Of a stretch of 32,000 nt of DNA, positions 1 to 32,000 are shown piece by piece (positions within the stretch are counted from its first letter, which is position 1; each line of letters begins with the position of its first letter). The notes under the pieces were generated by a model. The model worked only from the letters and a program-made list of their open reading frames with translations, was not told where the DNA came from and did not search any database. Source of the DNA: Promethearchaeota archaeon. Lineage in GTDB: Archaea; Asgardarchaeota; Lokiarchaeia; Sigyniarchaeales; Promethearchaeaceae. The stretch covers positions 120,001 to 152,000 of the forward strand of contig JAFGBS010000008.1 in NCBI GenBank assembly GCA_016933055.1, given 5' to 3'. The position numbers and the translations under genes were made by a program.

Positions 1-416
1 AATATTTGCGAGAAAGAAATAGTGATCCCCAGAGTCCCAATAGCTAAAATGTCTACCGTAATAAATAAAAAACAGACTATTTCCATAATCAAGGAGATGC
101 CGAGTAATTTCCTTCCCCCAACTCCTTGAATCCAACTTCCAATAAAAGTTAAAATGCATCCAACTATCAACAACAGTTCTAATATGAATCCAGAAATTCC
201 CGCAACTCCCAATGTTAACCACCAATTACCGCTTGATAATGCAATATCAACCACTCCCCATGCATATACGGCGATCGATCCGTTGTGAGCAAAAGCCAAG
301 GGAATTCCTGTAAAACTAGTAATTCCCACTGCAAAATAAATGCCAACTGGTATTACAGCAAAAAAATTCAATATAATTAGTAATATACCGTTTAAAATCC
401 CGATTTTATTTGCCAT
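1..416 (-). CDS. Integral membrane protein of unknown function, 3' end truncated by the window edge (not in the ORF track)
   Basis: Manual translation from ATG at 416 is open to position 1: MANKIGILNGILLIILNFFAVIPVGIYFAVG...SGNWWLTLGVAGISGFILELLLIVGCILTFIGSWIQGVGGRKLLGISLIMEIVCFLFITVDILAIGTLGITISFSQI. Several hydrophobic helices; GGAG SD-like motif upstream. Confidence 0.75.
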   Translation of the reverse strand, partial: MANKIGILNGILLIILNFFAVIPVGIYFAVGITSFTGIPLAFAHNGSIAVYAWGVVDIALSSGNWWLTLGVAGISGFILELLLIVGCILTFIGSWIQGVGGRKLLGISLIMEIVCFLFITVDILAIGTLGITISFSQI

Positions 417-548
417 AACTTTTCTCCAATAGGTTATGAAAACAGACAAATAAAAGAAAACCAAATAGTCCCTATTAAGATTACGTTGTTCTTCTTAATC
501 TAAGTAGATAATATTAAAAAATAATTACTTGATTAGTTCTTGAGATAA

Positions 549-683
549 ATGAAAAGAAATAACAATGATAATAAAACTGAAAAAGATGAAAATGATGAAT
601 TGATGTTCAAAACCGCGAAAAAGAATGAGGAATCTCGTAAATGCGGGGTCTATCGACAAAAGAAAGCATTTTCAGATGAATGA
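549..683 (+). CDS. Possible 44-aa charged small protein
   Basis: Manual translation MKRNNNDNKTEKDENDELMFKTAKKNEESRKCGVYRQKKAFSDE; fills the intergenic gap; no family recognised. Confidence 0.25.
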   Translation: MKRNNNDNKTEKDENDELMFKTAKKNEESRKCGVYRQKKAFSDE

Positions 684-693
684 ATCTAATTTT

Positions 694-1371
694 TTACTTC
701 TCAAATTTTGGTACAGAATAATGCTGCTCGCTTGTTATTCCTTTTAAGAAAGAAATGTTACCAAAATCAATCAGTTGTCCAATTAATTTCCCATTTTCGA
801 TTATTATCTTCACAGTTGCTATACCACAATTATACCACCGGTTCTTATAAAAAAAACTTCTATCTACGTTTGTTAGTATTTCTGCTAAACCCGTGATGAA
901 TATTCCTCCGTGTCCTAATAATACTGCGGGCTCATCTGAACTTTCTTTGACCACTTGTTTAACCGCTGTATTAAAACGATCAACTAATTCATACATATTT
1001 TCTCCCCCAGGATATCTTCGTTCAGGAGTTCCTGAGTACCAAGAATGTGCAATGTCGAAATATAACTTCCATGCGTCATCTAGTTTTGAAGGAGGTGTTT
1101 TTTCAAGATCTCCGACATTTACCTCTCGAATTTCTTCAACAATCCGCACGGGAATTTTTCTTTTTTTCGAAATAAATTCTGAAGTCTCTAATGCCCTTTT
1201 CATCGGAGATGAAAAAAGAAAGCTAAAATCCACTTTATCTAAGTAATCTGCAAGTTGTGAAGCTTGTTTTATACCCTTCTCAGTCAAACTTTTATCCACT
1301 AATTTGTAAGAAAACTCTCGGGATACATTAACTATGCTTTCAGCATGACGAATAAAATATACAATTCCCAT
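694..1371 (-). CDS. Histidine phosphatase (phosphoglycerate mutase-like) family protein
   Basis: FIRHAES (RHG-type catalytic His), LT.KG.KQA, FSSPMKRALET, EIRE..VG, late GHGG His motif. Confidence 0.9.
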   Translation of the reverse strand: MGIVYFIRHAESIVNVSREFSYKLVDKSLTEKGIKQASQLADYLDKVDFSFLFSSPMKRALETSEFISKKRKIPVRIVEEIREVNVGDLEKTPPSKLDDAWKLYFDIAHSWYSGTPERRYPGGENMYELVDRFNTAVKQVVKESSDEPAVLLGHGGIFITGLAEILTNVDRSFFYKNRWYNCGIATVKIIIENGKLIGQLIDFGNISFLKGITSEQHYSVPKFEK

Positions 1372-1432
1372 GATTCAATGAGGATTGAATGACAAATAAG
1401 GTTATATAATACCACCACAAAGAGAGAATATC

Positions 1433-2452
1433 ATGACTGAACAAAACCATCAAAATCGTATAGAACCATACCATAAATATTCATACCCTGAATATTTAAA
1501 GATCTTAATAGTGCTCGCTTTTTTGACGACAGCCGGCATATTTTTATTGATGTTTGGGTTAAATGAGGCATTCTTCATTCCCGAACCGGTTGCTGTATTC
1601 AAGATATTCAAAATTATCACATTCTTGGGTGATGAACTTTTTTTCATCATTGCTTTTAGCTTTATTTATTTTGCTTTTGACAAGCGGTACTCACGAAGGT
1701 TAATAATACCATTTTTACTCAGTACTCATCTCAATACCGTACTAAAAGTATTTTTTAAGGATCCTCGTCCTCCCGCAAATGAATATTTTGGTGAACCAAT
1801 TGGTACAGGATACGGACTTCCCAGCGGTCACACCCAGAGTTCTGTGGGCTTCTATGGCTTCACATTTCATCAGTTTAAAGGACACGAGAAAAAGAGTGGG
1901 ATAGTTGTCCGGATTATCAGTTTTCTTTTATTAATCTTGGTTCCCGTTTCTAGACTTATTATAGGTGCTCATGATGTCCAAGATGTTCTTTTCGGTTATT
2001 TGTTCGGGTATGCGGTGTTATTGATTTATTTCATGCTGGAACCTTGGTTATTATCCTTAAAACCGAAATTGCCTATGATTGTAAAAATACTGATTGGAGT
2101 TGTTGCAAGCTTAGGTTTATGGATTGGAAGTATTTTGCTTTTTCCCGAAGATGCATATGAATTCGGTTTGACTTGTGGAGCGTTATTGGCGTTTTCCATA
2201 TGTTTTCCATTGGAGGAAAAATATGTGCGATATGATCCTAGAAAAATGGCGACTTGGCAAAGAATAGTCTATGGGATAGTAGGATCGATAATAACGGTTG
2301 GATTATATTTTGGGTTAAGTTTGCTTTTCGATATGATCCCGTTTGCAGAATGGGACTATATTTTCAGATTGATTAAATATCTTCTACTCGGTGCAATTGT
2401 GGCAGTACTAGTTCCATATATTTTTACTTTGATTACCAAACAAAAAGAGTAA
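1433..2452 (+). CDS. PAP2-family integral membrane phosphatase with extra C-terminal TM helices
   Basis: All three PAP2 motifs: KVFFKDPRP (KX6RP), PSGH, SRLIIGAHDVQD (SRX5HX3D); strongly hydrophobic. Confidence 0.9.
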   Translation: MTEQNHQNRIEPYHKYSYPEYLKILIVLAFLTTAGIFLLMFGLNEAFFIPEPVAVFKIFKIITFLGDELFFIIAFSFIYFAFDKRYSRRLIIPFLLSTHLNTVLKVFFKDPRPPANEYFGEPIGTGYGLPSGHTQSSVGFYGFTFHQFKGHEKKSGIVVRIISFLLLILVPVSRLIIGAHDVQDVLFGYLFGYAVLLIYFMLEPWLLSLKPKLPMIVKILIGVVASLGLWIGSILLFPEDAYEFGLTCGALLAFSICFPLEEKYVRYDPRKMATWQRIVYGIVGSIITVGLYFGLSLLFDMIPFAEWDYIFRLIKYLLLGAIVAVLVPYIFTLITKQKE

Positions 2453-2815
2453 TTATTTTTCTTTCATTTTTTTTTGGAATCTTTTATTTGCCTGATCCAT
2501 AATCCTTTCAAATTCAAGATAGGTTTCCAGTAAATTTTTACCAGCTTCAGTCAGGATGGTTTTTCCACCTCCTCCTTTCCCACCCGCAGAAGCTTCCACA
2601 GGGCTTAATCCTCCAATATTTTGTTTAATCTTTTGAAGCATCCCCCACGCTTTCCGATAGGATATCTTTTTTGGAAGCAATTCGGTAGCTTTCACCAAAC
2701 TATGAGTTTCATCAATTGCTTTTAATAAATTTGCTCCCCCTTTCCCAATAACGTAATCCCCTTTTGAGTTAGATAACCATAACTTAAAACTAGGTTGGAG
2801 TGTGAGTTCGAACAT
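2453..2815 (-). CDS. modE: ModE-family winged-helix regulator (DNA-binding domain only, no TOBE/Mop domain)
   Basis: KLWL...VIGKGGANLLKAIDETHSL..A....ISYRKAWGMLQKI...VEASAGGKGGGGKTILTEAGKNLLETY matches the ModE N-terminal pattern; only 120 aa. Confidence 0.85.
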   Translation of the reverse strand: MFELTLQPSFKLWLSNSKGDYVIGKGGANLLKAIDETHSLVKATELLPKKISYRKAWGMLQKIKQNIGGLSPVEASAGGKGGGGKTILTEAGKNLLETYLEFERIMDQANKRFQKKMKEK

Positions 2816-2864
2816 AATCCTACCTTTTCATCTAAATGGGATTATATAAACTTTAAATAAGTAT

Positions 2865-2879
2865 AAGGAAATTTTTATA
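2865..2879 (+). promoter_or_regulatory. Putative BRE-TATA promoter of the ECF operon
   Basis: Purine run AAGGAAA (2865-2871) followed by TTTTTATA (2872-2879), about 50 nt before ATG 2929; AGGTG SD-like motif at 2916-2920. Confidence 0.55.
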
Positions 2880-2880
2880 C

Positions 2881-2908
2881 AACGTTATGCATTTCAATAC
2901 ATATCGAT
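2881..2908. promoter_or_regulatory. Putative ModE operator
   Basis: AACGTTATGCA-TTTCAA-TACATATCGAT: imperfect 11-bp inverted repeat (8/11) with 6-nt spacer; 16 of 20 defined positions match the ModE consensus as recalled (ATCGNTATATA-N6-TATATANCGAT); lies beside the modE-like gene. Confidence 0.65.
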
Positions 2909-2928
2909 AAACAAAAGGTGTTATTTAT

Positions 2929-3954
2929 ATGGCTAAATCAAAAAGTGGAATCATGATTGCCGTAGTTGTAGGCATTTTAGTAGTTGCTGCGGGTGTATTG
3001 GTTCCTTTATACTACTTTGTTTGGAGACCGCAGAGTCCCAATTATCCCACATGGGATTTGAAATTTTATGGAGATTCCGTTGATCAGAGTAAAAATATTA
3101 CCTACCAAGAAATTCAAGAGGAATTCAGCGCAACAGAATATTCATTTAATCATACCAGATGGTGGGATCCTGACGGTTATTTGTCCGAAATTAGGAATTA
3201 TACGGGAATTCCCCTATGGGACATTATTGAATATTCTGAAGTGGATTATGGTCATGCTAATGCATTACGTTTTGTAGCACTTGATGGGTTTAAGAGCCCT
3301 GCATTATCATTAGATGTAGTAGAAAATGACAAATCTCTTATTATAGTTTGTATAGCGGAAGAGGGTGTAATTTTGACGGGTCCTGAAGAAGATGGTGAAG
3401 GTTATTTAATGAGTGCAGTAAACTACTCGATTGATGAAACCAAAAAGAGTTCTCATTTTAATATGAAGAATTTGATTGGAGTAGAATTTTTGGTGGATTG
3501 GGATCTGACTCTTTTCGGAGAAACTTATGTCGAAACAAATATAACAATCTCATACAATGATTTCGTGAATTCAGCCGAATTGGATAGACACAACGTTTTA
3601 TTAAATTATACTAAACTGTGGGACAATGGGACTATTCGATCAAGTGAGTTAGTTAATGTGACCGGAGTTACGCTTTGGAGTATAATTCAGTATACGGAAG
3701 TAAATTACACAACTGCCTCAGGGGTTAAATTCATTGCGAATGATGAATGGTCTACTTGGACTGTCTCCTTAGATTGGGTTGAAGAAAATGCATCTAAAGT
3801 GTTGATTGTTTATGAAGAAAATGGGCAACTTTTAGACCACGAATCAGATGGATACCTGTACTCCATGGTAGATTATAGTTTAACAGAAGGAACATCAAGC
3901 AGCCAATTCAAAGCAAAATTTTTAATGGGAATAGAATTTACATTATTTTTGTGA
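2929..3954 (+). CDS. Membrane-anchored extracytoplasmic protein with two tandem sulfite-oxidase-family molybdopterin-binding-like domains
   Basis: N-terminal basic plus hydrophobic anchor. Internal duplication: WDL..G, TG..LW.II.Y.EV.Y..A...F.A.D, SLD.VE, G.L.S.V.YS, SS.F..K.L.G.EF occur in both halves. Ten N-X-S/T sequons. Confidence 0.7.
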   Translation: MAKSKSGIMIAVVVGILVVAAGVLVPLYYFVWRPQSPNYPTWDLKFYGDSVDQSKNITYQEIQEEFSATEYSFNHTRWWDPDGYLSEIRNYTGIPLWDIIEYSEVDYGHANALRFVALDGFKSPALSLDVVENDKSLIIVCIAEEGVILTGPEEDGEGYLMSAVNYSIDETKKSSHFNMKNLIGVEFLVDWDLTLFGETYVETNITISYNDFVNSAELDRHNVLLNYTKLWDNGTIRSSELVNVTGVTLWSIIQYTEVNYTTASGVKFIANDEWSTWTVSLDWVEENASKVLIVYEENGQLLDHESDGYLYSMVDYSLTEGTSSSQFKAKFLMGIEFTLFL

Positions 3955-3987
3955 TTCATTATTAGAAAAAACTACTGGAGAATATGA

Positions 3988-4539
3988 ATGGAAAGACATA
4001 GAACAAGAAGAATCGCATTTATTACCCTTTTTTTTCTTTTAATTATGGCTTTTCCCATACCTCTAATTGTTTTTAACCTAAGAAACCGGAATCCGGAATT
4101 ATATTCGATACGGATTGAGGGAAATGTATCTGAAGTCTTAACTTACACTTATGAGGATATTGTTGATGGATTATTTGGAGTGGTTGAAAAACAAGAATTT
4201 GTGTATTTAAATCAACCCCCGTACAATACGAGATATAACGTCATCTATACTGGTGTCAGTGTATGGTCTTTATTAACTCATAAATCGGTAATTAACTCCA
4301 ATGCTACTGAAATCTTTTTTCGTTCTTATGATGCGTATTACACTGACACATTACTTCTCGAAAAAGTTGAAAATAATCCCACTCTCGTGATAATAGCCTT
4401 TAAGAAAGACAATAAACCTTTAAAATATAATAGTGATGATGGTGGACCCCTGCGTGCAATCGTGAACTTAAGTGTAACAGAACCGGATTATTGCAGTAAA
4501 TATTGGGCTAAATATGTAAATACCATCGTTGTAGTTTGA
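3988..4539 (+). CDS. Membrane-anchored protein with one sulfite-oxidase-family molybdopterin-binding-like domain
   Basis: N-terminal TM helix, then YTGVSVWSLL, FRSYDAYY, IIAFKKDNKPL...GGPLRAIV, WAKYVNTIVV, following the Oxidored_molyb pattern. Confidence 0.75.
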   Translation: MERHRTRRIAFITLFFLLIMAFPIPLIVFNLRNRNPELYSIRIEGNVSEVLTYTYEDIVDGLFGVVEKQEFVYLNQPPYNTRYNVIYTGVSVWSLLTHKSVINSNATEIFFRSYDAYYTDTLLLEKVENNPTLVIIAFKKDNKPLKYNSDDGGPLRAIVNLSVTEPDYCSKYWAKYVNTIVVV

Positions 4540-4560
4540 TAATTCAACTGATTGATTACT

Positions 4561-5205
4561 ATGACAAGAAGAAGCCAAGATGAATTAGTAGATGAGGGAA
4601 TTACAGTTCCTGAGGGTTATATGGATACTCGAGAATATATCAAGAAAAATACGATATTGGGATTATTAACAGTTCGAGATCTGCTATATGCATCTGTTTT
4701 GGGCATTATGGGTGGTTTTATTTCATCATTGGTGCCTTTCAGTTTAATCATCAAAGCAATATATCCATTTTGGGGGGGTTCTCAACTAATGTCTGGCCAT
4801 CATATGATATGGATGAGTATCGCATATGGAACTACCAAGAAGAAATCGAGTTTACTTATCACTGCTTTATTAAAAGGAGTTATTGAATTCCTTTTAGGCG
4901 ATCGTTTGGGAGCTTTCATCATACTCATGAATATTTTTGAAGGGTTGTCTCTTATGGTGGGTTTTATCATTATTGAGCAATTAGGTGAGTATAAAACCAA
5001 CTTTGGCTGGTCTATTGCGGGAGGAATAGGGAATGTTACGCAAGCACCGATTTTCTGGTGGATTGCTGGTCGCTTTGGTATCTTACATTGGTCGTTAGCT
5101 GCTATTGCTTTTACTTTTGCTTTTTTGTCAGGATGTTTTATTACGGGTTTCCTAGGACGTCAAATCACAATTTCGATTAAGCGATCAATGGGAGAGATAC
5201 CATGA
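4561..5205 (+). CDS. ECF transporter S component (YkoE/ABC_cobalt-like)
   Basis: About six TM helices; RDLLYASVLGIMGG and GVIEFLLG patterns; ATGA overlap with the ECF ATPase. ORF track starts at TTG 4552; ATG 4561 preferred. Confidence 0.75.
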   Translation: MTRRSQDELVDEGITVPEGYMDTREYIKKNTILGLLTVRDLLYASVLGIMGGFISSLVPFSLIIKAIYPFWGGSQLMSGHHMIWMSIAYGTTKKKSSLLITALLKGVIEFLLGDRLGAFIILMNIFEGLSLMVGFIIIEQLGEYKTNFGWSIAGGIGNVTQAPIFWWIAGRFGILHWSLAAIAFTFAFLSGCFITGFLGRQITISIKRSMGEIP

Positions 5206-6725
5206 CGAGTATTGTGGAGTTCATTGAATTTTCCTTTCGATATCCTCATACAGAGCAAGATATTATACAAAACGCTTCTTTCAAAATTGAAAAGGGAACT
5301 TTAACTCTATTATATGGACTATCGGGTTCGGGAAAAAGTACTCTTTGTTACGCAATGACCGGGCTTATCCCATGGTCGGTTCGGGGATTTATTAAAGGCG
5401 ATGTAAAAATTCTTGGTAAAAATACCAAAGAAACAAAACCCAACCAATTTGCTGGGGATATCGGATATTTAATGCAGAATCCTGATAGCCAATTTGCCAC
5501 CTTAAATGTGCGTGATGAACTAATTTTTGCTGCAGAGAACATTCAAATTGATAAATTAGAAATCGAAAAGAGATTTCAAAGAATTGTCGAATTACTTGAT
5601 TTACGTACATATTTGGACCGTAATGTCACACAATTAAGTAGTGGGGAAAAACAACGAGTAGTTTTAGGCTCTATTCTTATGATGGAACCTGCTCTTCTTA
5701 TATTAGATGAACCCCTTTCCTTTTTAGACTATCCTAATCGTTTAAAATTATTGGGATTTTTACGAAAAGTACTTTCAAAATATAGTGATCTCTCTGTCAT
5801 AATTGCGGAACATCGGATTAATGATATTATCCCATTAGCTACCAATTTTTTAGAAATTAAAGATGGTTTGATCACACCTGTTCCTTTTCCAGAAGTAAAA
5901 TCTCAAAAATTTATTCCTAATTCATCCATAGCATTTTCCTATAAAGATTTAATTCATCATTATGGATTTCAAGAAGACAGCTCGGATTATCCCGAGCAAC
6001 AAATACCTGATATTAGTTTCAAGCAAGTGTCCTTTAATTATACACAATATTATGGGAAATTTACTCAAAATAGCGTCACTATTTTACATAAGATTTCATT
6101 TAAAGCCTTTCCTGGAGAAATTATAGCCATAATTGGTCCAAACGGAATCGGAAAAACTACTTTATTATATCTGATTGCGGGTATTTTACAAACCTCCGAT
6201 GGGGAAATATTTTTCAAAGGGCAAGATATTGCCAAATTACATTATGGTAAATATTCTAGAAATATCGGACTAATTTTTCAAAATCCCGAGTCCCAACTCT
6301 TAAAGAATACCATAAAAAAGGAGATTGAATTTGGTCCAAAAAACTTCGGAATTAGGATTGAAGAAGATCAAATTCAACGATATTTAGAGTTTATTTTTTC
6401 CACATCACAAGCTAATTTTAAAGCTCTATTTGAACTCCATCCCTTTAATTTATCCTGGGGTGAAAAACGCCGTTTAAATCTTGCATCTTTATTTGCATAC
6501 TCTCCCTCAATTTATCTATTTGATGAACCCTATACTGGCCAAGACTATATTGTGAGAACCAAATTACTCAAAATCATTAAATCTATCTCTGAAAACTCAG
6601 GTTTAACTATAATTTCGAGCCATGATGAGGAAATCTTGCAATCGTGTAGTAGAGTTTTCTTATTAGATGAATCGGGTTTCACAAATTTTAAGAAAAATCA
6701 AAAGCTTGGAAGTGAGCAACCATAA
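5202..6725 (+). CDS. ECF transporter ATPase with two fused ABC cassettes (A-A')
   Basis: Walker A GLSGSGKS and GPNGIGKT; Q-loops MQNPDSQ and FQNPESQ; signatures LSSGEKQR and LSWGEKRR; Walker B LILDEP and YLFDEP; H-loops AEHR and SSHD. Confidence 0.93.
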   Translation: MTSIVEFIEFSFRYPHTEQDIIQNASFKIEKGTLTLLYGLSGSGKSTLCYAMTGLIPWSVRGFIKGDVKILGKNTKETKPNQFAGDIGYLMQNPDSQFATLNVRDELIFAAENIQIDKLEIEKRFQRIVELLDLRTYLDRNVTQLSSGEKQRVVLGSILMMEPALLILDEPLSFLDYPNRLKLLGFLRKVLSKYSDLSVIIAEHRINDIIPLATNFLEIKDGLITPVPFPEVKSQKFIPNSSIAFSYKDLIHHYGFQEDSSDYPEQQIPDISFKQVSFNYTQYYGKFTQNSVTILHKISFKAFPGEIIAIIGPNGIGKTTLLYLIAGILQTSDGEIFFKGQDIAKLHYGKYSRNIGLIFQNPESQLLKNTIKKEIEFGPKNFGIRIEEDQIQRYLEFIFSTSQANFKALFELHPFNLSWGEKRRLNLASLFAYSPSIYLFDEPYTGQDYIVRTKLLKIIKSISENSGLTIISSHDEEILQSCSRVFLLDESGFTNFKKNQKLGSEQP

Positions 6726-7603
6726 AGAATCGTAAGGAACAGCAAATTGTAGATTATGTATTTAATTTTAAACCGGGAACATCATTGTTTCATAAACTTC
6801 ATCCTGTTCCCAAAATAGTTTTTATCGTGCTATTGACCTATATTGTACTTGTTCAAACGAGTTTATTGGTATTAGCAGGATTGATGATCTTCGTTTTTGG
6901 TCTTTCTCTTAGTGTTGGAATCACCATACCAGCGTTGTTCTCCCGCTTGAAATGGATTTTAATGATCATAATTTTTACTGTAGTGATCAATATTTTCTTT
7001 AATGCGATAGAAGGAGAACCAGAAATTCTATTTTATTTAATCCCCAGAGAACCTATCGAAGATTCGTTATTGCCAATTCGCCGTTTAGCCGTATACTACG
7101 CATTTCGTATTGCATTCTGGATTTTAATACTTAGTAATTGTGGATTGATTTTTTTACATACTACATCTCCTAAAGATGTGGTGTATGGATTACGTTGCTT
7201 GGGTGCACCATATAAGTTCGCCTATGCGCTTATGATTGGAATGCGTTATATTCCTCTTATTCAAGATAGTACTACGTCTGTGGTGATAGCACAAAAAGCA
7301 CGTGGATTAGAAGGAAGCAATGCTAGAGGACTTAAACGAGTATGGGAATTGGTCCGAGATCGGTTGACAACTTCCCTCATCCTAATATTTAAACAAATAA
7401 AAATCACTGCAAAATCGCTTGAACTTAGAGGTTTTGGTAAATATAGGGGACGTACCGATTTGTATAAAATTCCTTGGCAATTTAGAGATTTTTTATTTTT
7501 ATCAATATTTCTTGCATTTATACTATTTGCTTCATTATATCGTTTCAGTGTATTGTGGTTTATACCCCCCCTTCCTTCGATTTACTCGATGTTCTGGGTA
7601 TGA
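6722..7603 (+). CDS. ecfT: ECF transporter T component
   Basis: FKPGTSLFHKLHP N-terminal motif, GMRYIPLI, coupling Arg motifs AQKARG and SLELRG. Frame is open from 6716; ORF track uses TTG 6785, start proposed at ATA 6722 (uncertain). Confidence 0.88.
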   Translation: MKNRKEQQIVDYVFNFKPGTSLFHKLHPVPKIVFIVLLTYIVLVQTSLLVLAGLMIFVFGLSLSVGITIPALFSRLKWILMIIIFTVVINIFFNAIEGEPEILFYLIPREPIEDSLLPIRRLAVYYAFRIAFWILILSNCGLIFLHTTSPKDVVYGLRCLGAPYKFAYALMIGMRYIPLIQDSTTSVVIAQKARGLEGSNARGLKRVWELVRDRLTTSLILIFKQIKITAKSLELRGFGKYRGRTDLYKIPWQFRDFLFLSIFLAFILFASLYRFSVLWFIPPLPSIYSMFWV

Positions 7604-7752
7604 TGCAAAAATCCGAAATCTTTATCATGCACCGTTTTCAGTAATTATATACCGCATTAAGTAATTTGCGGTTCAGGCATTTCGGTTCAGACATAACTCA
7701 TTAGATGACTAGTTTGAAGCGGGAATGTACTGCACATATGAGAAGATTATAA

Positions 7753-8208
7753 ATGGCACGAATGCATTCACGTAAGAAAGGAAAGAGTGGATCGACGCGC
7801 CCTAGTAGAACCATAAAACCAGAATGGTTGGAGTACACGGGGGAACAAGTAGAAGAACTCGTTATACAACTTGCAAAAAAGGGAGAAACAGCAAGTTCAA
7901 TTGGTTTGGTTCTAAGGGATAGCTATGGAATTCCACTGGTAAAAGCGGTCACAGGAAAAAAAATCCACCAGATTTTAACCGAAAATAAAATCATTACCCC
8001 TTTACCCGAAGATCTCACAGCATTAATTAAACGGGCGTTAAAAGTCCGTAAGCATTTAGAAGAAAACAAAAAGGATTTAGAAAGTACAAAAGGATTACAT
8101 CGAGTAGAAGCTAAAATATACCGATTAATTAAATATTATAAAAAGCGGGGTATCTTAGAAAAAGACTTCAGATATCGACCCGATAAGGTGGCAATATTAA
8201 TTCGTTAG
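7753..8208 (+). CDS. rps15: 30S ribosomal protein uS15 (archaeal S15/S13e)
   Basis: MARMHSRKKGKSGSTRP, IGLVLRDSYGIP, LPEDL..LI..A...RKHLE.N.KD, E.KI.RL.KYYK. Confidence 0.97.
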   Translation: MARMHSRKKGKSGSTRPSRTIKPEWLEYTGEQVEELVIQLAKKGETASSIGLVLRDSYGIPLVKAVTGKKIHQILTENKIITPLPEDLTALIKRALKVRKHLEENKKDLESTKGLHRVEAKIYRLIKYYKKRGILEKDFRYRPDKVAILIR

Positions 8209-8221
8209 AGGAGATAATAAA

Positions 8222-9079
8222 ATGAGTACAAAATCAAAATCAAAAAAAGGTCGAACCCGAAGGAAAGTAGTAGATCCATGGAAGCTAAAAAATTGGTATG
8301 AAGTGTATGCTCCCAAAAGTTTCAAGAGTGCCTTTTTGGGACAAATACCCTCTGGTGACGAAACAAATCTCATCGGAAGAACCATAGAAGTTTTATTATA
8401 TGACATCACTCGTAATTTCAAACATACTCACATCAAATTGAAATTCCGAATTGCAGAAGTTATGGGAAATCGCTGTGAGACCATCTTCATAGGGCACGAA
8501 CTAACCCGAGATTTCGTGCGTGCACTAATTCATAGAGGGTCCACTCGAATTGATGGCATTTTTAACTATCGCACGGCTGATGGATTTGTTTACAGGGTAA
8601 GTGCTTTCGTTGTTACCAGGAGAAGAGCAAAAGGTAGCCAGATATACACCATGCGGAATATTATTCATAAAGTATTGGATGAATTCGCGAAAAGTTCCAA
8701 ACATGGTAAATTTATTCGAGGTATCGTTTACGGTCAGTATGCTGAGAATTTATCTAATATCGCTAGAACTATTTATCCGCTTCGTGAATGCCAAATTCGG
8801 AAGACAAAACTGGTATCCTATCCTGAAGGCGCTGTAGATGAGGATTACGATGAAGAAGCCGAGGTATTTGAGGAAAGAACTGTGGAATTGAAACCACATG
8901 GCAAGCAGATTAAGAAGAAATTGAAAAAGAAAGAACAAGAGTTCGAAAAAACAGAAGAAACCGATGAAACGGAAGAAACTGAAGAAGCTCTTAGGCTTGA
9001 AGATACCGAAGAAGTGGCTGAAGCTCAAGATCTTTTTGAAGATAAAGAAAAACCTGATAATAAACCTGATAAAAAATAA
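8222..9079 (+). CDS. rps3ae: 30S ribosomal protein eS1 (S3Ae) with long charged C-terminal extension
   Basis: VDPWKLKNWYEVYAP, LIGRTIE, GHELTRDFVRALIHRGSTRIDG, IYPLRECQIRKTK; GAGGAG SD-like motif upstream. Confidence 0.95.
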   Translation: MSTKSKSKKGRTRRKVVDPWKLKNWYEVYAPKSFKSAFLGQIPSGDETNLIGRTIEVLLYDITRNFKHTHIKLKFRIAEVMGNRCETIFIGHELTRDFVRALIHRGSTRIDGIFNYRTADGFVYRVSAFVVTRRRAKGSQIYTMRNIIHKVLDEFAKSSKHGKFIRGIVYGQYAENLSNIARTIYPLRECQIRKTKLVSYPEGAVDEDYDEEAEVFEERTVELKPHGKQIKKKLKKKEQEFEKTEETDETEETEEALRLEDTEEVAEAQDLFEDKEKPDNKPDKK

Positions 9080-9112
9080 TATTATAATCTTCATTTATCG
9101 AACCTAATCGTA

Positions 9113-9131
9113 TTTTTTTTTCATTTTTTTT
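9113..9131 (+). terminator. Archaeal oligo-T terminator of rps15-rps3ae
   Basis: T9-CA-T8 starting 34 nt after the rps3ae stop. Confidence 0.5.
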
Positions 9132-9328
9132 CATCAGATAGATGTAAGAAAAGGTAACTATACTGTATGCGGTGCGTTTAGTCAGCATTTTTGATGATGG
9201 CATACAAAAATCGTATTTTGGATGGATTCTTGGCGATAAGGGAGAAGACCGCACAGTACTAAGGAGAAAAAGGATAAATTTTACCGATTAGCATCGATAA
9301 AAAAAGATTTTCTCTTCTTTTTATTAGT

Positions 9329-9754
9329 TTATGACATTTCTATACATGAATTGGAATCAATTTTTAAAATAGTATCAAGTTTTAGACTGAAAACTTCATA
9401 TGTACTGATATCGGTGCCTTCTAAATGTTTACCGAACATTTTGCGGAATTCGTTTCCAATTTCCCTCGCTATATTCCGTAATGTATCTACACAATCCTGA
9501 CCATCGAACATCATAATAACATTGATTGAGTTACTGATCTCGTCTTTTTCTCCATAATCAATGATAAAATGATGATCCTCGGTAGAGATCTGTTGCAATT
9601 TTCCCAAATTCAACTCTCGGATTATGTTTTGGAAAGCACTCAAAAAACCCTGAAATAATTCTTCGTGACGTGGTTCGATATAAACAGCCTTGCCCTTATA
9701 CTGAAATAATCCTATTCCGGATTTATGGTCTTGGATTAAGATAAGATCAATCAT
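9329..9754 (-). CDS. Stand-alone longin-like domain protein (Asgard eukaryotic-signature type)
   Basis: MIDLILIQDHKSGIGLFQY...ELFQGFLSAFQNIIRELNLGKLQQIS...LRNIAREIGNEFRKMF...YEVF: longin beta-beta-alpha-beta-beta-beta-alpha-alpha pattern, 141 aa. Confidence 0.7.
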   Translation of the reverse strand: MIDLILIQDHKSGIGLFQYKGKAVYIEPRHEELFQGFLSAFQNIIRELNLGKLQQISTEDHHFIIDYGEKDEISNSINVIMMFDGQDCVDTLRNIAREIGNEFRKMFGKHLEGTDISTYEVFSLKLDTILKIDSNSCIEMS

Positions 9755-9834
9755 TCTATTTTTGCTCTGCTATTGATTTTAATTATAGAGGATTCTGAAC
9801 GGTTATTTGGAATAAAAGATATTGCTGAGATAGC

Positions 9835-11127
9835 TTACATCTCCTTATACTTGAATTTTTCATTTACGCATTTGTATTTTACATAATAAATGGTGTCATT
9901 TGGAACATCTCTATCGACAATTGTACCAGGTCCTATACTGGAATTGGTTCCGATCTTTTTTCCAACCATGATCATGGAATTAATACCAAGTTGCACATTA
10001 TCTCCAATAACAGCTCCAAGCTTTTTCAAACCGGAATTAACGGACATACCTTTGATATCCATATTTATATCTTTTTTGTCCAACCGCACATTACTTATGA
10101 TCGTACCAGCTCCAAAATTCACATTCTCACCAATAATGGAATCTCCAAGATATGAAAGATGAGATATATGTGTTCTAGAAAAAACAACTGAATTTTTTAC
10201 TTCACAAGAATTACCGATTCGAACATTGTTTCCTAGTGAGGTATAGGGTCGAATATAGGAATTTGGTCCAATTGTACAATTCTCTCCAATATAGACGGGA
10301 CCTTCAATATATGTACCCGATTTAATTATTGTATTTGCACCGATTATAGTTTTTCCATGAATTGTCACTCCCTCTTCGATGACACCATGGTTTTCATTTT
10401 CAACTTTATCTAAAAAATATTGGTTGGCTTCTAAAATATCCCAAGGTCTTCCTATATCGTTCCAATATTCATCAGAGACATTTAATGCGCGCATTTTATT
10501 TCCTTCCCTCAAGAATAACTCAATTGCATCTGTTAATTCATACTCATTTCGAGAAGATTTTGGGGTTTTTTCGATAGATGTAAAAATGGAGGGGGAAAAT
10601 AGGTATACGCCAGCATTTATCAAATTCCCAAACGAATCATTTAATGGCTTTTCTATGATTTTTTTCACATATCCCTTCGCATCAACTGTAACGACTCCAT
10701 ACTTTGTTGGGTTTTCTACGTTTTTGCATGCAATAATATTTTTCTCTGTTTGCGATTGAGATAGGATCTTTTGGTATATCCTAGAATCCATAAGTAGATC
10801 TCCATAAATCAATAAGAAGGGTTCGTTTGAGATGAAGTTTTCAGCTAATTGGGTTGCATTCGCAGTACCTAAGTACTTTTTTTGTTCAATATAATTAATA
10901 TTCACGCCAAAAAGTGTTCCATCCTTGAAAAAATTAGTAATTTGCTCCTTTTTATATCCAACAATCAGCAAAATGTCAGATATTCCGATATTTTTTAGAG
11001 ATTCAATTGTATATTGTAAAATTGGTTTACCTGCAACAGGAATTAGGTGCTTTGGTCGAGTTACAGTGATTGGTTCAAGTCGTTTACCAGTGCCTGCAGC
11101 AAGGATTACAGCTTTTATATCTGTCAT
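9835..11127 (-). CDS. glmU: Bifunctional sugar-1-phosphate nucleotidyltransferase/acetyltransferase (archaeal GlmU-like)
   Basis: AVILAAGTGKRLEPIT..RPKHLIPVAGKP, YGVV, EKP, INAGVY, EYELTD; C-terminal hexapeptide repeats with HLSYLGDS and NFGAGT. Confidence 0.85.
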   Translation of the reverse strand: MTDIKAVILAAGTGKRLEPITVTRPKHLIPVAGKPILQYTIESLKNIGISDILLIVGYKKEQITNFFKDGTLFGVNINYIEQKKYLGTANATQLAENFISNEPFLLIYGDLLMDSRIYQKILSQSQTEKNIIACKNVENPTKYGVVTVDAKGYVKKIIEKPLNDSFGNLINAGVYLFSPSIFTSIEKTPKSSRNEYELTDAIELFLREGNKMRALNVSDEYWNDIGRPWDILEANQYFLDKVENENHGVIEEGVTIHGKTIIGANTIIKSGTYIEGPVYIGENCTIGPNSYIRPYTSLGNNVRIGNSCEVKNSVVFSRTHISHLSYLGDSIIGENVNFGAGTIISNVRLDKKDINMDIKGMSVNSGLKKLGAVIGDNVQLGINSMIMVGKKIGTNSSIGPGTIVDRDVPNDTIYYVKYKCVNEKFKYKEM

Positions 11128-11312
11128 GAATCATCTTTCTCAAATCTATAAGATTGGAGTTCGGGTACGTATGTGTGATACACCTTTAATTCCTTTCTAT
11201 TCTCACAGAACTTTCACATGGAGGAAATGTAAATCAATTTAGGTTTACTTTATCCTTAATACTATAAGGACGCTATTGAAGTGTGAAAACGCTAAAAAGA
11301 AAATGATGAGTT

Positions 11313-11840
11313 ATGGCAGAAGAAGAAAAAGAAATTAAAATGAAGATCTGTCTTCTAGGAGATGGAGGAGTGGGTAAAACATCCCTAGTGTATCGTTTCA
11401 TTCAGAATAGATTCTCGACGGATTTCAAATCTACTTTAGGGGTGAATTTGCTAAAACATGAAGTTGCAATAGACCACATTAGAGTGACTGTACAAATCTG
11501 GGACCTTGGAGGACAAGATAAATATGAGGGATTACGTAAATTATATTTAGATGGATCTCAAGGAGCTTTGTTAGTTTTCGATAAAACAAATAAAAAATCT
11601 TATGAAAATCTGGAAAAATGGGTAAGATCCTTTAGAGATTTACGAGGAGGTAAACCCATGCTTCTTATTGGAAACAAATTGGATCTAAAAGAATTTATTG
11701 TAATTGATGATGAGACTGCAGAATCTTATTCAAAATCCCATGATTTAGATTACATATCCACCAGTGCAAAAACAGGAGAAAAGGTGGAGACTGCTTTCAC
11801 ATCTCTGATAAAAAAAATAATAGAAAATAATCCTCCTTAA
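11313..11840 (+). CDS. Ras-superfamily (Rab-like) small GTPase
   Basis: G1 GDGGVGKT, G2 Thr in KSTLG, G3 WDLGGQ, G4 NKLD, G5 SAK; no C-terminal Cys. Confidence 0.93.
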   Translation: MAEEEKEIKMKICLLGDGGVGKTSLVYRFIQNRFSTDFKSTLGVNLLKHEVAIDHIRVTVQIWDLGGQDKYEGLRKLYLDGSQGALLVFDKTNKKSYENLEKWVRSFRDLRGGKPMLLIGNKLDLKEFIVIDDETAESYSKSHDLDYISTSAKTGEKVETAFTSLIKKIIENNPP

Positions 11841-11853
11841 ACTTCTGGGGTCT

Positions 11854-13200
11854 TTATGTGGGTTTTCTATCAAATACAATCTCAGCATTATGTATAATCT
11901 CTCGAGATCGCATCGGATCCTTCCAATTGATTTTTTCTCCTGAAGTTCCTCGTCGAAAGATCTCAAATAACCAATCGAAACTTAAAGTGAAATTTACCAA
12001 TCCCCAATGATTGATAAAAATTATCCAGAAAATTAAAACCGCAAATGCAGTCAGAAATGCATTGCCTATTTCTAACCAACCACTATTAGTAATATAATCT
12101 ACGCCACCCCCCCAATCAGCAGAAATCTTTGTTAATAGCCATCGTGGGAAAAAATCGAATGATTGTAGTGTAAATATAGTTAGAGATAAAATTCCAGCTT
12201 TTCGAATGGTTTTAGTATAATTTGTAAGATGTTTTGCCTTTTTCGAAAAATCGAATATCCATAAGAATACGGTCAGCACCCATACTTGAATGCCTGTTCC
12301 TAAAATTAAAAACCATCGATTGGGAATAATGCTTATGCCTACGACGAAATTTTCTAGCAACCCACCAAGCAATACGCCGAAAACTATGAAGAATCCCCCT
12401 AAAACAAATCCCGTCATAACTGCACGTTTTTTTGTAATATTTCGGTCGGTGAGCGCAATTCCAATACCACTCCCAAGAAAAGATGATGCTAAATAGGGAA
12501 AAAGAGGTTGTTGTTCTCCTATTAATAATGCTAGAGATAACCATCTTAGACGATCTGCAAAATTGTTTACGGTTTGATATTGGATTTGTTTAATGCTAGT
12601 CCAACCAAATTTTTGTAATACAGTTTGAGTCAAATACGGTGTTAGGGTAAAAATTAAAATCGTAAGAACCCCAAACACAATAATTGGAATCCATGGTTTG
12701 TTGCGTATCTTACCAAGAATCAAAATATAATGTATAATTGATGAGATAAAGATCCCTATTGCAATTGTTTCTACTGCATCGGACCATTGGAGAAAGGATA
12801 GATTCCAAATCCCTGGCCCCGTCACTCCTTGAAATACATTATACAATCCGCCATAAGGATTCCAAAATACTTGAATAAATATTCCATGGAAGAAAAGTAC
12901 GGTCGACCATAAAAGTCGTCGTAATAATAAAATATGGGGGGATTTTCCATTTTCTACTGCTTTTTGGAAACCATAGGCATTGCCTGCGCCTGAAATGATG
13001 AGAAAGAACCCTCTCCATGATGCAAAATAAAATAATAATCCTAAGGGGAAAAAAAGATACCACGGGTAAGTAAAAATCTGAGCAATTACACTATTATGGC
13101 CTACTTTTTCGAATGCATGCATAAATACCAAACCAAGCATTGCCACTCCGCGTAAAATATCCAAAGTTTGAATTCTTTTCATTGGTTCGTAAATCCCCAA
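11854..13200 (-). CDS. Polytopic membrane protein, DUF1624/HGSNAT-like acyltransferase family
   Basis: RIQTLDILRGVAMLGLVFMH N-terminal motif, FLIISG, FPLFPY-like QPLFPY, about 10 TM helices. Start may be ATG 13182 rather than TTG 13200. Confidence 0.65.
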   Translation of the reverse strand: MGIYEPMKRIQTLDILRGVAMLGLVFMHAFEKVGHNSVIAQIFTYPWYLFFPLGLLFYFASWRGFFLIISGAGNAYGFQKAVENGKSPHILLLRRLLWSTVLFFHGIFIQVFWNPYGGLYNVFQGVTGPGIWNLSFLQWSDAVETIAIGIFISSIIHYILILGKIRNKPWIPIIVFGVLTILIFTLTPYLTQTVLQKFGWTSIKQIQYQTVNNFADRLRWLSLALLIGEQQPLFPYLASSFLGSGIGIALTDRNITKKRAVMTGFVLGGFFIVFGVLLGGLLENFVVGISIIPNRWFLILGTGIQVWVLTVFLWIFDFSKKAKHLTNYTKTIRKAGILSLTIFTLQSFDFFPRWLLTKISADWGGGVDYITNSGWLEIGNAFLTAFAVLIFWIIFINHWGLVNFTLSFDWLFEIFRRGTSGEKINWKDPMRSREIIHNAEIVFDRKPT

Positions 13201-13231
13201 GGTAATTTATAATGGCAATTCTCTCAGCATG

Positions 13232-13249
13232 TATATATATATATATATA
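13232..13249. repeat. Perfect (TA)9 dinucleotide tract
   Basis: TATATATATATATATATA read directly, between the tbp stop and the next gene start. Confidence 0.9.
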
Positions 13250-13275
13250 ACATTACGGGTAGACAAAAAAATGAA

Positions 13276-13899
13276 TTAAAGGAAGGTGAATTCTTCATCG
13301 AATCCATCGGATTCAAAATCACCTTCTTCTTTCGTGACACCTTGTTCACGAACTTCAACAGATAGCTTTTTAACAGCTTCTGCCACAATTTCCTTGGTTT
13401 TACCGCCGGTACATACAATACGGCCAGTAGAGAAAATCAGAAAGACCGTTTTAGGATCTTGCATTCGATAAATCAAACCGGGAAAAACCTCAGGTTCATA
13501 CATGGCAAACTCCATGACTACCGCTGCTAGATTAAGATCTATGCTTGTGTGGAGGTCACCAGATGCCACAATATTTTGAATGGTAATAATTGGATTGGAT
13601 ACTTCAATCTTCGCTTTCTTTATACGACGAATGACTTTTTGTACGACACCCTCAGCCTCATCAGCCCGTCGCATACCTGTTACAACCATCTTTCCCGTGC
13701 TGAATACTAATATTGTTGCTTTTGGTTTATCTATTCGCATTACCAGACCGGGAAATCGTTCTGGATTGTACTCCACGTCTGCATAACGACGTGCGATGAC
13801 ATTAAGATCAATCTTTTCTACGATATCTAATGTTACGGTAGCGACAACATTCTCAATTTTATAAGTTGCTTCGGGGATCTCTTCATTTTCTTCAGACAT
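13276..13899 (-). CDS. tbp: TATA-box-binding protein
   Basis: Two TBP repeats: IENVVAT...YNPERFPGLVMR...LVFSTGKMVVTG and IQNIVASG...YEPEVFPGLIYR...LIFSTGRIVCTG; GAGGAG SD-like motif. Confidence 0.98.
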   Translation of the reverse strand: MSEENEEIPEATYKIENVVATVTLDIVEKIDLNVIARRYADVEYNPERFPGLVMRIDKPKATILVFSTGKMVVTGMRRADEAEGVVQKVIRRIKKAKIEVSNPIITIQNIVASGDLHTSIDLNLAAVVMEFAMYEPEVFPGLIYRMQDPKTVFLIFSTGRIVCTGGKTKEIVAEAVKKLSVEVREQGVTKEEGDFESDGFDEEFTFL

Positions 13900-14168
13900 A
13901 ACTTAATTCTCCTCTCGGAATAATATATTTTATTTAATCTTCATCGTCCTTGTTGTACCTATGGTTATATGATCGAAAAGAACAATGGTATTTAAAAGGT
14001 TTATAAGCATTTATAAATGATTCTATTTAAACCTTGATTTGTATAACAGATGGGTTTTCAGAACAAGAAGGTTAAGAAAGATCAATAGAGAAAGTTTTTT
14101 TCTTCCATTCTTTTCTCTTATTCTTGAATTTCTTCTTAGTCCTAACCTTTTCTTTAAATAAATTTCTC

Positions 14169-14639
14169 TTATTCTGTAATTAGGCTAGATTCTTTCTTTT
14201 TTGATTCAATTTCTCTTAATTTCCTCTTACTGGGAATAGTTTTTAGCACAAAAATAAAATAAAGCGTTTTAATGACCCCCAAACTCATCGTAAGTATCCA
14301 TACCCAAATTTTATTTGCGAAGATGGCGGTAGTTACCAACATAATCCATACAGCCCCATCTAAAAGGATTTTTCCCCATAATGTAAGACCATTTCTAGCA
14401 AAAAAACGTTTAAAATATTTATGATTCCGTAGCCAATTGTTGAGTTTTTCTGAGCTTCTTAAGAAAAAGTATCCAGCTAAAAGCATAAATGGGGTTGTTG
14501 GCAAAATGGGGATAGGTATTCCAATCACCCCTAATGCTACAAAAATAAATCCTAAAAGGATAAATACAAATTTTTTCAATTTTCTTTTATTTTTCTCACT
14601 AGAATTAGAATTTTGTATCTGTGGGGATTCTGGTAGCAT
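14169..14639 (-). CDS. YbaN/DUF454 family membrane protein
   Basis: LGFIFVALGVIGIPIPILPTTPFMLLAGYFFLRSSEKLNNWL matches the family motif. Confidence 0.85.
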   Translation of the reverse strand: MLPESPQIQNSNSSEKNKRKLKKFVFILLGFIFVALGVIGIPIPILPTTPFMLLAGYFFLRSSEKLNNWLRNHKYFKRFFARNGLTLWGKILLDGAVWIMLVTTAIFANKIWVWILTMSLGVIKTLYFIFVLKTIPSKRKLREIESKKKESSLITE

Positions 14640-15012
14640 CCAGCTCTTTTATAATTATAATCAATGATTAAAAAATCTTAACTTGGCCGCAAAATAATAA
14701 AACCAATCACATATGTAATTGCTTTCATCAACATATTTGTCGATATTAACGACCTCAAAAGGGCTATCTCGTTCGTAGAACCAACGTTCGTACAATAATC
14801 CATCAGGTTAAAAAACCCCAAAATTCTCATGCATTTAGGATGGTTAGGTTACTTATCCTTGGGGCTATCATTTGGACTGATAGTAGAGTAAAGGAACGCA
14901 TACACTCTTTATTTTTAACCTTTGCCTCTCCGTTGGGATTGGAAGAGAGATTTTTAGTTTTACCCGAAGAACTTAGTGAAGTTGGTACAAATTTCATTGG
15001 GAAAAAATTATT

Positions 15013-16683
15013 TTATTTGTTAAATGGCCAGATTTGGGGATAGAGACCATAAGGACCTGTTAGAAGATCTCCATTGGGATAATGTGCACTTATGGTACAC
15101 GTATTTCCATTATTCGATATTGTAAGTTTCATATAATGTAATGTCTGCTCTCCATACTGATATCCATAAAGTTCATTATCTGTAGAATAGGATTGTGTTT
15201 CTGGCAAATGGTAATACAATTCATGATGTTTGGATTCTGCATAGATCTTATGAGCATCTGAATTCACATACAGACTGGAATTCCACGGATTCCGAGTGAA
15301 AGAATAATTCTGGTATTCCCCCGCACTTATATTGTAGAATGTGCGTTGAACGTTCCAAGGATCATGAGTTAATATTCCGTAATCGACCTCCAAATGAGCA
15401 CCTCCTCCACCTGAGCACCAATAATGAGTCTCATTACCAGATGGGATATCAGTTTTATTGTATAATAAACCACTTGAACCATATGTGTAATTCCAGTGTT
15501 CATAATGGTGATCATGACCGAAAAATATCCCATCTACATCATATTTATCAGCTAATGGCACTAACCAAGTTTGTAAATCCCAATTATGACCCGATGTTCC
15601 TGTGGTTAAAATAGTGTGATGGAAATTCACAAAAATCCACTTCTGTCCGCGAGATTTTGCTTCGATAATATCCTGTTCCACCCATATTTTCTGAGCAGAA
15701 GTCATTTTATAATTTCCTGCATCAAAATTGTCGATTATTACAAAATGACAATTAGCGTAATCAAAAGAATAATATAATCCATCGGAAGAAGCATATGGAT
15801 AGGGAAACAGCATTCTAGTATTGACATCCCCCCCGCCACTATAATCATGATTTCCCACCGCAACTTGGAACGGTGCATTTGCAGCATAAAGAGGGAAGTT
15901 TTTCATGGTAAAATGCCATATCAGTGCCATCTCTCCACTAGAACTTAAGTCTCCTAATTGAATCACGAAATCTGGATTTTCTTTGGCAATTCCTTCCGCA
16001 ACCAGAGCCCCCGATCTTATGGTATCTAACCATGTTGGTTGCATATCGCCCACAATTATCATTTCAAAATCTCTATTATCATTTGGTGCCGTTGTGAAGG
16101 AGAAGAGATCAGTTTCATGCTTGGAATAAAAATTTCTATTGATTTTGTAATAATATTTTGTGTTAGGTGTAAGATTTGATAGATAGAAGTGATGCAGGTG
16201 GCTACGAGGTGCATTCGACCTAATTTTCTCTAAGCTTTCTGGAGATGTGCCGAATAAAATTTCAGTTGGGGTTATTGTGCAGGTCAACCATGATATTACC
16301 ATTTCAGTTTGGGGATCTTCTCCGAATGTAATATATGGACCATCATTCCATAGATAAATTTGATCTACATGAAAATAACCCCCAAATGATACTAAACTAT
16401 ATTCAGCGATTGGAAAGGCAATCATTAACATCAAACCAGCTGCAAGGATGATTTTTCTGGAGATATTTGATCTCGCAGAAAGACTAAGAATTACTTTAAA
16501 ACCTAAAAATGTAAATAATCCTCCCAAACCAAGGCATACAACTGAAAACAGTGTTACACATAAGGGATACACCTTTCTGATACTGGTCAATAAACTAAAA
16601 TAAACAAAGCTCCCGAAAAAAACCAGAGAAATGAGAAAGGAAAATCCGATTACAATCTTATTCCGAATCTGTTGATCAATCAT
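15013..16683 (-). CDS. Membrane-anchored purple-acid-phosphatase-like metallophosphoesterase
   Basis: Three N-terminal TM helices; FN3-like PAP N-domain (ISW, HHFYLSNLTPNTKYYY); motifs GDMQ, GDLSS, GNHD, VNFHH, GHDH. Confidence 0.85.
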   Translation of the reverse strand: MIDQQIRNKIVIGFSFLISLVFFGSFVYFSLLTSIRKVYPLCVTLFSVVCLGLGGLFTFLGFKVILSLSARSNISRKIILAAGLMLMIAFPIAEYSLVSFGGYFHVDQIYLWNDGPYITFGEDPQTEMVISWLTCTITPTEILFGTSPESLEKIRSNAPRSHLHHFYLSNLTPNTKYYYKINRNFYSKHETDLFSFTTAPNDNRDFEMIIVGDMQPTWLDTIRSGALVAEGIAKENPDFVIQLGDLSSSGEMALIWHFTMKNFPLYAANAPFQVAVGNHDYSGGGDVNTRMLFPYPYASSDGLYYSFDYANCHFVIIDNFDAGNYKMTSAQKIWVEQDIIEAKSRGQKWIFVNFHHTILTTGTSGHNWDLQTWLVPLADKYDVDGIFFGHDHHYEHWNYTYGSSGLLYNKTDIPSGNETHYWCSGGGGAHLEVDYGILTHDPWNVQRTFYNISAGEYQNYSFTRNPWNSSLYVNSDAHKIYAESKHHELYYHLPETQSYSTDNELYGYQYGEQTLHYMKLTISNNGNTCTISAHYPNGDLLTGPYGLYPQIWPFNK

Positions 16684-16700
16684 AGCGATTTCTACTGTGT

Positions 16701-17885
16701 TTAATCCTTTTTCCTTTTATTTTCTTTGAATATTTCTCTTTGCACTAAATAACGAAGTATCTCACTGGTTCCTCCACCTATCTCCATAAGTTTTGCATCA
16801 CGATAATACCTCTCGACTTTATTTTCTTTTTCGTATCCTTTTCCACCCAGAATTTGTATGGCGTTATCACATACATTCACTGCCATTTTGGTTGCGAAAA
16901 TTTTTGCCATGGCTGCCTCTTTTGTTATACTGAGTCCCTTGTCATACAATCTAGCAGAATTTAAAGTCAATAAGCGAGCTGCTTCCAATTCAGTAGCCAT
17001 ATCTGCTATTTTGAAATTCACTCCTTCAAAATATCGAATTGGTTTATCAAATTGCACTCGTATTTGTGAATGCTCTATCGCTTTTTCTAAAGCGGGTCGT
17101 GCGTATCCCAGTGCCTCAGCAGCAATCGCAACCCGTTCAGAATCTAGTTCATCCATACAAATAGCAAATCCATCTCCTATTTTTCCCAATATATTTTCTT
17201 TTGGGACAAAAATGTTTTCAAATTTCAATTCTGACACACGCGCACCATGCATTCCCATAAGATCAAGATCCTTAACTACCTTAAAACCTGGCATGGTGTT
17301 TTCAATAATGAATGCGGACATACCTTGTTTAGCATGGACAGTAGAATCAGTAATGGCAAAAACACATAAATAATCGGCTTGACTTCCATTTGTGATGTAT
17401 TTTTTTCGTCCATTTAATAAGTATCCATCATCTTTTGACTCCGCATGGGTTTCCATACCCGCAACGTCAGATCCCACATTCGGTTCCGTTATTCCGAGTG
17501 CACCTATTTTTTCCCCTCTAATAACAGGCTTTAGATATTTTTCAATCTGTTCTGTCGTTCCAAACCTCGAAATGGGTTTTCCATAGAGTGTAGCCGTTGA
17601 CATCCTCGCCATATCCAATCCTGCCACCACAGCTGACACCTCTTCAGCCACAATAGTCTCATAAACAAGCCCTTTTCCAGCATATTTTCCAACCCCAATA
17701 TCCTTTGGATGGTGGACTGACATTAAACCGGCCTGTCCGATTTTCCTTATAATTTCACGAGGGTAGATATTTTCCTTTTGAATTTTTTCTTCATGCGGGA
17801 CGATTTCATCCAAACAAAATTTTTGGACATACTCGCGGAATTCTCGCTCTTCTTCCGTGTACATTAAATAATCATTGACATCCAT
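16701..17885 (-). CDS. Acyl-CoA dehydrogenase (isovaleryl-CoA-dehydrogenase-like active-site layout)
   Basis: GALGITEPNVGSD, LNGRKKYITNG, RVQFDKPI, IQILGGKGY, RYYRDAKLMEIGGGTSEI. Confidence 0.95.
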   Translation of the reverse strand: MDVNDYLMYTEEEREFREYVQKFCLDEIVPHEEKIQKENIYPREIIRKIGQAGLMSVHHPKDIGVGKYAGKGLVYETIVAEEVSAVVAGLDMARMSTATLYGKPISRFGTTEQIEKYLKPVIRGEKIGALGITEPNVGSDVAGMETHAESKDDGYLLNGRKKYITNGSQADYLCVFAITDSTVHAKQGMSAFIIENTMPGFKVVKDLDLMGMHGARVSELKFENIFVPKENILGKIGDGFAICMDELDSERVAIAAEALGYARPALEKAIEHSQIRVQFDKPIRYFEGVNFKIADMATELEAARLLTLNSARLYDKGLSITKEAAMAKIFATKMAVNVCDNAIQILGGKGYEKENKVERYYRDAKLMEIGGGTSEILRYLVQREIFKENKRKKD

Positions 17886-17986
17886 GCTAACTGCCTCTTC
17901 TTAAATCCATAAAAAGAGTTTGTCTTAGGAAAATTAAAAAGTTTGCACAACCACTCCATATAAGGAAAAAAATTATTGTGTATTAA

Positions 17987-19312
17987 CTACTTTTTATTTT
18001 TTAACTGTCTAATTTTGTAGGATATTTGGTAAATTAGCATTTTACCAAGATTTGACTCTTCATCAGTGGTGATTTTTTGCATTTGACAGAATTTTTTCAG
18101 AGGTTTCAAATCCGCCATATCTAACATGAGCTTCGGATCCATAGCTGAATCTTTCTTCAGCCTTATCTGAATGCTGTTGCTCCTACTCATCTGAACGGAT
18201 TCAATTTCGTTCAAATTTATTCTTTGTTTTACTATCTCCTTTTTGTTGAGAAATTCTAATGCTTCGGGAGTTAATTCGACATGTCGGGGTTGAAGCAACA
18301 ATTTAAGGAACGAGATACCTGCAATGAAGCATGTTATCATGGAAATAACCCATAAATACTGTAAATTTTCCCATTTATCTATACGAGTTTCCAGTTTAGT
18401 GATATAACGATCAATAATAATACCGGTAAAATAGTCCCATGTAAAACTAATACTTTGCAAATAACTCGTATTAGCCTGTATCTCTGTGAGAAGAAAGATT
18501 TTTTTTTCTATTTGGTGCTGGAACATTACAGTAAGCGGGATGAGAGCGACAAATCCTAAAAATAATACCATGAATCCTATATAAAACCAGAAGTTAATTT
18601 TCAACTTAGTAGAAATCCGGTTTGCGGCAAATTCTTCTTTCTCCTCTTCCTGTTCTTCCTCTTTTCCTTTTTTTCTAAATAGTTTTAGAAACTTGTCAAC
18701 AATATTCGCAAAAAATCCAACTAATTTATCCCAGACACGTCGCAGCTTATTCTTTCCCTCATCCTCGTCCCACTCCTCCTCTTCCTCTTCCTCCTCCCAT
18801 TCTAACATTTCTCCAAAACGTTCTCCTAATTTAGGGAACATTTCTAATAGTTCCCCATCATTTTGCCATTCTTTTCCACGGGGATTTTTTGGTTTTTCCT
18901 CGTATTGCGCGAGGTCTGCGGGAATAGTTATATTGGATCTTCCATCTATCGATTTATCGAGTCTATCTAACGCACGAGCAATACTAATTATGATATCTTC
19001 ATTAAACGTAACCTCATCCTCAGCTACTTTCTCCGCTAAATAATCCGGGTTTTCCAAGGTTCTATTATAGGTTTCTTTTCCTTTTCCAATCAACCAGTAA
19101 ACGAATTGGTCAAATTCTTCTTCGCTGCAACCCCCATTAATCAAGTATGCAGCTGCCCACAGCTTCCACATGTATGCTTTATTAAAATGTAGGTCGATGA
19201 AATCTCCAAATCCACGAATTTCTTCAGGTTTTAGATCAAGCAATAGTGTTGCGAGTCGCTTTCCATCTCCTTCTGAAGTTTGGATTAAATCCCAAAATTG
19301 TTCAACGTCCAT
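17987..19312 (-). CDS. DUF4240-domain protein fused to acidic linkers, two TM helices and a C-terminal beta-rich domain
   Basis: N-terminal QFWDLI, LWAAAYLINGGCSEEEFDQFVYWLIGKG, ENPDYLAE are DUF4240-like; poly-Glu linkers; two hydrophobic helices later in the chain. Confidence 0.7.
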   Translation of the reverse strand: MDVEQFWDLIQTSEGDGKRLATLLLDLKPEEIRGFGDFIDLHFNKAYMWKLWAAAYLINGGCSEEEFDQFVYWLIGKGKETYNRTLENPDYLAEKVAEDEVTFNEDIIISIARALDRLDKSIDGRSNITIPADLAQYEEKPKNPRGKEWQNDGELLEMFPKLGERFGEMLEWEEEEEEEEWDEDEGKNKLRRVWDKLVGFFANIVDKFLKLFRKKGKEEEQEEEKEEFAANRISTKLKINFWFYIGFMVLFLGFVALIPLTVMFQHQIEKKIFLLTEIQANTSYLQSISFTWDYFTGIIIDRYITKLETRIDKWENLQYLWVISMITCFIAGISFLKLLLQPRHVELTPEALEFLNKKEIVKQRINLNEIESVQMSRSNSIQIRLKKDSAMDPKLMLDMADLKPLKKFCQMQKITTDEESNLGKMLIYQISYKIRQLKNKK

Positions 19313-19400
19313 TGCAATGTTCTAACGTTGAAACCAATTTAAATGTACCTTAGGGCGACTTTCCAACAGATTTTTTACATATGTAATAGAAATGTGAAGT

Positions 19401-19979
19401 ATGATGGATTTTGATGAGGTTATTCATAAAAGGCGTACTATCCGTAGATTTAAGCAAAGACCTGTTCCTCTCAATATAATAAAGAAGATTATTGATTATG
19501 CACGGAAGGCTCCCCAAGGAAGCAATGTACAAGCATTGGAATATATAATTATCACTAATGAAGAAATAAGAGCTAAAATATTCCCAAATGTAAGGTGGGC
19601 AGGAGCATTACCCTTGGAAATGAGAGAACCCGAGGAAGGAAGAAGACCGATGGCATATATTGTTGTTTTACTTAATACAACTATCAAGAATGAAGCTTCC
19701 ACCGATTCTGGAGCCGCGATTGAAAATCTTCTTTTGGGTGCAACTTATCATGGGCTTGGTTGTTGCTGGATGGGTTCCATTGATCGAAAAAAAATTCATT
19801 CCGATCTTGAATTACTCCCCCATCAAAAAATACTATATGTGATTAGTATGGGGTACCCCGATGAAGAATCCCAAATTGAACCTTATGCGGGGGATTTTAA
19901 ATATTGGAGAACTGATGATGGGAAAATGCATATACCTAAACGATCACTGAATGATATAATTTTAAAAATCTTTGAATAA
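19401..19979 (+). CDS. Nitroreductase family flavoprotein
   Basis: RRTIRRF, ARKAPQGSNVQ, DSGAAIENLLLGATYHGLGCCWMGS, ISMGYP. Confidence 0.92.
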   Translation: MMDFDEVIHKRRTIRRFKQRPVPLNIIKKIIDYARKAPQGSNVQALEYIIITNEEIRAKIFPNVRWAGALPLEMREPEEGRRPMAYIVVLLNTTIKNEASTDSGAAIENLLLGATYHGLGCCWMGSIDRKKIHSDLELLPHQKILYVISMGYPDEESQIEPYAGDFKYWRTDDGKMHIPKRSLNDIILKIFE

Positions 19980-19998
19980 AAAAAAGAAAAGAAAACAA

Positions 19999-20601
19999 TT
20001 AAAAAGTAAATCCTTCAGGTAGTTTTGATTCAGGAGTGCCTTCTGGGACGAAAGATAAATCAATGATTGTATAGGTAGGATCTTTCGTCTTGAATATTGG
20101 GACAACGCGCATACCAATTTCTGGATCTCCATAGGAAAGGTAACTCATCAAAATTGTGCAAACTCCATCAAATTCCACATTGATAAATTTTATTGGCTTA
20201 TTCAACATGTTGAATGCTCCAGAACGATGAGTAATTATATATGAATGTATTTTAGCCGTTTTTCTCGCAGTTTCGGTTAAGTCATATAAATTGGTTTTGC
20301 GCAAGCAATCCGGACAATAGATCCGAAACGGCATGAAAATAGATTTATAAGCGGTTTCACATTTTTCGTTTTCACAACGCGTAGCAATCAACTTTCCTTT
20401 TCCTAATGATTCGAAAAAGATAGCTTCTCCACCGTAGGAATGAATATATGTCATATCTCGTGGATTTGTCACTCCTGCAAGTTTTCCCGTATCTTTATCA
20501 AAAATCGGTTGATTCTTTTCAATAATGTGAAATTTACCTTTAGGCTTATATCTTCCCTTTACGATGTTTACATATCCTTTTTCATTTTCTGTTTTTGGCA
20601 T
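19999..20601 (-). CDS. DUF35-family Zn-ribbon plus OB-fold protein (thiolase partner)
   Basis: LIATRC....C and PFRIYCPDC zinc ligands, then OB fold (AKIHSY, EIGMRVVPIF); 6 nt downstream of the thiolase-fold gene with AGGAGG SD. Confidence 0.85.
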   Translation of the reverse strand: MPKTENEKGYVNIVKGRYKPKGKFHIIEKNQPIFDKDTGKLAGVTNPRDMTYIHSYGGEAIFFESLGKGKLIATRCENEKCETAYKSIFMPFRIYCPDCLRKTNLYDLTETARKTAKIHSYIITHRSGAFNMLNKPIKFINVEFDGVCTILMSYLSYGDPEIGMRVVPIFKTKDPTYTIIDLSFVPEGTPESKLPEGFTF

Positions 20602-20607
20602 TTTTAT

Positions 20608-22029
20608 TTAGTCCTCCTTTAATAGGTGATCTGGGTGCATCAGAATGGAAGCAGTAACATGTGAACCTACTCCAGCGTGACTTATTGCTAATCCCCGTTT
20701 AGCCCCGGGTACTTGAAGACTTTCCCAATCTTTTGGTTTTTCGCGACCAAAAGCTTTCCATTTTTCCTTCGGTTCATGGATTTCATCCCACCGATTCCAA
20801 AGGTGATATGCTATTTCAGCGACTTGCATGAGACCAGTTGCACCAACGGCATGCATACATCCAATCAATCCACCACTTAAATTGCTTGGAAGCCGTCCCT
20901 TTTTCCCTGTCTTGGGATCTTTAAGATACCCATCTCCGGATTCAATATAATGCCTGCCCTCTCCATATGGTCGTAATCCAACATCTTCATAGGATTGGAT
21001 ATCACTGATAGTAAACGCATCATGAAGTTCAATAACATCTAAATCCTCACAAGGGTCAATAATACCCGCCATATGATATGCATAATACGCTGCAATACGA
21101 GCTGCAAGGAAGCTTGTGAATCCAGGATAACGGTCTCCACCAGGATATTTTTCTCCAAAATTCTTGTAAGTCTCTTCCGTCTCATTGGGTAATAAGGGAA
21201 TTTTCATATCTCGTCGATCTGCTACCCGTAAAGTATGACTTCCCGCTCCCACCCATACTCTTAAAGGATTATCAGTTAATTCATATGCTATTTTTTCATC
21301 GGCTACGATTCCACATGCAGCACCAACACTCATTAAGCAACAATCCAGAGCACGAAGTGGGTAAGCAATAATCGGTGAGTTTTTTACATCCTCAATTGTA
21401 ATCTTCATTGGCCCATGAGCATGTGGATTCATACGTGCGTAACCCCGATTTTTGACTGCAATTTCTGCCATGGTATCTCGGAAAGAGTCTTCTTCCTTGC
21501 CGAAAATTTTCCAATAGCGTTGAGCCATCACCGCATAATATCCGGTATAGATATGTCCTAAAGGAGTTTCCCAATCTTTATCAGCGGCTGCAGAAATTAG
21601 GTGATTTCCCTCATCAGTAGGAACTTCATCCATCCGTTCCCATCCCATAGCAAGTGTACAGTCTGAGTATCCGGAAGCAACGGTTTTCACAGCTTCCCAC
21701 AAAGTTGAACCTCCAGTTGCACCGCCTGTTTTAATTCCAATATTCCCTAACGGATCTAAACCGAGTCTATCATGAATTACTGCTTCACCCAACAATTGAT
21801 CTCCAAAATGATCTGCAAAATGACCATAATAGCAAGTATGTATATATTTTTTTAATTCAGCAGGCGTCATCTTAATGAAATCGCTAGCTGCGGTAAATGC
21901 TTGTATGACCAATTCTTCAGTTCGACTTTTTGGAAAAGCTCGATCAAATTTGGACATCCCCGCTGTAACTAAATAGACGGGGCGTGCCATTTTTGGGATT
22001 TTTAATTGTTCATCGGAAAATTTAATCAT
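20608..22029 (-). CDS. SCP2-type thiolase-fold protein lacking the canonical nucleophilic Cys
   Basis: GMSKF, GWERM, AVKNR...NPHAH, PLRALDC, VIELHDAF, SGGLIGCMHAVGATG; GGATGG where ACASG is expected. Confidence 0.88.
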   Translation of the reverse strand: MIKFSDEQLKIPKMARPVYLVTAGMSKFDRAFPKSRTEELVIQAFTAASDFIKMTPAELKKYIHTCYYGHFADHFGDQLLGEAVIHDRLGLDPLGNIGIKTGGATGGSTLWEAVKTVASGYSDCTLAMGWERMDEVPTDEGNHLISAAADKDWETPLGHIYTGYYAVMAQRYWKIFGKEEDSFRDTMAEIAVKNRGYARMNPHAHGPMKITIEDVKNSPIIAYPLRALDCCLMSVGAACGIVADEKIAYELTDNPLRVWVGAGSHTLRVADRRDMKIPLLPNETEETYKNFGEKYPGGDRYPGFTSFLAARIAAYYAYHMAGIIDPCEDLDVIELHDAFTISDIQSYEDVGLRPYGEGRHYIESGDGYLKDPKTGKKGRLPSNLSGGLIGCMHAVGATGLMQVAEIAYHLWNRWDEIHEPKEKWKAFGREKPKDWESLQVPGAKRGLAISHAGVGSHVTASILMHPDHLLKED

Positions 22030-22270
22030 TTTTTAAATCACTTTTTTTATTGTTTTCATTAAGTCAACAATACTCAATGTTGGTTGCTGAGGCATATAAT
22101 TCTTTAGTTCAATTCTCTGGGAAATGAATGGGATTTCTATTTAAACAAATAGTATTGACCTATTTCGTAAAATTTGTCCCTTAGAATAATAAAATAGATT
22201 TTTGGTGTAACTGTATAAAGTAGGATGGTATTTGGTTATGTATAAACTTCCTTTTTTTCTTCTGATTAAT

Positions 22271-23242
22271 TTAATTATCGATCCATTCTAATGGAGCAAG
22301 AAACAAACCTTTCTTATCCCAACCTGTGTTTGAAATAAACCACCCTTCTTCTCCATCAAAAATTATTTCAGAAGCATGTGTATTCAAATCACATACATGA
22401 TTCTCGTTCGGGAATAATTCTGGATCCTCAGACCAGTATACTGAAGTTAGGTTGTATTTTTTTTGAGCGTGACAAACAAAAAGATAAAAAATTTCCTCAT
22501 TACACACCACAAATGGACTCTCCGTATTTCCCGCCCATTTAGAATTCTTACCTGGATAAATAAAAGCTATCTTCGGTCCCGACCAATGCCTTAGATCGGG
22601 ACTTGTTCTCACCGCAACGCATGATCTTTTATCTTTCTCATTATAAGAAGTAGTGTAATAAGCAAAATATTGGCTATTTAACTCAAATATCATTGGATCT
22701 CTAGCATTACCCGGGCCTGAAAATATGGGATTGTATTCATTCCTTTTCCATTTGAACCCATCCTCCGATGTAGCTAGTTGAATTCTTCCATGGATGCCGG
22801 AAATAATGGAAAACGGTCGTAAGTTTCCTGCAGCATAATACATATACAGTAGATTATTTTTGGATATTATATGGGGTGCCCAAGCATATTGTTCCCCTTT
22901 GGTCCGATCCGCATTCAGAGCATAGTTGTGTTCTTGCCAAACATTTCTTGTTAAAGAATCTGAGGTAATATGGAATAGATTTTGCTCGATAATCCAGGAA
23001 AATGCAAATCCTAAAATATTATACCCAATAATCCCATAACCATGCCATAGATTATCAGGACCTCTCACAAAGCAGTGATCATTTGTATACCAATGACTTT
23101 TATTCATTATAGTCAGCCGGTTCATGAATTTCGTTTCATTAGGATTAAAAATATGGCTCCATGTTCCGGAAATTGCAGGAATTTTTAATTTTCCCATACC
23201 CATCAATTTTAGTGTAAAATATTCTATTAGTATAACTAACAA
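22271..23242 (-). CDS. Five-bladed beta-propeller glycoside hydrolase (GH32/GH43-like)
   Basis: NDH, WAPHII, YMYYAAG, ARDPMIF, VRTSPDLRHWS, TESPFVV. Start more likely ATG 23203 than TTG 23242. Confidence 0.75.
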   Translation of the reverse strand: MLVILIEYFTLKLMGMGKLKIPAISGTWSHIFNPNETKFMNRLTIMNKSHWYTNDHCFVRGPDNLWHGYGIIGYNILGFAFSWIIEQNLFHITSDSLTRNVWQEHNYALNADRTKGEQYAWAPHIISKNNLLYMYYAAGNLRPFSIISGIHGRIQLATSEDGFKWKRNEYNPIFSGPGNARDPMIFELNSQYFAYYTTSYNEKDKRSCVAVRTSPDLRHWSGPKIAFIYPGKNSKWAGNTESPFVVCNEEIFYLFVCHAQKKYNLTSVYWSEDPELFPNENHVCDLNTHASEIIFDGEEGWFISNTGWDKKGLFLAPLEWIDN

Positions 23243-23279
23243 GTTTAAAACTTTCTAAGAATAGAATGGATTGGAGTAG

Positions 23280-24236
23280 ATGAAGCTGCAGATTTCAAAT
23301 TTTCTAACATATGATAACGGAATAATGTCAACAGTATCTCATACATACCGAGATCACAACGGAAAGACAATTATATTACTCCCGATAATGCATATGGGGG
23401 AACCTCAATATTTTAATAAGTTGTTAGAATATATTGGCGACCGAATCTGCATTTATGAGTATTTGGAACTAGGATTCTCGGAATTGGTTCAAAAACCTAC
23501 TCCCGTAAAAAGTTTTGACGAACAATTACATCAGAGTGCTATTGCTGCAACTGAATTTTATCAACAATATGGTCAATATATCAAAAAATACCAGAAAAAA
23601 ATTAAAACTAGAATGATCCGTAAAATCAGACGGATAGTGAAAAGAAATCTACGTGTTTTGGATGAAAGAGTGGACTTAATTTTCCAGATCATTGAACGGA
23701 GTTTGTATGGTATTCAAAATTTAACATTGGCTCAAATGTATCTTGCTACGTTAGTCGGATTAAGTTCTCAGTTGTTTGAGATTGATTATATCACAGATAT
23801 ACCACAGCGTGGTAACTGGATTCATTCAGACCTAGTATACCAAAATTCTGAAGACAGTAGTATTGGAGAATATTTACGTTCAATTGATAAGGAGAAAATT
23901 GAAAATTTACAGAAACAAGCAATGTTGTTGTATTCGTTAGTGTATTTGATAGAGGAATTCTGTGTTACCCCTCCTTCCAAGCGAAAAGAAAAGTTTGCGG
24001 AATGGATATATATATCTGCCCAAAAACCATGGACATCGTATGAAGATGAAAGTCCAGATTACTTATATCATCCCAGAAATGAAATCTTGATGAATACAAT
24101 CATCCAACAATTAAATATACGTGATGAAGTGATCGTTTTATACGGAACTGGTCATATGCCTGCAATTGAAGAAAATTTATTGAAAAAAGGTTACGAATTA
24201 CTATCAAAAAAAGAATTTGAAGTGTTTCATATCTAA
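23280..24236 (+). CDS. Hypothetical protein, possibly TraB/GumN (TIKI)-like fold
   Basis: N-terminal IILLPIMHMG...CIYE and C-terminal RNE...VIVLYGTGHMPAIEE.L...GY resemble TraB-superfamily metal motifs. Confidence 0.5.
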   Translation: MKLQISNFLTYDNGIMSTVSHTYRDHNGKTIILLPIMHMGEPQYFNKLLEYIGDRICIYEYLELGFSELVQKPTPVKSFDEQLHQSAIAATEFYQQYGQYIKKYQKKIKTRMIRKIRRIVKRNLRVLDERVDLIFQIIERSLYGIQNLTLAQMYLATLVGLSSQLFEIDYITDIPQRGNWIHSDLVYQNSEDSSIGEYLRSIDKEKIENLQKQAMLLYSLVYLIEEFCVTPPSKRKEKFAEWIYISAQKPWTSYEDESPDYLYHPRNEILMNTIIQQLNIRDEVIVLYGTGHMPAIEENLLKKGYELLSKKEFEVFHI

Positions 24237-24381
24237 AATACTCCAATTAGATGCGCATCTGACAAGAATTGTGAGACATTTTTATTTTGTGGTAGAGTAA
24301 ATTCGACATGGTGACCTATCTGTAATCATTCTTTTTAGATTATGATCTACAGTTCGTAAACTACTAATAGGTAAAAATTAA

Positions 24382-24855
24382 ATGAGTCGTCATAAATATT
24401 CTCCTACCAAGGTGAGTAGTATGGATAAAATAAAAGTAGCAAATTGGGACGATTTTAATATTGGCGATAAAGCAGAACATACGAAGACAATAACGGATGA
24501 AGATATCCAAATTTTTGCGAAACTGTCGGGGGATTTCAATCCAATTCATGTTAACGAAGAATATGCTAAAACTACAATGTTCCGACAACGAATCGCCCAT
24601 GGTATGATTTCGGTTTCTTTAATATCAGCGGTTCTGGGTATGCATCTACCTGGACCTGGTGCCGTTTACATGAGTCAAGAAGTAAAATTTCGTAATCCAG
24701 TATTCATTGGAGATAAATTGACTGCGAAAGGTGAAGTTGTGGAAAAATTTACTAAAAAGGAAGGCAAGTTAAAATTTCTTAAAATCCAAACGAATGTATA
24801 CAAACAAGAGGAAGAATTAGTCACTGAGGGTAGTGCGTTAGTAATTATCCAGTAA
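24382..24855 (+). CDS. MaoC/PhaJ-family (R)-specific enoyl-CoA hydratase
   Basis: FAKLSGDFNPIH (hydratase-2 motif), IAHGM, LGMHLPGPG, F.NPVFIGD. Start may be ATG 24421. Confidence 0.92.
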   Translation: MSRHKYSPTKVSSMDKIKVANWDDFNIGDKAEHTKTITDEDIQIFAKLSGDFNPIHVNEEYAKTTMFRQRIAHGMISVSLISAVLGMHLPGPGAVYMSQEVKFRNPVFIGDKLTAKGEVVEKFTKKEGKLKFLKIQTNVYKQEEELVTEGSALVIIQ

Positions 24856-25187
24856 AATTTCTTTTCTTCCACAATTTCATTTTTTTTTCAATACAATGAA
24901 ACCTACAGAGGGTTATTTAGTTTGAACACCTCTAGGTAAAATACTACGCATTCACCATTCTAATCAGCAAGTTTATATGATTCAATTAGAAAACAGATTT
25001 TTTAGCCTTTTTGCGTTCACAGAATGAATTAGAATCCCTTCTATATCCTTGGAAAAATAGAAAATCAGAAGACTCTTTTCGTTCCGAGATGTTGACTTTT
25101 TTTGCTCAATTTTTAAAATTGGAGAATTTTTACCTAATAAAAACGGAAGCTTAATATTTTTTCACGGTGAGATAAATCTGCTAAGAA

Positions 25188-26042
25188 ATGCAGCAGATTA
25201 GAATTAAACACTGTTCAGTGCGGAAAATCCATAGATCAGAATTAAAGGAAGCTATTTATGTTTTTATGAGATCCTTTCGGAGAAATGATGATAATGCTTT
25301 GTTCGAACTCACTTTAGATTATTGGACTAATTGGTACAATAATAAATTAGCAATCTTTTATGGTGCTTTTCATAAAAGACAGCTTGTCGGGATCTGCTTA
25401 TCCTTTCCTTTCGAAAAAACAGCTTCATTGGGATATATGTGTGTAGATTTCAAGTATCAAAATCTTGGCATTGGCAGATACCTCCTCGAATGTATCATTA
25501 ACAACTTGGAGGAGAATGGAGTATCGTCTATAAGATTATACGCTACGAAAATGGGGGAGAATTTGTATGATAAATATGGCTTTCAGCATGATTACATTGG
25601 ATCTGTGTTTGAATTAAATTTTCAAGAGGAAATTCGTCCACGTGGACTCCGTGTACGATTAACTAAACGCATTCTACCTTGGATCTATAATTTAGACAAG
25701 GAAGTGTATGGAGATAATCGTACTAAGTTATTCCGTTTTTTAATAAAAAATTCTCAACTCATTGTAAAAGGCCGTGCTGGGTTTGCATTCGTTCGAAATG
25801 ATATAGTCGGTCCTGTAGTAGCAAAAAATATTCCCGTATTCGTGGATATTTTAAAATATGCCTATGTTTTAGGTGCTAGGAAGATCTTTTTTTTGATGCA
25901 TGATCCTCGTTCCATGAAAATATCTAGTATTTTACATCTTAGAGAAAATACTGCAATGCGTTGTAAACGAATGATTCGGGGTTCCAAAATCGATGAGAAT
26001 CTTTCTTTACCGTATGCAATGTTTAATTTCGCTATCGGATAA
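25188..26042 (+). CDS. GNAT N-acetyltransferase with a second C-terminal domain
   Basis: GYMCVDFKYQNLGIGRYLL (motif A), LYATKMGENLYDKYGF (motif B); C-terminal LDKEVYGDNR..L and VGPVVA. Confidence 0.88.
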   Translation: MQQIRIKHCSVRKIHRSELKEAIYVFMRSFRRNDDNALFELTLDYWTNWYNNKLAIFYGAFHKRQLVGICLSFPFEKTASLGYMCVDFKYQNLGIGRYLLECIINNLEENGVSSIRLYATKMGENLYDKYGFQHDYIGSVFELNFQEEIRPRGLRVRLTKRILPWIYNLDKEVYGDNRTKLFRFLIKNSQLIVKGRAGFAFVRNDIVGPVVAKNIPVFVDILKYAYVLGARKIFFLMHDPRSMKISSILHLRENTAMRCKRMIRGSKIDENLSLPYAMFNFAIG

Positions 26043-26230
26043 ATGATGTACGTAAAAAAATTCTGTAGAATTGGTTAGTAAATGGATTTAGCATGAAACT
26101 TATTTTGTGGTAAATTTGAATTGAAATATATGATTAGCATTGTCACTTAAATTATCACCTGAGATTTAATCTCTCTTTTTTAACTATCAAAATCCATATA
26201 TTCTTCATTAAGGCACCTAAAGTATTGTTA

Positions 26231-26836
26231 ATGGCCGAAGAATCAATAAAAAAGGAGAATCTTCTACATAAGGTCTCTGGTTTTCGAAAAAGAAGCCTAA
26301 ATTGGAAATCTATGGGTAAATATCTTTGTAATATCATACTTAACATAAAACAAACGATACAATTTTCTGGATTAAACAAGGAATTAACGGAAAGAATAAT
26401 GTTAGCTGTAACTTCGGTCAACAATTGTCGCTATTGCACATACTTCCACACAAAGGTTGCATTAGAAAGCGGGTGTACTCAAGAAGAGATTCGTGAATTA
26501 TTAGATGGAGACTTAAGTTGTGCGGATCAAGAAGAACTTCCTGCTTTAATGTTCGCCCAACATTTTGCAGAATCACACGAACAACCAAGCCGCAAAGCTT
26601 TGAAACAACTCGTAAAAGTATATGGAGTTAAGAAAACACAACAAATAATAACAGCATGCAGAATGATTACATTGGGAAATCTCTTCGGTAATACGATCGA
26701 TGCATATGCCTATCGATATCATGGTATTGTGTTAAAGGGCGGTTCATCAACTCTGGAAGGGTTAATTTACTATTTATCTGCGATACCTGCTCAAAAACTG
26801 ATGAAAACTTTTCAACGAGATAGATCATTGACGTGA
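26231..26836 (+). CDS. Carboxymuconolactone decarboxylase/AhpD-family protein
   Basis: ERIMLAVTSVNNCRYCTYFH (CxxC...H), ALMFAQHFAE. ORF track starts at TTG 26225; ATG 26231 chosen. Confidence 0.85.
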   Translation: MAEESIKKENLLHKVSGFRKRSLNWKSMGKYLCNIILNIKQTIQFSGLNKELTERIMLAVTSVNNCRYCTYFHTKVALESGCTQEEIRELLDGDLSCADQEELPALMFAQHFAESHEQPSRKALKQLVKVYGVKKTQQIITACRMITLGNLFGNTIDAYAYRYHGIVLKGGSSTLEGLIYYLSAIPAQKLMKTFQRDRSLT

Positions 26837-27695
26837 TACAATTCTCAATGTTTTCTAAATGATCATTTTTCCGATAATTGTGATCATAGTTTTTTGTTTG
26901 TATTTTATAATATATTCCAAAAATGTTGTATATTTAGTGTGGGACAGTGTGCAAAATTTAGAAATCATTCCAGAAGGATTACAGGTGAGTGAACGTATCA
27001 TTTCAATTCCCGGACTAAGCGGATATAAAATTAATTGTGTGGTATTTGGACCGGTTCTTGTATTTTTTGCCATTTCAGATCTCGTTTCGGTCGTAATTAG
27101 ACCCAATACTATATTATTCTCCTTTCTCTCCTCATTCATAGAGTTTATTGATGAATAGCACAAGAAAAGAAAGATATCGAAAAAAGATAGATATCATCTT
27201 TGATCGAATGGTTCTCCCGGATGAACCAAAAATGGGTTAGCCAAATTTAAATGAAAGTTACGAAATCTTCAAAGCGCAATGTTCGTGAAACCCGTCTTTA
27301 CCTCTTAAAAATGATCATTTCCTTATTTTTTATGATCATTTTTTTTATTCATTAAAAAATTTTGAATACACCTCTGCATTTTTTCATCTGAGCAAATAAA
27401 AATCCAAGGTAACTCAACAGATGTATTGCTTCGATTGAGAAGTTCTTCCTCGGATTTGTACTTGTCACAACTTAAAGAAAAGGTAAAACTTCGTATGATA
27501 TAAAATGATTATGAAGGTTTAACTATACAGAATATTCCTAGGTAATATTACCAGCAGACACTTTATTTTGTGAAATTGATCGTGTCCTAGACGATCAGTA
27601 TAGTAGTTCTAATGAATAAAGTCACTTACTAAGTGTTTTTTCTATTTTACTCCCCCTTCTTCCTAAGAAATTCAACAAAGTTATATTTGTGGATT

Positions 27696-27721
27696 CACAT
27701 ATTACACATAATACACACATA
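27696..27721. promoter_or_regulatory. Three CACATA direct repeats, putative antitoxin operator
   Basis: CACATA at 27696, 27705 and 27716, between a TATA-like TTATATTT (27681-27688) and the AGGAG SD (27721). Confidence 0.35.
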
Positions 27722-27731
27722 GGAGATTCTG

Positions 27732-27962
27732 ATGGTAAATATAACATTATCTTTATCTAAAAAAATGAAAGAAGAAATGGAGAAGTTTCCTGAAATCAAT
27801 TGGTCCGAGGTTGCCCGGTCTTCTATTAAAAAGAAATTAGCCCAACTTAAATTTATGGATGCTTTTTTAAAAGAGAGCACATTTTCTGTAGAAGATGCGA
27901 CCAAGTACGGCGAAGAACTAAGTCGATTAGTATACGAGAAATACATAAAAGAGCTCGAATGA
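27732..27962 (+). CDS. vapB: Ribbon-helix-helix antitoxin (VapB-like)
   Basis: MVNITLSL...M..FPEINWSEVARSSI: beta strand plus two helices; directly upstream of a PIN gene. Confidence 0.75.
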   Translation: MVNITLSLSKKMKEEMEKFPEINWSEVARSSIKKKLAQLKFMDAFLKESTFSVEDATKYGEELSRLVYEKYIKELE

Positions 27963-27975
27963 ATGGTGCTTGGTA

Positions 27976-28386
27976 GTGAAGTTAATTGTTGATGCCAACA
28001 TCCTATTTGCTGCATTGATTAAGGATGGAATGACTTCTAAACTCCTTTTTTCAGATAAACTACATCTTTTAACACCTGAATATATTTTTCTTGAGTTCCG
28101 CAAATATGAGAAGATTATTATCAACAAAACTAAAAGAACCAGAGAAGATTTTCGAAATTTTTTTGGTATTCTCAAAGAGAAAATACAAATCATACCTGAA
28201 CACATCTTTCGAGATTATTTACAAAAAGCTAAAGAAATTTCGCCAGATCCTAAAGATGTTATCTACATCGCTTGTGCACTTGCTAAAAAAGCGAATATTT
28301 GGTCCTACGATCGTGCTCTAAGGAAAAATCAAACTGCTATTAAAATCATCACTACTCCAGAATTAGTTAAGAAAATTGCAAAATAA
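27976..28386 (+). CDS. vapC: PIN-domain ribonuclease toxin
   Basis: LIVDANILFAAL, PE...E, SPDPKD...IACA, IWSYDRAL acidic PIN residues. GTG 27976 chosen (GGTG SD); ORF track uses TTG 27970. Confidence 0.88.
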   Translation: MKLIVDANILFAALIKDGMTSKLLFSDKLHLLTPEYIFLEFRKYEKIIINKTKRTREDFRNFFGILKEKIQIIPEHIFRDYLQKAKEISPDPKDVIYIACALAKKANIWSYDRALRKNQTAIKIITTPELVKKIAK

Positions 28387-28587
28387 TTGTATTCACAAGA
28401 TTTATTTTCAATCAATTTTGAAATTTGGTAGATAATTGGCTAGTATCTTGAGATAGTCGAAATTTATGAAACAAAACTTTCACGAAAAATTGTATTCTTC
28501 GGATATACTACCCCATACCATAGAGATAGCTGATTGATTACCCATTGAGAGTAATTTTTTTATGATCGTCTCACCATTTGAGATGGT

Positions 28588-29226
28588 ATGTTTAAGAAGC
28601 AAAAATATTCATTACAAGATCTGTTTGATCAAGATGCAGATATTGTAAAACAAGCATTACAAGAGCTATCCAATGCGGTACATTCCCATTGTATGGATGA
28701 TCGAGTCAGTCTAGCAAAATATTCTGAAGAAACCATTGCGTTAGAAAAACGTCAAGATCGATTAACTGAAGAAATTATCGCTCGAATGTTTGGGAAAGAG
28801 ACTATGGTATTCTCTCGTCCTGATCGGATCTTTATTATAAAAGAACTGGATAAAATTGTGGATCTCGCAGAATTTGCGGTACGAAAATTACTTTTATATC
28901 GCCCAGAACCAAATGCAGCGATTAATTTGCTTCTGGAAGAAATGAGTACCATTATTAAAAATATCGGCATCTCTGTAGAGAAAATGATTCATGAAGTTTT
29001 TCTGGATTTTGATACTGCAAAAAAGAGTACGGTGCAGATTACAGATCTGCGTCGTGAGGTTAGACGATTAGAATGGAATGCATTGGAAAAGATATTTTCA
29101 TCTAATTTACCTGCCATTGAATTTCGTTACTACGAAACCATCATCATGCAAATCTCGCGAGTTGCGGATAAAGCTGAGGAATTTGCCGATAGTATCTATG
29201 AATTTATCTGCAAATATGCACTTTAA
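28588..29226 (+). CDS. DUF47/PhoU-like phosphate transport regulator
   Basis: LEKRQDRL..EI, FSRPDR....ELDKIVD, E..ADKAEE; all-helical; 2 nt upstream of the PiT gene. Confidence 0.85.
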   Translation: MFKKQKYSLQDLFDQDADIVKQALQELSNAVHSHCMDDRVSLAKYSEETIALEKRQDRLTEEIIARMFGKETMVFSRPDRIFIIKELDKIVDLAEFAVRKLLLYRPEPNAAINLLLEEMSTIIKNIGISVEKMIHEVFLDFDTAKKSTVQITDLRREVRRLEWNALEKIFSSNLPAIEFRYYETIIMQISRVADKAEEFADSIYEFICKYAL

Positions 29227-29228
29227 GG

Positions 29229-30248
29229 GTGATCATAGTGGAACCATTAGTCATCATTTTGCTGGTGTTATCATTCTTTTTATCATTTGGGATTGGTGCA
29301 AATGATGAAACCATGGCTACTTTAGTAGGAAGCGGTTCCTTAAAACTTAGAATCGCCCTCTATATTGGGGGTGGAATGGTTTTCCTCGGCTGTGTATTCT
29401 TGAGTACAAATGTTGGAAAGACTATCGGCGCTAATCTTGTTGGAAGTTCCGTTAATTTCGAAAATCGAATGATTCTTGCTGTTCTCCTTAGTACATCAAT
29501 CTGGTTAATTGTCGCTTCTCGAACGGGAGCACCAATATCCACGACCCATTCAGTTGTTGGATCCATATTTGGGGTGGCGCTGGTCTGGTCCCTCACCTAC
29601 AAACAAGCCTTCATCGCAAGTTTAAATTGGATAAAGATGGCTGAGGTAGTAATTGGATGGATTGTGTCACCCATATTTGGGTTTCTTATGGCTATGTTTT
29701 TCCAATGGTTGCTTGAGGTTATTTTACGTAAAACAAAAACTAATACTGGCTTGATACGTATTGAGAAAAATGAACGAATTTTTATGTACATCTTAATGGT
29801 TAGTGTGTTTTGGACTCAATTAACTCGGGGGGGTAATGATAGTGCAAATGCAGTTGGAATCTTCTTTGGTCTGACTGAAACTTATACGGAGCTGGTAGCG
29901 TATAAATATCTTTATTTGGCTGCGGCAGGATTAATGATTGCGTTAGGATTGATAATTGTAGGAAAGAACGTCATAAAAAATGTTGGTAGAAGTGTGATAG
30001 AAATGCGGCCCAGTGATGGAGTCGTAATTCAGCTATCATCAATATTAGTGCTTTTTCTTGCAACCTTATTCGGATTTCCGATTTCTGGCTCCCATGTGCT
30101 AATTTTTGCAATTCTTGGAGCTGCGTACGTCAAGGGTGAACGATCGGATAGAAAATCATTTAGAAAGATGATCTTAAGTTGGATTATAACTTTTCCAGTA
30201 GCAGCTTTATTGTCAGCAGTATTATACGGGATTTTTTTATTGTTCTAA
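29229..30248 (+). CDS. PiT-family inorganic phosphate transporter
   Basis: GIGANDE, PISTTHSVVGS, GGNDSANAVG, PISGSH signature repeats. Confidence 0.93.
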   Translation: MIIVEPLVIILLVLSFFLSFGIGANDETMATLVGSGSLKLRIALYIGGGMVFLGCVFLSTNVGKTIGANLVGSSVNFENRMILAVLLSTSIWLIVASRTGAPISTTHSVVGSIFGVALVWSLTYKQAFIASLNWIKMAEVVIGWIVSPIFGFLMAMFFQWLLEVILRKTKTNTGLIRIEKNERIFMYILMVSVFWTQLTRGGNDSANAVGIFFGLTETYTELVAYKYLYLAAAGLMIALGLIIVGKNVIKNVGRSVIEMRPSDGVVIQLSSILVLFLATLFGFPISGSHVLIFAILGAAYVKGERSDRKSFRKMILSWIITFPVAALLSAVLYGIFLLF

Positions 30249-30610
30249 TGTCGATGATGTCCATCAGGATGAGCAATATTCACTCCGCTTTTGAGTGTTC
30301 CATCAAGAATCTTATTAATTGTATTATCTACTGGGCCTGTAGCACCTAAAATCACTTCAATACCATACTGTTCAAAATTTTGAATAGCTCGCCCCCCCAT
30401 CCCCCCGGATACAATCACATTCGCTCCTTGATCATACAAAAATTTTGGCACGGAACCAGGTTCATGCTGAATCGCACCAGGATTAGCAATGATTTCTTTT
30501 TTCAAAATTGTACCATTATCAATTTCTACGAGAGTAAATGATGGGCAACGACCAAAATGAACTGCAACTTGGTCTCCTTCAGTAGGTATGGCATATTTTT
30601 TAATCGGTAT
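30245..30610 (-). CDS. NifB/NifX-family (FeMo-cofactor-binding-like) small protein
   Basis: KYAIPTEG..VAVHFGRCPSF, NP, GANVIVSGGMGGRA...GIEV; His-rich tail. Conserved N-terminus lies upstream of the ORF-track TTG 30505; start proposed at ATA 30610. Confidence 0.85.
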   Translation of the reverse strand: MPIKKYAIPTEGDQVAVHFGRCPSFTLVEIDNGTILKKEIIANPGAIQHEPGSVPKFLYDQGANVIVSGGMGGRAIQNFEQYGIEVILGATGPVDNTINKILDGTLKSGVNIAHPDGHHRH

Positions 30611-30835
30611 TTTATCTCACCTATTAGGTGTAAAAATACACTGGATATTATAAAATCTCTTTTCCTTGTATATTCATAAACATCCTTTGAAAACAGTTAG
30701 TGCATCGACATTAAATACAATTAAGGTTATTTAGACTAAGTTTACCCCAAAATAAAACCTATTCAATTTTCTATATAAATTAGCCCTTTAAACAGAATTA
30801 TATGGTACATTTAGGATTTGAAAGATTCTAATCGA

Positions 30836-31651
30836 TTATATTATTTCTTTTCCCACATTTCGATTCTTTTTATCTTGTAGCATTTTATGTAGTTCTTCAT
30901 TAATATCTTCTCTATCAGATTCCTTTCCCTGCTTTACTGTAAAAAACCCAGCAATTGCAGCTCCAATCATGCTGGCGATCGAAAGGAAATACCCCCAAGT
31001 ATAATAAATCCCAGTAATTGATCCATAAATCGAAGAAATCATTAAGAAAACGAAAACAAGTACTATACAACTGTAAAACACCAATCCTGCAATTATTCTA
31101 TGTTGCATGAACCTGTTTCGAATGAATGTATAAATCTTGTATGAGTTTATCATATAGTATAGGGAAGTAGCTAAAACGTACAGAAAAACCAAAATAAATT
31201 TTAATGGATAAAGAAACAAGGGTTCACCATTTATACCATAGCGAGGGATGGTAAGCACAATAAGGAACAAAGCAATAGTCGATATTTGGGCAAAAGAACG
31301 ATAATTTTTACTCTTTGGGGGGAATAAATGCCATGCAACCTCCGATTGCCAATATAGACTTAAAGCTATTAAGCTTAACGAAAAGGACCAGTTTGTGAAC
31401 AATCCTAATTCTGTTTTATCTAGATCATATGACCCATTAACATAAGTTAGAGTTTTTCCTACAATCGATCCCAGAATTGCAAGGTTATAACAGATGAAGA
31501 AACGTGTCATAATTAATAACTGCTTTTTCTGATTCTTCCGATAACGGAAATAAATCATCCCTGTTATAACAAAACCCAGTATGAATACAATAGATTCTAG
31601 AATAATTGCTAACATAATTCTTGTATCTGGAAATATACCTTGTAATATCAT
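30836..31651 (-). CDS. Orphan seven-TM membrane protein
   Basis: About seven hydrophobic segments, RYRKNQKK positive-inside patch after TM1, charged C-terminal tail. Confidence 0.7.
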   Translation of the reverse strand: MILQGIFPDTRIMLAIILESIVFILGFVITGMIYFRYRKNQKKQLLIMTRFFICYNLAILGSIVGKTLTYVNGSYDLDKTELGLFTNWSFSLSLIALSLYWQSEVAWHLFPPKSKNYRSFAQISTIALFLIVLTIPRYGINGEPLFLYPLKFILVFLYVLATSLYYMINSYKIYTFIRNRFMQHRIIAGLVFYSCIVLVFVFLMISSIYGSITGIYYTWGYFLSIASMIGAAIAGFFTVKQGKESDREDINEELHKMLQDKKNRNVGKEII

Positions 31652-31694
31652 TGTGGTTTCACACGGCTACTTAATTACTTAATTCAAAGTACAC

Positions 31695-32000
31695 CTATGT
31701 ATATTCTTGCAATACGAGAGGAATGTACTTCAGCAAATCAGAACTCTTCATTGGTAATGGTTTTTGATTTTTAATTATTCCTTTATGATAGGATTGGGTG
31801 GGATGCTGATAATATTCTCCTAATTTACCATTCAAAAACGCACTGCAGCAAGCTGCATCATAAAGATCAAGTTTCACTGCAATCAATGACGCCACAATTC
31901 CTGTAAGGATGTCTCCTGTGCCTCCTACAGCCATTTCAGGAGTACCTGTTCTATTTATTCGGGTTTGTTTTCCATTTGAAATGTAATCATAACGCCCTTT
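31695..32000 (-). CDS. nnrD: ADP-dependent NAD(P)H-hydrate dehydratase (YjeF C-terminal domain), 5' truncated
   Basis: Frame open to the window end: KGRYDYIS...NRTGTPEMAVGGTGDILTGIVASL...AA. Confidence 0.88.
   Translation of the reverse strand, partial: KGRYDYISNGKQTRINRTGTPEMAVGGTGDILTGIVASLIAVKLDLYDAACCSAFLNGKLGEYYQHPTQSYHKGIIKNQKPLPMKSSDLLKYIPLVLQEYT

Follow-up and report, generated by a model that had tools for sequence, protein, structure and literature searches.

We identified a six-gene module in a Promethearchaeota archaeon (GCA_016933055.1) that is probably a dedicated (group I) ECF importer for the Mo/W pterin cofactor, with Mo- or W-molybdopterin, possibly metal-free molybdopterin, as its putative substrate. 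This assignment rests on sequence comparison and predicted structures, with no binding or transport data. Because the genome carries nine tungsten-enzyme genes, no cofactor pathway, and an ECF importer accompanied by outward-facing proteins of a cofactor-binding fold, this Asgard archaeon most likely obtains the finished cofactor from microbes around it. The core idea of the first-pass annotation of this DNA, that a dedicated ECF salvage importer is supplied by non-enzymatic proteins of the Moco fold that face outwards, is supported, although only by comparative and structure-prediction evidence. We found no published description of such a system or of prokaryotic uptake of the ready-made cofactor, and we know of no Moco transporter in any organism.

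Gene organization and conservation of the module

The module lies at positions 2453-7603 of the window, by which we mean the whole 32,000-nt stretch analysed (JAFGBS010000008.1:120001-152000). All six genes were present at the coordinates first claimed for them, and we judged them to form a real, conserved module in which the gene for a regulator with a ModE-like N-terminal domain is divergent from a five-gene operon encoding two SUOX-fold proteins and the S, A-A' and T components:

2453-2815, minus strand: regulator, 120 aa; ModE-like N-terminal winged-HTH domain without Mop/TOBE; best match TIGR00637, below its cut-off
2872-2879, plus strand: TATA-like box TTTTTATA of the operon promoter, read from the sequence, with its function inferred from position
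2883-2906, no strand: ModE-type operator, a 24-bp palindrome
2929-3954, plus strand: 341-aa surface protein anchored in the membrane, bearing two Cys-less SUOX-fold (Oxidored_molyb-like) domains; PF00174
3988-4539, plus strand: 183-aa surface protein anchored in the membrane, bearing a single Cys-less SUOX-fold domain; PF00174, AF2, Foldseek
4561-5205, plus strand: ECF S component, PF09819 (YkoE-like) family
5202-6725, plus strand: fused A-A' ATPase with two ABC domains, 507 aa; PF00005 twice
6716-7603, plus strand: ECF T component, CbiQ family; PF02361, 74 bits

The S, A-A' and T genes share one strand with overlaps or short gaps and thus constitute one operon, in which the two surface proteins are co-transcribed with the S component, the double ATPase and the T component. 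The spacing originally reported was reproduced in part: the gaps of 33 and 21 nt and the 4-nt overlap between S and A hold if S begins at the ATG at 4561 (a TTG at 4552 is a possible alternative), but the second 4-nt overlap requires a non-canonical ATA start at 6722 for the T component. The first canonical start of this gene is the TTG at 6785, in a reading frame that is open from 6716. Judged from its sequence, the T component begins upstream of 6785, because the stretch before this position (...DYVFNFKPGTS) is kept in relatives at the protein level; the likely start is a non-canonical codon, either ATA 6722 or ATT 6746. As had been noted earlier, no ModA, WtpA or TupA gene occurs within the window.

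The combination of SUOX-like, S, A-A' and T genes recurs in every related locus of sufficient length, with the S gene found at 57 loci and the order of SUOX-like gene then S gene invariant. Such clustering is far beyond chance. More distant SUOX-like relatives are also encoded directly upstream of PF09819, ABC and CbiQ genes.

Surface proteins with a cysteine-free SUOX fold

Profile and structure searches, which the first-pass annotation had proposed, yielded ModE-N, PF00174/SUOX, PF09819, ABC and CbiQ matches. For the surface proteins, these predict that two proteins anchored by N-terminal helices together expose three Cys-less copies of the cofactor-binding fold of sulfite oxidase on the cell exterior. 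The 341-aa protein has an N-terminal TM segment followed by two PF00174-like domains (29.6 bits over residues 190-305), both halves of which match the A1 profile (E 1e-17 and 8e-17). The 183-aa protein combines a TM helix with one PF00174 domain (47.9 bits); its AF2 model (pLDDT 83) consists of a helix at residues 2-32 and then a SUOX fold, which Foldseek matched to sulfite dehydrogenase 2ca3 (6e-8), with the PruR pterin-binding proteins (7kp2, 7kom, 7kos, 7kou and 7rkb) as the closest small solved relatives. N-x-S/T sequons number 10 in the larger protein and three in the smaller.

Each surface protein has one Cys, and no Cys was invariant in the SUOX domains of 16 homologues, the single C169 varying to N or S. 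By contrast, N75, Y87 and W93 are invariant in the SUOX-like proteins, although their positions relative to the pocket are unmapped. A domain search of the surface proteins found no dimerisation or haem domain. The earlier description of these proteins as surface-anchored, with molybdopterin-binding-like domains, agrees with the family and structure matches. Prototrophic relatives, unlike the present genome, encode a true SUOX enzyme (132 bits) that is fused to DUF4079. The SUOX-like relatives include giant surface proteins with multiple repeats and SLH or dockerin domains, and an FMN_bind domain occurs in one neighbour.

The ECF module and its predicted coupling to the surface domains

The locus has the gene content of a group I ECF transporter, with one operon encoding an S-fold component, two ABC domains (A and A') and a T component of the CbiQ type. 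The S component scores well above the PF09819 cut-off (38.1 versus 25.2 bits) and is only remotely similar to YkoE of Bacillus subtilis (5edl; phmmer E 0.18, 15 bits), while the AF2 model of a fused S relative superimposes on the same structure with a TM of 0.78 by target and an rmsd of 2.2. For A-A', the best NCBIfam matches are ECF_ATPase_1 and ECF_ATPase_2 (281 and 284 bits), both below their equivalog cut-offs.

Pfam searches of homologues (PF00174 plus PF09819) revealed that S is fused to a C-terminal SUOX domain in Thorarchaeota and two other families, an arrangement that occurs in hundreds of proteins and whose AF2 model matches both YkoE 5edl and SUOX/YedY/PruR. In Thorarchaeota, the gene upstream of the S fusion encodes a TM segment, a Metallophos domain and a SUOX-like domain. 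The surface domains are therefore either kept beside ECF genes or fused to S, an association on which the first-pass proposal had depended. Complex prediction also placed the unfused pair together, with a score of 0.65 for S and the 183-aa protein versus 0.00 for the best of three controls; runs agreed in at least 82% of contacts, with a partner pLDDT of at least 86. Of the solved complexes, 58 of 80 attained the mark applied, compared with 2 of 110 mismatched pairs; these counts are only rough because our own alignments were used. In the predicted interface, the TM helix of the 183-aa protein lies on the last helix of S, mimicking the natural fusion.

These results bear on whether the SUOX-like proteins might instead serve some other surface role, such as redox or adhesion, with no link beyond a common operon to an ECF importer whose substrate is unknown and unrelated. 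No ligand is known, and the giant SLH or dockerin relatives and the FMN_bind neighbour would fit such a role. Nevertheless, we give this explanation scarcely any credence in view of the widespread S-SUOX fusion, the invariant gene order, the predicted docking interface and the lack of a Mo-ligand Cys and of dimerisation or haem domains.

A ModE-type regulator and operator

The regulator matches TIGR00637, the repressor domain from the N terminus of ModE, better than any other family (E 1.4e-16), although its 60.3 bits fall short of the curated cut-off of 98.5. Homologues with 46-49% identity are divergent from the same operon at three related loci (L002, L004 and L048), and the gene is present only in close relatives. 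The TTTTTATA box lies ~50 nt before the ATG at 2929 and is directly followed by the operator palindrome (CGWTWT-N12-ATAWCG), which L002 and L004 also have at the same place before their orthologous operons. As had been suggested, this element resembles a ModE box: its core, GTTATGC-N8-ACATATC, agrees at 12 of 14 positions with RTTATGT-N8-RCATAAY, the motif validated by EMSA for Methanosarcina ModE (PMC12327845). A genome scan for ModE-type boxes found only two strong sites, one at this operon and the other upstream of an AOR gene (C11:65975).

Repression when Mo/W is sufficient, as proposed in the first-pass annotation, is not supported as written. A domain search found no Mop/TOBE domain in the 120-aa regulator, and no TOBE domain (PF03459) was found anywhere in the genome, so the signal that the regulator senses is unknown.

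Mo/W enzymes and the cofactor pathway across Asgard genomes

This genome, which is 91% complete, carries nine AFOR_N (AOR) and four PF00384 molybdopterin-oxidoreductase genes. Profile searches found no MoaC, MoeA_N, MoaE or Mob_synth_C (MoaA) in it, and tblastn with the moa proteins of a relative also found none. A MoaB orthologue (48% identity) has been retained, as has a WtpB/CysT-like ABC system, but import of finished cofactor requires neither; TupA was not found. The closed genomes of Promethearchaeum syntrophicum MK-D1, Ca. Lokiarchaeum ossiferum and Ca. Harpocratesius repetitus (7, 7 and 6 AOR genes, respectively) all carry the module, and none encodes MoaC, MoeA_N or MoaE.

We surveyed 301 Asgard genomes, most of which are MAGs and among which related genomes are not independent samples. 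AOR was present in 295 of these. Pooled across the survey, MoaC and MoeA_N were both missing from 126 of 132 genomes with the transporter, and the remaining six carried transporter and pathway together. With few exceptions, genomes with the module are thus devoid of the cofactor pathway as a whole but retain numerous enzymes that depend on the cofactor, and the co-occurrence anticipated earlier, of the cluster with Mo/W enzymes but without moaA, moaC, moaE and moeA, was borne out. Counts by group were as follows:

Order of this genome: both 5, transporter only 35, pathway only 29, neither 7
f9 (Thorarchaeota): both 1, transporter only 45, pathway only 26, neither 4
f14: both 0, transporter only 17, pathway only 2, neither 0
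f24: both 0, transporter only 16, pathway only 2, neither 3
f29: transporter 11/11, pathway 0

At least 11 genera contain both transporter-type and pathway-type genomes. Two of the seven genomes of this order that have neither are at least 92% complete, and 26 of 28 genomes in family f7 encode AOR without the pathway and without a recognised PF09819 or A1 gene. Where module and pathway coexist in G279 and G183, the module is directly upstream of, and co-oriented with, moaC-moaA-moaE-moeA-moaB-moeA, whereas the prototroph G049 has tupABC in that place upstream of moaC.

This exchange of position, together with the ModE-type regulator and operator and the absence of a detected TupA from the present genome, would suit an ECF-type tungstate or molybdate importer that replaces TupABC/WtpABC and whose SUOX-like domains bind the oxyanion. 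We regard such an importer as very improbable: an imported oxyanion would serve no purpose in a cell that cannot make molybdopterin and has no MoeA, and MoaC and MoeA_N are missing from 126 of 132 module genomes, including the three closed ones. We also know of no oxyanion-binding SUOX fold, and metal-specific ECF S components (CbiM/NikM) come from a different family.

Alternatively, the module might import another pterin or vitamin (thiamine/HMP, folate, neopterin-type pterins or a methanopterin fragment), with the SUOX-like domains acting as PruR-like binders of small pterins. PF09819 contains YkoE, named an HMP/thiamine permease, and JGI annotates the S family likewise. PruR binds small pterins (monapterin/neopterin) at a site equivalent to the Moco site, in a truncated pocket too short for Moco (PMC11194511), and vitamin synthesis is restricted in Asgard archaea (PMC7015854). 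However, ThiC, used as a control, was not complementary to the module: it was present in this genome and 66 of 69 f2 genomes and absent from all f9, f14, f24 and f29 genomes, in each case irrespective of the module. This comparison covers thiamine only, and not folate or other pterin pathways. The module instead tracks loss of MoaC/MoeA and adjoins moa genes where both occur, and its ModE-type regulation involves an operator type common to an AOR gene. With S only remotely like YkoE, we consider another vitamin or pterin unlikely as the substrate, and binding of thiamine precursors, which would have refuted the original proposal, found no support.

Proposed uptake route and implications

Under Mo/W cofactor import, the surface domains would bind cofactor released by neighbouring cells and hand it to S, the predicted docking partner of the TM helix of the 183-aa protein. 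In Thorarchaeota, the fused metallophosphoesterase may first trim dinucleotide forms. The ECF module would then drive ATP-dependent import, and the cofactor would presumably be inserted into AOR-type and other enzymes. The ModE-type protein, acting on the operator just downstream of the TATA box, may co-regulate the operon and one AOR gene.

Several observations count against this importer reading. The Mo/W pterin cofactor is labile and reported never to be free in organisms (PMC13653126), and the PruR precedent has too short a pocket for it. Likewise adverse are the six genomes with both systems, family f7, the seven genomes with neither, the retained MoaB and WtpB/CysT-like system, the thiamin/HMP label from JGI, and a regulator that has no oxyanion-binding domain and is restricted to close relatives.

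On balance, we lean towards a wider proposal in which anaerobes trade the Mo/W pterin cofactor with one another like a 'vitamin'. A recognised pathway is missing from over half of the Asgard genomes sampled, including those of both cultured Lokiarchaeia checked, and ~44% of the sample would import the cofactor through this module, with recycled cofactor-binding folds as capture parts and, in Thorarchaeota, a surface phosphoesterase fused to the fold that trims dinucleotide forms before uptake. Such dependence would partly tie these archaea to their syntrophic partners. If true, this would explain how Asgard archaea, MK-D1 and Ca. L. ossiferum included, can function without a cofactor pathway despite having 6 to 10 or more tungsten-enzyme genes, and would add a concrete nutritional dependency to the syntrophy on which models of eukaryogenesis are thought to rest. 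It may also help cultivation, for example with cofactor-rich extracts as a supply. More generally, capture domains derived from an enzyme cofactor pocket, separate from or fused to S, would represent a new extracytoplasmic route to ECF specificity, and labels would be corrected for hundreds of database proteins now named thiamin/HMP permeases or molybdopterin-dependent oxidoreductases.

Comparison with known systems

ModE regulons (E. coli modABC; Methanosarcina acetivorans anf/vnf, PMC12327845) have in common with this locus a palindromic operator and, to judge from a below-cut-off TIGR00637 match, an N-terminal DNA-binding domain of ModE type. The Mop/TOBE domain is missing here, and in place of an oxyanion ABC transporter the presumed targets are a cofactor-type importer and an AOR gene.

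The surface domains resemble PruR of Agrobacterium, Vibrio and Klebsiella (7kou, 7kom, 7kp2, 7rkb), with Foldseek E 1e-6 to 7e-4 and a TM by target of 0.63-0.71: both are small, exported SUOX folds that are Cys-less and non-enzymatic and have no catalytic partner domains. PruR sandwiches the pterin with Tyr/Trp and Asn residues and has a P-W motif at the former Cys position. PruR shares an operon with, and signals to, a DcpA-type c-di-GMP enzyme (a GGDEF-EAL protein) rather than a transporter; in contrast, the domains described here neighbour ECF genes, are membrane-anchored or fused to the S component, and track loss of Moco biosynthesis. The fold and the C-terminal GGPLR...YW.K..N signature are also those of SUOX-family molybdoenzymes (sulfite oxidase/dehydrogenase, YedY/MsrP), but the proteins here have neither a conserved Cys as Mo ligand nor a partner domain of the dimerisation, haem or MsrQ-like kind.

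YkoEDC, the group I ECF thiamine/HMP transporter of B. subtilis, shares with the module its S family and fold, as well as an operon that also encodes a fused A-A' ATPase and a T component of the CbiQ type. The S component here belongs to the same Pfam family without being a YkoE orthologue, and the module, besides not being complementary to ThiC, has no TPP riboswitch, as the window gave no Rfam matches. It always occurs with, or fused to, extracytoplasmic SUOX-fold domains, which to our knowledge YkoEDC does not have.

The closest parallels in logic come from salvage of other kinds. In Haemophilus, a NadN-type NAD pyrophosphatase acts before NR uptake, an example of extracellular trimming in vitamin salvage, and C. 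elegans acquires dietary Moco. As in these cases, a surface phosphoesterase would be coupled to an importer and a supposedly non-exchangeable cofactor would be taken from other organisms; what sets the Thorarchaeota apart is that the phosphoesterase is fused to a putative ligand-binding fold.

Gene content of the cluster and its surroundings

The window (G000:C15:120001-152000) comes from a 3.76-Mb metagenome-assembled genome, 91% complete, of a Loki-type Asgard archaeon of the Promethearchaeota. Profile and structure searches recovered the SUOX fold, a PF09819 S component, an ABC A-A' ATPase, a CbiQ-type T component and, below the curated cut-off, a best match to the ModE N-terminal domain; as a whole, the observation of six genes in the first-pass annotation is confirmed.

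Regulator and cluster genes (cluster, 2929-7603)
2453-2815, minus strand: regulator, 120 aa; best family match the ModE N-terminal repressor domain TIGR00637 (E 1.4e-16; 60 bits, short of the curated cut-off of 98.5)
Strand opposite the regulator: two-domain surface protein, 341 aa; N-terminal TM segment and two Oxidored_molyb-like domains (PF00174, 29.6 bits)
Strand opposite the regulator: one-domain surface protein, 183 aa; TM segment and one Oxidored_molyb-like domain (PF00174, 47.9 bits)
S component: PF09819
A-A' ATPase: two ABC domains
T component: CbiQ family

The spacing of the genes is also as first stated, except at the T gene, which has no canonical start before TTG 6785. Because no stop codon interrupts its frame from 6716 on, and the peptide encoded 5' of 6785 (6716-6785) is conserved among relatives, translation likely begins at a non-canonical codon such as ATA 6722, as far as sequence can tell; conservation ahead of the first canonical start implies either that the gene starts at ATA or ATT or that the sequence contains an error. 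The T gene call at the related locus L004 is likewise too short.

Several neighboring genes were recorded. A multi-TM PAP2 phosphatase gene (1433-2452, plus strand) abuts the regulator stop to stop, with zero spacer, but this gene and a His_Phos_1 gene (694-1371) were dropped as parts of the system because neither is conserved beside the cluster in L002 or L004. A 556-aa purple-acid-phosphatase-like protein with Pur_ac_phosph_N and Metallophos domains is encoded 7.4 kb from the cluster (15013-16683, minus strand); similar genes occur 2.3 kb downstream of the cluster in L002 and, divergent and adjacent to it, on another Loki contig, while the bacterial-type cluster L106 contains a dockerin-bearing version. 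The window further encodes a Ras-family small GTPase (11313-11840, plus strand; 162 bits), typical of Asgard gene content, and TBP (13276-13899, minus strand).

Surface proteins carry a cofactor-binding fold

An AlphaFold2 model of the 183-aa protein (pLDDT 83) places a TM helix ahead of a SUOX fold, and Foldseek groups it with sulfite dehydrogenase, YedY and sulfite oxidase. Its matches among small proteins are PruR pterin-binding proteins (E 1e-6 to 7e-4; TM by target, 0.63-0.71). PruR is an exported, Cys-less SUOX fold with demonstrated pterin binding at the former Moco site, in a pocket too short for Moco itself (PMC11194511). Homologues of the 183-aa protein retain the fold signature GGPLR...YW.K..N, and an alignment of 16 of them contains no invariant Cys; the two ectodomain proteins have 10 and 3 sequons for N-glycosylation. 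A profile built from these homologues (A1) reached PDB sequences at only E ~1, matching the C-terminal motif of SorA. Judged from sequence and model, the surface proteins are putatively non-enzymatic, outward-facing copies of a cofactor-binding fold; ligand-binding data are lacking and the pocket residues are unmapped.

The SUOX-like family is small, with 187 representatives among 1.84 billion (E <= 1e-3). Three distant members were checked, and for two of them the next genes downstream are PF09819, ABC and CbiQ genes; multi-repeat versions stand beside ECF parts on two bacterial-type contigs.

Transporter and cofactor pathway are nearly complementary across genomes

Six queries were run against one set of 301 Asgard genomes, giving matches to A1 in 74, MoaC in 124, MoeA_N in 130, AFOR_N in 295, PF09819 in 125 and ThiC in 105. 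MoaC and MoeA_N, our markers for the cofactor pathway, co-occur, and the transporter is approximately their complement. The association that the first-pass annotation anticipated between the cluster and loss of moa and moe genes was borne out: both markers are absent from 126 of 132 transporter genomes, in a sample where AFOR_N is nearly universal.

Numbers of genomes with the transporter, the pathway, both or neither
Own order (f1 and f2): both 5; transporter only 35; pathway only 29; neither 7
f9: both 1; transporter only 45; pathway only 26; neither 4
f14: both 0; transporter only 17; pathway only 2; neither 0
f24: both 0; transporter only 16; pathway only 2; neither 3

In a fifth family, f29, all 11 genomes have the transporter and none the pathway. 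Fisher tests gave 1.7e-9 for the window's own order and 4e-15 for f9, values that overstate the case because related genomes are not independent; more telling is that both kinds of genome occur within at least 11 genera. Three closed genomes containing the module and 7, 7 and 6 AOR genes lack MoaC, MoeA_N and MoaE, which removes the caveat of genome incompleteness. Weak A1 matches of ~360 aa in prototrophs proved to represent a true SUOX enzyme with a fused DUF4079, encoded beside tupABC and moa genes, and were left out of the transporter count.

Annotation of the system as a 'thiamin/HMP permease' prompted a control with ThiC, which is present in the window's own genome and 66 of 69 f2 genomes regardless of the module, and absent from all f9, f14, f24 and f29 genomes, again regardless of the module.

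Gene neighborhoods connect the module with the pathway where both occur: in genomes G279 and G183, it directly precedes moaC-moaA-moaE-moeA-moaB-moeA on the same strand, a position filled by tupABC and a genuine SUOX enzyme in G049, a prototroph without the module. There are also exceptions to the pattern. Transporter and pathway are both missing in the seven genomes of the own order tabulated as neither, and 26 of 28 genomes of family f7 combine AOR genes with absence of both the pathway and a recognized S gene (PF09819). In one f7 genome, G157, a gene for a protein with a TM segment and two SUOX-like domains (L042:1276-2292) runs into the 5' end of a gene for an exporter-type ABC membrane domain (L042:2282-3343). 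This pair may encode another kind of translocator with the same task.

The window's own genome, with 9 AOR (AFOR_N) and 4 PF00384 genes, follows the same pattern. Domain searches found no MoaC, MoeA_N, MoaE or MoaA C-domain, and tblastn with a relative's moa proteins likewise found none of MoaA, MoaC, MoaE and MoeA, leaving a MoaB orthologue alone (C22:72222-72752, in L016; 48% identical to MoaB of a prototroph's moa operon). An ABC system with SBP_bac_11 and WtpB/ModB/CysT-like components (C10:9854-13702, in L013) also persists without MoaA, MoaC, MoaE and MoeA. Import of finished cofactor does not explain either the MoaB orthologue or this ABC system. In five other auxotrophs, one protein query yielded no MoaB, in a search that registered no positive control.

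Conservation, fusions and predicted docking

We identified the S gene at 57 loci, nearly all labeled as Asgard lineages. Among them are the three closed genomes with 7, 7 and 6 AOR genes, which belong, in that order, to Promethearchaeum syntrophicum MK-D1, Ca. Lokiarchaeum ossiferum B35 and Ca. Harpocratesius repetitus. Wherever a related locus is long enough for the arrangement to be seen, the genes run in the order SUOX-like, S, A-A', T. The module also occurs, with Asgard-like sequences, on contigs labeled Deferrimicrobium, a bacterium (L048, DATKTP010000133.1; S 57% identical), and Bathyarchaeota (L059, WJJB01000042.1; S 53% identical), which are either misbinned or true occurrences outside Asgard. 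NTPase_1 (PF03266) and DUF364 (PF04016) genes recur beside clusters of distant organisms (L004:4293-4826, L106:7829-8326 and the Loki contig with the divergent phosphatase-like gene; L046:8803-9645 and L106:11194-11934).

The S component of f14, f24 and f9 (named Thorarchaeota at NCBI) is a protein of 350-390 aa that joins the S core to one extra TM helix and a C-terminal extracytoplasmic SUOX domain. Alignment of the Thorarchaeota extension with A1 by hhalign spanned the full domain length but reached only E 0.01, so the fold was settled by precomputed Pfam matches, which place PF00174 together with PF09819 on many homologues, and by an AlphaFold2 model (pLDDT 84) matching YkoE (5edl; TM 0.78 by target) and SUOX, YedY and PruR structures. 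The gene upstream of the fusion encodes a TM segment and two SUOX-like domains in f14 and f24, and a TM segment, Metallophos and a SUOX-like domain in Thorarchaeota. At L041:7409-8671 and L036:6838-8112, this membrane-anchored metallophosphoesterase gene, with its C-terminal SUOX-like domain, overlaps the start of the fusion gene. Its product is a candidate surface enzyme for trimming dinucleotide cofactor forms, an activity that is inferred.

Complex prediction for the window's S component with the 183-aa protein scored 0.65, the best of three controls scoring 0.00. Of 80 solved complexes, 58 score at least this high, as do 2 of 110 mismatched pairs; these counts apply only approximately, because the prediction was made with our own alignments. 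Runs shared at least 82% of contacts, with a partner pLDDT of at least 86. In the predicted interface, residues 12-33 of the 183-aa protein, its TM helix, pack on the last S helix (176-192), which is, in the model, the arrangement of the natural S-SUOX fusion. The prediction supports binding between the two proteins without showing it.

A conserved ModE-type operator and a regulator lacking a TOBE/Mop domain

A 24-bp palindrome (2883-2906) lies just past a TATA-like box; L002 and L004 have it in the equivalent position and likewise carry a divergent regulator gene. Its core agrees at 12 of 14 positions with RTTATGT-N8-RCATAAY, the motif validated by EMSA for Methanosarcina ModE (PMC12327845). 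A degenerate operator pattern found 8 sites in the genome versus 1 to 5 per shuffle (five shuffles), and a half-site matrix returned two strong sites only, the palindrome and C11:65975-65998 (L008:1350-1373), the latter 118 bp upstream of an AOR gene (C11:66093-67946). The matrix was trained on sites that include both; the C11 site was first met with the looser, degenerate pattern, which did not demand its extended half-site match. Downstream of this AOR gene is a 153-aa ORF similar to the MoaA N-terminus (34% identity over 118 aa) that may be a cmo-like gene for cofactor modification, and a Rieske/VanA_C gene is divergent from the AOR gene.

No TOBE/Mop domain was found in the regulator or elsewhere in its genome, and molybdate sensing of the E. 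coli kind is therefore not available; a ModE without a Mop domain is noted to bind DNA whether or not Mo is present (PMC12327845). The regulator was found in close relatives only, with none within 3 kb upstream of the module in MK-D1, B35 and FW102. Rfam searches of the window and six related loci matched no riboswitch or other RNA family; the two bacterial-type contigs, L105 and L106, are truncated at the 5' end.

Probable imported species and comparison with known systems

Together, these results support the first-pass reading, an importer of Mo/W pterin cofactor, apart from its Mo/W-responsive repression, which is left unsupported, the regulator having no TOBE/Mop domain. We consider this cofactor the probable substrate, with some room for doubt. 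Pathway steps before and after molybdopterin are missing together, and a cPMP-type precursor or an oxyanion would therefore be useless to the cell; the imported species, transport itself being inferred, should be molybdopterin that is already metal-loaded or is metallated by an unknown route. In Thorarchaeota, the Metallophos-SUOX fusion would trim dinucleotide forms outside the cell, as the fusion and analogy with other vitamin salvage systems suggest.

We found no paper on a prokaryotic importer of Mo/W pterin cofactor, nor on Moco auxotrophy in Asgard archaea. Mechanistically, with transport inferred, the module belongs to the group I ECF importers and, by fold, to the YkoE family. It differs from YkoEDC in that the window's S component is not a YkoE orthologue (E 0.18 to 5edl), and its capture domains are similar to PruR but serve a transporter.

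Follow-up and report, generated by a model that had tools for sequence, protein, structure and literature searches.

Cys-less sulfite-oxidase-fold proteins encoded with an ECF importer in an Asgard archaeon, probable receptors for a finished tungsten/molybdenum pterin cofactor

Genes and domains at the locus

The window analyzed here, a 32,000-nt stretch of contig JAFGBS010000008.1 from a Promethearchaeota archaeon (GCA_016933055.1), contains a forward-strand operon that opens with two genes, here called SOa and SOb, for proteins built on the sulfite-oxidase (SUOX) fold. SOa (2929..3954, + strand, 341 aa) comprises an N-terminal membrane anchor and two Cys-less SUOX-fold domains, lying at about nt 3037-3492 and 3493-3954, while SOb (3988..4539, + strand, 183 aa) has an N-terminal anchor and one such domain. 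Only 12 nt separate the end of SOb from the gene for a YkoE-type ECF S component (4552..5205, + strand, 217 aa; PF09819, 38.1 bits), which overlaps by 4 nt the gene for a fused EcfA-EcfA' ATPase (5202..6725, + strand, 507 aa) with two ABC_tran domains (TIGR04521, 283.7 bits; TIGR04520, 280.9 bits); with EcfT (6785..7603, + strand, 272 aa; PF02361 CbiQ, 74 bits; TIGR02454, 68.4 bits), the group I (dedicated) ECF set of S component, two A domains and T component is complete in one operon. Divergent from this operon is a gene (2453..2815, - strand) for a 120-aa ModE-like regulator, with an HTH of the ModE-N-terminal type and without Mop domains, matching TIGR00637 ModE_repress at 60.3 bits (E 1.4e-16), i.e. 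under the 98.5-bit cut-off; a homolog with 46% identity is likewise divergently placed in genome G294 (locus L022). The 113-bp divergent promoter region between them (2816..2928) is A+T-rich, with TATA-like TTTATA boxes and a single 9-nt inverted repeat (2842-2850 / 2874-2882) for which there are no operator data, and no Rfam family matched in the window.

The initial annotation regarded SOa as a tandem duplication and SOb as a third copy, a view borne out by BLASTP: the two halves of SOa share 36% identity over 151 aa (E 4e-29), and SOb matches them at E 5e-11 and 3e-13, respectively. At a cut-off (gathering score) of 24 bits, PF00174 (Oxidored_molyb) recognizes SOb (47.9 bits) and the second domain of SOa (29.6 bits); the first domain of SOa has no Pfam match of its own and is tied to the SUOX family only via its paralogs. 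Relatives of SOa numbered 41 among 1.84 billion representatives. The N-terminal anchors that had been proposed are present as helices, as exemplified by residues 2-33 in the AlphaFold2 model of SOb. As for the N-X-S/T sequons, the earlier counts of 10 in SOa and 3 in SOb were both right, with enrichment confined to SOa (3.0 expected; none of 2000 shuffles attained 10), the 3 in SOb vs. 1.8 expected not being significant.

The SOb model (pLDDT = 94.6) also agrees with the fold assigned earlier. In structural alignment, residues 36-183 matched SorA at Z 16.6 (rmsd 2.4, 135 aa), with further scores of 16.3 for SoxC, 15.7 for PruR, 15.5 for chicken sulfite oxidase and 12.9 for YedY, vs. 6.7 for the best unrelated chain.

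The missing Mo ligand, export and redox partner

In sulfite oxidase/MsrP enzymes, a Cys on a beta-hairpin ligates Mo. SOa and SOb each have a single Cys (C141 and C169), neither of which lies inside the hairpin preceding the (Y/V)TG[IV] motif, just as the initial annotation had it. The Cys of a 'DYC' motif, which had been named as an alternative Mo ligand that would refute a non-catalytic reading, is retained solely in close relatives and replaced by Asn in most homologs, and Cys is absent altogether from 10 of 19 homologs in other genomes. We mapped the position by aligning the proteins with canonical Asgard SUOX members (MAFFT) and by HMMER alignments, without residue-level superposition; on this basis, V72 of SOb seems to fill the canonical Cys column, where the two SOa domains carry Asn and other homologs Tyr or His, whereas canonical members from this phylum retain the Cys. 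As judged from these alignments, the Mo-ligand Cys is missing across the whole SO family.

MsrP depends on export by Tat and on the heme partner MsrQ. The earlier claim that a clear Tat motif is wanting stood for SOa, in which no RR consensus was found, but the question is decided instead by TatC (PF00902), absent from all five genomes searched, including the source genome and a closed genome. Likewise, no MsrQ-like gene is present in the operon, SOa and SOb being flanked by the ModE-like gene on one side and the ECF set on the other, and the single Ferric_reduct-like ORF in the genome resides on another contig (C2), in agreement with what had been noted from the locus.

These findings bear on whether SOa and SOb are MsrP-like SUOX enzymes that use an unusual Mo ligand for catalysis, or else apo-enzymes that receive their cofactor extracellularly from an exporting ECF system, for which flavin traffic in Listeria provides a model (PMC9973259). 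The PF00174 matches over the cut-off might be taken that way, as might the names of relatives ('molybdopterin-dependent oxidoreductase' or 'DMSO/TMAO reductase YedYZ catalytic subunit'), but the Cys position holds no conserved residue at all, many members are Cys-free, and there is neither Tat nor a redox partner in the operon, leaving a catalytic role very improbable in our judgment.

The cassette and its relation to cofactor biosynthesis

The order SO gene, EcfS, EcfAA', EcfT (hereafter the cassette) recurs in 18 of 20 Asgard loci, with the PF09819 S component adjoining the SO gene in the remaining two, and is strictly conserved in three phyla. In other Asgard families, in Bacillota and in Thermoplasmata, the SUOX domain and the S component form a single polypeptide, with the former behind a seventh helix of the latter in families f9, f14, f24 and f26. 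Fused and free SUOX domains match at 97.8% (E 9e-13, hhalign), and in the model of a fused relative the N-terminal part resembles the ECF S-component structure 5EDL (target-normalized TM-score 0.79) and the C-terminal part SorA, YedY and PruR. The last of these, a periplasmic protein that binds pterins in Agrobacterium tumefaciens and other Proteobacteria (7kos, 7kou, 7kom, 7kp2, 7rkb; PMC11194511), raises the prospect that SOa and SOb are PruR-like pterin sensors or signalers, with the ECF genes as mere neighbors. PruR structures do score Z 15.3-15.7 over about 130 residues of the SOb model. However, no DcpA-type diguanylate cyclase/phosphodiesterase or kinase partner is found, the downstream genes being EcfS, EcfAA' and EcfT, and the strict gene order with ECF across three phyla, together with the covalent fusion to the S component, renders a sensor hardly credible.

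In a survey of 301 Asgard genomes, most of them MAGs, AOR tungstoenzymes were encoded in 295, MoaC in 124 and EcfS homologs in 111. EcfS and MoaC occurred together in 5 genomes, with EcfS only in 106, MoaC only in 119 and neither in 71 (odds ratio 0.028, Fisher, with no phylogeny correction). This overlap was zero in families f9, f14 and f24, and cassette-only and MoaC states co-occur inside at least seven genera. The source genome and four relatives carry 6-12 AOR genes each, and MoaA-C, MoaC, MoaE and MoeA are absent from all five; MoeA was found in none of 30 cassette-only genomes of high quality but in all 22 MoaC-positive controls. Hosts without MoaA, MoaC, MoaE and MoeA are thus unable to load a SUOX enzyme themselves. 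The same lack of Moco synthesis would leave an exporter without supply, and we rejected ECF-driven cofactor export for the cassette-only genomes because they have nothing to export.

Late functions are retained, as evidenced by MobB in all five cassette-only genomes tested, four of these with a clear MobA-like gene. Among seven genomes searched for MobA, five (G128, G065, G264, G147 and G040) have a MobA-like protein at 96-110 bits, the match in G000 is weaker, at 63 bits, and G210 lacks a clear candidate, all matches being under the NCBIfam curated cut-off. A MoaB-like gene (PF00994) adjoins MobB in the source genome only, PF00994 in the other four of the five genomes being limited to ORFs of 265-317 aa that are probably CinA-like. 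We also considered PF13531 as a marker for ModA/WtpA and rejected it, since it matched a generic, roughly 380-aa SBP in both groups. In the source genome, the gene for this SBP comes first in an ABC operon whose permease is of double length, with two domains, and which resembles an iron(III)-type importer.

Two groups depart from simple complementarity. In family f7, 26 of 28 genomes are without MoaC and the cassette is absent, yet AOR is present in all, so another route must exist. Conversely, Moco is made by 21 of 30 non-Asgard cassette genomes, implying that the cassette is more than a substitute for synthesis. Cultured carriers comprise Thermovorax subterraneus DSM 21563, Anoxynatronum buryatiense and A. 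sibiricum.

The surroundings of the cassette in other genomes are Moco-related: 1) in G183 and G279 it leads directly into moaC, after which G183 continues with moaA-moaE-moeA-moaB-moeA; 2) the operon in f29 contains MobB; 3) among 24 Bacillota loci, 11 have an RF01055 Moco riboswitch upstream of the cassette in the same orientation, and in four the riboswitch is no more than 450 nt from the S gene. None of these 24 loci contained a TPP riboswitch scoring at or above its gathering threshold, and ThiC, present in 35 of 37 f2 genomes and absent in f9, f14, f24, f7 and f29, followed the family with or without the cassette. Some other heterocycle as cargo, be it a non-Moco pterin, a folate/methanopterin precursor or thiamine/HMP, would fit the naming of the S component in sources as 'thiamin/hydroxymethylpyrimidine permease' (PF09819 being the YkoE family) and the neopterin- and monapterin-type pterins, i.e. 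non-Moco pterins, bound by PruR (PMC11194511). We nevertheless doubt it, given that ThiC presence is independent of the cassette state, that all the specific context (moa/moe genes, MobB, ModE-like regulator, Moco riboswitch) relates to Moco, and that SOb keeps the long beta-hairpin that is truncated in PruR.

Riboswitch control and adjacency to moa genes are, on the other hand, also typical of molybdate/tungstate transporters, which counts against import of Moco. The cassette could therefore import tungstate/molybdate, with the Cys-less SUOX domains binding the metal oxyanion in the old oxyanion pocket. Several observations are in line with this: a ModE-type regulator adjoins the operon, the Moco riboswitch found at cassettes has a regulon that classically includes mod/tup transporters, the cassette in G183 and G279 occupies the place taken elsewhere by a WtpA-like gene beside moa/moe genes, and locus L126 has two TupA-like genes ahead of the cassette. 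Cassette-only genomes, however, are without MoaA, MoaC, MoaE and MoeA, so that free metal would be useless to them. Moreover, a TupA-like gene, two unidentified ORFs of TupB/TupC size and the cassette form one riboswitch-led operon in L110, and G270 carries a WtpA-like gene as well as the cassette; these instances of coexistence argue that the cassette is not redundant with TupA/WtpA-like systems. The S component is furthermore of a type that binds organic heterocycles (5EDL), and the known ligands of the SUOX fold are pterins (PMC11194511). Taken together, we regard oxyanion import as unlikely.

Proposed function and comparison with known systems

We surmise that SOa and SOb probably have no catalytic role and instead act as receptors for an importer of the finished W/Mo-pterin cofactor, most likely catching it outside the cell, because the hosts have many cofactor enzymes and no genes to make the cofactor. 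Direct results of the analysis are the fold, the absence of the Cys, the conservation of both operon and fusion, the genomic complementarity to Moco synthesis and the association with the riboswitch. The initial proposal that an enzyme fold had been turned into a cofactor receptor without catalytic activity is supported by the Cys loss, the lack of Tat and of Moco synthesis, the fusion to the S component and the PruR precedent, and its warning that an oxidoreductase annotation would mislead is supported by the same tests. Binding, the identity of the cargo, its hand-over and the direction of transport are inferred, without biochemical evidence.

In the mechanism that we envisage for cofactor import, SOa and SOb would be exported unfolded via Sec and held on the surface by the N-terminal helix, with SOa at least probably N-glycosylated. 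Their three Cys-less SUOX-fold pockets may capture the pterin cofactor of Mo/W enzymes shed by neighbors or dead cells, most likely as metal-loaded molybdopterin (Wco/Moco), and pass it to the YkoE-type S component for import by EcfAA'T with ATP. Inside, the retained MobB and MobA-like proteins could deliver the cofactor to 9 AOR-type and up to 4 MopB-type enzymes, and the ModE-like repressor (in Bacillota, the Moco riboswitch) would turn the operon off when cofactor suffices. Counting against uptake are the lability of Moco and the fact that no case of its uptake by a prokaryote is known. The literature that we searched, with subscription journals mostly outside its coverage, held no prokaryotic Moco importer, no Moco/ECF importer, no Asgard Moco auxotrophy and no link between the Moco riboswitch and ECF.

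On balance, though with some reserve, we favor the cassette as the first recognizable prokaryotic uptake system for the finished Mo/W pterin cofactor, with many hosts being auxotrophs that live on the cofactor of neighbors. If this is true, the missing prokaryotic Moco importer gets identified, and at least 106 of the 301 sampled Asgard genomes, probably including the cultured Lokiarchaeia-type lineage, as well as some Bacillota and Thermoplasmata, would belong to Moco/Wco auxotrophs whose many tungstoenzymes run on cofactor from neighbors. It would explain Asgard life with 6-12 tungsten AOR genes and no cofactor pathway, pose a new testable dependency on syntrophic partners of relevance to Asgard cultivation, and fix two systematic misannotations ('molybdopterin-dependent oxidoreductase' and 'thiamin/HMP permease'). 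It would also be an exception to the textbook rule that ECF transporters require no binding protein.

The catalytic SUOX enzymes (MsrP/YedY 1xdq, SorA 2blf, SoxC 2xts and sulfite oxidase 1sox) have the same Moco-binding fold (Z 12.9-16.6) and share the W/Y-x-G, D-G-Y and C-terminal aromatic motifs with the SO family, which, unlike them, is without the Mo-ligand Cys, Tat export, dimerization and a heme partner, and resides in hosts that are unable to make Moco. Among ECF importers, CbiMNQO (with CbiN) and NikMNQO (with NikK/NikL) have accessory components on the outer face, but they differ from the SO cassette in the S-component family, in metal-ion cargo and in accessories of unrelated folds. 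Whereas the group I norm is capture of the substrate by the S component alone, the SUOX domains of the cassette are adjacent to it or fused to it via an extra helix. YkoEDC of Bacillus subtilis (PMC5037267), a group I ECF transporter for thiamine/HMP whose YkoE (PDB 5EDL) is of the same PF09819 family as the cassette S component, also has dedicated EcfAA'T genes in the same operon; YkoE functions without an outward-facing binding protein, in contrast to the one to three SUOX-fold domains encoded by the cassette. The distribution of the cassette tracks Moco genes and not thiamine (ThiC) genes, unlike what would be expected for YkoEDC.

PruR is the solved precedent for a pterin binder with a Cys-less SUOX fold, contacting the pterin in A. 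tumefaciens through a stacking Tyr/Trp and an H-bonding Asn (N102, Y104 and W160; PMC11194511). The SO proteins are, like PruR, Cys-less in this fold, secreted and devoid of catalytic domains, and the SO-family profile matches 7kom at E 5e-4. D115 and Y117 of SOb seemingly align with the pterin-contact Asn and Tyr (N-x-Y) of 7kom, and W173, a conserved aromatic of the last strand that is W in fused forms, may correspond to W160, matches that rest on sequence alone, with no superposition. There remain differences between the two: 1) where the enzymes have their Cys, PruR carries the Trp of a PW motif, which the SO family is without; 2) the hairpin and cleft of PruR are truncated, whereas the hairpin is long in the SOb model (65-74 / 82-91) and in free forms; 3) PruR controls the c-di-GMP enzyme DcpA, whereas the partner of the SO proteins is an ECF importer; 4) PruR is proteobacterial and binds non-Moco pterins, and the gene context of the SO family is Moco-specific. 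As for the source of the cofactor, Caenorhabditis elegans takes up Moco from its diet (PMC9793310), and the hosts of the cassette would, as proposed here, similarly obtain ready-made Moco from other organisms.

The operon and its sulfite-oxidase-fold proteins

The window (G000:C15:120001-152000, genome and contig handles) derives from an Asgard genome of 3.76 Mb that is 91% complete, and harbors a single compact operon, flanked by a PAP2 phosphatase gene on one side and genes for ribosomal proteins on the other. A divergent gene on the minus strand (2453-2815) encodes a 120-residue protein with a ModE-N-type HTH, as judged by Pfam/NCBIfam; the operon itself comprises SOa (2929-3954; 341 residues, two sulfite-oxidase-fold or SUOX-fold domains), SOb (3988-4539; 183 residues, one such domain), the YkoE-type ECF S component (EcfS, 4552-5205), the fused ATPase EcfAA' (5202-6725) and the T component EcfT (6785-7603), with spacings of 33, 12, -4 and 59 nt in that order. 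The divergent promoter contains a 9-nt inverted repeat, TTATATAAA / TTTATACAA (2842-2882), with its halves 23 nt apart and overlapping TATA-like boxes. Adjoining the operon is the 339-residue PAP2-family membrane phosphatase (1433-2452, plus strand), the stop codon of which abuts the ModE-like gene. By analogy to bacterial versions of the operon, which carry surface metallophosphoesterases, it is conceivable that this phosphatase might be a partner of the operon; tblastn disclosed no homolog of it in 20 other Asgard loci.

The initial annotation had described SOa as a tandem duplication and SOb as a third copy of a sulfite-oxidase-fold domain lacking the Mo-ligating Cys, and this observation as a whole stands: the halves of SOa are 36% identical over 151 residues (E 4e-29), SOb matches them with E 5e-11 and 3e-13, and SOb (47.9 bits) as well as the C-terminal half of SOa (29.6 bits) passed the PF00174 cut-off. 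AlphaFold2 modelled SOb with pLDDT 94.6 as an N-terminal helix (2-33) followed by a beta-rich domain, which aligned with SorA (Z 16.6), SoxC (16.3), PruR (15.7), chicken sulfite oxidase (15.5) and YedY, i.e. MsrP (12.9), as compared with 6.7 for the top unrelated chain. The single Cys of each protein (C141, C169) lies outside the hairpin preceding the YTG motif; the late Cys of SOb (DYC), which could have refuted the claim as a Mo ligand, is replaced by Asn in most homologs. When the family was aligned with canonical Asgard SUOX proteins, the Cys column contained V72 of SOb; the two SOa domains have Asn there, and further homologs Tyr or His. Of 19 homologs from other genomes, 10 are devoid of Cys altogether, while canonical SUOX proteins of the same phylum retain the ligand Cys ('IHCVTSW', 'LWCVDD', 'LQCVAG'). 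As for the N-X-S/T sequons, there is an excess in SOa (10 vs. 3.0 expected, with none of 2000 shuffles reaching 10) and not for SOb, where 3 sequons are not significant.

The SUOX-fold domains of the cassette (SO genes, EcfS, EcfAA' and EcfT) are in all likelihood not enzymes because they lack the Cys ligand, TatC was not found in any of five genomes tested, there is no Mo cofactor (Moco) of the cell's own to load them, and the operon has no gene for a redox partner. In the absence of TatC, the domains must therefore fold outside the cell without cofactor. A role in catalysis, or in export of the cofactor, can hardly be entertained. The N-termini of the homologs in family f2 (e.g. L023:3364-3927 and L027:2817-3380, two fetched loci) carry a conserved M-E-[KTR]-R-N-F-Y before the anchor helix, which by sequence resembles a degenerate twin-arginine motif, yet TatC was not found in the genomes tested.

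Association with the ECF transporter

The SUOX-fold domains belong to the transporter, as evidenced by gene order and by fusion. SOb homologs occur in 57 and S-component homologs in 111 of 301 sampled Asgard genomes, and the order SO gene, EcfS, EcfAA', EcfT is retained in 18 of 20 fetched Asgard loci; the other two, both of family f29, read EcfT, MobB, SO gene and PF09819 S component. In families f9, f14, f24 and f26, the S-component match falls in proteins of 350-390 residues, which start with a PF09819 S component (56-72 bits); a linker and a seventh helix then lead to a C-terminal domain of ~120 residues with NYTG, DGY and W motifs. Profile-profile comparison matched fused to free SUOX domains over 143 columns (97.8% probability, E 9e-13). 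One fused protein was modelled (pLDDT 85.6): six helices are followed by a seventh (203-226) and then by a beta domain (235-349). The N-terminal portion resembles 5EDL, an ECF S-component structure (target-normalised TM-score 0.79), and the C-terminal portion matches SorA, YedY, SoxC and PruR.

The fused family, named 'ECF transporter S component' or 'thiamin/HMP permease' at source, has at least 525 members; 285 relatives in species-representative genomes include those of Syntrophomonas, Pelotomaculum, Syntrophaceticus, Dethiobacteria, Desulfosporosinus and Thermoplasmata, as well as those of a closed archaeal chromosome of 1.42 Mb and of the cultured Thermovorax subterraneus and Anoxynatronum. 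Among the 80 loci kept, EcfAA' follows the fused gene wherever enough downstream sequence was fetched, and in most EcfT comes next. At least 10 of these loci carry a free SUOX-fold gene just ahead of the fused gene, and three have MobB downstream. In another Asgard genome, G183, the SUOX-fold gene is preceded on its own strand by genes for a 288-residue protein with a sub-threshold match to EB_dh (heme-binding) and a 469-residue PKD-domain protein (L042:10632-13022, minus strand), both of them possible additional surface components.

Cofactor demand, synthesis and the cargo

The cargo is probably the Mo/W cofactor (Moco/Wco). G000 encodes 9 AOR genes and 4 PF00384 proteins, and MoaC, MoaE, MoeA_N and the MoaA C-terminal domain were not found in it or in four relatives (one closed at 4.4 Mb, one 100% complete), the same searches being positive for 11 of 14 control genomes. 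Across the 301 Asgard genomes, most of the genomes surveyed being MAGs, AOR is present in 295 and MoaC in 124; MoaC is found in 5 and missing in 106 genomes with EcfS, and found in 119 and missing in 71 without it (odds ratio 0.028, p = 3e-26, not corrected for phylogeny). This exclusion recurs inside individual families: p = 7e-7 in f2, p = 9e-11 without any overlap in f9, and 17 against 2, again without overlap, in f14. Both states exist inside at least 7 genera. MoeA was found in none of 30 high-quality cassette-only genomes (cassette, no MoaC), in all five with cassette and MoaC and in all 22 MoaC-positive controls.

Late steps persist. Each of the five cassette-only genomes tested for it encodes MobB, and among seven searched for MobA, five (G128, G065, G264, G147, G040) encode a full-length protein with MobA as best NCBIfam match at 96-110 bits; the G000 candidate is weaker, at 63 bits, and no clear one emerged in the closed genome G210, all scores being below the cut-off of 164 bits. 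MobA acts on metal-loaded molybdopterin. With MobA kept and all steps up to metal insertion lost, the data therefore point to import of metal-loaded molybdopterin. The MobA-like protein of G000 (279 residues, with an insertion; L190, G000:C15:168522-172025) is encoded on the same contig, ~18 kb past the window end. Elsewhere in G000 (L166, G000:C22:70270-73614), MobB (87.9 bits) is divergent from a 194-residue MoaB-like gene (PF00994, 84 bits), not seen in four relatives, and a ThiS/MoaD-like gene; these may be leftover cofactor-handling proteins in a genome without MoaA, MoaC, MoaE and MoeA.

Three further features speak for the cofactor as cargo, although import of tungstate or molybdate by the cassette would fit them too: 1) the regulator at the window operon is ModE-like; 2) the Moco/Wco riboswitch RF01055 occurs in 14 of 24 Bacillota loci, upstream of the cassette on the same strand in 11, no more than 450 nt from the S gene in four (L112, L129, L131, L133), and heading operons in L100, L104, L110 and L126, where the S gene is preceded by TupA-like genes, metallophosphoesterases, SUOX-fold proteins or a SUOX protein with an S-layer anchor; 3) in G183 and G279, moaC comes directly after the cassette, and in G183 the series goes on along the same strand with moaA-moaE-moeA-moaB-moeA. 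However, free metal would be of no use to genomes without MoaA, MoaC, MoaE and MoeA, the L110 operon combines the cassette with a TupA-like gene and two ORFs of TupB/TupC size, and a WtpA-like gene coexists with the cassette in G270, so we deem oxyanion import unlikely. A similarly doubtful cargo is thiamine/HMP or a non-Moco pterin: the former is the database name of the S component, but ThiC tracks phylogeny rather than the cassette; the latter remains possible, although none of the gene contexts contains genes of that kind.

Returning to import of Moco/Wco, 21 of 30 non-Asgard carriers make Moco; many vitamin importers supplement synthesis, and by analogy the cassette would do so here. MoaC and MoeA are both absent in 7 of the 30, six of which have AOR. 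One pattern remains unexplained by the cassette: in family f7 (e.g. G003, G145, G157), 26 of 28 genomes have AOR but no MoaC, MoeA is absent in three tested, no homolog of this S component was found, and none of 14 tested has a PF09819 protein or SOb homolog; f7 must obtain the cofactor by an unidentified route. In G077 and G141, neither the pathway (MoaC, MoeA) nor the cassette was found, yet a canonical Cys-bearing SUOX protein is encoded. In this 347-residue protein (L050:5617-6660, plus strand, in G077; similar ORFs in G141, G204 and G034), a DUF4079-like membrane domain forms the C-terminal part behind a Cys-bearing PF00174 domain (131 bits), and from its sequence the protein looks like a one-piece membrane-anchored SUOX enzyme.

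Relation to known systems

There is no experimental evidence for import of Moco/Wco or for any other reading given here. The cultured Thermovorax subterraneus DSM 21563 is an organism in which the system could be tested. Its riboswitch-led operon (L100:3192-11486, plus strand) starts with a purple-acid-phosphatase-like protein, followed by a 742-residue protein that combines SUOX-fold domains with three SLH repeats, then by a free SUOX-fold protein and the fused S component, with EcfAA'T as a single ORF of 799 residues.

Neither ECF importers nor pterin binding by the SUOX fold is new in itself. In the literature searched, we found no description of the two in combination, of an S component that carries an outward-facing receptor as a fusion, or of a prokaryotic Moco/Wco importer. 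We consider signalling in the manner of PruR extremely improbable for the cassette. PruR itself, a Cys-less periplasmic SUOX-fold protein with neopterin bound in its crystal structures (PMC11194511), has N-x-Y pterin contacts that align in sequence with the nearly invariant D115 and Y117 of the SO family, and provides a precedent for the SUOX fold serving as a binder, in support of the cofactor as the probable cargo.
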